Shown: positions 1 to 18,738 of the stretch, piece after piece | Position numbering within the stretch: the stretch's first letter is position 1 | Layout of the letters: the number at the start of each line of letters is the position of its first letter | IMG/VR virus record: IMGVR_UViG_2671180747_000001 | DNA length: 18,738 nt | Reading direction: 5' to 3' (one strand) | Source: a virus | Lineage: Duplodnaviria; Heunggongvirae; Uroviricota; Caudoviricetes | Position numbers and translations under genes: made by a program | The notes under the pieces: model-generated | Seen by the model: the letters and a program-made list of their open reading frames with translations, nothing else | Databases searched by the model: none | Told to the model about the DNA's origin: nothing

Positions 1-2551
1 GCATTTCCGCCATCTCGTCCTTCAGCTGACTGTTGTCAATCTCTGCCCACAGCGCCTCTGCCAGATGCGTTTTTCCTATCTTTTCCCGGAAAAGTTCCAG
101 ATAGCCCGCAGCATCATTGCTCGCCCGTCCACTGGCTTCAACAAACGCGGATTTACCCACCAGATTGACGCTGCGCACGTAAAACCAGAAAACTTTCCCG
201 GGTTTAATCTGGCTGCCGGAGACGCTCCACTGGCTGCCTGTCCCCAGATAACGGGCAGAGGTTTCCACCTGTGCGGCGTCTGCAATTTTTGCCTCCGAAA
301 ACCAGAACTCAAACTGCACCGTCGGGTCATAAATGGTCAGTTTCGGGACTGCCGTTATCTGAAAATACCCCGGCGTCAGTTCAACACCGGCAGGCGCTGC
401 CGGTGCGTTAATCCGGAACGTGGTGGTGGCGGGTTCGCCCTGCTGGCCATAGCTGTTAATCGCCCTGACCGTCAGGGTGTATTCCCCGGGAGGCAGGCCA
501 CTGAAACGGTGCTCCGTATCGGCAGTGATGGCGGTGGTCAGCAGGCGGCTGTTCTCACCGCTTCCACTGGTCAGGCGCAGACTGAAGCGCACGCCCTTCA
601 CCACCCTCGGCGTGTCCCATTTCGCCAGCGCCAGATACTGGCTGTCAGCTGCGCTCACCTCCACCGTGAGGTGCTGTACTGCCGGTGGGATAACGCTGTT
701 CAGGGTGCCTGACTGCGGCTCAAAGCGGGCTCCGTTATCCACAATGGCTTCTTTTTCCGGTACGTGCTGCACTGCCGTGATGGCAAAGGTGCCGTCCGTG
801 TTTTCCCGGATGGAGACACAGCGGAACAGGCGACGGCGCAGTGACGGCAGGGAGAGTCCCCACACCCCGTATGTCTCCACACCATCAGGCAGGGTACTGA
901 CCTGTATCCGGTCCGGCGCGGGGTGTGCGGTGATGTCCACACTCACCGGCTTACCGCTGCCGTTAATCAGGTTCACCGTCGATGCACCTGTCCCCGGAAG
1001 TGTCACTTCACGGTCCAGCGTCAGGGTGCGGGTGGCAGCATCGATGGACAGGACACGTCCGCCGGTCAGGGTCCCGGCATAGTCGTTATCACAGATTTCA
1101 ATGATGTCACCGGGTGTGTGCCGCAGCCCCTGAGACCCGAGTGTGAAATCCACCGTCTGCGTTTCCAGCAGTTCGGTCTTTATCACCCACAGCCCGGCAC
1201 GGTGGGCCTGACCGCGGCTGGTACAGCCGAACGCGTCCATCTTCAGCAGGTTGCGTCCGTAGCGCAGTATGGCTTCCGGGTCTTCCACCAGTTCCGTGGA
1301 GGTCTGCCAGCCGTTCTGCGGGTCGGTGTAATTCACCTCCACCGCCGTGTGCCGGTCCTTCAGGGCACTGAAGCTGTAGCGGAACCCCACGCCGTTATCA
1401 TCCACCACCACATCGCTGTTGGTGTACGGCCACACCACATCCGACGGACGGTCCTGAACAAACGTCAGCGTCTGGCCGTTCCATACCGGCATACAGCGCA
1501 TCGCCGAGCAGAAATCACTGAGCACGTCCCATGCCTTACGCTGTTGTGCCAGGTACGCATTGAAGGTCATCCGCGGCTCTGTGCCCCCGAAACCATCCGG
1601 GACCGTCTGGTCGCAGTACTGCCCGATGGCATACAGCGCCCACTTGTCCACATCCGCCGCCCCCAGGCGTTTTCCCATCCCGTAGCGCGGGTGAGTCAGC
1701 ATGTCCCACAGGCACCAGGCCGGGTTGTTGCTGTATGCCGGTTTCAGACTGCCGTCCCAGATACCACTGTACGTGCGTTTTTCCGGGTCATAGTTTGACG
1801 GCACCTGGATGATGCGACCGCGGATATGGTAGTTCACCGTCATCTGCTGGCCGCCGAACTGCTCCGCATCCACCTGCAGCCCCACAATGGCCGTGTTCGG
1901 GTAGCACTGTTTCACATCGATGATTTCGGTGTATGACGACCAGAGCGTCTTATTCTGCAGCTGGTCCGTGGTGCTGTCCGCCGTCTCCCTGACCATCCGG
2001 ATGTTAAAGGGCCGGGGCGGCAGATTATCCAGAATCACCGACGTCAGGTACTGCGAGGTAGTCTTGCCGTTAATGGTGATATCCTTCTCCGTCACCCAGT
2101 TACCGTTACGCTCAAGCTGAATCAGCAGGCGGACAGAAGAGGGGTTACGGTCACCCTTTGAGGTGGTCTCCACCAGTGACTGCACCCCGAAGGTGACCCG
2201 CAGACGGTCAATGTTCGCTGACGTGATGGTGCGCGTCACCGGCTTTGCCTTCGTCACCTCCACGCCCAGTGCGGTTTCCGCCCCGGAGGACTCAAAGCCT
2301 TCCGGCGGTGTCTGCTCCTGCTCCCCGGCACGCCAGACGGCGGTCACACCGTGTATCACGGGATTACCGTCCGTGTCCGTCAGCGGGGTTTTGTTCACCA
2401 GAATACTCTGCAGTCCCTTCACCGGGCCTTCCACCGGTCCCTCACCGATGGCATCAATCACGCTCATCATCTGCGTGGATTTGAGATTATCCTTCGCCTC
2501 ACGCGGTGTGTGCGCCTTGCCGCCGCCTTTGCCCACGGAATCCCCCTTCAT
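1..2551 (-). CDS. J: Central tail fibre / host-specificity protein (lambda J-like), N-terminal ~850 codons; the 3' end lies beyond the window start
   Basis: ATG at 2551 (plus-strand 'cat' 2549-2551). Manual translation gives [47 protein letters not shown]..., which matches my recollection of the lambda J N-terminus and stays J-like to position 1. Frame checked at 2463, 940 and the window start. Absent from the ORF track, presumably because there is no stop inside the window. Confidence 0.85.
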
Positions 2552-2575
2552 CGTCCGCTGCCGGACACTGTTGAT

Positions 2576-2609
2576 GTATAAAAACAACAGGCACCCCGGA
2601 GAGTGCCTG
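2576..2609 (-). terminator. Putative intrinsic terminator/attenuator after the small ORF: 7-bp stem (2588-2594 / 2603-2609), 8-nt loop, then UUGUUUUUAU on the minus-strand RNA
   Basis: Inverted repeat caggcac...gtgcctg followed on the minus strand by a U-rich tract (plus-strand gtataaaaacaa at 2576-2587). Read by eye, no folding energy computed. Confidence 0.35.
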
Positions 2610-2611
2610 CA

Positions 2612-2707
2612 TCATGACGGAATAAAAATTCTGAATATCTTCACATTTTCACAAACTGACTGTGGCGCTGATAATTTCGCTGCGTTAGTGTTTTTTTGCC
2701 GTGACAT
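2612..2707 (-). CDS. Hypothetical small protein (31 aa, MSRQKNTNAAKLSAPQSVCENVKIFRIFIPS) in an AT-rich insert between I and J; possible moron
   Basis: ATG at 2707, stop TGA at 2612-2614. Consensus Shine-Dalgarno AAGGAG (plus-strand 'ctcctt' 2717-2722) with a 9-nt spacer. Sits in a ~240 bp AT-rich gap. No homology recognised; below the ORF-track size cut-off. Confidence 0.3.
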   Translation of the reverse strand: MSRQKNTNAAKLSAPQSVCENVKIFRIFIPS

Positions 2708-2749
2708 AAAAAACAACTCCTTAACACTAATCTTCATTTGTCTGAATCT

Positions 2750-2791
2750 CCCGCAGCTCCGCGATCACTGCGGGATTTTTTTATTCTTTTT
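2750..2791 (+). terminator. Putative rho-independent terminator for plus-strand (antisense) transcription: stem cccgcag (2750-2756) / ctgcggg (2768-2774), then atttttttattcttttt
   Basis: GC stem followed by a long T tract on the plus strand, directly abutting the stop codon of I (2790-2792). Read by eye. Confidence 0.4.
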
Positions 2792-3470
2792 ACCCCTGCC
2801 GTCCGATAACCACCACTTTCCCGTCACCGCCTTCATCACGGGTGCTGATGTCCTGGGATATCCGTCGTGAACCAACCAGCATTTCACCGTAAGGCACCGG
2901 CATCGGGTTACCCTGGGCAATCATGTTATCCAGCGAGGAAAAGTACGTGTTCTGTCTGCCGTTATCCGTTGCGCGGTAATCCGGTGTTTTTGCCTTCGGG
3001 GCCAGCATCTGGGCCACACCGCCCAGAATCATGCTGGCACCCAGTGAAAACAGCATCGTGGTGGCAGAAAAACCACCGGCTGCCAGGGCTGAACCCCATA
3101 ACGCCATCGTGGCTCCGGCCGTGAAGAACGACCCCACGATGGCCGCCGCCCCCAGCACAATCTGCAGTCCGCCCTTTCCGGCACCGGCCAGTCGCGGCAC
3201 AATGTGGATGACCGTTCCCTCACCCAGCTGTTCGTGAAGGCGGGCATACACCGCCTCCGGTGCCGTGTCCTCACCGGCAATACGTATCTGGTACCAGCCT
3301 TCGTTCATCTGACGGCGAAAGCCCGGCACCTGCATCGACAGTGCGCGGATGGCTTCCGCTGCCGTGTTCACATACAGGCTGAGGCGGCGGCCAAATCGTT
3401 GTAAATCCCCGTGAAGGCAGATGCGTGCCAGTGGCGGTGACGCCAGACTGAATGCGTTCGTCGTTGCCAT
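2790..3470 (-). CDS. I: Tail tip assembly protein (lambda I-like)
   Basis: 226-aa ORF. N-terminus MATTNAFSLASPPLARICLHGDLQRFGRRL... resembles lambda gpI (MAATHTLPLASPGMARICLYGDLQRFGRR... from memory). Lies between K and J as in lambda. Confidence 0.9.
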   Translation of the reverse strand: MATTNAFSLASPPLARICLHGDLQRFGRRLSLYVNTAAEAIRALSMQVPGFRRQMNEGWYQIRIAGEDTAPEAVYARLHEQLGEGTVIHIVPRLAGAGKGGLQIVLGAAAIVGSFFTAGATMALWGSALAAGGFSATTMLFSLGASMILGGVAQMLAPKAKTPDYRATDNGRQNTYFSSLDNMIAQGNPMPVPYGEMLVGSRRISQDISTRDEGGDGKVVVIGRQG

Positions 3471-4111
3471 TTTTCGGAATACCTCTCCCGTTTACTCAGT
3501 TGTTCAGGCAGATGGTGAAGCAGTTCACCGTTGCCGCAGTAAATGGCGGCATGGTTGGCCACCGATGCGCCAAAGCAGCACAGCAGAATATCGCCCGCCT
3601 GTGCAGAGGACAGGGGCACCCGGTAAAAGCCCGTGGCCTCCATATTGTCCAGGTACAGGTTCTGGCCGTTGCGCCACCACTCATCCTCGCGGTGAAAATC
3701 CGGCATTTCAGTCCCCGCCAGATGGTATGCATCCCGGAACAGCGTGTAACAGTCCGTCACCCCGTGCGCAAAGCGCCGTCCGGTCAGGTGCGGAACGCAG
3801 CGGAATTTGTGAATGTCACCCCGGCAGACCAGCCACCAGGGCAGGGCACTTTTTATCTGCAGCCGCCGGTCAGCCTCGCTCAGCCAGGGCAGCCCACCGG
3901 GATGACTGTGGACCAGTGCCACAATCTCCCCCTGCATCTCTGCCCGCAGCCAGTCTTCCGGTGCGATACGAAAATACGCCTCCGGCTCTGCGGAAATATT
4001 CACACAAGGGATATACCGCTCCCCCTCCGGCGTGCTTATCACGAAGCCGCACGACTCCGCAGGCGCACACCGCCGGGCATGTGCCAGAATCGCTGATTCA
4101 GTCTGTGTCAT
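3368..4111 (-). CDS. K: Tail tip assembly protein (lambda K-like), with JAB/MPN metalloprotease and NlpC/P60 cysteine-peptidase motifs
   Basis: Start refined to the ATG at 4111 (MTQTESAILAHARRCAPAESCGF...), 10 nt after L; the ORF-track start at 4372 would overlap L. JAMM motif HSHPGGLPWLSEAD and NlpC/P60-type DCYTL...H are visible. 3' end overlaps I by ~100 nt, as K/I do in lambda. Confidence 0.85.
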   Translation of the reverse strand: MTQTESAILAHARRCAPAESCGFVISTPEGERYIPCVNISAEPEAYFRIAPEDWLRAEMQGEIVALVHSHPGGLPWLSEADRRLQIKSALPWWLVCRGDIHKFRCVPHLTGRRFAHGVTDCYTLFRDAYHLAGTEMPDFHREDEWWRNGQNLYLDNMEATGFYRVPLSSAQAGDILLCCFGASVANHAAIYCGNGELLHHLPEQLSKRERYSEKWQRRTHSVWRHRHWHASAFTGIYNDLAAASACM

Positions 4112-4121
4112 AAACCGGGAT

Positions 4122-4820
4122 TTACTGCGAAAGTTTATTAATGGAAAGGAAACCGCCAAAATTGCCGACATTCCTGCGCAGTTCACACCCGCGCATGCAC
4201 TTGCTGCATCTGTCCTTACGGATATCGGTGGTGGGTTTATCGAACTCATCCGCCACCGCCCCGCCCGTGTAACCACACTCATCAGAGCGGTAGGTCCACA
4301 TACAGGTGTTCGCCAGCATGATGCGGCCGGGAAACAAAGCACCGTCCGTCTCGGTCGGTGTGGCCAGCACAAACGAGGCCGTCATGGCCGTCAGCGCTGA
4401 CATCTGCTCCACCACCCACCGGTCCGTCAGCTCCTGCTCCGGGTCTGCCTCAGGATTGCCTGCCACAAAGTTCACCGCATCCAGAAAACGCGCATACACC
4501 CGGCGGCGGACCACCGTGGCACCCACCAGGCTCTGCAAATCCTCCGCCATCCCGGTGACAAGGCCAAACAGATTGGACACCGTCAGCGACGGGCGGGCAC
4601 TGCTGCCCTTTCCGTTCATCTCAAAGCCGCTGCCCTCAATCGGGTACGCCTCATACTTCCGCCCCTGCCAGGTCACCGGCTCCCCTTTTTCATTCAGCTC
4701 ATTGCAGAAAAAATACCGCTCACCGCCCTGCACCGTCAGGTCGATTTCCCAGAGCACCACCCGCGGTGACTGCTCTGACTTAACCGACTCGTTCAGGCTT
4801 GCTTCGTGAATATCCTGCAT
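4122..4820 (-). CDS. L: Tail tip protein (lambda L-like)
   Basis: 232-aa ORF, same length as lambda gpL. Cys-rich C-terminus (CGYTGG...CSKCMRGC). Position between M and K. Confidence 0.9.
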   Translation of the reverse strand: MQDIHEASLNESVKSEQSPRVVLWEIDLTVQGGERYFFCNELNEKGEPVTWQGRKYEAYPIEGSGFEMNGKGSSARPSLTVSNLFGLVTGMAEDLQSLVGATVVRRRVYARFLDAVNFVAGNPEADPEQELTDRWVVEQMSALTAMTASFVLATPTETDGALFPGRIMLANTCMWTYRSDECGYTGGAVADEFDKPTTDIRKDRCSKCMRGCELRRNVGNFGGFLSINKLSQ

Positions 4821-5149
4821 CAGTTCACCACCTGCTTAAACTCCGCGCTGAACTCAACGCGCAACATCCCGACCCGCGCAGACCACCCGGCACAGGTCAC
4901 CTTTATCTGCCGGTATGCATAGGGTGGCTTCCACAAAAATGCCTTCCAGCCCCCGTGCTCTGCCAGGAACGCTTCCAGATGCCGGGCCTCCTCCCGGCTC
5001 ACGGAAAGCATCACCCGGTATGTTTTCAGGTCAGCATTCAGCCCTGCCGCCATACGCTGTGAGTACCCGTCACCAAAACGCACTTCACGCACCGATGGCT
5101 GCGAGTTCACCTCCATATCCGGCTTCACTTTCCAGCGAAAGGTTTTCAT
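4820..5149 (-). CDS. M: Tail tip protein (lambda M-like)
   Basis: 109-aa ORF. MKTFRWKVKPDMEVNSQPSVREVRFGDGYSQR... closely matches lambda gpM as I remember it (MKTFRWKVKPGMDVASVPSVRKVRFGDGYSQR...). Confidence 0.9.
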   Translation of the reverse strand: MKTFRWKVKPDMEVNSQPSVREVRFGDGYSQRMAAGLNADLKTYRVMLSVSREEARHLEAFLAEHGGWKAFLWKPPYAYRQIKVTCAGWSARVGMLRVEFSAEFKQVVN

Positions 5150-7725
5150 CGCCCGCTCCCTGATAACATACCGCCATCACGCAACTGCAGCCGGAGCTCA
5201 TCCTGCGCCCCCTTGCGGGCCATGTCATACACCGCCTTCATCAGCTGCGGCCCCGCCTGTCCGTTGATACCGTCGTTCTGAATCACCACGTGATTGTTCT
5301 GATTAAAATTAATACCTTCCGCCCGCCGCATCTGCGCCGGACTTCCGGCACCACCCACATAACCCCCTTCCGCATAGCCGCGCATCAGACGGTAAAGATT
5401 CCCCACGCCTATCCGGCTGGTTGCCTCCTTCGTGAAGACAAACTCCCCGCGGTGAACTATCCCCGCAGGCTCATATTTGCCGCCCGTGCCCGTAAATCCG
5501 CCGGTCGCAAAATGAAAGTTCGCCGCCGCAGCCTGAATGGCCGTCCCCGTGGAGGCAGACGCCCCACCACCGAAAGCACCACCAATGGCGCTGCCGATAC
5601 GCCCGACAATGCCCACCATGGCCTGTTTAAGCAGGATTTCTGTCATCATGGACAGCACCGAACGGGTGAATCCCCGCCAGTCTGCCTCTGCACCGGTCAG
5701 CATCGCCGCCATATTCTGTGCAATACCGTCAAAGGTCTGCGTGGCCGCGCTTTTAACCTGCGAAAAACTGTCCGTCGCACTTTCCGCCCACTCGCCCCAG
5801 CCGGACTTCATCCCGGCCATCCAGCTTCCACGAAGCAGCTCCTCCGCAGACCAGGTGTTCTTCAGTGCCGATGTGGCCTTCGCCAGCGCAGCCGGATTAT
5901 CACCGTACACGTCACGAAGGCGCTGCTCTTCCGACTCCCGCTGCGCCTGACGGTCGGTGAGGCCGCGGGCTTTTGCGCTGATGGCGGCCTGCTTCGCGCT
6001 TTGCTGCTGTTCAAACCGCGCCGCCTGCTGTGCCAGCTCATTCAGCCGCTTCTGGTGTTCAACCTTGTCGCCCAGCTCAGCCAGCTGGCGTTTGTACTCC
6101 AGCGTCTCTTTCTCATGGGCCAGCAGGGATTTTTCCTGCTCAGATAACTGCCGTTTCGTGGCGGCCTCTTTCAGGACCACATACTGATTTTCCGCTTTCC
6201 ATAAATCCCGCCGCTGCTGGCTGATTTTTTCATTCGCACCGGCATGCTTTTCCAGCGTCCTGAGCTCGGTTTCAAGCGCCAGCAGCGCCGCATGCGCCCG
6301 GTCTTCCTGACGCTCACCGGCTGACACTTTAACACCTGACGACTTCGGCTTTTTCAGCGTCGATTCATAATCCTTTTTCGCCGCCGCCATCAGCGTGTTG
6401 TAATCCGCCTGCAGGATTTTCCCGTCCTTCAGGGCCTTGTTCAGTTCTTCCTGACGGGCGGTATATTTCTCCAGCGGCGACAGCAGGCGTTCATACGCTT
6501 TCTGCGCCTCTCCGGTATACTTCAGCTGTGACGCCTCACGCTCAGCCCTGTCCCTTGCCGCCAGTTCACCGGCTTTTTCCATATCCGACTGCAGCGTTGC
6601 CGCCGCCAGCCCCAGACGGGCATTTTCCCGGTCATCCCATGCACCCTGAAGGTTGGCCCGGAACGAGGCGGTTTTACCGCGGCGCTGGCTCCGGCTCTGG
6701 TACCACTGCCATTTTTTATCCGCCTCATCAAATGCCTTCTGCGCACTGGCGAGCATATCCGCTGAGGATTCCGGACGACCGATATCCAGAATGGCATCCC
6801 ACATCGATTTGAATGCCTTCCCTGTTTTATCCGCCCAGGTCTCCAGTGTTCCCATGTTTTCTTTCAGGCGACGGGTCTGCTCATCAAAGCCTTTCGTGGC
6901 GATATCGTTCGCCGCCTGTAAGGCCCCGGCCTCGTCTCCGGAACGCTGCAGTTGTGCAACATACGCAATCTGCTCTGCCGTCACGTTACGGAACTGGCGC
7001 GCCATCGCCATCAGTCCCGACGTCGGGTCAGTGGTCAGCTTCCCGAAGGCTTCAGCGACTTTATCCACCTCCACACCGGATGCAGACGCAAAACGCGCGA
7101 CACTCTGGTTAATGGCATCAAACTGTTCACCACCACGCACACCGGCATTCACCAGGGCTGCCAGTGACTCTCTCGCCTGGTTAAACGTCAGCCCTGCTGC
7201 CTGCCCGGCTCTTGAGAGCGTCAGCATACGATCGGCAGTCAGTCCGGCCTGATTGCCGGAAAGGACCAGCGTTTTATTAAATTCTGAAAGCGTGGAATCC
7301 CCCTGGTACCAGGCGTACGCCAGCGCACCTGTCGCCACCGCCAGCGAGGTGACCCCGACCATCGGCAGGGTGATCGCACCGGCAAGCCCCCTGAACATGG
7401 GGATCATCCCGCCGAAGGAGTCCTTCACCTGACCGCCCTGTTGCAGCAGGATGAGCCAGGGATTCTGACCACCGGCAAGCTGCGTGGCGATATCCGTAAA
7501 CTGTGCGGGCAGGGTACGCATGGCTGCTTTATACTGCCCGACGGAAATCCCGGCTTTTTGTGCGGCCAGCGCCTGACGGTTCAGACTCTGCTCAACGGCA
7601 CCGGCGGTTTTTCTGGCGTCGGTATCCAGTCCTGAAAAATGACGCCTTACCCGGCTCATCTGCTCATCGAAACGGACAGCATCCAGACTCAGGTCAATAA
7701 CAAGATCACCAACCGGCTGGGACAT
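5146..7725 (-). CDS. H: Tail tape measure protein (lambda H-like)
   Basis: 859-aa ORF. N-terminus MSQPVGDLVIDLSLDAVRFDEQMSRVRRHFSG... and C-terminal ...GIVHRGEFVFTKEATSRIGVGNLYRLMRGYA... match lambda gpH (853 aa). Long coiled-coil, Ala/Gln/Glu-rich centre. Confidence 0.92.
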   Translation of the reverse strand: MSQPVGDLVIDLSLDAVRFDEQMSRVRRHFSGLDTDARKTAGAVEQSLNRQALAAQKAGISVGQYKAAMRTLPAQFTDIATQLAGGQNPWLILLQQGGQVKDSFGGMIPMFRGLAGAITLPMVGVTSLAVATGALAYAWYQGDSTLSEFNKTLVLSGNQAGLTADRMLTLSRAGQAAGLTFNQARESLAALVNAGVRGGEQFDAINQSVARFASASGVEVDKVAEAFGKLTTDPTSGLMAMARQFRNVTAEQIAYVAQLQRSGDEAGALQAANDIATKGFDEQTRRLKENMGTLETWADKTGKAFKSMWDAILDIGRPESSADMLASAQKAFDEADKKWQWYQSRSQRRGKTASFRANLQGAWDDRENARLGLAAATLQSDMEKAGELAARDRAEREASQLKYTGEAQKAYERLLSPLEKYTARQEELNKALKDGKILQADYNTLMAAAKKDYESTLKKPKSSGVKVSAGERQEDRAHAALLALETELRTLEKHAGANEKISQQRRDLWKAENQYVVLKEAATKRQLSEQEKSLLAHEKETLEYKRQLAELGDKVEHQKRLNELAQQAARFEQQQSAKQAAISAKARGLTDRQAQRESEEQRLRDVYGDNPAALAKATSALKNTWSAEELLRGSWMAGMKSGWGEWAESATDSFSQVKSAATQTFDGIAQNMAAMLTGAEADWRGFTRSVLSMMTEILLKQAMVGIVGRIGSAIGGAFGGGASASTGTAIQAAAANFHFATGGFTGTGGKYEPAGIVHRGEFVFTKEATSRIGVGNLYRLMRGYAEGGYVGGAGSPAQMRRAEGINFNQNNHVVIQNDGINGQAGPQLMKAVYDMARKGAQDELRLQLRDGGMLSGSGR

Positions 7726-8577
7726 ATCTCACACCTCCGGAAATCCCCGCTGAAGCCATCATTAATGCAACATCATCCTCGCTGACATCCACCACATCTG
7801 CAGAAGGTGAAATATCGCCCCCTCCCTCCCCACCGAACCGGACGCCTCCGGCAAGTCCTGCCGCTTTCTGCATCAGCATGTCTTCCTCATCCGGCATCTC
7901 CGTCTGCGCTTCCTCTCGCCGGGGAGCCAGCAGACTGAAATCCGAGGGATGCATATCCGGATCGCAAAAAAACAGGCTGAGTACGGCGTACATCAGCCCG
8001 GAAAAATGCATATCCAGTTGGGTATCCTGAAAATAATGCGTGCGGTAAAAATGTCGCCAGTCGGCATATTCGGTGGATGTCATCCCGGCAAGCATGGCGC
8101 GCCAGTCAGGCCTCCCCATCTCACGCGCCAGTCTGAGGGCAAAATTCAGCTCGCCGTCGAAAACTTTCCCGCAGAAAAATCATCATCAGTAAGCGCGTTA
8201 TTTTTCGCCACTTCGGTGCTGTCAGTATCCGCATGAACAGCCCCGCTCATCCCGGACAGACGTAACACCACCTCTTCCGCCCGGGCAATGGCATCGGCAG
8301 GCCAGGTGGTGAGCACTTCCTGCTCTATCTTCATCACGGCCTCATTCATTGACGGTGACTGCGTTTTCTGTGGATGGTTATGCCACAGGGACATCGCCAC
8401 CAGAAACGCGCCGGTTCTGACAAGATCTTCCACACTCACCTGCAGGTTGCCGCTGGCTTCAGCCTCTTCTGCCCGCCGTTTCAGGAGGGCAAGATGCTCA
8501 ATACGCTGCAGCGCAGACAGCTCAGAAAGCATGACGGATACACCGTTATATTCAAATTGTTCTGTTTTCAGAAACAT
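7706..8577 (-). CDS. T: Tail assembly chaperone G-T fusion made by a programmed -1 ribosomal frameshift at the G GGA AAG heptamer (8164-8170)
   Basis: G frame has codon first bases at 0 mod 3 and the T frame at 1 mod 3, i.e. -1 on the minus strand. After the slip the T frame reads GKVFDGELNFALRLAREMGRPDWRAMLAG..., matching the lambda gpGT junction. The T frame has no plausible independent start with an RBS. Confidence 0.75.
8146..8577 (-). CDS. G: Tail assembly chaperone (lambda G-like)
   Basis: 143-aa ORF. MFLKTEQFEYNGVSVMLSELSALQRIEHLALLKRRAEEAE...AMSLWHNHPQKTQ matches lambda gpG. Confidence 0.9.
   Translation of the reverse strand: MFLKTEQFEYNGVSVMLSELSALQRIEHLALLKRRAEEAEASGNLQVSVEDLVRTGAFLVAMSLWHNHPQKTQSPSMNEAVMKIEQEVLTTWPADAIARAEEVVLRLSGMSGAVHADTDSTEVAKNNALTDDDFSAGKFSTAS
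8164..8170 (-). other. Slippery heptanucleotide G GGA AAG for the G-T -1 frameshift
   Basis: Plus-strand 'ctttccc' 8164-8170 is the reverse complement of GGGAAAG, in the zero frame of G, 16 nt upstream of the G stop codon. Same heptamer and position as in lambda. Confidence 0.75.
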
Positions 8578-8590
8578 GTATTACCTCCGT

Positions 8591-9343
8591 TTACCCTGCA
8601 GCGCCCGCTTCAGTAACGGTGACTTCAGCTACCGTGGCAAACTGACCATTACCGGAAATCACGGGGATACTCACTTTTCCGGCCTTAATCCCCGTCACAG
8701 TGATCACCATATCTTTCACAGCAATGCTTCCCGTTGACGGATCGGCGGAAACCGCTCTGAACGTCTTGTCGGTTGCACTTTCCGGCTCAAAAGAAACCGT
8801 CAGGGTGGTTGTTTTTCCTTTTTCCACGGTACCGGATGTCTGTGTCACCTTAATTGCAGTGACCGGCGTAATTTTGCTGCGTTCTTCCGCCACGGAAGGT
8901 TTGCCCACGTTGGTCACTTTCACCGTGCGGGTGATCACTTCTTTCGCCGTCACGGCCTTACCGATACTGCTGACCCAGCCACGAAACACATCCACCGTGC
9001 CGTTCGGAAAACGGATTTTATAGGCCCGCACATCCCCGCTTTCAAACCAGCCTATAAGCCCTTTCTGACCATCTTCTCCCGGTTTCCAGGCCAGCGTAAA
9101 ACTGGTATCTCCTGCAGACTTCTGCCCCTGCCCGGTCGCGGTCCAGTCCGCGTCTTCATCATCCAGGTAGTTATCATCGTAGGGTTCTGCCGTCATCTCG
9201 CCCGGCGTCAGATCCTTCACCTTAGCCAGTCGCTGCCAGTCATCGTCTGACAACGGGTTTGCATAAGCATCACCCTTGCCGTTGTAAACCCACAGAGTGG
9301 TACCGGCACCTTTTACCGGCTCCAGGGGATTTGGTGTTGCCAT
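8591..9343 (-). CDS. V: Major tail tube protein (lambda V-like) with a C-terminal Ig-like domain
   Basis: 250-aa ORF (lambda gpV is 246 aa). The C-terminal ~80 aa are Thr/Val-rich and beta-like, as in the gpV Ig-like domain. Position between U and G. Confidence 0.9.
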
Positions 9344-9350
9344 ATCGTCC

Positions 9351-9746
9351 TCACATCTCGTATGTAATGGAATAAGTCAGATCCGCAGAGCTCCATAACG
9401 CCATATCGTCATCACGACGATACTCATAGCCCTGCGTAACCATCGTGGTAATCAGTCCTGCCAGTGCAGGGATCGCAGTCATCGCCGGATAAATCCGGCT
9501 TTCCATCCACTGATCGAGCTCCGAATCAGGTACCTGTGCCGGTAAAAACACCTCAATATGCAGTGTGGCCCGCCAGGTATCTGCATCCAGCTCTTCACCG
9601 GTATACTCTGCATCCGTCAGATAAACCGCGATCGCAGGAAAATCCTCTTCGTCAAAAACAACGGGGCGACCATCAAACAGCGTCGCCCCGTGTTCATGCT
9701 GCTCGAGTGCATCCAGCACTGCGGCACGAATGTCAGTGTGTTTCAT
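9351..9746 (-). CDS. U: Tail terminator protein (lambda U-like)
   Basis: 131-aa ORF, same length as lambda gpU. Position between Z and V. Start overlaps the Z stop (ATGA). Confidence 0.88.
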
Positions 9747-10276
9747 CGTTTTATCGCAATCCTCAGTTGTTGTTTCAGCGCGTATGCCAGTTCTTTAGGC
9801 AGGCGTTCACGCCGGATACGGTCAACATTCTCATCAAATGCCTGTTTCAGTGGGGCCGCCATCGGGATTTTCACCACATCAATGGGGTAACGGTTTTTCC
9901 CGGCCACACGCTGCATGACATGCCAGCGACCATTTTTTAATCGCTGAATAAATGCCCGCTGATACCGATGCTGACCGGCTTTAAGTATGCTGTTCGGGCG
10001 ACGCCCCAGCATCCTGATCCCCAGCTTAATCACAGGGAGATCACCGCGGTTAACGATAATTCTGGCATTCGGATTTCTGACCGTGGCCCGTTTCAGTCTG
10101 GACCGTTCCTTAACCAGTTTCCGGCGAACCTTTGTCTCCCGGGCAACCTGTGATGAAGACTGATTAATCGCCGTTGTGGCCACGCGGTTAATGGCCATTG
10201 CTGAAGCCGCCGGAATGGCGTTTTTACGAACCCGGCTCAGATTGTCAATCGCCTGATCAAGCCCTTTTATCGCCAT
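9743..10276 (-). CDS. Z: Tail completion protein (lambda Z-like)
   Basis: 177-aa ORF. MAIKGLDQAIDNLSRVRKNAIPAASAMAINRVA...RWHVMQRVAGKNRYPIDVVKIPMAAPL... matches lambda gpZ; it appears to lack a basic internal segment present in lambda Z. Confidence 0.88.
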   Translation of the reverse strand: MAIKGLDQAIDNLSRVRKNAIPAASAMAINRVATTAINQSSSQVARETKVRRKLVKERSRLKRATVRNPNARIIVNRGDLPVIKLGIRMLGRRPNSILKAGQHRYQRAFIQRLKNGRWHVMQRVAGKNRYPIDVVKIPMAAPLKQAFDENVDRIRRERLPKELAYALKQQLRIAIKR

Positions 10277-10291
10277 AATTTCACCCTGCGT

Positions 10292-10645
10292 TTATCGTCG
10301 CCGGTTAACAGCGGGTGGTTGCCCACGGTTGAGCCAGAGATAACAGCTTCCCCCGTCATCCGGAGAAACACGATCCACCCAGAACATCTCGCCGTTAATG
10401 GTCAGCGTGTCACCACGCCGCACGGCACGCACCGTATCCGTCCGCACAAATAATGACGGGCTGCTTCCTTCAATACGGACCCCGCCACCGGCAAAACCCA
10501 GCGACTCCGGATCGTCAAAAACCCCCTGAACTTCGCCGCCACGTTGTGCTCCAGAGGTGAACTGCGCACGGATCCCCATCACTTCAACGATCGTACTGTC
10601 CACCCCGGCGAGGGCAGCATCAAAGGCATTCTGAAAATCACGCAT
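10292..10645 (-). CDS. FII: Head-tail connector / head completion protein (lambda FII-like)
   Basis: 117-aa ORF, same length as lambda gpFII. C-terminus ...EGSSPSLFVRTDTVRAVRRGDTLTINGEMFWVDRVSPDDGGSCYLWLNRGQPPAVNRRR is nearly identical to lambda. Confidence 0.92.
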   Translation of the reverse strand: MRDFQNAFDAALAGVDSTIVEVMGIRAQFTSGAQRGGEVQGVFDDPESLGFAGGGVRIEGSSPSLFVRTDTVRAVRRGDTLTINGEMFWVDRVSPDDGGSCYLWLNRGQPPAVNRRR

Positions 10646-11021
10646 ATTCAGCCGTTCCGTGCTGTATCATGGCCGTTGCCAGTGATGATGGCACCAGAAC
10701 ACGCATACCCCGTAACGCCAGCTCAACGGGACGACCTGTCTCCGGGCAATACCCCATTACTTGCAGGCACTTCCGTACCCGGACGGCTTTAACATCATCC
10801 GGAGCATCCGTGTTGTTCAACTGCTCACCATCGTCTGTGTGATTTTGATCAGCCCCGCTCTCATCAGAGTGCATAATGCCCTCCGGGGAAACAGCAAGCT
10901 CCTCTTCCCACTCAGACACACGTTGAGCAATATCCGCAGCACTCCCCGACATATCCGCCTCGCGCCCCAGCAGGCCAGCCAGTTGACGAAGACGATTCAG
11001 ATTTTCTTCTTTTGTTGCCAT
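10638..11021 (-). CDS. FI: DNA-packaging accessory protein (lambda FI-like), diverged
   Basis: Start refined to the ATG at 11021 (MATKEENLNRLRQLAGLLGR...), preceded by GGAGG; the longer track ORF would overlap the E stop and the terminator hairpin. Syntenic with lambda FI and shares the N-terminal pattern and acidic middle, but overall similarity looks low. Confidence 0.6.
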   Translation of the reverse strand: MATKEENLNRLRQLAGLLGREADMSGSAADIAQRVSEWEEELAVSPEGIMHSDESGADQNHTDDGEQLNNTDAPDDVKAVRVRKCLQVMGYCPETGRPVELALRGMRVLVPSSLATAMIQHGTAEYA

Positions 11022-11035
11022 CTCAGCCTCCTGTG

Positions 11036-11064
11036 AAAAAAGACACGGGGGCATTTCGCCCCCG
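11036..11064 (-). terminator. Intrinsic terminator-like hairpin between E and FI, probably a partial attenuator: stem 11046-11052 / 11058-11064, loop 5 nt, then UGUCUUUUUU
   Basis: Minus-strand RNA reads CGGGGGC-GAAAU-GCCCCCG followed by UGUCUUUUUUCACAGGAGG, immediately before the FI start. Confidence 0.4.
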
Positions 11065-11072
11065 CTCACGGA

Positions 11073-12101
11073 TTATTTCACCTGTACCACCACAAACTCA
11101 TCCGGATCCGGCAGCACCATCAGCGGAGCGGACTGCGTCATGGTGAATTCACGGGCCGGATCGCCCACAGTCAGCCAGTGTTTCGGATAACGGGAAGAGG
11201 CCACCACACCTTCGGACAACGCCTGCGCATCCTGAATGGCACCATAGCAACGAATGCCCTCTGCTGCCGTATTCCCCAGGACCAGTGTGCCCTCCGGCAG
11301 ATAACGTTTTTCGGTACCGTCCTCTGCCACATAAGACGTTTTCGCCACCACAATGGCCAGATCGCCGTAATACCCCTTGAAGGACACCACCGCCCCCAGG
11401 TCTTTCACTGCCGTTTCGAGTTGTGAATTTGAGCCGCGACGGGTATCCAGTTTTTCGCGGAACAGCTTAAAGCCATTCAGCAGACGCCAGACCGTACCGT
11501 CCATAATGGCGATATTCACAAGGCCGCTGGCCTGATCGCAGTAGAGGTCAATATCATGCGTCGGATCAAACGTATCACGGTCCTGCTCAGACCATTTTTT
11601 ACCGTCAGCCTGCTCAATGTTATTTCCTTCAGAGCGCCCGAAATCCACCTCGACAGTATCAAACTGATCCCCTTCCATGGTGTATTTGCCATACAGCACG
11701 GCATTCACCGCCTGCATTTCTTCCACCTGGACAATGGCGTGCTCTTCCTGTTTGAGGTTATCGGTAATGATACGCAGACGACGGTAGGCCGGGTCATTCA
11801 GCTGAGCCGGATCTTCACCAGGAAGGCGCTCAACCGCCTGCTGGTAATTAAATTCGTGTTTGGGCTTGACGTAGCCCGGACGTAACACGCGGGTTTCACC
11901 ACCGCGATGGCGAAGCACTTTTCCTTCAACAACCGGGGAGACATAGGCTGCCACCGGCGTTTTTCCGGTAATTTTGTCCAGCATCACCTCTTCGGTGTGG
12001 AAATTCACCGTACGGCGGAAAAACAGCTCCAGAAACAGCGCACGGAATTTCACTTTTTGTTCGGTATAACCGAGTAACTGGCGGGTCGTAAACAATCCCA
12101 T
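11073..12101 (-). CDS. E: Major capsid protein (lambda E-like)
   Basis: 342-aa ORF (lambda gpE is 341 aa). ...KLDTRRGSNSQLETAVKDLG...YPKHWLTVGDPAREFTMTQSAPLMVLPDPDEFVVVQV matches lambda gpE. Confidence 0.95.
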   Translation of the reverse strand: MGLFTTRQLLGYTEQKVKFRALFLELFFRRTVNFHTEEVMLDKITGKTPVAAYVSPVVEGKVLRHRGGETRVLRPGYVKPKHEFNYQQAVERLPGEDPAQLNDPAYRRLRIITDNLKQEEHAIVQVEEMQAVNAVLYGKYTMEGDQFDTVEVDFGRSEGNNIEQADGKKWSEQDRDTFDPTHDIDLYCDQASGLVNIAIMDGTVWRLLNGFKLFREKLDTRRGSNSQLETAVKDLGAVVSFKGYYGDLAIVVAKTSYVAEDGTEKRYLPEGTLVLGNTAAEGIRCYGAIQDAQALSEGVVASSRYPKHWLTVGDPAREFTMTQSAPLMVLPDPDEFVVVQVK

Positions 12102-12129
12102 AAATCAGTTCCTTTCATTCAGAAATCAG

Positions 12130-12151
12130 TCAGGCCACCATGGTGGCCTGA
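12130..12151 (-). promoter_or_regulatory. Perfect 22-bp palindrome (tcaggccaccatggtggcctga) in the D-E intergenic spacer; predicted strong mRNA hairpin
   Basis: Seen directly: the sequence equals its own reverse complement. Lies between the D stop (12159-12161) and the E start (12101). Confidence 0.4.
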
Positions 12152-12158
12152 TAACGTG

Positions 12159-12506
12159 TTACGGCAGAGCCGCGTGACTCAGGGCTGTACCGGCAAAGGC
12201 ATTTGCCTTTTTGTGTTCATCCACACTGTCAGGCCAGCGGATTGCCTCCGTCGCAAAGGTCCCCGACTTGTAATAGGTCAGCACCGTCTCTGTGCCTTCA
12301 AGCGGCAGTACCAGTATGCCAGCCGCACTACCGGCTTTCTGTCCATCCCAGACCACCAGTTTCCCGCTGGCTTCATCCAGCATCAGGGGCGTCAGAGCCG
12401 GTGTTGCCTGAGAAATCCCGCTGCTGCCTGTGGCGGTATGAGCCGGATCATTACCGGCAAAAATACGTACTTCCGCACGTTGTTCAGTGATGGTTTTCGT
12501 CACCAT
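12159..12506 (-). CDS. D: Head decoration protein (lambda D-like)
   Basis: 115-aa ORF. ...NDPAHTATGSSGISQATPALTPLMLDEASGKLVVWDG...YKSGTF...KKANAFAGTA matches lambda gpD. Confidence 0.92.
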   Translation of the reverse strand: MVTKTITEQRAEVRIFAGNDPAHTATGSSGISQATPALTPLMLDEASGKLVVWDGQKAGSAAGILVLPLEGTETVLTYYKSGTFATEAIRWPDSVDEHKKANAFAGTALSHAALP

Positions 12507-12542
12507 TTTGTTAAAACCTCATATTGATGGTCAGCACTGACT

Positions 12543-13145
12543 TCATGGCATGGCCATGAGCATTTTCACGTCCGCATCACCGTCTGCCGACGTCTGTGAC
12601 ACGCCACCCTGCACGGCTGCCGGTGAATGGTTCGCCATGATGCGTTCAAACATGGCGGTTGTGGATGCAGAAACCGGTTCTGCTTTATCCGGCGATGAGG
12701 ACAGAATGTCGCGGGCAGCCTCCACCGTCATTCCGGGAAACGCCGCCAGTTTTTCAGCCTGCGCCTCAGCCCCTTTTGCCTCATCCAGAGCCATAATCTG
12801 ATCACGGAGTGAGGGTCCGGCATCCGCCTGCGGTGAAGCCGCCAGGATCGGGCGGGCTTTTTCCACCGTCATATCCGGCATCGCCGCCAGCGTTGCCGCC
12901 AGTTGTTCACGACCTTTAGCTTCTTCACACGCCATAATGCGATCGGCTTCACTCTGCGTGGATGCCACCGGCTGCTGTGGTGCTGCCGCGGTCAGAATCG
13001 CCCGGGCCTGTTCAACGCTCATGCCCTGTTGTCCTGCCAGCATCGTGGCAAGGTGTTCACGTCCTTTCGCTTCCTGACACGCCAGGATCCCCATCACTCG
13101 CTGGTTCTCCTGCGCGGCAGCTTCCGTTGCAGTTAATTGCGGCAT
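12543..13145 (-). CDS. Putative nested scaffolding protein (Nu3-like), from an in-frame internal start within C
   Basis: Internal ATG at 13145 (codon 302 of C, MPQLTATEAAAQ...) preceded by AGGAGG (plus-strand 'cctcct' region 13150-13156). In lambda, Nu3 is made the same way from the 3' third of C. About 200 aa here because of the repeat expansion. Confidence 0.45.
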   Translation of the reverse strand: MPQLTATEAAAQENQRVMGILACQEAKGREHLATMLAGQQGMSVEQARAILTAAAPQQPVASTQSEADRIMACEEAKGREQLAATLAAMPDMTVEKARPILAASPQADAGPSLRDQIMALDEAKGAEAQAEKLAAFPGMTVEAARDILSSSPDKAEPVSASTTAMFERIMANHSPAAVQGGVSQTSADGDADVKMLMAMP

Positions 13146-14048
13146 AGTGCCTCCTGTATCATGTGTGTTCAGCGCCGCAGCCATCACGCTGATGGCATCC
13201 GACGCATTGATTAATTCATCCGCCAGCCCGGCCTCAATGCCGGACTGACCTTCAAAAACGGCGGCCTCTGTTCCCGTGACTGCATCAACAGACAGACCGG
13301 TATACATCGCCACTTTTTCGGCAAACATCCGGCGCGCCGCATCAATCCGCTGCTGCATGTCCTGGCGAACCTCTTCCGGCAACGCTTCAAACTGATTGCC
13401 ATCCACCTTGTGCGCCCCTGAGTAAATCAGCGTGATATCCACACCGGCCTGCGCCAGATGACCGGCATAGCTGACATGGCTCATCATCACGCCAATGGAG
13501 CCGATACGGGATGTCTGGGTAACCAGCCGTCGGGAGCAGGCCGACGCCAGCAGCATGGCTGCAGAACAGGCCGTGTCATTGCACAGTGCCCAGACCGGCT
13601 TCTGCTGACGGAGGCGGTAAATCATGTCAGCACAGTCAAACGCACCGGCGGCCTGCCCGCCCGGACTGTCAATGTCCAGCAGTACACCCCGCACCTGGCT
13701 ATCCGCCATTGCCTGCTGAAGACAGGCGACAATGCCGTCATAGCCTGTCATTCCGGAAAATGGCCGCATACCCCCCAGCCGGTGCACCAGCGTGCCTGTG
13801 ACCGGCAGTACAGCAATACCGTTCACCACCCGGTAAACACGGGCCGGTCGTTTACCTCCGGCCATGTACTCGTCCGTTTCAGCCAGCATTCCGGGTGCAT
13901 CAAGCTGTACCTGCTGTTGTGGTACCGAAAGACTTGCTGCCCCCATCTCGCGCCCGAGCGCGCAAAAGAAAACCCGCGCATAGGCGGGCTCCAGAAGCAG
14001 CGGTTCATTGAATGCTGCTGCAATAATGTGTGAAAGATTACGTCTCAC
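12543..14048 (-). CDS. C: Head maturation protease / scaffold (lambda C-like, ClpP/S49-type) with an expanded C-terminal repeat region
   Basis: 501-aa ORF (lambda gpC is 439 aa). The N-terminal two-thirds (MRRNLSHIIAAAFNEPLLLEPAYARVFFCALG...SIGVMMSHVSYAG...ITLIYSGAHKVDGN...) matches lambda gpC. The C-terminal third carries three tandem ~47-aa repeats. Confidence 0.9.
   Translation of the reverse strand: MRRNLSHIIAAAFNEPLLLEPAYARVFFCALGREMGAASLSVPQQQVQLDAPGMLAETDEYMAGGKRPARVYRVVNGIAVLPVTGTLVHRLGGMRPFSGMTGYDGIVACLQQAMADSQVRGVLLDIDSPGGQAAGAFDCADMIYRLRQQKPVWALCNDTACSAAMLLASACSRRLVTQTSRIGSIGVMMSHVSYAGHLAQAGVDITLIYSGAHKVDGNQFEALPEEVRQDMQQRIDAARRMFAEKVAMYTGLSVDAVTGTEAAVFEGQSGIEAGLADELINASDAISVMAAALNTHDTGGTMPQLTATEAAAQENQRVMGILACQEAKGREHLATMLAGQQGMSVEQARAILTAAAPQQPVASTQSEADRIMACEEAKGREQLAATLAAMPDMTVEKARPILAASPQADAGPSLRDQIMALDEAKGAEAQAEKLAAFPGMTVEAARDILSSSPDKAEPVSASTTAMFERIMANHSPAAVQGGVSQTSADGDADVKMLMAMP
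12690..13088 (-). repeat. Three in-frame tandem repeats of ~141 nt (~47 aa; ILACQEAKGRE... / IMACEEAKGRE... / IMALDEAKGAE...) in the C/Nu3 scaffold region, plus a degenerate fourth fragment
   Basis: Units at codons 321-370, 371-417 and 418-453 of C, visible in both protein and nucleotide sequence; the units have diverged. As I recall it, lambda has a single copy of this motif. Confidence 0.6.
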
Positions 14049-15630
14049 GTGGTGTTGTCTCCTCTTCCGGCCTGCGACTCTCCGCTATCTGCTGCTGATA
14101 CGCCTGCGCTATCCACACCGGACGTGAGAGTCCGGCTTTTTCCCGCTCTGCAGATTCCCTGACCTGCTGGCGGAAAATGTCCTGATAATCCTCGCCCATC
14201 AGCGCCAGCTCTTTCTCATACGTGCTCAGTCCGGAATCAATACGCATCACCGATTCCTGAACCTCCTTGAGCCCGTCAATGGCCATTCTTCCGGCACCAA
14301 TCCACTCAGCCCGTGACCAGGCTGAACGCGCCTGATAAAAATCAAAACGTGCCCGTGGCGGACGAATAATCCCCCGAAGAAGTGCCTCTTCCAGCCAGCA
14401 GGAAAACATCTGCGTGGCCAGCCGGGCCGCAATAAATTTTCGCCGCCCCATAAAATAGCGCCACGACTCATTGGCGGAGGCGCGGGCACTTGAGTAACTG
14501 ACCTTCGAGTAATCACGGGACAACTGTTCGTAGGAAACGCCAAGACCGGCAGCGATATACCGCAGCAGCGCCTGTTCAAGCGCCGAAAATCCATTGTCTG
14601 AATCCTGCGCGGTCTGAAGTTTCAGATCATCACCAGGGAAAAGGTGCGGAATTTTGACACCGCCCAGCGTCACGCTATTCGTGTCATACCAGGTGGAGAA
14701 CTTATCCAGAATATTAATAAGCGGATTATCCTTCTGCCCCTGCGGCGCACCGGCGATATATTCAAAGGCCTTTTCGGTATCAAGTTCACTTTCAATCGTC
14801 GCTGCATACATGGCTTTAACAATGGCCGACTGAAGCTGTGTTGCCTGCAGGGAATCGAGCATCTTCAGCCGTTCCATGACGCTGTAAAACTGGTTGGCCC
14901 CACGGGTCTGCCCGTCCTCCACCGGCTCGAAAATATGCAGCATGGCCGGACGCCCGGTGGGAAGTTCACGCGGGATCCGTTCCCATCGTCCACTCCCGGA
15001 GCGAGGAAAATCATCCTCACAGATATGGTACGCAACGGCACGGCCATATCGATCAACCTCCACCCCGGCCCGCAGAAAACGGTTCCCGATACCGTGTCCT
15101 GGCGTGTCCACCCGTTTCGGACTCACGGCTTTAAAACGCGTACGAAACAGTTGCGTGCTCTCCGTATCCCAGACCGGCTGCACAAAGATTTCGCCGTTAA
15201 ACGCATGAACGCCCACACCTTCACGGATAAATTCCGTAAACGTGCGTTTCCCTTCCACGTCGATCTCACCAAACATCCCTTCTGCGTATTCTGACCAGGC
15301 CGCCTCCACCTCATCGACAAAACTTTTTGCCGCGGTCTCCCGCATCCCCAGCCAGCGCCAGTTCGGACGGTAGCTAATCAGAAACATATGCCCGACAATG
15401 TGATCCTTATGCAGGGCCACCGCATTGGCCGCTATTCCGTTATTGCGCACCAGATCATCTGCACGGGCATTCCCCAGACGCAACGCGGGCAGCAGGGCCG
15501 CATCGGCACTCTGCGAGGGTGGCAACCACTCTGCCATTTGCCCGCCAAATCCTGCACCGCCCCCGTTGTAGCTGAGGCTCTCCCGAAGCGGAACGCCGTT
15601 CACATCAATCAGGACAGGCTTTCGTTTCAT
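14038..15630 (-). CDS. B: Portal protein (lambda B-like)
   Basis: 530-aa ORF (lambda gpB is 533 aa). ...FEPVEDGQTRGANQFYSVMERLKMLDSLQATQLQSAIVKAMYAATIESELDT...YEQLSRDYSKVSYSSARASANESW... matches lambda gpB. Confidence 0.95.
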   Translation of the reverse strand: MKRKPVLIDVNGVPLRESLSYNGGGAGFGGQMAEWLPPSQSADAALLPALRLGNARADDLVRNNGIAANAVALHKDHIVGHMFLISYRPNWRWLGMRETAAKSFVDEVEAAWSEYAEGMFGEIDVEGKRTFTEFIREGVGVHAFNGEIFVQPVWDTESTQLFRTRFKAVSPKRVDTPGHGIGNRFLRAGVEVDRYGRAVAYHICEDDFPRSGSGRWERIPRELPTGRPAMLHIFEPVEDGQTRGANQFYSVMERLKMLDSLQATQLQSAIVKAMYAATIESELDTEKAFEYIAGAPQGQKDNPLINILDKFSTWYDTNSVTLGGVKIPHLFPGDDLKLQTAQDSDNGFSALEQALLRYIAAGLGVSYEQLSRDYSKVSYSSARASANESWRYFMGRRKFIAARLATQMFSCWLEEALLRGIIRPPRARFDFYQARSAWSRAEWIGAGRMAIDGLKEVQESVMRIDSGLSTYEKELALMGEDYQDIFRQQVRESAEREKAGLSRPVWIAQAYQQQIAESRRPEEETTPRET

Positions 15631-15833
15631 AACCTCACTCCCAGCGGACGACGGCGACGGCGGGTTGTCCCCAGTACCAACTCAGCATCATTGATCGCCC
15701 GGTTAAGCTCATCCAGAGAGGCCGCCGTATATTCAATTCTGCGACCATCTTTCTGGACAGACACCACCCGTTTACCGGTTAATAAATCAAGGCGCGCCTG
15801 ACGCAGCGCCTGCAGTTCAGCGACTGTAACCAT
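15627..15833 (-). CDS. W: Head-tail joining protein (lambda W-like)
   Basis: 68-aa ORF, same length as lambda gpW. ...LLTGKRVVSVQKDGRRIEYTAASLDEL...RRRRRP resembles lambda ([24 protein letters not shown]...). Start overlaps the end of A; stop overlaps the B start. Confidence 0.85.
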   Translation of the reverse strand: MVTVAELQALRQARLDLLTGKRVVSVQKDGRRIEYTAASLDELNRAINDAELVLGTTRRRRRPLGVRL

Positions 15834-17745
15834 TCACTCCTCCGGACAGCTTCGCTGCCAGTTCTTTAAGGGTTGGCCGGGTCGTCTCTTCTTCCCGGGA
15901 TTTTGCCAGTACAGCCAGATCAAGTTGCCAGCGTTGCACGGACACACGTAATGCCGCGTAGGCATACACCAGGCAGTCCAGCGCTTCGTTACGCCGCTTT
16001 TTGTTATCCCACAGCAGACGCATCTTTCCTTTTTCCCACTTCTCCACAAGCTCTTCCGCCACCAGTTGCTGCGCCTCTGTCTGCGAAAAAATCTCCGGAT
16101 CATCAGGAAAACGGATGGCATACGACGTGGCTTCATCCGCAGGCGTGGGATCGGCTTTCATACGGGCATAGAGAATTTCTTTTGCGGTGTCCGTCCCCAC
16201 TTCGCACAGATACACGCCCCGCTAATTGCGGGTTTTTGGCATGGTGATCACCGGCTTGCCATAAACAGATGCACCTTTTACCGGCAGCACCCGGAAAACA
16301 CCGTGTTTTTTTGACCTCTGATAGACAATTTCGCCATCGATCCCCCCGGTGTCCCAGCAGACACGGGAAATGGTCATTTCGGTTCCGTCTGCATGGCGGT
16401 ATTTTTTGTTGATCGCCACATCCACACGTAACAGCGTCTCTTCCTCATCGGGACGCCCCATAATGATGATTTTATCCACCAGAAAGGCTTCCTCTCCCGG
16501 AGCCCATCCCCAGACATACATCTCAAAACGGTTTCGCTGCGAGTCAATGCCCGCCGTCAGATAAACCACCCGGGAAGGCACCGCAGCCGTGTAACGCACA
16601 ACCTTATCCATCAGCACCTGGTGATCGAGTTTTTCGCCCACGGCCTCTTCCCAGGTCTCGCCCAGCGTGGTGTTCACAAAGGTTTTCAGGCCGTTGGGAT
16701 CTTTCAGTGCATCCAGCCAGTCATAGACAATCTGTACCCAGGTGGTGAACGGACTGTACGCCGTCCAGATATGGAATGTGATGGAGCGCGGCGGCGGAAT
16801 TTCATTATCCGCGGCGCTGAAAAACGTCAGACCGTCGCGGGTCCACATCCCCGTGTTTTCACAGATCCACCGCCCGTTGCTCTGGTCCAGTTCAGACTGA
16901 TGGATCACGCAGCCATGATGTTCACAGAGGTAGAAAACACTTTCGGGACTGTCCTTCTCCCATTTAAGGCCAAAAGGCGTGGACTCATCGCCAAATTTCA
17001 GATACTGCTCCTCCCCGCAGTGCGGGCAGGGCACATAAAAACGCATGAAATGTGCCGACTCGTTGGCCGCTTTTTCGATCTGGCAGGAGCCTTTTATTTT
17101 AGGCGTCGAGCCGCGAATGGATTTTGGCCATACCGAGCCCTCAATACGCTTATCCCCCAGCAGGGTTGGCGAGCCCTCTTTTTCGACATCCGGCTCGAAC
17201 GAGGAAAGTTCGTCATAGCAGACCACGTCCACGGATTTTTCACGGTAGTTTTTGGCGGCAGCGCCGCCCAGGCACCAGAAGCCCACACCCGATGAAAAGC
17301 GTTTCAGCGTGATGGTATTATCACGATGTTTACGTCCCAGCCAGGGAGAAAGTTTTTTCAGGCAGGGAACATCGCGAATCGTCGCCTCCACGTGAGACTT
17401 CATAAAATCTTCAGCGGCAGAATCCGTGGGCTGAAAAAGCAGACTGTTTCGGGATTTATGCTCAATAAAATACCCGGCGACTCCCAGCAACATCTTTGTA
17501 TAGCCAACACGGGCAGATTTAATCAGATTAACAGTCCGGATCTGATCATTCCCCATGCTGTTCATGATGGCGATCTGGAACGGCAGCGTTTTCCATTCTC
17601 CCTCACCATATGAAGATTCTTTAGGCAGATAATAATTTTGATCAGCCCATTCAACTGGCGTCACCGGCAATGCCCTTATCAGGGGCTGTAATGCTGTTGT
17701 GACAGCACTCATCATATTATTCAGTTGTTGCTCTGATATATTCAT
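15817..17745 (-). pseudogene. A: Terminase large subunit (lambda A-like) interrupted by an in-frame amber TAG at 16222-16224; otherwise intact and in frame along its full length
   Basis: Start ATG at 17745 (MNISEQQLNNMMSAVTTAL...; lambda starts MNISNSQ...). Reading the minus strand: ...GKPVITMPKTRN-TAG-RGVYLCEVGTDTAKE..., where lambda as I recall it has ...RNKNGVYLTEIGTDTAKE.... The downstream 132 codons (15817-16215) stay in the same frame and match the lambda gpA C-terminus. Span is 643 codons including both stops (lambda gpA is 641 aa). Confidence 0.85.
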
Positions 17746-18226
17746 CGAGTAAATCCGGTAATTTATCCCCCGCCCGCGCACACTGATTTGCCCCCTTCGC
17801 AATAAGGGTTTTCAGATGGTCAAGATGGCGCGGTGTTAAATCAGGAAACTGTCGCTGCATGGATAAAGGGATGGAATCAAGCGTACTGGATAACGCCATT
17901 GCCAGCTTGCTGAGGGCAAAAATACAGAACCCGGTGTCAATAAGTTTTCCTTTTGACACCTCATTTTTTAACTGCTGTGTAACAGCCTGTTCTGCTGTCA
18001 GTTCCCATCTGGCAATAAGCAATTTCTCCTCATAGTCGTCTTCGCTATCGCCATCAGGCACATCGTTTTTACTTCTTCTCAGATACGATATGTAAAAATC
18101 GCGCCAGGCATCCAGATCCAGTTGCCCTCGCTTATTCGATATCGGGGCACCCGGCAATTTCTGCAATCTGCGAAGCTGGCGATCGGTCAGACTTAAATGC
18201 CTGGCAACTTCAGTCTGCGTAGCCAC
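17717..18226 (-). CDS. nu1: Terminase small subunit (lambda Nu1-like C-terminal half; divergent N-terminal HTH DNA-binding domain)
   Basis: 169-aa ORF with a GTG start at 18224-18226 after GAGGTGAGGA. The C-terminal half (...TGFCIFALSKLAMALSSTLDSIPLSMQRQFPDLTPRHLDHLK...LPDLLDEYI) resembles lambda Nu1. The N-terminus (MATQTEVARHLSLTDRQLRRLQK...) is unlike lambda but HTH-like. Overlaps the A start by 29 nt. Confidence 0.8.
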   Translation of the reverse strand: MATQTEVARHLSLTDRQLRRLQKLPGAPISNKRGQLDLDAWRDFYISYLRRSKNDVPDGDSEDDYEEKLLIARWELTAEQAVTQQLKNEVSKGKLIDTGFCIFALSKLAMALSSTLDSIPLSMQRQFPDLTPRHLDHLKTLIAKGANQCARAGDKLPDLLDEYIRATTE

Positions 18227-18273
18227 TCCTCACCTCGCAAAAACTCTCACCTCACAATCACAACAAAACCGGT

Positions 18274-18372
18274 CATGTCCGGTTTTAGTATCTATTTTTT
18301 GCGCATGTCCGGTTCATGGAAAGCATGTTTTTATATTTTTCATATGGTTAACTTGCAGAGAAACCGGACATG
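18274..18372. promoter_or_regulatory. cosB-like terminase small-subunit binding region: three copies of an 11-mer (CATGTCCGGTT at 18274-18284 and 18304-18314; inverted AACCGGACATG at 18362-18372) with an AT-rich spacer
   Basis: Repeats seen directly. They occupy the interval between cosN and the Nu1 start where lambda has its R3/R2/R1 elements. The first copy is part of a palindrome, aaaaccgg-tcatgt-ccggtttt (18265-18286). Confidence 0.5.
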
Positions 18373-18409
18373 GATCCCGGAAAATTTTCATAAATAGCGA
18401 AAACCCGCG

Positions 18410-18421
18410 AGGTCGCCGCCC
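18410..18421 (-). other. cosN cohesive-end site: 12-nt GGGCGGCGACCT on the minus strand, with the lambda-identical left end extending to about 18376
   Basis: Reverse complement of plus-strand 18376-18421 reads GGGCGGCGACCTCGCGGGTTTTCGCTATTTATGAAAATTTTCCGG, which matches the first ~46 nt of the mature lambda genome as I remember it; the sequence then diverges. Confidence 0.8.
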
Positions 18422-18451
18422 CGTAACGGGTCCATATGCCGGAAAGGACCC
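18422..18451. other. cosQ-side region just outside cosN, containing the inverted repeat gggtcc (18428-18433) / ggaccc (18446-18451)
   Basis: Location directly beyond the cohesive end on the right-end side of the phage genome. Inverted repeat seen directly; function inferred from position only. Confidence 0.3.
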
Positions 18452-18738
18452 GAGAAAATGATAATGGTTATCAGTTGCAACAAAATCCAGTTTCTTCCAC
18501 CATCGCACCTGACGAGCGACTATGAGGGGACAACGCCGCGCTCCGTTAACGCGGTAAACCCCGGTGTGCATCGTTTTTGATTATCCCCGCACACTCGCGC
18601 AGAGGAGTCTCCCTGTCGGGCTGCGGTCTCTGTTAATGCAGGAATACGGCGACGATACGGCGCATGGCTATGTCAGGCTGAAATGCCTTTATCAAATCCG
18701 GGTAACGCAATCTGCTCCAGCCTGTCCAGCCTTGCCAG

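Follow-up and report, generated by a model that had tools for sequence, protein, structure and literature searches.

A putative PasB-family small RNA gene lying antisense to the tail operon in the I–J spacer of a lambdoid prophage

PasB, EcOnc22–24 and the I–J insert

PasB (E2348CN_0006) is a small RNA (sRNA) of prophage PP6 in EPEC O127:H6 E2348/69 (Pearl Mizrahi et al. 2021, PMC8550237; Zhu et al. 2026, bioRxiv 10.64898/2026.05.13.724894), encoded at 1466343 to 1466261 on the minus strand of NC_011601 (PMC8550237) and with its seed placed just upstream of the terminator (Zhu et al. 2026). In EHEC O157:H7 Sakai, EcOnc22, EcOnc23 and EcOnc24 were described as plus-strand Hfq-CRAC peaks (Tree et al. 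2014, PMC4104026, Table S2), with a Northern band of ~85 nt that is 'destabilised' in an hfq deletion (PMC4104026). An sRNA of the PasB type is itself already known from published work, and no validated target has been given for PasB or EcOnc22–24, whose targets a review lists as 'unknown'. PMC8550237 and Zhu et al. 2026 say nothing of the PasB promoter, of CRP, of the position of PasB antisense to the late operon or of its equivalence with EcOnc22–24, and neither the link between PasB of EPEC and EcOnc22–24 of the EHEC Stx1 phage nor the CRP-like box described below is mentioned in the PasB and EcOnc papers.

The DNA analysed here (the window) is a stretch of 18,738 nt from a lambdoid prophage, in which tail genes I and J are encoded on the minus strand. 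Tail assembly gene I (2790..3470; Pfam Lambda_tail_I, E = 2e-16; PGAP on a 100% identical record) has its longest open reading frame from 3470, a PGAP start at 3371 and a TAA stop at 2792-2790. The tip attachment/host specificity gene J, identified by Pfam GpJ domains, PGAP and alignment to lambda, is truncated by the left end of the window, which contains its 5' part (1..2536). The start of J is most likely GTG 2536 rather than ATG 2551; the former is called by PGAP on the 100% identical record and aligns with the ATG of lambda J. With the J start moved to GTG 2536, the I–J spacer becomes 253 bp, and of the two bounds given in the original prediction the I stop at 2790 holds and the J start at 2551 most likely does not. 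The sequence features listed in that prediction were all found in place. Its description of an AT-rich spacer between GC-rich genes agrees with GC fractions of 0.429 for 2552-2789, 0.604 for I and 0.601 for J, and the distance of about 60 bp that it gave for lambda is exactly 60 bp in J02459 (15445-15504, with I ending at 15444 and J starting at 15505). The I-proximal ~165 bp of the spacer, referred to here as the PasB unit, has a GC fraction of 0.387, compared with 0.60 in the neighbouring genes, and is extra DNA because the lambda spacer is only 60 bp long.

This insert is very probably an independent sRNA transcription unit of the PasB family, oriented antisense to the tail genes. To judge by its sequence and position, the putative sRNA gene (~2698..2782, plus strand) is a copy of the published prophage gene PasB (EcOnc22–24 in E. 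coli O157), lying on the strand opposite the tail genes. The 23-nt Northern probe for PasB (Table S6 of PMC8550237) matches the minus strand of the window exactly and only once, at 2755-2777, and 200 shuffles produced no match. Alignment of the 83-nt E2348/69 PasB to window positions 2697-2782 gave 75 identical columns of 87. Zhu et al. define the PasB family by homology over >75% of the 83-nt length of E2348/69 PasB, and the window copy aligns over the full length; its locus is likewise that of the family, a lambdoid tail-operon I–J spacer with the predicted transcript running against I and J. In E2348/69, where I and J are on the plus strand, PasB lies 6 nt past the I stop in a 240-bp I–J spacer that can be aligned with the window spacer along its entire length. 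The two copies share the I–J locus, the antisense orientation, the terminator with its U7 tail, the upstream promoter region and the CRP-like box, and their 3' 50 nt are nearly identical; they differ in the first ~15 nt and by a 3-nt insertion (AAU) ahead of the terminator. The variant in the window is a rare one: among 20,395 E. coli records, only 6 reach 99% identity with it over 2500-2850.

The three EHEC RNAs could be placed at the same locus. EcOnc22, EcOnc23 and EcOnc24 lie inside the I–J spacers of Sp15 (Stx1), Sp14 and Sp11, respectively, in which the minus strand encodes I and J. Their peaks fall in the PasB-equivalent region after a +128 shift of the Sakai coordinates, calibrated on HnrS/EcOnc10. 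They resemble the window copy in occupying homologous I–J spacers on the strand opposite I and J, and they are Hfq-crosslinked; they differ in a whole spacer that is ~83% identical to that of the window, in CUCCAU instead of CUCCUU, in a 6-nt deletion near the 5' end and in another terminator loop. The suggestion, made in passing in the original prediction, that a short antisense RNA might be made from the plus strand matches the published Hfq-dependent PasB and EcOnc22–24.

Other identities were considered. Rfam 15 has no PasB family, and no Rfam family (AgvB, AsxR, GcvB and others) matched at its gathering score anywhere in the window; at E <= 10 the best matches in the region 2300-3000 were far under threshold. 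An AgvB or anti-GcvB identity was rejected, with a weak plus-strand GcvB match (Rfam, 11.7 bits; threshold 42) and AgvB located at the PR' moron site, as was identity with HnrS (EcOnc10-12), whose Sakai coordinates lie between Rz and the DNase/terminase genes.

Lambda lacks the unit. The spacer family is widespread, 147 phage records and 1723 of the 5426 complete E. coli genomes having a member of it. The PasB unit is carried by about one third of complete E. coli genomes, and it is present in many Stx phages. When one genome per species was searched for the terminator motif, only two matches were found, both in lambdoid I–J DNA from assemblies that carry the labels Parendozoicomonas and Streptomyces. 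Contamination is their probable source, and they are uninformative on species distribution.

Predicted RNA and candidate promoters

The RNA predicted from the window would be ~85 nt long and consist of a ~50-nt unstructured CU/A-rich body, a terminator stem-loop and a U7 tail, which by analogy is how Hfq-dependent base-pairing sRNAs are typically organised. Its intrinsic terminator and putative Hfq-binding 3' module (2750..2782, plus strand; terminator scan and folding) comprise a 7-bp stem, CCCGCAG / CUGCGGG (2750-2774), an 11-nt loop and seven U residues at 2776-2782, adjoining the I stop, so that the hairpin with T-tract noted there in the original prediction is present. The folding that it had called for returned the terminator stem-loop and an unpaired body. 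Among variants the loop varies and the arms are constant, an invariance that carries no covariation evidence because the arms served as the search pattern with which the variant sample was gathered.

Within the body, a conserved single-stranded stretch at 2717..2736 (plus strand; 65 unique variants) is a candidate seed. It is unpaired in both the MFE and the centroid fold and contains CUCCUU (2717-2722) and UAAUCUUCA (2728-2736); AUCUU (2730-2734) is invariant and CUCC is conserved. Either CUCCUU or AAUCUUCA is a candidate for the stretch that is complementary to targets. A 5' stem that would have backed a ~100-nt transcript, in which GUUAGUGUU pairs with AACACUAAU in the window, was discarded, as the changes in Sp15-type variants appeared by eye to be non-compensating.

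[quoted passage not shown] This puts the putative 5' end at ~2698, and with use of the other promoter candidate it might be shifted upstream to as far as ~2682. In the TAGTGT element, T-12, A-11 and T-7 are invariant among the 65 unique variants and the inner three positions vary (TAGTGT, TACTTT, TACCGT, TAATGT, TACAGT); such a −10 would serve a start at G2698 or C2699, in agreement with the RNA-seq 5' end of E2348/69 PasB. The other candidate is the sigma-70-like TTCACA-16-GATAAT (2648..2675, plus strand), which was noted in the original prediction as a weak match, TTCACA at 2648-2653 and GATAAT at 2670-2675 being separated by 16 nt. It would start near 2682 and give an RNA of ~100 nt. A promoter scan of 2000-3500 returned 2 promoter-like sites, against 0.4 expected.

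Upstream of both elements lies a CRP-like box, TCTGA-N6-TCACA (2630..2645, plus strand), found by pattern search and supported by conservation, which on the minus strand reads AAATGTGA-AGATAT-TCAGAATT. As TCTGA-ATATCT-TCACA it agrees with 9 of the 10 core positions of TGTGA-N6-TCACA, and it has AAA and TT flanks. CRP-type patterns with at most one mismatch occur twice in the 18.7 kb of the window, against 0.46 expected, the box being one of the two; scaled from this figure, ~0.006 would be expected by chance per 240 bp. Both half-sites are invariant among the 65 unique variants, with the two central spacer bases varying, and the spacing between the box and the promoter elements downstream of it is fixed in 117 of 121 copies. 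In class I geometry the site is centred near -61.5 (or -71.5, -82.5, -92.5), and the centre of the box at 2637.5 corresponds to -60.5 or -61.5 from a start at 2698 or 2699, respectively; a start near 2682 would place it at -44.5, which is neither class I nor class II geometry. An invariant CRP-like box at class I distance from the mapped PasB 5' end suggests putative cAMP-CRP control, and the box and its implication are possibly new. The promoter is probably of the class I cAMP-CRP-dependent type, with the box near -61, a weak −35 and TAGTGT as the −10, and a promoter of this type would be expected to give expression under glucose shortage or in stationary phase.

A constitutive promoter is a possible but doubtful alternative, in which TTCACA-16-GATAAT would give a primary transcript of ~100 nt that is trimmed to ~85 nt, for example by RNase E at the U-run, with the CRP-like box irrelevant or bound otherwise. 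The element scores 10/12 against the consensus, its ATAAT is nearly invariant (TATAAT in E2348/69), and the mapped PasB 5' end is directly 3' of a U7 run that is a plausible RNase E site. Its −35, however, is not conserved, reading TTCCGG or TTCTGC in Sp15-type variants, and the Northern sizes of PasB and EcOnc22–24 are both ~83-85 nt, with no 100-nt species reported. TAnnnT, moreover, is conserved in the manner of a functional −10, and the 5' end expected from it is within 1 nt of the observed one. The box that this alternative sets aside is the most conserved block of the entire PasB upstream region.

Published expression data are circumstantial evidence for the class I cAMP-CRP reading. PasB levels in overnight LB exceed those in DMEM, and its chimera counts in activating and non-activating conditions are 258 and 1820, compared with 4299 and 7362 for CyaR and 7925 and 387 for Spf. 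CyaR is activated by CRP and Spf is repressed by it; the trend for PasB across conditions is in the same direction as that for CyaR and opposite to that for Spf. Control by stationary phase or by low oxygen would account for a rise in overnight static LB just as well. The possibility of cAMP-CRP control offers a concrete hypothesis, cheap to examine, for an orphan sRNA found in prophages of EPEC, EHEC and ExPEC.

The minus-strand open reading frame, the J-proximal hairpin and the mosaic joint

The original prediction proposed a moron-like cassette with a 31-codon gene on the tail-gene strand. The open reading frame is present, running from ATG 2707 to TGA 2612 with AAGGAG at 2722-2717, 9 nt upstream of the ATG, and an in-frame ATG further upstream, at 2737, would lengthen it to 41 codons (2612..2737, minus strand). 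It is not conserved, and it is almost certainly not a gene. Of 121 related copies, only 44 retain a frame of at least 31 codons with the same stop, and in some two thirds the frame is interrupted, shifted or replaced. In the commonest variant a stop follows codon 22, indels in homopolymer runs shift the frame, and 13 of the 121 copies have no ATG-initiated frame of at least 15 codons. The C-terminal part is absent in 45 of 121 copies because another J-proximal segment replaces that stretch. Minor-allele frequencies at the three codon positions are 0.081, 0.142 and 0.138 in the open reading frame, 0.065, 0.065 and 0.17 in I, and 0.022, 0.022 and 0.126 in J, so that third positions are in excess 2.6-fold in I and 5.7-fold in J and not at all in the open reading frame. 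The peptide had no match in Pfam (E <= 0.01) or PHROG (E <= 1), PGAP calls no gene in the spacer of the 100% identical record, and the promoter scan of 2000-3500 found no minus-strand promoter.

It is accordingly very unlikely that the insert is a protein-coding moron of 31 or 41 codons, with AAGGAG as its ribosome-binding site and a terminator at 2587-2610 ending its transcript, and this reading is largely refuted by the comparative data. All three of its elements are present, and a 39-41-codon frame from the upstream ATG is found in 41 of the 121 copies, including the Sp15 type despite an in-frame 6-nt deletion. A hypothetical protein is also annotated here in two phage records, but in different frames and at different positions. 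In addition to the broken frames, the codon-position frequencies and the empty family searches, the sense strand of the EPEC spacer yields no Hfq chimeras and no notable expression. The supposed Shine-Dalgarno can be reinterpreted, as AAGGAG is the complement of the conserved CUCCUU in the single-stranded PasB body, and both it and the 31/41-codon frame would be by-products of the strand complementary to PasB. What stands of the proposed cassette is extra, AT-rich and self-contained DNA relative to lambda; its protein cargo on the tail-gene strand does not. Annotations routinely leave this locus empty or fill it with spurious 'hypothetical protein' entries in differing frames, and a known sRNA gene on the opposite strand of the spacer would prevent such miscalls.

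The second hairpin of the original prediction, terminator-like and on the sense strand upstream of J (2577..2610, minus strand), was recovered by the terminator scan and in folding (-18.6 kcal/mol, z = -3.8), with a 10-bp stem at 2610-2587 followed by UGUUUUUAUA / UUGUUUUUAUA. Hairpin and U-tract are thus real features of the window, but they are not part of the insert: among the 54 junctions beside I proteins that are at least 97% identical, the hairpin is found in 20, compared with 54 of 54 for PasB and the CRP-like box, and lambda has an analogue. Judging from these haplotypes, the hairpin belongs to a J-proximal mosaic segment and not to the PasB unit.

The border between the two was located at 2619..2627 by haplotype alignment and by the ends of BLAST matches. 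Homology common to all PasB-bearing junctions ends at 2619-2627; the J-proximal segment beyond it differs between prophages, being of three or more unrelated kinds. In many E. coli genomes the BLAST match stops at query positions 229-232 (window 2619-2622), and one locus (L009) breaks at 2619. Such a breakpoint within the spacer, with various segments following it, is what would be seen if the spacer were a mere recombination scar, a functionless mosaic joint of the I and J modules. That the whole spacer is such a scar is barely credible, however: conservation extends over the I-proximal 165 bp as one unit, with invariant promoter-like and terminator-like positions, and a homologous RNA is expressed and Hfq-bound in two pathotypes. 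For the I-proximal part, the published expression of homologues has already refuted this reading.

Expression, proposed action and relation to known systems

The homologues in E2348/69 and Sakai are ~83-85 nt on Northern blots, bind Hfq and are destabilised in an hfq deletion. In EPEC, pasB has DESeq2 baseMean values of 482 and 1082, compared with values of 4.8 (I) and 15 (J) in the tail genes, with pasB log2 fold changes of -6.8 and -2.4 in the hfq deletion. EPEC PasB forms Hfq-dependent chimeras with ~37 other RNAs, and the flanking late genes are silent in the lysogen. By analogy with these homologues, the window copy is putatively expressed as an Hfq-dependent RNA of ~85 nt. RNA polymerase would start on the plus strand inside the spacer at ~2698, heading toward I, and transcription would end at the hairpin and U7 run that abut the I stop codon. 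The RNA may then act in trans through its single-stranded CUCCUU...UAAUCUUCA, probably by occluding ribosome-binding sites.

PasB is also a perfect complement of the I–J junction of the late mRNA, which raises a cis alternative that we consider rather unlikely as its main role: on induction, pairing or convergent collision would tune J expression or mRNA processing, or else the flood of late mRNA would neutralise PasB. The cis-antisense geometry is embedded in the operon, and PasB is linked to one I allele and one position in 54 of 54 junctions, in keeping with the conserved synteny reported by Zhu et al. 2026. PasB is nonetheless abundant in lysogens whose late genes are silent and has its ~37 partners in trans, whereas no I or J partner appears within the searched parts of the RIL-seq tables. 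For the PasB body paired with the translation-initiation region of J, the predicted duplex energy was equalled by 30 of 500 shuffles; this is not significant, and pairing with that region in trans was rejected. A cis role is compatible with a role in trans.

Combining these points, we tentatively propose that PasB is a cAMP-CRP-activated sRNA, placed antisense in the tail operon, that would pass host carbon status to a regulon in trans in the lysogen and undergo mutual neutralisation with read-through late mRNA on induction, although the whole of this scheme is less than an even prospect. If it is true, the same 165-bp unit would serve as a host regulator and also as a switch coupled to the lytic state. 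The EcOnc22–24 equivalence, the recognition of an antisense insert relative to lambda and the CRP-like box at class I distance from the mapped 5' end should make PasB easier to study, and none of them would surprise those who work on prophage sRNAs.

Compared with phage lambda, the locus is the same junction, and in both a GC-rich hairpin with a U-tract lies on the sense strand just upstream of J. The lambda spacer is 60 bp instead of 253 bp and without the PasB unit, and its hairpin is unrelated in sequence. The morons of HK97 and HK022 are said to be extra DNA of deviant composition between genes that are adjacent in a relative, and they reportedly have their own promoter and terminator and are expressed from the repressed prophage. 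The insert described here is likewise extra DNA (253 against 60 bp) of deviant composition (GC 0.387 against 0.60); it has a clear terminator and two conserved promoter candidates, independent expression having been seen in the homologue only. It differs from these classical morons, whose cargo is a protein gene, in putatively encoding a non-coding RNA that points against the late operon. Closer in kind are the other sRNA 'morons' of lambdoid phages, namely AgvB/AsxR and PasA/C/D, near PR' and the lysis genes, and HnrS/EcOnc10-12, between Rz and terminase. These RNAs, too, are short and depend on Hfq, have a promoter and an intrinsic terminator of their own, lie in prophage late regions and are expressed in lysogens; they differ from the PasB unit in their positions and in their unrelated sequences.

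The spacer holds a copy of the PasB gene

The element in the spacer between tail genes I and J is a variant copy of PasB, a published, widespread and functionally orphan prophage sRNA. PasB is one of five prophage sRNAs from Hfq RIL-seq in EPEC E2348/69, where it measures 83 nt and maps to the minus strand of NC_011601 (1466343 to 1466261), with E2348C_1436 and E2348C_1437 as neighbours and the three genes arranged as "(> <) >" (Pearl Mizrahi et al. 2021, Table S6, PMC8550237). Its Northern probe from the same table, AATCCCGCAGTGATCGCGGAGCT, has a single exact match in the window, at 2755–2777 on the minus strand (0 of 200 shuffles matched), so that the detected RNA lies on the plus strand. 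The two EPEC genes flanking it, I and J, lie 240 bp apart on the plus strand, and PasB ends 6 nt past the I stop. The E2348/69 and window spacers align end to end, and the 83-nt PasB is identical to window 2697–2782 in 75 of 87 columns, the 3′ 50 nt being almost identical. Probe, alignment and locus thus bear out a side remark of the original prediction, that a short antisense RNA might be made from the plus strand. AgvB, at the PR′ moron site, and HnrS (EcOnc10–12), between Rz and the terminase genes, were ruled out as identities. The published 66-nt HnrS can itself be located from sequence alone, at 1836–1937 of the Sakai Sp12 locus (NC_002695.2, about 2234335–2234436), where a 9-bp terminator with T7 lies downstream of a TTGAAA-18-AAAAAT promoter.

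A second, independent identification is given by EcOnc22, EcOnc23 and EcOnc24, mutually homologous plus-strand Hfq-CRAC peaks (Table S2) in EHEC Sakai prophages Sp15 (the Stx1 phage), Sp14 and Sp11, with a Northern band of ~85 nt described as "destabilised" in an hfq deletion (Tree et al. 2014, PMC4104026). Located on the current Sakai sequence, all three peaks sit within 240-bp I–J spacers, with I and J on the minus strand, and these spacers align with that of the window. Positions in Table S2 differ from those of the current Sakai RefSeq by an offset of ~+128 to +150 nt, as calibrated on HnrS/EcOnc10, a correction needed by anyone placing EcOnc sRNAs on that record. Once corrected, the peaks lie inside the PasB-equivalent segment, ~30 nt from the I stop; uncorrected, they are still in the spacers and on the antisense strand. 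The equivalence of PasB and EcOnc22–24 is mentioned neither by Pearl Mizrahi et al. (2021) nor by Zhu et al. (2026, bioRxiv 10.64898/2026.05.13.724894), and a 2021 review lists the targets of EcOnc22–24 as unknown.

The spacer is not unique to the window: matching sequence is present in 147 phage records, chiefly of Stx1a-, Stx2a- and Stx2c-converting phages, and in 1723 of the 5426 complete E. coli genomes, where it invariably sits between "tail assembly protein" and "gpJ". Records either leave it unannotated or carry a "hypothetical protein", placed differently and in different frames from one record to the next. Short contigs carrying the I–PasB–J region are also found under the labels Parendozoicomonas haliclonae (NZ_FWPT01000051.1) and Streptomyces flavalbus (NZ_JBHTEB010000006.1); at 85–96% identity to the E. 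coli lambdoid region in assemblies labelled as unrelated bacteria, this DNA is most likely contamination of both.

Structure, expression and candidate promoters of PasB

Homology and folding place the window copy at about 2698–2782 (plus strand), with a mostly unpaired, CU/A-rich body of ~50 nt followed by a 7–8-bp stem closing an 11-nt loop and then by a U7 tail, an architecture typical of Hfq-dependent base-pairing sRNAs. The predicted plus-strand hairpin with T-tract adjoining the I stop was recovered by the terminator scan (stem 2750–2774, T-run 2776–2782). Conservation was assessed in 65 unique variants out of 121 IMG/VR copies, a sample collected with the terminator arms as search pattern, so that invariance of the arms is uninformative. 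Across these variants the terminator loop varies, the first 15 nt at the 5′ end show little conservation, and the best-conserved unpaired stretch is ACUCC...U.AUCUU (2716–2734). It is through this CUCCUU / AAUCUUCA stretch that PasB would repress in trans; Zhu et al. (2026) have also proposed a seed immediately before the terminator.

EPEC PasB is detected on Northern blots, depends on Hfq for stability and has 37 RIL-seq interactions (PMC8550237). Its log2 fold change in the hfq deletion is −6.8 and −2.4 in two conditions, and its baseMean of 482 and 1082 lies so far above those of I (4.8) and J (15) that the EPEC homologue must be an independent transcript made with the late operon silent. 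Expression and Hfq dependence are established for that homologue and would be expected, by homology, for the window copy.

Two plus-strand −10 candidates are conserved. The predicted GATAAT (2670–2675), with TTCACA 16 nt upstream, is present as a 10/12 match; it would start an RNA of ~100 nt near 2682, and its −35 is not conserved. TAGTGT (2686–2691) keeps its T, A and final T invariant while the inner three bases vary (TAGTGT, TACTTT, TACCGT, TAATGT, TACAGT). The start expected from it, G2698, falls 1 nt away from the RNA-seq 5′ end and agrees with bands of 83–85 nt.

The most conserved upstream block is a CRP-like box, TCTGA-ATATCT-TCACA (2630–2645, plus strand), which reads AAATGTGA-N6-TCAGAATT on the opposite strand and matches the CRP core at 9/10 positions, a quality comparable to that of the lac CRP site. 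Among the 65 unique variants neither half-site changes and the two central bases vary; in 117 of 121 copies the box keeps a constant distance from the downstream elements. Measured from a start at 2698 or 2699, the box is centred at −60.5 or −61.5, as in a class I promoter; measured from 2682, its centre would be at −44.5, a position that matches no class. The pattern TGTGA-N6-TCACA, with at most one mismatch, occurs twice in the window against 0.46 expected (~0.006 per 240-bp spacer); the other match, TGGGACATATCTCACA at 7718–7733 (plus strand), lies at the T–H tail gene junction and is probably due to chance. PasB is more abundant in static overnight LB cultures than in DMEM at exponential phase, and its RIL-seq chimera counts (activating / non-activating, 258 / 1820) run in the same direction as those of CRP-activated CyaR (4299 / 7362) and opposite to those of CRP-repressed Spf (7925 / 387). 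Control by CRP would fit these data, but they do not single it out: the same observations could equally reflect stationary phase or low oxygen. Neither of the two PasB papers mentions a promoter or CRP, and control by CRP is regarded as possible but on balance doubtful.

The minus-strand open reading frame

The original prediction centred on a 31-codon ORF preceded by AAGGAG, and both are present on the minus strand (ATG 2707 to TGA 2612), the frame extending to ATG 2737 (41 codons). On the opposite strand, this AAGGAG reads CUCCUU and belongs to the conserved PasB stretch. The frame stays open for at least 31 codons up to the same stop in only 44 of the 121 copies (26 of the 65 unique ones); in the most frequent variant it ends after 22 codons, and in 13 of 121 no ATG-initiated ORF reaches 15 codons. 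Indels in the T- and A-runs shift the frame, and the C-terminal part is replaced by a different segment in 45 of 121 copies. The three codon positions vary at 0.081 / 0.142 / 0.138, whereas I (0.065 / 0.065 / 0.17) and J (0.022 / 0.022 / 0.126) show a third-position excess in the same alignment. No Pfam or PHROG family was found for the peptide, no minus-strand promoter in the promoter scan, and no gene call by PGAP in the spacer of a 100% identical record. The reading as a protein cassette is therefore rejected, and the ORF is almost certainly non-coding. Of the observations named beforehand as telling against a cassette, a widespread spacer and an unconserved ORF were indeed found, but a discrete homologous RNA is known in EPEC and EHEC.

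Borders of the insert and comparison with lambda

The late region of the window is lambda-like and on the minus strand, where Pfam identifies tail assembly protein I (2790–3470) and the first 845 residues of tip attachment protein J. The spacer (2552–2789) has a GC content of 0.429, below the 0.604 of I and the 0.601 of J, and is thus AT-rich as had been noted; the lambda I–J distance, given as about 60 bp, is confirmed at 60 bp. The J start, placed originally at 2551, is most likely GTG 2536, as judged from the PGAP call on a 100% identical chromosome and the lambda alignment. The longest I ORF starts at 3470 (minus strand), overlapping the end of K by ~100 nt (3368–3470); PGAP starts I at 3371 on the identical record (193 aa).

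The extra DNA relative to lambda is the I-proximal ~165 bp (2627–2789; GC 0.387). Homology common to all PasB-bearing junctions stops at ~2619–2627, as do BLAST matches in many genomes and the homology of the Streptomyces-labelled contig, and beyond it lie at least three unrelated J-proximal segments, giving spacers of 235–259 or 338–344 bp in different prophages. This mosaic breakpoint is sharp and lies immediately upstream of the CRP-like box. The predicted minus-strand hairpin and U-tract are present and strong (stem 2610–2587, 2577–2610 with the tract; −18.6 kcal/mol, z = −3.8). Among 54 junctions adjoining I proteins at least 97% identical to that of the window, the PasB terminator and upstream box occur in 54 and the minus-strand terminator in only 20, so the latter goes with J type, not with PasB.

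These borders, the link to EcOnc22–24, the testable CRP hypothesis and the case for a non-coding ORF make up the modest value added here. The 60-bp lambda spacer (J02459, 15445–15504; 196–255 of the extracted locus) has its own sense-strand GC hairpin with a U-tract (ACCGCCUGCGGGCGGUUUUGUCAUUU; the spacer folds at −21 kcal/mol, z = −2.8), in the same position just upstream of J as that at 2577–2610 but unrelated in sequence; the presence of one in lambda as well suggests that a hairpin before J is an older feature of this junction. Such a hairpin would sit inside a Q-antiterminated operon. The PasB unit can fairly be called "moron-like", being extra, AT-rich and self-contained relative to lambda, but it differs from morons in that its cargo is an RNA rather than a protein and is oriented against the operon.

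Follow-up and report, generated by a model that had tools for sequence, protein, structure and literature searches.

In bacteriophage lambda, the S49 prohead protease gpC and the scaffold Nu3 are encoded in one frame, with the scaffold gene nested in the protease gene (NC_001416: C, 4418-5737; nu3, 5132-5737). Nu3 as annotated in RefSeq starts at codon 239 of C and is 201 aa long; it is built of about 60 residues of the end of the protease domain, a Ser/Thr/Ala/Gln-rich linker of about 50 residues, one copy of a short module (ENSRIMGILNCEEAHGREEQARVLAETPGMTVKTARRIL) and a tail. The protein interacts with C, with E and with itself, the Nu3-E interaction having been detected by two-hybrid, and it is required for portal protein B to be incorporated, and is part of the B-C-Nu3 initiator complex (PMC3224144). 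Nu3 was reported to be intrinsically disordered yet functional (Medina et al. 2011, as cited in PMC11922011 and PMC11565965). In the scaffolds of P22, phi29, SPP1 and 80alpha, the shell-binding elements are C-terminal helix-turn-helix or helical motifs (PMC11565965, PMC11922011).

The second described system is that of phage 21, whose head operon record (M81255.1) contains annotations for gene 5 (501 aa), for a gene 6 nested in frame within it and provided with a putative RBS, and for three repeat_regions, the 'Tri1 box', 'Tri box' and 'Tri3 box', marked 'function unknown; putative'. The Tri boxes were reportedly first described by Smith & Feiss in Gene 126:1-7 (1993). The complete genome record OL657228.1, in which the products are named 'capsid protease/scaffolding protein' and 'scaffolding protein', is the phage 21 genome of Feiss et al. 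2022 (PMC9119081). Phage 21 was sequenced twice independently, by two methods, with the same gene recovered both times.

The window analyzed here, a stretch of 18,738 nt from a tailed virus (Caudoviricetes; IMG/VR record IMGVR_UViG_2671180747_000001), is 100% identical to a prophage in E. coli STEC2018-607 (NZ_CP075697.1). On its minus strand, positions 12543-14048 hold a GTG-initiated gene of 501 aa, comprising an S49 prohead protease and a C-terminal scaffold part (the analogue of phage 21 gene 5 and lambda C), which overlaps the end of the portal gene. Pfam recognizes Peptidase_S49 (PF01343) at aa 146-293 (E 1.6e-35), and the PHROG head maturation protease family phrog_53 is matched end to end (E 1.8e-225); some PHROG profiles fuse portal and protease (phrog_21). 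The conserved Ser of the S49 domain is present, Ser162 being aligned, within a CSA motif, with lambda Ser166, which is reportedly catalytic (Medina et al. 2010). The RefSeq protein WP_032181872.1 ('S49 family peptidase', E. coli STEC2018-607) is 100% identical to the 501-aa product. In NZ_CP075697.1, the genes for the small and large terminase, a W-like joining protein and the portal precede the protease/scaffold gene, and those for the head decoration protein, the major capsid protein, FI, FII and the tail follow it. Because of the S49 domain, the phrog_53 match and this lambda-like gene order, we assign 12543-14048 as the gpC/Nu3-type gene of a lambda-like head module on the minus strand. 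An earlier sequence-only reading of the window had named it a C/Nu3-type gene, and both the domain and the place between the portal and the decoration/major-capsid genes agree with that identification.

A megablast search of phage records returned a full-length, ungapped match at 95.3% nt identity to phage 21, in M81255.1 as well as in OL657228.1, with a gene length of 1506 nt common to the window and phage 21. The two share the nested start with its RBS, three units at equal codons and the neighbouring genes, and the differences between them are allelic only, although the window matches the STEC2018-607 prophage and not phage 21 itself. Projected on the window, the boxes lie at 13078-12975 (Tri1), 12938-12828 (Tri) and 12797-12684 (Tri3). 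All features that define the phage 21 type, namely the S49 domain with its Ser, the head-module position, the three tandem Tri units in its 3' third and the codon-302 start with an RBS, are found here, and we therefore classify the window gene as a phage 21-type gp5/gp6 protease-scaffold, the triplication of which is already known as the Tri boxes, a point that the sequence-only reading had missed. The features of the lambda type, a single module and a codon-239 start, are replaced by three modules and an Ile at the aligned position; the window gene is thus best regarded as a homologue of lambda gpC/Nu3 that does not have the lambda-type architecture. Common to both are the module, of which lambda has one copy, the tail motif and the gene order, and their protease parts are about 54% identical in aa; they differ in that lambda has one unit instead of three, and a Ser/Thr/Ala/Gln-rich linker of about 50 aa that is absent in the window. 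The repeat region is very probably the scaffold-encoding C-terminal part of a prohead protease/scaffold gene of the phage 21 type in a lambdoid prophage, with its modules triplicated.

The repeat search revealed one family, with three 97-nt copies at 12697-12793, 12838-12934 and 12988-13084, the start-to-start spacings of which (141 and 150 nt) are both multiples of 3 and differ by 3 codons. The 97-nt copies are 64-70% identical in nt to the middle copy, and the units are 30-36% diverged in nt. Tandem Repeats Finder reported nothing in the repeat region, because the copies are too diverged. In the protein, the whole array (13109-12657) is in frame and tandem, with units of about 47-53 aa: unit 1 (12951-13109, minus strand; aa 314-366, starting ENQRVMGILACQEAKGREHLATMLAGQQGMSVEQARAIL) includes the phage 21 Tri1 box, unit 2 (12810-12950, minus strand; aa 367-413, starting EADRIMACEEAKGREQLAATLAAMPDMTVEKARPIL) the 'Tri box', and unit 3 (12657-12809, minus strand; aa 414-464, starting LRDQIMALDEAKGAEAQAEKLAAFPGMTVEAARDIL) the Tri3 box. 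The consensus of the module is IMxxxEAKGRExLAxxLAxxPGMTVExARxIL, followed by a Pro/Ala/Ser/Gln-rich linker. Pairwise aa identities among the three units are 24/38, 20/45 and 24/38, and 18 positions are invariant across all three. The local-alignment scores of the unit pairs lie 12-16 SD above those of 500 residue shuffles, not one of which scored as high; hence, the threefold repeat is real and far above chance. The three in-frame tandem copies and the 3-codon length difference described by the sequence-only reading are therefore confirmed, the former by the repeat search and the protein self-comparison, the latter by the spacings of 141 and 150 nt.

The same reading had seen a degenerate fourth fragment behind the third unit, and this we could not confirm. 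From aa 465 onward (AMFERIMANHSP), the protein has no significant similarity to the units (z ~ -0.2), and lambda, phi80, Alteromonas P24, Proteus PM87 and Ruegeria V18 have a homologous motif, aFxxFMxxxSP, behind their single unit; a decayed unit was ruled out on both grounds. Since the motif follows the single unit in these relatives, aa 465-501 (12546-12656, minus strand; MFERIMANHSP, an acidic stretch and LMAMP) are read as the conserved C-terminal tail of the family. The tail motif reads ALDRLMQGAP in lambda, AFDAFMQSHSP after the third unit of Gifsy-1, ALDVAMANTEQP in Alteromonas phage P24, AFKKAMDEGEQP in Proteus phage PM87 and SFETHMNAADHP in Ruegeria phage V18. The extreme C-terminus (12546-12560, minus strand) also follows a family-conserved pattern, L(L/M)xx(I/M/T)P with an acidic stretch ahead, and ends in LMAMP in the window, LLNTPV in lambda and LLMSIPG in Gifsy-1. 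This conserved end may be a second interaction or processing signal.

Inside the gene, a nested in-frame gene (12543-13145, minus strand) starts at Met302 and encodes a predicted scaffold of 200 aa, of the phage 21 gene 6 or Nu3-like kind. A Shine-Dalgarno sequence, AGGAGG, lies 4 nt upstream of the internal ATG (13150-13155, minus strand; GATACAGGAGGCACT-ATG). Position 13145 is the exact position of the annotated gene 6 start in phage 21, and the sequence leading into the codon-302 start, AGGAGGCACT-ATG, is identical between the window and phage 21. Moreover, 12543-13145 maps on the gene 6 CDS of M81255.1 and on the 'scaffolding protein' CDS of OL657228.1, and the homologue of the AGGAGG site is annotated in both records as a putative ribosome_binding_site for gene 6. 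The Met and its GG(T/R) context are conserved in Gifsy-1, phi80 and lambda. At the level of sequence, the claim that an internal ATG at 13145 with an AGGAGG site yields a product of about 200 aa is thus well founded, the ATG being the phage 21 gene 6 start. In lambda, the annotated Nu3 start lies at codon 239 versus codon 302 in the window, and the window, phage 21 and a phi80-like protein all have Ile where lambda has its codon-239 Met.

The full-length protein is, as had been stated, about 60 aa longer than lambda gpC (501 versus 439 aa, +62), but the further idea that the scaffold itself is lengthened does not hold: the nested product has 200 aa versus 201 aa in lambda Nu3, because its start lies 63 codons further downstream. 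This product is built of the three modules and the tail. Lambda also has AGGAGGgcgaATG at gpC codon 309 (coordinate 5342 of NC_001416; locus excerpt 1018-1045), to be compared with window 13143-13155 (minus strand); this site is homologous to the gene-6 start of phage 21 and would yield a 131-aa product. It is conceivable, though unlikely, that the conserved AGGAGG-ATG found at the gene-6 position is where scaffold translation originally began throughout the family, and that lambda may use it as well.

An HMM of the unit matched lambda gpC (439 aa) once, and phage 21 and the window three times each; phi80, Proteus PM87, Alteromonas P24 and Ruegeria V18 have one unit each, and Salmonella Gifsy-1 (498 aa) has three. 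A search of 1.84 billion representative proteins with the three-unit profile gave 573 matches at E ≤0.001, and among the best 150 of these 573 one unit was found in 134, two in 10 and three in 5; among proteins of at least 350 aa within the same best 150, 53 of the 56 were single-unit, with the unit lying a median of 48 residues before the C-terminal end. The general state of S49 prohead protease-scaffolds is thus a single module near the C-terminus, and three are the state of the 21/Gifsy lineage. The earlier statement that the repeat is an expansion relative to lambda is correct, as lambda has one unit and not the same three.

The Gifsy-1 prohead protease STM2605 (NC_010392.1; 498 aa) shares with the window three positionally orthologous units, an internal Met in the context GGTM and the tail motif, and differs in its nt identity of about 73% in the protease part, its aa identity of about 60% in the scaffold part and its Salmonella host. 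In the three-unit lineages (the window, Gifsy-1, P0213 and P0214), the units cluster by position and not by genome. In each lineage, unit 1 clusters with the lone units of lambda and phi80 and has in common with them a three-residue insert (VMG/IMG-IL) which units 2 and 3 lack; because of this clustering and the shared insert, we regard unit 1 as ancestral, and units 2 and 3 as products of one common derived copy. Since the units are positionally orthologous across the E. coli and Salmonella lineages, the triplication is judged to be older than the split between them. Relative to phage 21, dN/dS is 0.18-0.33 per unit (Nei-Gojobori). Relative to Gifsy-1, for which dS is saturated and the ratios are approximate, it is 0.16 for unit 2 and 0.26 for unit 3 (unit 1 gives no ratio), and 0.14 for the three units together, at about 0.1 for the protease domain. 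These values (0.14-0.33) indicate purifying selection on all three units. The view that the duplication is old and not an assembly artefact is borne out by the same gene in phage 21 and in about 1866 genomes, as well as by the orthologous units of Gifsy-1.

Compared with phage 21, unit 3 of the window and the residues directly before Met302 belong to a more diverged lineage than the rest (dS 0.66 versus about 0.1). For unit 3 (12657-12809, minus strand), dS is 0.66 and dN 0.12, dS being about 0.1 in units 1 and 2, and two allelic forms of the unit can be distinguished (…AFPGMTVEAARDILSSSPDK… and …ACPGMTVESARAVLAAGSGK…). This difference in dS suggests a mosaic recombination breakpoint within the repeat region, with two unit-3 alleles.

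Of 5426 complete E. coli genomes, 2032 contain a match to the gene, and in 1866 the cover reaches at least 80%; the gene occupies a median of 2 and at most 6 places per genome. An uninterrupted 1506-nt match, i.e., the three-unit form, was present in 35 of 36 evenly sampled E. coli records with at least 80% cover, and the 1506-nt gene also occurs in the isolated phages PhiR12_1/2/4/5, PhiR5_1, ev017, 4A7, 1W, 3W and phage 21. The independent and long-read support for the repeat count that the sequence-only reading had recommended seeking thus exists, and comes from about 1866 complete genomes, from isolated phages and from phage 21. Given its annotation in phage 21 and its presence in the prophages of about one third of complete E. 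coli genomes, the three-unit gene is evidently an ordinary lineage feature. A very large number of database entries are 'partial' proteins whose ends fall within the gene (in one protein search, mostly contig-end fragments), which is consistent with short-read assemblies breaking at a multi-copy prophage gene.

Among proteins at least 80% identical, there are rare variant forms with 2, about 2.6, 4 and 6 units. Two-unit variants have 451 or 452 aa and four-unit variants 551 aa; a 482-aa variant lacking 19 residues of unit 2 (P0041) is very abundant, in at least 1000 contigs. The occurrence of forms with 2, about 2.6 and 4 units shows that a count of exactly three is not strictly required. Two variants were examined in the DNA. 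The two-unit gene of O157:H7 (CP038421.1) is the phage 21 sequence minus 147 nt, with 8 nt of junction homology, and in LS992828.1, where the head module is intact, a 150-nt tandem duplication whose junction shows 5 nt of homology has produced the four-unit gene. In CP038421.1 (locus excerpt 2501-4567), the adjoining major capsid gene retains only 88 codons and is joined to the tail-tube region; because of this truncation the prophage is defective, and the two-unit form there is no proof of function. Both variants look like rare illegitimate events, derived from the three-unit form through microhomology of 5-8 nt, and junction homology of this length rules out homologous exchange between units as their origin. 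The window units share exact identity over 8-11 nt at most. The proposal that the repeat is a recombination hotspot is therefore only weakly supported: copy-number variants do occur, but with shared identity this short and junctions of 5-8 nt, the word overstates what are rare microhomology events starting from the three-unit form.

Two further proteins deserve mention. In P0001 (657 aa), 156 aa are duplicated, the internal start among them, which would give two nested starts. P0146, a partial E. coli protein of a separate lineage, has four units; units 2-4 hardly differ from one another, and this near identity points to recent expansion or homogenisation. Either P0146 or P0001 could be an assembly error.

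When the 200-aa product was modelled alone with AlphaFold2, the mean pLDDT was 62.5; with a 25-sequence alignment it rose to 68, the units reaching about 74-81. Both runs placed short helices in every unit and low-confidence Pro/Ala/Ser/Gln linkers between them, with pTM of 0.27-0.29. The helical prediction for the units is of moderate confidence and, because of the low pTM, no fixed inter-unit packing is predicted, suggesting units arranged as 'beads on a string'. When the 200-aa product was searched by sequence against the PDB, only chance matches and no solved homologue emerged, and Foldseek of the AlphaFold model against the PDB returned nothing significant; Myb-like tandem three-helix Foldseek matches had E >8 and were disregarded. 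A P22-like helix-turn-helix coat-binding domain was sought likewise, with no PDB sequence match at E <2 and no Foldseek match at E ≤0.001. In Pfam and NCBIfam, the repeat module has no model, the S49 domain alone being recognized in the protein. At the nucleic acid level, no Rfam families were detected, no promoter-like sites in 12000-14200, and no Chi sites; thus the repeats give no sign of a concealed RNA or regulatory element. Antisense ORFs at 12550-12801, 12903-13136 and 12962-13147 are unsupported and were set aside as by-products of the coding strand.

Based on these observations we propose that one reading frame would give two products, the 501-aa protease with its scaffold part and a 200-aa Nu3-like scaffold from ATG 13145. 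Each unit would consist of a helical module of about 40 residues and a flexible linker, of the kind found once near the C-terminus of S49 prohead proteases generally; in the 21/Gifsy lineage this module underwent two old duplications, and purifying selection has kept all three copies. Considering the interactions reported for Nu3 and the helical shell-binding motifs of other scaffolds, we tentatively suggest that the module could be a contact tying the scaffold/protease to the inside of the assembling shell, through the major capsid protein or the portal. The likeness to P22 gp8 and the phi29, SPP1 and 80alpha scaffolds, in which a short C-terminal helical module accompanies a partly disordered remainder, is an analogy only and, unlike in the P22-type scaffolds, the module of the window occurs as tandem copies fused to a protease. 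With three modules in cis, binding would become multivalent, replacing the longer N-terminal segment and the dimerisation of lambda Nu3. One might go further and suppose that the number of modules (1-4 in nature) sets the valency between scaffold and shell or portal, and that the 21/Gifsy lineage traded the N-terminal, protease-derived oligomerising segment of Nu3 for three modules; we consider this extension unlikely.

The identity of the partner is one point on which other readings diverge. The units might recruit the portal and act in the initiator complex, binding gpB/gp4 and not the major capsid protein, so that the triplication would help nucleation at the portal vertex. In favour of this stand the listing of lambda Nu3 both among the factors needed to incorporate portal B and as a member of the B-C-Nu3 complex (PMC3224144), the overlap of the protease/scaffold gene with the portal gene, and the joining of portal and protease in phrog_21. 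However, an interaction of Nu3 with E was detected by two-hybrid as well (PMC3224144), and we find a portal-only role rather doubtful. Alternatively, the extra units may have no specific binding role at all, being either filler that restored a scaffold of about 200 aa after the start shift or a neutral expansion of a flexible region. The conservation of nested length (200 versus 201 aa) despite a different composition would fit such filler, as would the natural two- to four-unit variants, but each unit evolves at a dN/dS of 0.14-0.33 with the same 18 invariant positions kept, positional orthologues have been retained across the E. coli and Salmonella lineages, and the two-unit variant that was examined sits in a prophage with a truncated capsid gene. 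Dispensable filler of this kind seems quite improbable.

The remaining alternatives fare worse. It had been proposed that a longer scaffold, resulting from the expansion, could alter procapsid geometry, or that the repeat may be an active recombination hotspot, for which the 62 aa by which the full-length protein exceeds lambda gpC and the existence of copy-number variants can be cited. Yet the nested scaffold does not exceed Nu3 in length, the major capsid protein is lambda-sized (342 aa in the window versus 341 aa in lambda) and the genomes of phages with the 21-type gene measure 42.9-54.4 kb; judged from these capsid protein and genome sizes only, an altered capsid geometry is not supported. 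The exact matches of at most 8-11 nt, the junctions of 5-8 nt and the overwhelming predominance of the three-unit form likewise speak against a hotspot, and we regard either version as very improbable. That the repeat is an artefact of assembly or collapse is already refuted and has practically no chance of being true, given the 100% match in a complete genome, the identical gene length in about 1866 genomes and in phage 21 (two methods), and the 30-36% nt divergence of the units. As a discovery, the triplication carries little weight, being publicly annotated in the phage 21 head operon and present in about one third of complete E. coli genomes. What modest gain there is lies in the comparison: a single module is general among S49 prohead protease-scaffolds, three are old and selectively maintained in the 21/Gifsy lineage, and derivatives with two to four units are natural. 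These natural unit-number variants constitute a ready series for testing what the scaffold module binds.

Outside the repeat, a perfect hairpin with a 9-bp stem (TCAGGCCACCATGGTGGCCTGA) was noticed at 12130-12151 (minus strand), followed by a T-poor tail. It sits in the short gap between the decoration-protein and major capsid genes, and may be an mRNA-stability or translational element.

Follow-up and report, generated by a model that had tools for sequence, protein, structure and literature searches.

The late operon and its terminase gene

The window, by which we mean the whole 18,738-nucleotide stretch of DNA that was analysed, contains a late operon in which cos, Nu1, A, W and B follow one another as they do in lambda. 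Eighteen complete genes other than that of the terminase large subunit (I, K, L, M, H, T, G, V, U, Z, FII, FI, E, D, C, B, W and Nu1) are without an internal stop, and an 845-codon fragment of J is likewise open. The preliminary description of this DNA, according to which every other structural gene looked intact and the stop codon discussed here might be the sole lesion of the operon, is thus borne out for the late operon within the window. The head genes of the prophage are of the PhiR12/21 type, and a G/T slippery heptamer, GGGAAAG, is present at positions 8164–8170. The features in and around the terminase genes are as follows.

15627–15833, minus strand: intact head–tail joining gene W, which shares its first 17 nt with the end of A and has GGAG ahead of its start.
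15817–17745, minus strand: terminase large subunit gene of the lambda A (gpA) type, assigned from its translation, its 1-base difference from WP_024185493.1 and its Pfam GpA_ATPase and GpA_nuclease domains.
15817–16221, minus strand: orphaned C-terminal 134 codons and TGA, covering the remainder of the nuclease domain and the C-terminal tail.
16222–16224, minus strand: in-frame amber codon TAG at codon 508, with C>T at 16224 on the coding strand, assigned by comparison with relatives that have CAG.
16218–16232: hairpin, read on the coding strand as CCCGC-AAT[C>T]A-GCGGG; the stem has 5 G+C base pairs and the loop 5 nt, of which the fourth is the mutated C.
16225–17745, minus strand: N-terminal frame of 507 codons, covering the Nu1-binding end, the whole ATPase domain and the first two thirds of the nuclease domain.
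17717–18226, minus strand: intact gene for a Nu1-type terminase small subunit of 169 aa, which shares its last 29 nt with the start of A.
18274–18372, minus strand: cosB-like region, unlike lambda cosB, with three CCGGACATG repeats.
18377–18472, minus strand: cos core, conserved with lambda and nearly identical to it, containing both a cosQ-side block and a cosN/I2 block.

The 12-nt cohesive end, GGGCGGCGACCT, is found at 18410–18421, and the CCGGACATG repeats lie at 18364–18372 (inverted), 18304–18312 and 18274–18282.

The large subunit gene extends from an ATG at 17745, taken as the start because it is so annotated in near-identical genomes, to a TGA at 15817–15819. The plus strand reads CTA at 16222–16224, giving an in-frame TAG on the minus strand (16224–16222), and this triplet is codon 508 of 642; all of the other codons are sense codons. 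Translation of 17850–15817 yields one continuous lambda-A-like protein with a single internal stop, the reading frame being open and the same upstream (16225–17745) and downstream (15817–16221) of the TAG, as the preliminary description had recognised. Its claim of collinearity with lambda A over some 641 codons also holds: the alignment with lambda gpA (641 aa) runs from end to end, with 421 of 646 columns identical (~65% protein identity). The sizes that it gave have to be revised. The predicted truncated terminase has 507 aa rather than ~526, the larger figure belonging to a mechanical ORF that begins at an upstream TTG at 17802, and the residues missing from the C-terminus are 508–642, that is, 135 and not ~115. 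Downstream of the TAG, a GTG at 16215 begins a 132-codon ORF that gene callers sometimes report. The terminase large subunit gene is a pseudogene in the lineage that carries it.

Ancestral codon and carriers of the stop

The intact genes that are nearly identical to that of the window all have CAG at codon 508. The gene of Escherichia coli STEC2018-607 (NZ_CP075697.1), which encodes the intact protein WP_024185493.1, differs from it at a single base in 1,986 nt, namely 16224, and the genes of phage PhiR12_1 and strain EC2 differ at two bases each, 16224 and one other. The first 507 residues of the terminase are 100% identical to those of the PhiR12_1 protein. A single-base nonsense change in an otherwise intact gene, as had been proposed, is confirmed by these comparisons, which indicate that a C>T transition on the coding strand turned CAG (Gln508) into TAG, and that the change was not from a lysine codon. 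The preliminary description was correct that lambda has lysine at this position (K508, AAA); for the present phage type, however, the ancestral codon is CAG. A UAG therefore stands in place of a sense codon within gene A, as in an amber mutant (CAG>TAG, codon 508).

The intact terminases of Escherichia phages PhiR12_1 to PhiR12_5 (PV340549–PV340554) and WP_024185493.1 have the same Nu1, W and B neighbours as the gene in the window; unlike it, they have CAG at codon 508 and are annotated as intact. The PhiR12 records were deposited as complete phage genomes with laboratory hosts (K-12 in the case of PhiR12_1; MG1655 and E. coli C are the hosts given for the group), which implies that their packaging works; a literature search on the PhiR12 phages found no primary source. 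Outside two mosaic patches, at 94–607 in J and 3240–3536 in I/K, the window and STEC2018-607 differ at four bases, 8727, 16224, 18290 and 18510, the first of which produces the substitution T206S in V.

An 81-mer centred on the TAG has no exact match in 5,426 complete E. coli genomes, in which the best matches are 80/81, at 1,966 places in 1,352 genomes. Nor was a TAG-containing 24-mer matched in GTDB species representatives, IMG/VR or metagenome contigs. With NNN in place of the codon, this 24-mer returned at least 120 loci in each of two viral/metagenome scans, and the codon is CAG in all 240 of the loci listed. When the three relatives are added, CAG is found in 243 of 243 pattern matches. 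At a recoding site the stop would be conserved among relatives, and among the 240 listed contigs it is not. The exact wild-type terminase protein is recorded on 245 contigs.

Carriers of the TAG were reached only indirectly, through the lineage-specific V protein and then through the 132-aa ORF downstream of the stop. Exact look-up of the V protein with T206S gave 20 contigs, among which three NCBI draft assemblies (GCA_028221905.1, GCA_016403925.1 and GCA_050854035.1) reach the terminase gene; in all three the A gene contains the TAG and is 100% identical to that of the window. No product is called between Nu1 and W in these assemblies, a gap of the kind left by a gene that has been annotated as a pseudogene. 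Look-up of the 132-aa ORF revealed the TAG in two Logan read assemblies, which are built directly from other sequencing runs: SRR13049242, whose contig is common to 15 samples, and SRR30292985. Over the part of the gene that they cover, both match the window at 100% identity. Exact look-up of the 507-aa product itself, and of the 519- and 526-aa versions with alternative starts, found nothing; the gene is an unannotated pseudogene in NCBI records and is cut in the Logan contigs. At two non-coding positions, 18290 and 18510, the window has changes not shared by the other carriers. The TAG is thus inherited within a set of E. coli isolates that are near-identical and presumably clonal.

The preliminary description had proposed a comparison of this codon in close relatives and had regarded a TAG frequent among them, accompanied by readthrough, as an argument against its reading. 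As it proves, STEC2018-607, PhiR12_1 and EC2 have CAG, and the TAG is confined to the clonal set and to one other type of contig, which is considered below; all of the remaining relatives sampled have CAG.

Expected consequences of the truncation

The position of the cut within the protein was mapped by Pfam profile coordinates and by an alignment of eight GpA-family terminases of 25–66% identity: the intact allele of STEC2018-607 and the proteins of lambda, two Pseudomonas phages, two Vibrio phages, a Roseobacter phage and a Chi-like phage. In the intact protein, GpA_ATPase spans residues 48–293 and GpA_nuclease residues 323–601 (profile positions 3–286). The ATPase domain (PF05876) is complete in the window, where residues 48–293 correspond to profile positions 4–247 of 247 (E = 2.7e-55). 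The nuclease domain (PF20454) is incomplete: residues 323–506 of the N-terminal product correspond to profile positions 3–190 of 294, and positions 202–287 are encoded after the TAG. On these profile matches, the locus is a member of the GpA-type terminases by descent, but a pseudogene. An NCBIfam search gave no match; a PDB sequence search with the intact protein also gave none, and there is no solved structure among the sequence relatives.

Residues that are invariant in the nuclease domain across the eight aligned sequences are D401, Q403, G430, D465, G491, P503, K522, P547, R585, E587, D590 and Y594. The six from K522 onwards lie downstream of the stop, while the acidic residues D401 and D465 are kept. 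E587 and D590 form the acidic pair of an R-N-E-x-x-D motif, and with their loss the truncated product no longer has all of the invariant acidic residues of the nuclease centre. In the HK97 terminase, the residues for comparison are D302, D388 and D471 (PMC9410871). A literature search for lambda residue E586 found no primary source. By analogy, we infer that the truncated protein is without part of its active site.

In lambda, the extreme C-terminus of gpA binds the portal, and the mutation Aam42, a nonsense codon five codons from the end of A, leaves nicking intact, abolishes prohead binding and results in a very low yield; it is rescued in trans by A+ terminase (PMC4856287). Since the loss of five residues already blocks prohead binding, a truncation of 135 residues should be null, for cos cleavage as well as for prohead docking. 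The suggestion that the prohead-binding end had been lost is thus supported by the behaviour of Aam42, and one third of the nuclease domain has gone with it.

The phenotype that we would expect is drawn from lambda genetics at 65% protein identity. Translation would end after residue 507. The resulting product would still have the Nu1-binding end and the ATPase domain, but the final third of the RNase-H-like nuclease domain, with E587 and D590, would be missing, as would the C-terminus that binds the portal. An induced prophage would go through replication, assemble its proheads and tails and bring about lysis; it would neither nick cos nor dock DNA onto proheads, and no infectious particles would result. 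By itself, therefore, the prophage can probably not make infectious particles. Late transcription of the lambda type is antiterminated by Q, so that W, B and the genes after them should not suffer strong polarity.

Rescue could come only from terminase supplied in trans or from amber suppression. As cos and all of the structural genes have been kept, the prophage DNA could still be packaged with a helper terminase, and such an enzyme, of matching specificity for Nu1/cosB and the portal, might be provided by a co-resident lambdoid prophage. E. coli (STEC) genomes often hold several terminase genes of this kind, at up to 7 places per genome. By the other route, an amber suppressor would act on the TAG itself, and supE, which inserts Gln, would restore the wild-type protein exactly. 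We know of no suppressor host for this prophage.

Nature and origin of the mutation

We favour the view, to which we assign a probability of about 0.85, that the TAG is a genuine, vertically inherited nonsense mutation of Gln508 in a lambda-like E. coli prophage, and that it represents a recent loss of function in one clonal lineage. Most simply, it is an early step of prophage decay. The preliminary description had raised the possibility of a sequencing error, in which case the true sequence would be CAG and the gene intact. It is the case that the closest complete genome differs in the terminase gene at 16224 alone, and the fact that the window has two further substitutions of its own in a 0.5-kb non-coding stretch might be a sign of an assembly that was less well polished. 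The same TAG, however, occurs in three NCBI assemblies that were deposited separately and in two from Logan that derive from other runs, so that error is essentially excluded for the lineage. Moreover, 16224 is a substitution outside any homopolymer, whereas the possibly artefactual split-terminase calls elsewhere are all 1-nt indels, with no substitutions among them. A long-read error linked to Dam or Dcm motifs was also considered and discarded, since 16224 lies in neither GATC nor CCWGG. An error of sequencing or assembly is the least probable of the readings considered here and is extremely unlikely. It is also improbable, in our judgement, that the gene is still useful, through suppression by the host, near-cognate tRNA-Gln readthrough of UAG-C or a restart at GTG 16215 that would leave the protein in two pieces (1–507 and 511–642). 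The ancestral residue, Gln, is what supE or near-cognate readthrough would insert, and termination at UAG may be comparatively weak when a C comes next, so that some readthrough with Gln is possible. In addition, only 6 nt separate the stop from the GTG, the 132-aa ORF that begins there is called by annotators, none of the 19 natural late-gene stops in the window is TAG, so that suppression would not extend the late genes, and the rest of the operon is undecayed. Against these points, suppressor alleles are features of laboratory strains, and ARAGORN detected no tRNA gene when applied to the window, the related 48.6-kb prophage region and the contigs of the lineage, from which it follows that the element brings no suppressor of its own; no Rfam family matches the window. 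The GTG has no Shine–Dalgarno sequence at a workable distance, the stretch in question being the 3′ arm of the hairpin, and the split would fall inside the nuclease domain. The undecayed state of the operon is equally well explained by recency, the carriers being nearly identical, and the stop is absent from all of the sampled non-clonal relatives but one. As regards a stimulatory element of the kind found downstream of recoded stops, the only local structure is the 5-bp hairpin, which has the stop within its loop and is equally present in CAG alleles.

The one other type of contig with the stop bears on how the mutation arose. Logan contig SRR21507360_167 also has TAG at codon 508, in an A allele that is 94% identical to that of the window and lies among different neighbouring genes; the closest positions at which it departs from the window lie 40 nt away on the upstream side of the codon and 20 nt away on the downstream side, and the 507-aa product of this allele is recorded on two contigs. 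By its sequence, this looks like an independent occurrence. Recombination moving the TAG between the two backgrounds was considered and is unlikely, a tract of less than ~60 nt being needed. The hairpin at 16218–16232 has a predicted energy of −6.5 kcal/mol as single-stranded DNA (z ~ −2.5). Unpaired cytosines deaminate faster than paired ones and the mutated C lies in the predicted loop, which makes a local mutational hotspot at codon 508 plausible. The recurrence at this codon is nevertheless strongly driven by ascertainment, since look-up of the 132-aa ORF returns only lesions between M501 and V511, and within this segment Q508 is the sole codon that a transition can make a stop. In the terminase gene as a whole there are 59 transition-to-stop sites, and nonsense changes account for 4.3% of all possible substitutions. 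The recurrence has a further possible meaning, namely that inactivation was selected as a form of domestication, the host gaining from the loss of the terminase nuclease, either because the prophage is locked or because a moonlighting RNase is removed. The occurrence of the same CAG>TAG change in a second, 94%-identical A allele with different neighbours would fit such selection, as would the presence of the TAG allele in assemblies from several submitters and the report of the GpA-type nuclease domain of Gifsy-1 as a stress-induced tRNase (PMC11610961). If loss of function were selected, however, lesions would be expected at many sites rather than one; the recurrence was found by a look-up biased to codon 508, and a hotspot at a C in a hairpin loop explains it without selection. 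Furthermore, ~6% of the 164 full-length relatives that were evaluated are broken elsewhere by indels, which fits ordinary decay or assembly error. We consider selected inactivation to be very unlikely. Even less probable is a combination of these ideas in which codon 508 serves as a recurrent off switch, the loop C deaminating repeatedly and the resulting amber alleles being kept, with the host gaining a helper-dependent, satellite-like prophage or the loss of a nuclease or tRNase. The present E. coli terminase is not known to have tRNase activity.

A genuine nonsense mutation thus remains our preferred reading. Events of this kind are known: a lambda-type terminase gene has naturally become an amber pseudogene, which amounts to the ordinary disabling of a prophage. 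The amber (sus) mutants of lambda A, such as Aam42, likewise have a TAG in the gene for the large terminase subunit, within a late operon of the lambda type; Aam11 and Aam32 are further ambers in this gene. Aam42 also loses the portal-binding C-terminal end, and recessive, trans-complementable behaviour of the sort that it displays is expected here (PMC4856287). The allele in the window differs in that it arose naturally in a wild prophage, whereas the lambda A ambers were selected in the laboratory, and in that the truncation is of 135 aa rather than the 5 aa of Aam42; the Aam42 terminase nicks, while cos nicking by the product of the window allele should fail. In nature, this allele is what the classical lambda A ambers are in the laboratory, and in annotation the prophage is to be scored as packaging-defective despite a late operon that looks complete. 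In combination, the TAG and V T206S form a usable marker of one E. coli prophage lineage. A mutational hotspot, helper-dependent packaging and the loss of a side activity of the terminase are only hinted at by the data, and none of them would overturn current understanding. With respect to the last of these, Gifsy-1 GpA is described as a prophage terminase large subunit whose C-terminal nuclease domain cleaves tRNA-Leu (Uppalapati et al., as summarised in PMC11610961); in the window the nuclease domain is truncated, so that any tRNase activity would have been lost and not gained.

The defective lambdoid prophages of K-12 and O157-type strains also include point lesions in essential morphogenesis genes of otherwise complete prophages. 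In the window, a single clean substitution is the only damage across the 18.7 kb of late region, which points to a very early stage, whereas the other broken copies of the gene have indels. In the sampled viral and metagenome contigs, 167 full-length relatives were found and 164 evaluated; 154 of these are intact and 10 are broken, all by indels. Broken copies of this terminase gene are therefore not rare, and the present one is unusual only as a clean amber confirmed across assemblies. The other split terminases in the databases, such as those of O104:H4 2009EL-2050 and NCTC9112, keep the CAG and are interrupted by 1-nt indels, for example beside an A5 run at nt 1509.

Recurrence and setting of the amber codon

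The CAG>TAG change at codon 508 of A, the terminase large subunit gene, is also found in Logan contig SRR21507360_167 (locus L255), where the TAG lies at 4401–4403. The A allele of this contig is only 94% identical to that of the window, and its prophage context is different, Nu1 being preceded by P4_cII-like and Beta_protein genes. We conclude that the L255 amber is probably an independent recurrence. A 5-bp G+C hairpin at 16218–16232, which holds the mutated base in its loop, is conserved across the two TAG backgrounds and is shared by CAG alleles, and the loop is a possible deamination hotspot. The same hairpin was scored as terminator-like on the plus strand in a scan because a T-run comes after it.

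The natural stop codons of the 19 late genes in the window comprise 11 TGA and 8 TAA. The amber in A is the sole in-frame TAG of the operon; the absence of TAG among the 19 natural stops is statistically unremarkable.

Carriers of the TAG were located by means of a lineage marker in V, a Thr-to-Ser substitution at codon 206 (window 8727) that falls within the Ig-like (Big_2) C-terminal portion of the major tail protein. This substitution is common to all TAG carriers, and the 81-mer spanning it was matched exactly in none of the 276 complete-genome records covering at least 80% of the query.

Apparent frameshifts in the terminase and Rha-family genes

In many public records (loci L250–L254, L258 and L260–L269), among them O104:H4 2009EL-2050 (CP003297) and NCTC9112, the terminase gene appears as two calls. 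All of these loci have CAG at codon 508, and each is split by 1-nt indels, several of which are at or adjoining an A5 run at gene nucleotide 1509. These indels could reflect sequencing error in homopolymers, or the frameshifts could be genuine.

A Rha-family gene is placed between the lysis genes and cos, at about position 320 of locus L246, a site just past the window end at 18738, and at 33587–34125 of locus L245. It is frameshifted in the TAG-carrying assembly GCA_028221905.1, where an A6 run has become A5, and is likewise annotated as frameshifted in STEC2018-607, the closest complete genome; in GCA_050854035.1, also a TAG carrier, it is intact, with a 9-nt insertion near the gene end. The frameshift is either a second, variable lesion outside the structural operon or a homopolymer error.

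The cos region

The match to lambda is nearly perfect in cosN, I2 and the cosQ-side block, whereas cosB (18274–18372) is unlike its counterpart; three copies of CCGGACATG, one of them inverted, replace the lambda R sites. This dissimilarity would imply that Nu1 differs in specificity from that of lambda, and the cosB type would restrict the range of helper terminases able to act. Two substitutions in this region are private to the window:

18290, G>A, between two CCGGACATG repeats of cosB
18510, G>T, about 90 nt outside cosN

STEC2018-607 and the other three assemblies with the TAG have neither of them. The two sites are confined to 0.5 kb of non-coding DNA, while the 15-kb stretch is about 97% coding, an odd placement that is unexpected under random change.

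Mosaicism and the I–J gap

The window differs from the closest complete genome at 95 positions, 73 of them in 94–607 (J) and 18 in 3240–3536 (I/K), and is almost identical to it outside these patches. This two-patch pattern is typical lambdoid mosaicism. Genes I and J are separated by a 253-nt gap (2537–2789), which lambda is not known to have. It contains:

2612–2707, minus strand, a 31-codon open reading frame with AAGGAG and ATG
2578–2610, a terminator-like hairpin with a T-run, after the open reading frame

The content of the gap looks like a small moron, and STEC2018-607 also has this element.

What the first reader, a model, noticed from the sequence alone, without database searches (positions are those of the whole stretch)
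17717..18421. Specificity swap at cos: lambda-identical cosN next to non-lambda cosB repeats and a Nu1 with a different N-terminal DNA-binding domain
The first ~46 nt at the cohesive end match the lambda left end as I remember it, then the sequence diverges exactly where lambda cosB R3 begins. In its place are three copies of AACCGGACATG (one inverted) separated by an AT-rich, possibly IHF-bent, spacer. The Nu1 homologue keeps the lambda-like C-terminal half, which in lambda contacts gpA, but has an unrelated N-terminal HTH-like segment. Matching changes in binding sites and binding domain imply a packaging-specificity module different from lambda, comparable in principle to the lambda versus phage 21 difference, grafted onto lambda-like cosN and gpA.
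Basis: partly seen in the sequence, partly recalled or inferred. Interest (0 to 1): 0.5.

Follow-up and report, generated by a model that had tools for sequence, protein, structure and literature searches.

The report
Lambda-type cos with different terminase-binding repeats
This is the DNA-packaging start site of a lambda-like E. coli prophage, in which the cutting site is identical to lambda's but the terminase-binding repeats and the matching DNA-binding domain of the small terminase belong to a different, widespread class that I could not find described; the mechanism itself is ordinary.

Summary

Across 36 variants of this domain, from enterobacteria to Pseudomonas, Aeromonas and Azospirillum, a TCCG(G/C)TT site lies at the R3 position. 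Arg20 of the recognition helix always pairs with TGTCCGG; other residues pair with TTCCGG. The class differs from the lambda, 21, N15/Monarch and Gifsy-1 types.

It occurs in 21% of complete E. coli genomes and in the PhiR12 phage records. I found no description in the papers I could read.

Verdict: a real new member of a known kind, of moderate interest. No binding or packaging was tested. This copy's large terminase gene carries a private amber codon.

The parts
18445..18451 (-). cosQ heptamer GGGTCCT, at cos bp -24 to -30
   Evidence: Read directly. The heptamer is present in all related loci shown.
18410..18421 (-). 12-nt cohesive-end sequence GGGCGGCGACCT (core of cosN); cos bp 1 = window 18421
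   Evidence: Identical to the lambda left end.
18377..18421 (-). Block of 45 bp identical to lambda bp 1-45. The cosN/cosB module boundary lies at bp 45/46.
   Evidence: The lambda, 21-type and window-type sequences all diverge from each other at bp 46.
18362..18372 (-). R3-equivalent TerS site CATGTCCGGTT, cos bp 50-60
   Evidence: Invariant in 59 of 59 distinct window-type cos sequences. The TCCGG core lies 83 bp from cosQ, and 76-92 bp from cosQ in 29 of 30 related loci.
18338..18350 (-). I1-like candidate IHF site TAACCATATGAAA (bp 72-84), inside the 70% A+T spacer 18315-18361
   Evidence: Two mismatches to YAANNNNTTGATW, the same as lambda at bp 74-86. Relatives L135, L143 and L144 have a perfect consensus at the aligned position.
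18304..18314 (+). R2-equivalent site, inverted relative to R3, cos bp 108-118
   Evidence: The R3-R2 spacing is fixed at 54 bp in all seven complex-type relatives, and the variable base of R2 changes together with that of R3.
18274..18284 (+). R1-equivalent site, inverted relative to R3, cos bp 138-148
   Evidence: Absent from some relatives (L137, L139) and more variable within the population.
18267..18277 (-). Fourth copy CATGACCGGTT (1 mismatch), in the R3 orientation. It overlaps R1 to form a 22-bp near-palindrome.
   Evidence: The same palindrome scores as a terminator-like hairpin.
17717..18226 (-). terS (Nu1 homologue), 169 aa, GTG start
   Evidence: Pfam Phage_Nu1 67.9 bits over residues 49-150. 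PHROG 57, annotated terminase small subunit.
18062..18226 (-). TerS N-terminal DNA-binding domain, residues 1-55 ('MATQ type'). The predicted recognition helix is residues 15-22 (18161-18184), with Arg20.
17735..18010 (-). TerS C-terminal half, residues 73-164, lambda-like; presumed oligomerisation and TerL-binding part
   Evidence: 46% identity to lambda Nu1 residues 86-177. The TerL-binding role is taken from lambda literature (PMC9026076).
15817..17745 (-). terL (gpA homologue), overlapping terS by 29 nt and interrupted by an in-frame TAG at 16222-16224
   Evidence: Pfam GpA_ATPase and GpA_nuclease. 68% identity to lambda A over 507 aa. The codon is TAG here and CAG in 17 relatives.

Best explanation
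The interval is the packaging initiation region (cosQ-cosN-cosB plus terS) of a lambda-like cos prophage of E. coli. The proposed mechanism follows lambda.

- R3 at bp 50-60 positions TerL to nick cosN.
- An IHF-assisted bend in the AT-rich spacer brings the inverted R2 next to R3, so that a dimer of DNA-binding domains can bind both.
- R1 and its overlapping copy are accessory sites.
- The lambda-like C-terminal half of TerS holds the gpA-type TerL.

The R sites and the recognition helix both differ from those of lambda, 21, N15/Monarch and Gifsy-1. This should therefore be a separate packaging specificity on a shared, lambda-identical cosN. Arg20 of the recognition helix probably reads the G of TGTCC.

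Shown here: the sequence anatomy, conservation of site position, covariation between protein and site, the modelled fold, and domain shuffling. Inferred: DNA binding, IHF use, nicking, and lack of cross-packaging with lambda. In this copy terL carries an amber codon, so the prophage probably cannot package itself, though its cos could still be used by a helper of the same type.
For: - The layout matches lambda in position: cosQ at -30..-24, R3 at 50-60 (lambda 50-65), an I1-like site, inverted R2, then R1 (lambda layout from PMC9026076 and PMC4669245).
- The repeats are far above chance.
- Among 122 sequences sharing the lambda 45-mer (120 IMG/VR contigs plus lambda and this window), each cosB type pairs with its own TerS N-terminal domain: about 84 lambda type, 27 window type, 7 of 21 type, 1 other.
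- In 29 of 30 related loci with a cosQ, TCCG(G/C)TT lies 76-92 bp from cosQ. An inverted copy lies either 54 bp downstream of R3 (enterobacterial loci) or at +172 inside terS (Pseudomonas- and Aeromonas-type loci), which parallels Monarch versus N15.
- Arg20 goes with TGTCCGG in 6 of 6 variants. These include a Pseudomonas-type protein (L281) whose relatives have Asn20 and TTCCGG. The 30 non-Arg variants lack TGTCCGG; nearly all have TTCCG(G/C), and one (L128, Lys20) has a GCCGG core.
- R3 and R2 change together within each locus.
- R3 is invariant in 59 of 59 population variants, while bp 92-107 of the spacer is hypervariable.
- The domain models confidently as a MerR-like winged HTH. Its closest solved structures include lambda TerS and RppC.
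- The PhiR12 phage records, whose listed hosts are E. coli K-12 and C, carry the module at 98% identity.
Against: - No binding, nicking or packaging data exist for this class, so specificity is inferred from sequence alone.
- The R core resembles the lambda core (TTTCCG-TTC against TGTCCGGTTTC) and the 21 core (CATGTCGG), so partial cross-recognition cannot be excluded. N15 terminase packages lambda DNA despite different sites (PMC4669245).
- The IHF match in the window is weak (2 mismatches).
- R1 here is inverted relative to R3, whereas lambda R1 has the R3 orientation. The higher-order complex may therefore differ.
- The residue 20 to base link is a correlation over about two or three independent lineages. 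In lambda and 21, published genetics assign bp 56 to residue 24, not residue 21.
- The R1 palindrome also resembles a terminator hairpin.
Confidence: 0.8

Rival explanations
1. This is simply the known phage 21 packaging specificity, or another already characterised one (N15/Monarch or Gifsy-1), recalled imperfectly by the first reader.
For: The repeat core CATGTC-GG is close to the 21-type R sequence CATGTCGGnCC. Like 21, the sequence diverges from lambda exactly at bp 46.
Against: - 21-type loci have R3 at bp 53-64 and a TerS beginning [23 protein letters not shown], which is close to lambda Nu1. The window's TerS N-terminus does not align with it by BLAST or HMM.
- Gifsy-1 has R = CAGATCC(G/T)TTC and a lambda-like domain.
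- N15 and Monarch-like loci have GGTTGTTGTT sites and a different domain.
Confidence: 0.04
2. The repeats do not bind terminase. They are instead a transcription terminator or attenuator hairpin, or sites for another regulator upstream of the late morphogenesis genes. TerS would then recognise something else.
For: The R1 palindrome (18264-18287) scores as a terminator-like hairpin on both strands. A weaker hairpin includes R3.
Against: - Only R1 is palindromic, and it is missing in some relatives. R3 and R2 are 54 bp apart and cannot form a compact hairpin.
- The site keeps a fixed distance from cosQ and cosN across genera, even where the terS start moves by 120 bp.
- The site sequence covaries with a TerS recognition-helix residue.
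- In the simple-type relatives the inverted copy lies inside the terS coding sequence, which does not fit a terminator.
Confidence: 0.05
3. The module is a real TerS/cosB pair but is functionally interchangeable with lambda. The R cores are similar enough that lambda and this terminase package each other's DNA, so no separate specificity exists.
For: The R3 sequences of lambda and the window align at 11 of 15 positions with one gap (my own alignment of the sequences). [quoted passage not shown]
Against: - Lambda and 21 differ by a similar amount and discriminate more than 1000-fold (PMC4669245).
- The TGTCC core sits 3 bp closer to cosN than the TTTCC core of lambda, and changing lambda's cosN-to-R3 spacing by 3 bp is severely defective (PMC9026076).
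- The recognition helix shares only 2 of 9 residues with that of lambda.
- The discrete, non-intergrading cosB types among contigs with identical cosN suggest selection for distinct specificities.
Confidence: 0.11

Closest known systems
Phage lambda cos (cosQ-cosN-cosB with R3-I1-R2-R1) and gpNu1
   Same: - The first 45 bp are identical, and the cosQ heptamer is the same.
- R3 lies at the same place (bp 50-60 against 50-65).
- An AT-rich spacer holds an I1-like site, and R2 is inverted.
- terS starts at bp 196 (lambda 191) and overlaps the start of a gpA-type terL.
- The C-terminal TerS half is 46% identical.
   Different: - The R sequence is CATGTCCGGTT rather than CGTTTCCnTTCT, and its core sits 3 bp closer to cosN.
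- R1 is inverted rather than direct, and carries an overlapping fourth copy.
- The wing is shorter by about 4 residues.
Phage 21 cosB and gp1, the classic alternative specificity on a lambda-identical cosN
   Same: The principle is the same: identical cosQ and cosN, divergence from bp 46, a tripartite cosB, and a swapped TerS N-terminal domain on a lambda-like C-terminal half. The R core is similar (CATGTCGG against CATGTCCGG), and Arg occupies the equivalent recognition-helix position (21 R21, window R20).
   Different: The 21 domain is a close relative of lambda Nu1, differing at 4 of 9 recognition-helix residues. The window's domain belongs to a separate sequence family. In 21, R3 is at bp 53-64 and R1 is direct.
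N15 (simple cosB: R3 plus remote rR2 inside gene 1) and Monarch (complex cosB with the same R type)
   Same: The 'MATQ' family shows the same two architectures. Pseudomonas-, Aeromonas- and Azospirillum-type members have R3 just upstream of terS plus an inverted copy about 195 bp downstream inside terS. The N15 rR2 site is about 200 bp from its R3. Enterobacterial members, including this window, have the complex R3-I1-R2(-R1) form.
   Different: The R sequence differs (N15 GAGGTTGTTGTT) and so does the domain sequence (N15 MAVLLNKSDMASSLGISVQAFDKWG). The N15 cohesive end differs from lambda at 2 positions, whereas the window's is identical.
Rpp proteins of Gram-negative PICIs (RppC, PDB 6HN7/6HLK)
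   Different: Rpp is a separate island-encoded protein that heterodimerises with the helper's TerS and appears to lack a TerL-binding tail (PMC9026076). Here the domain is part of the TerS polypeptide. No sequence similarity to Rpp was detected.

Membership tests
Lambda-like cos site (12-nt 5' cohesive ends; cosQ-cosN-cosB) | cosN with the lambda-like 12-nt cohesive-end sequence and flanking bases | tested here: met
   45 of 45 identical to lambda bp 1-45.
Lambda-like cos site (12-nt 5' cohesive ends; cosQ-cosN-cosB) | cosQ heptamer upstream of cosN | tested here: met
   GGGTCCT at bp -30..-24 (window 18445-18451). Conserved in relatives.
Lambda-like cos site (12-nt 5' cohesive ends; cosQ-cosN-cosB) | Complex cosB: R3 near bp 50-65, inverted R2, and a third R copy | tested here: met
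   R3 at bp 50-60, inverted R2 at 108-118, R1 at 138-148. R1 is inverted relative to R3, unlike lambda, and a direct copy with one mismatch overlaps it.
Lambda-like cos site (12-nt 5' cohesive ends; cosQ-cosN-cosB) | IHF site I1 between R3 and R2 | tested here: inconclusive
   The window has a 2-mismatch match at bp 72-84 in a 70% A+T spacer, as lambda does at bp 74-86. Three relatives have a perfect consensus at the aligned position. IHF binding was not measured.
Lambda-like cos site (12-nt 5' cohesive ends; cosQ-cosN-cosB) | Terminase actually nicks here to give the virion DNA ends | not testable with these tools
   The PhiR12 records place cos in the middle of the sequence, so their ends were not mapped by the depositors.
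gpNu1-type small terminase (Pfam PF07471 Phage_Nu1) | Match to the family model above its curated cut-off | tested here: met
   67.9 bits against a cut-off of 30, but only residues 49-150 match (profile positions 62-163).
gpNu1-type small terminase (Pfam PF07471 Phage_Nu1) | N-terminal winged-HTH DNA-binding domain of the Nu1 (MerR-like) fold | tested here: met
gpNu1-type small terminase (Pfam PF07471 Phage_Nu1) | Encoded immediately upstream of, and overlapping, a gpA-type large terminase gene | tested here: met
   terS ends at 17717 and terL starts at 17745. The terL product matches GpA_ATPase and GpA_nuclease and is 68% identical to lambda A.
Lambda packaging specificity | R sites CGTTTCCnTTCT and recognition helix SIRTIQNWQ | tested here: not met
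   The R site is CATGTCCGGTT and the helix is TDRQLRRLQ.
Phage 21 packaging specificity | R sites CATGTCGGnCC and recognition helix DPRTIERWQ | tested here: not met
   21-type loci from IMG/VR were compared directly.
N15/Monarch packaging specificity | R sites GGTTGTTGTT and the N15-type domain | tested here: not met
   N15 and the Monarch-like locus L145 have different sites and a different domain.
Gifsy-1 packaging specificity | Cohesive end differing from lambda at bp 8, 9 and 11; R sites CAGATCCnTTC | tested here: not met
   Gifsy-1 cos and TerS were read directly.

The most novel reading that the evidence does not exclude
The 'MATQ-type' TerS domain with its (T/G)TCCGGTT sites is a further, uncharacterised packaging-specificity family of lambda-like cos phages, spread from Enterobacteriaceae to Pseudomonas, Aeromonas and alphaproteobacteria. 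It would contain at least two sub-specificities, set largely by one contact: helix residue 20 Arg reading G, against Asn/Asp/Ser/Thr reading T. The equivalent position in the lambda/21 family follows the same pattern (lambda N21 with TTTCC; 21 R21 with TGTC), which would make this a shared, portable recognition code. It would also give a natural orthogonal cos/terminase pair on a lambda-identical cosN.
Probability: 0.55. Interest if true: 0.55.

Novelty: new member of a known kind. Interest (0 to 1): 0.4.

Why it matters
Packaging specificity decides which DNA a terminase encapsidates when several lambda-like prophages and phage-inducible islands share one cell. Only the lambda, 21 and N15 specificities have been tested genetically, and Gifsy-1 and Monarch have been described from sequence.

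This class is present in about one in five complete E. coli genomes, yet it appears unstudied.

- Its natural variants give a ready-made covariation series (Arg20 with G, other residues with T) for testing how a small terminase reads its site.
- The co-existence of 'complex' and 'simple plus intragenic' cosB forms within one domain family parallels N15 and Monarch, so those two architectures seem to interconvert repeatedly.
- It could supply a cos/terminase pair orthogonal to lambda for packaging or transduction tools.
- The Pfam Phage_Nu1 model misses this DNA-binding domain.

The mechanism itself is the known lambda one, so the gain is incremental rather than conceptual.

Tried and rejected
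- A word-indexed homologue search with the 70-aa N-terminus returned only truncated E. coli fragments and gave no diversity.
- A profile built only from MATQ-type proteins found no solved structure by sequence. An earlier hit to 1J9I came from a lambda-like sequence included in that alignment, so I discounted it.
- The genome-contig scan returned only 6 loci. The first viral-contig scan returned 80 near-identical E. coli loci. Re-ordering the query alignment gave the needed diversity.
- Full-text searches for the repeat sequence found only unrelated papers (p53 sites, primers).
- I found no paper on the PhiR12 phages.
- Sippy et al. 2015 and Feiss et al. 2015 (Virology) are not held. The phage 21 R sites and recognition helix were therefore identified from IMG/VR loci. 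They fit statements in PMC4669245 (G at bp 56) and my recollection of the 21 consensus.
- NCBIfam has no model that matches this TerS.
- Identity with the 21, Gifsy-1 and N15/Monarch types was considered and rejected by direct comparison.
- A strict search for WATCAANNNNTTR with up to 1 mismatch found only a site between R2 and R1, not in the R3-R2 spacer.
Full report
**What the window is.** The window is the morphogenesis end of a lambda-like prophage read in reverse. The minus strand encodes terS (17717-18226), then a gpA-type terL (from 17745), then W-, B-, C-, E- and tail-gene-sized ORFs. Pfam assigns Phage_Nu1 to terS, and GpA_ATPase plus GpA_nuclease to terL. The nearest records are E. 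coli chromosomes (up to 99.9% identity) and five phage records, PhiR12_1 to PhiR12_5 (98%), whose listed hosts are E. coli K-12 and C.

**Check of the observation.** The minus strand from 18421 reads GGGCGGCGACCT... and is identical to lambda for 45 bases. It differs from bp 46 onward.

- CATGTCCGGTT is found at 18362-18372 (minus strand, cos bp 50-60).
- It is also found at 18304-18314 and 18274-18284 (plus strand, so inverted; bp 108-118 and 138-148).
- A fourth copy, CATGACCGGTT, lies at 18267-18277 (minus strand) and overlaps the third.
- At up to one mismatch this makes 4 matches, against 0.51 expected in the whole window; no shuffle of 200 reached 4.
- The R3-R2 spacer is 70% A+T, against 44% for the window.
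- TerS aligns to lambda Nu1 only from residue 73 (46% identity over 92 aa).

The description is therefore accurate, apart from 45 rather than about 46 bases and the extra degenerate copy.

**The known types, compared directly.** I scanned IMG/VR for the lambda 45-mer. With lambda and this window, that gave 122 sequences, and the bases after bp 45 fall into discrete classes.

| Class | Sequences | R site | TerS N-terminus |
|---|---|---|---|
| Lambda type | about 84 | CGTTTCC | MEVNKKQLADIFGASIRTIQNWQ |
| Window type | 27 | CATGTCCGGTT | MATQTEVARHLSLTDRQLRRLQ |
| 21 type | 7 | CATGTCGGnCC as R3, inverted R2, direct R1 | [23 protein letters not shown] |
| Other | 1 | CATGTCAGTTC | [23 protein letters not shown] (L035) |

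The third class fits what PMC4669245 says of phage 21: cosQ and cosN identical to lambda, and a G:C pair at bp 56. Two other known types also differ from the window:

- Gifsy-1 has CAGATCCnTTC sites and a lambda-like domain.
- N15 has GAGGTTGTTGTT sites and its own domain. A Monarch-like E. coli locus (L145) has three GGTTGTTGTT sites in a complex cosB.

The window type is none of these. All three main classes part company at bp 45/46, so that point is a module boundary.

**Is the N-terminal domain really unrelated?** By sequence, yes.

- BLASTP finds nothing.
- Pfam does not cover it.
- A profile built only from proteins of this type finds no solved structure.
- An exhaustive HMMER search of 1.84 billion representatives finds only 42 clusters. 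Apart from two very long multi-repeat proteins, the domain always sits at the N-terminus of a short protein, at most about 210 aa, which is TerS-sized or a fragment.

**Do the repeats belong to this domain?** I collected loci encoding relatives of the domain:

- Klebsiella, Salmonella, Citrobacter, Enterobacter and other E. coli prophages;
- Aeromonas phiARM81ld, E. coli vB_EcoM-705R4 and Pseudomonas LPPA33;
- alpha- and gammaproteobacterial genomes;
- IMG/VR contigs.

Together these gave 36 distinct domain variants. In 29 of 30 loci that have a cosQ heptamer, TCCG(G/C)TT lies 76-92 bp downstream of cosQ. The window's distance is 83 bp.

An inverted copy is also present, in one of two arrangements.

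- In enterobacterial 'complex' loci it lies 54 bp beyond R3 with no indels, across a spacer that carries YAANNNNTTGATW. That consensus is perfect in three loci, has 1 mismatch in two, and has 2 mismatches in Enterobacter L141 and in the window.
- In 'simple' loci R3 lies about 22 bp before the start codon. The inverted copy is at +172 inside terS, where it encodes part of the linker. This is the N15 (R3 plus rR2) against Monarch dichotomy described in PMC4669245.

The variable base of the site tracks the protein.

- All six variants with Arg at position 20 have TGTCCGG in every copy. These are the window, Salmonella P0039, Citrobacter, Enterobacter, a second E. coli variant, and a Pseudomonas-type protein, L281. 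Apart from a few substitutions, the C-terminal half of L281 matches that of its Asn20 relative L258.
- None of the 30 variants with Asn, Asp, Ser, Thr or Lys has TGTCCGG. Nearly all have (T/C/G)TTCCG(G/C); one (L128, Lys20) has a GCCGG core.
- Within a locus, R3 and R2 carry the same variant.
- Within 59 distinct window-type cos sequences, R3 is invariant while bp 92-107 is hypervariable.

The aligned position in the lambda-like family follows the same pattern: lambda N21 goes with TTTCC, 21 and L035 R21 go with TGTC, and Gifsy-1 A21 goes with GATCC. These are correlations over a few independent lineages. They make TerS binding to these repeats the only economical reading.

**Modularity.** The window's C-terminal TerS half is also found joined to an N15-like domain (P0071, P0075, P0083 and others). 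It is joined to lambda/21-like domains in P0099 and L035. Each of the two fetched loci carries the matching R sites: L145 for P0071 and L146 for P0099. So the DNA-binding domain and cosB travel together and are exchanged against TerL-binding halves.

The rest of this phage is not lambda. gpA is 68% identical, with the lowest similarity in the first 35 or so residues.

**Prevalence and prior knowledge.**

- The 714-bp module covers at least 80% of its length in 1141 of 5426 complete E. coli genomes. The lambda equivalent does so in 3910.
- Only the five PhiR12 records among 50,697 phage records have it.
- The Feiss-laboratory papers I could read list lambda, 434, phi80, 21, N15, Monarch and Gifsy-1 (PMC4669245, PMC9026076). 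None mentions this type.
- Full-text searches for the motif found nothing relevant.
- Two key subscription papers were not available, so prior description cannot be excluded.

**Rivals.** Identity with a known specificity is rejected by direct comparison. A terminator or regulator role is suggested only by the R1 palindrome; it does not explain the fixed distance to cosN or the covariation. Functional interchangeability with lambda remains possible. The R cores are similar, and N15 terminase packages lambda DNA. However, lambda and 21 discriminate strongly with comparable differences, and the core here sits 3 bp closer to cosN.

**Verdict.** This is a real cos/TerS recognition module that works like lambda's but belongs to a separate specificity class, which I could not find described. 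It is a new member of a known kind and of moderate interest. The specificity and the Arg20-G contact are predictions that need the packaging and binding tests listed under next steps.

Noticed in passing
window 16222-16224 (minus strand, terL codon 508): An in-frame TAG interrupts the gpA-type large terminase gene (...MPKTRN*RGVYLCEVG...). The same codon is CAG (Gln) in 17 related loci, and the gene is intact in the closest genome (STEC2018-607). It is therefore a private C-to-T amber mutation. It would remove the last ~135 residues, which by homology with lambda include the portal-binding end. The prophage is probably packaging-defective unless the mutation is suppressed.
   Followed up: yes
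window 18229-18257: Two direct copies of CTCACCTC(G/A)CAA, 17 bp apart, lie between R1 and the terS GTG start. On the coding strand they read TTG(C/T)GAGGTGAG, which resembles a Shine-Dalgarno sequence. The second copy abuts the start codon. Their function is unknown, and they are conserved within the window-type population.
   Followed up: no
L123 bp 249-261; L124 1680-1694; L125 338-350; L258 and others at +172 of terS: In the 'simple cosB' relatives the inverted TerS site lies inside terS and doubles as codons for the linker (for example AAA CCG GAA, Lys-Pro-Glu). The same DNA is thus both a binding site and coding sequence. It sits at nearly the same coordinate as the N15 rR2 site (bp 249-260).
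   Followed up: partly
L145 (E. coli CP028741), L146 (JAKHDV010000001), L035 (IMG/VR): Other mosaic combinations exist. A Monarch-like locus has an N15-type domain, three GGTTGTTGTT sites and a window-like TerS C-terminal half. Another locus has a lambda-like domain with Gifsy-1-like CAGATCCGTTC sites on a lambda-identical cohesive end. A single IMG/VR contig (L035) has CATGTCAGTTC sites and the helix DIRTIDRWQ, which may be yet another specificity.
   Followed up: partly
window cos bp 50-65 compared with lambda, 21 and MATQ-type relatives: The R-site cores of the different families look like variations on one theme: lambda GTTTCCG-TTC, Salmonella P0040 ATTTCCGGTTC, window ATGTCCGGTTT, 21 ATGTCGGTAC. 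This hints that the sites, like the domains, share ancestry. The window's core lies 3 bp closer to cosN than those of lambda and 21.
   Followed up: partly
window 18486-18738: The sequence beyond cosQ, at the right end of the prophage, matches the 3' part of a Rha-family regulator gene. That gene is annotated in Stx-phage records and is marked frameshifted in the closest E. coli genome.
   Followed up: no
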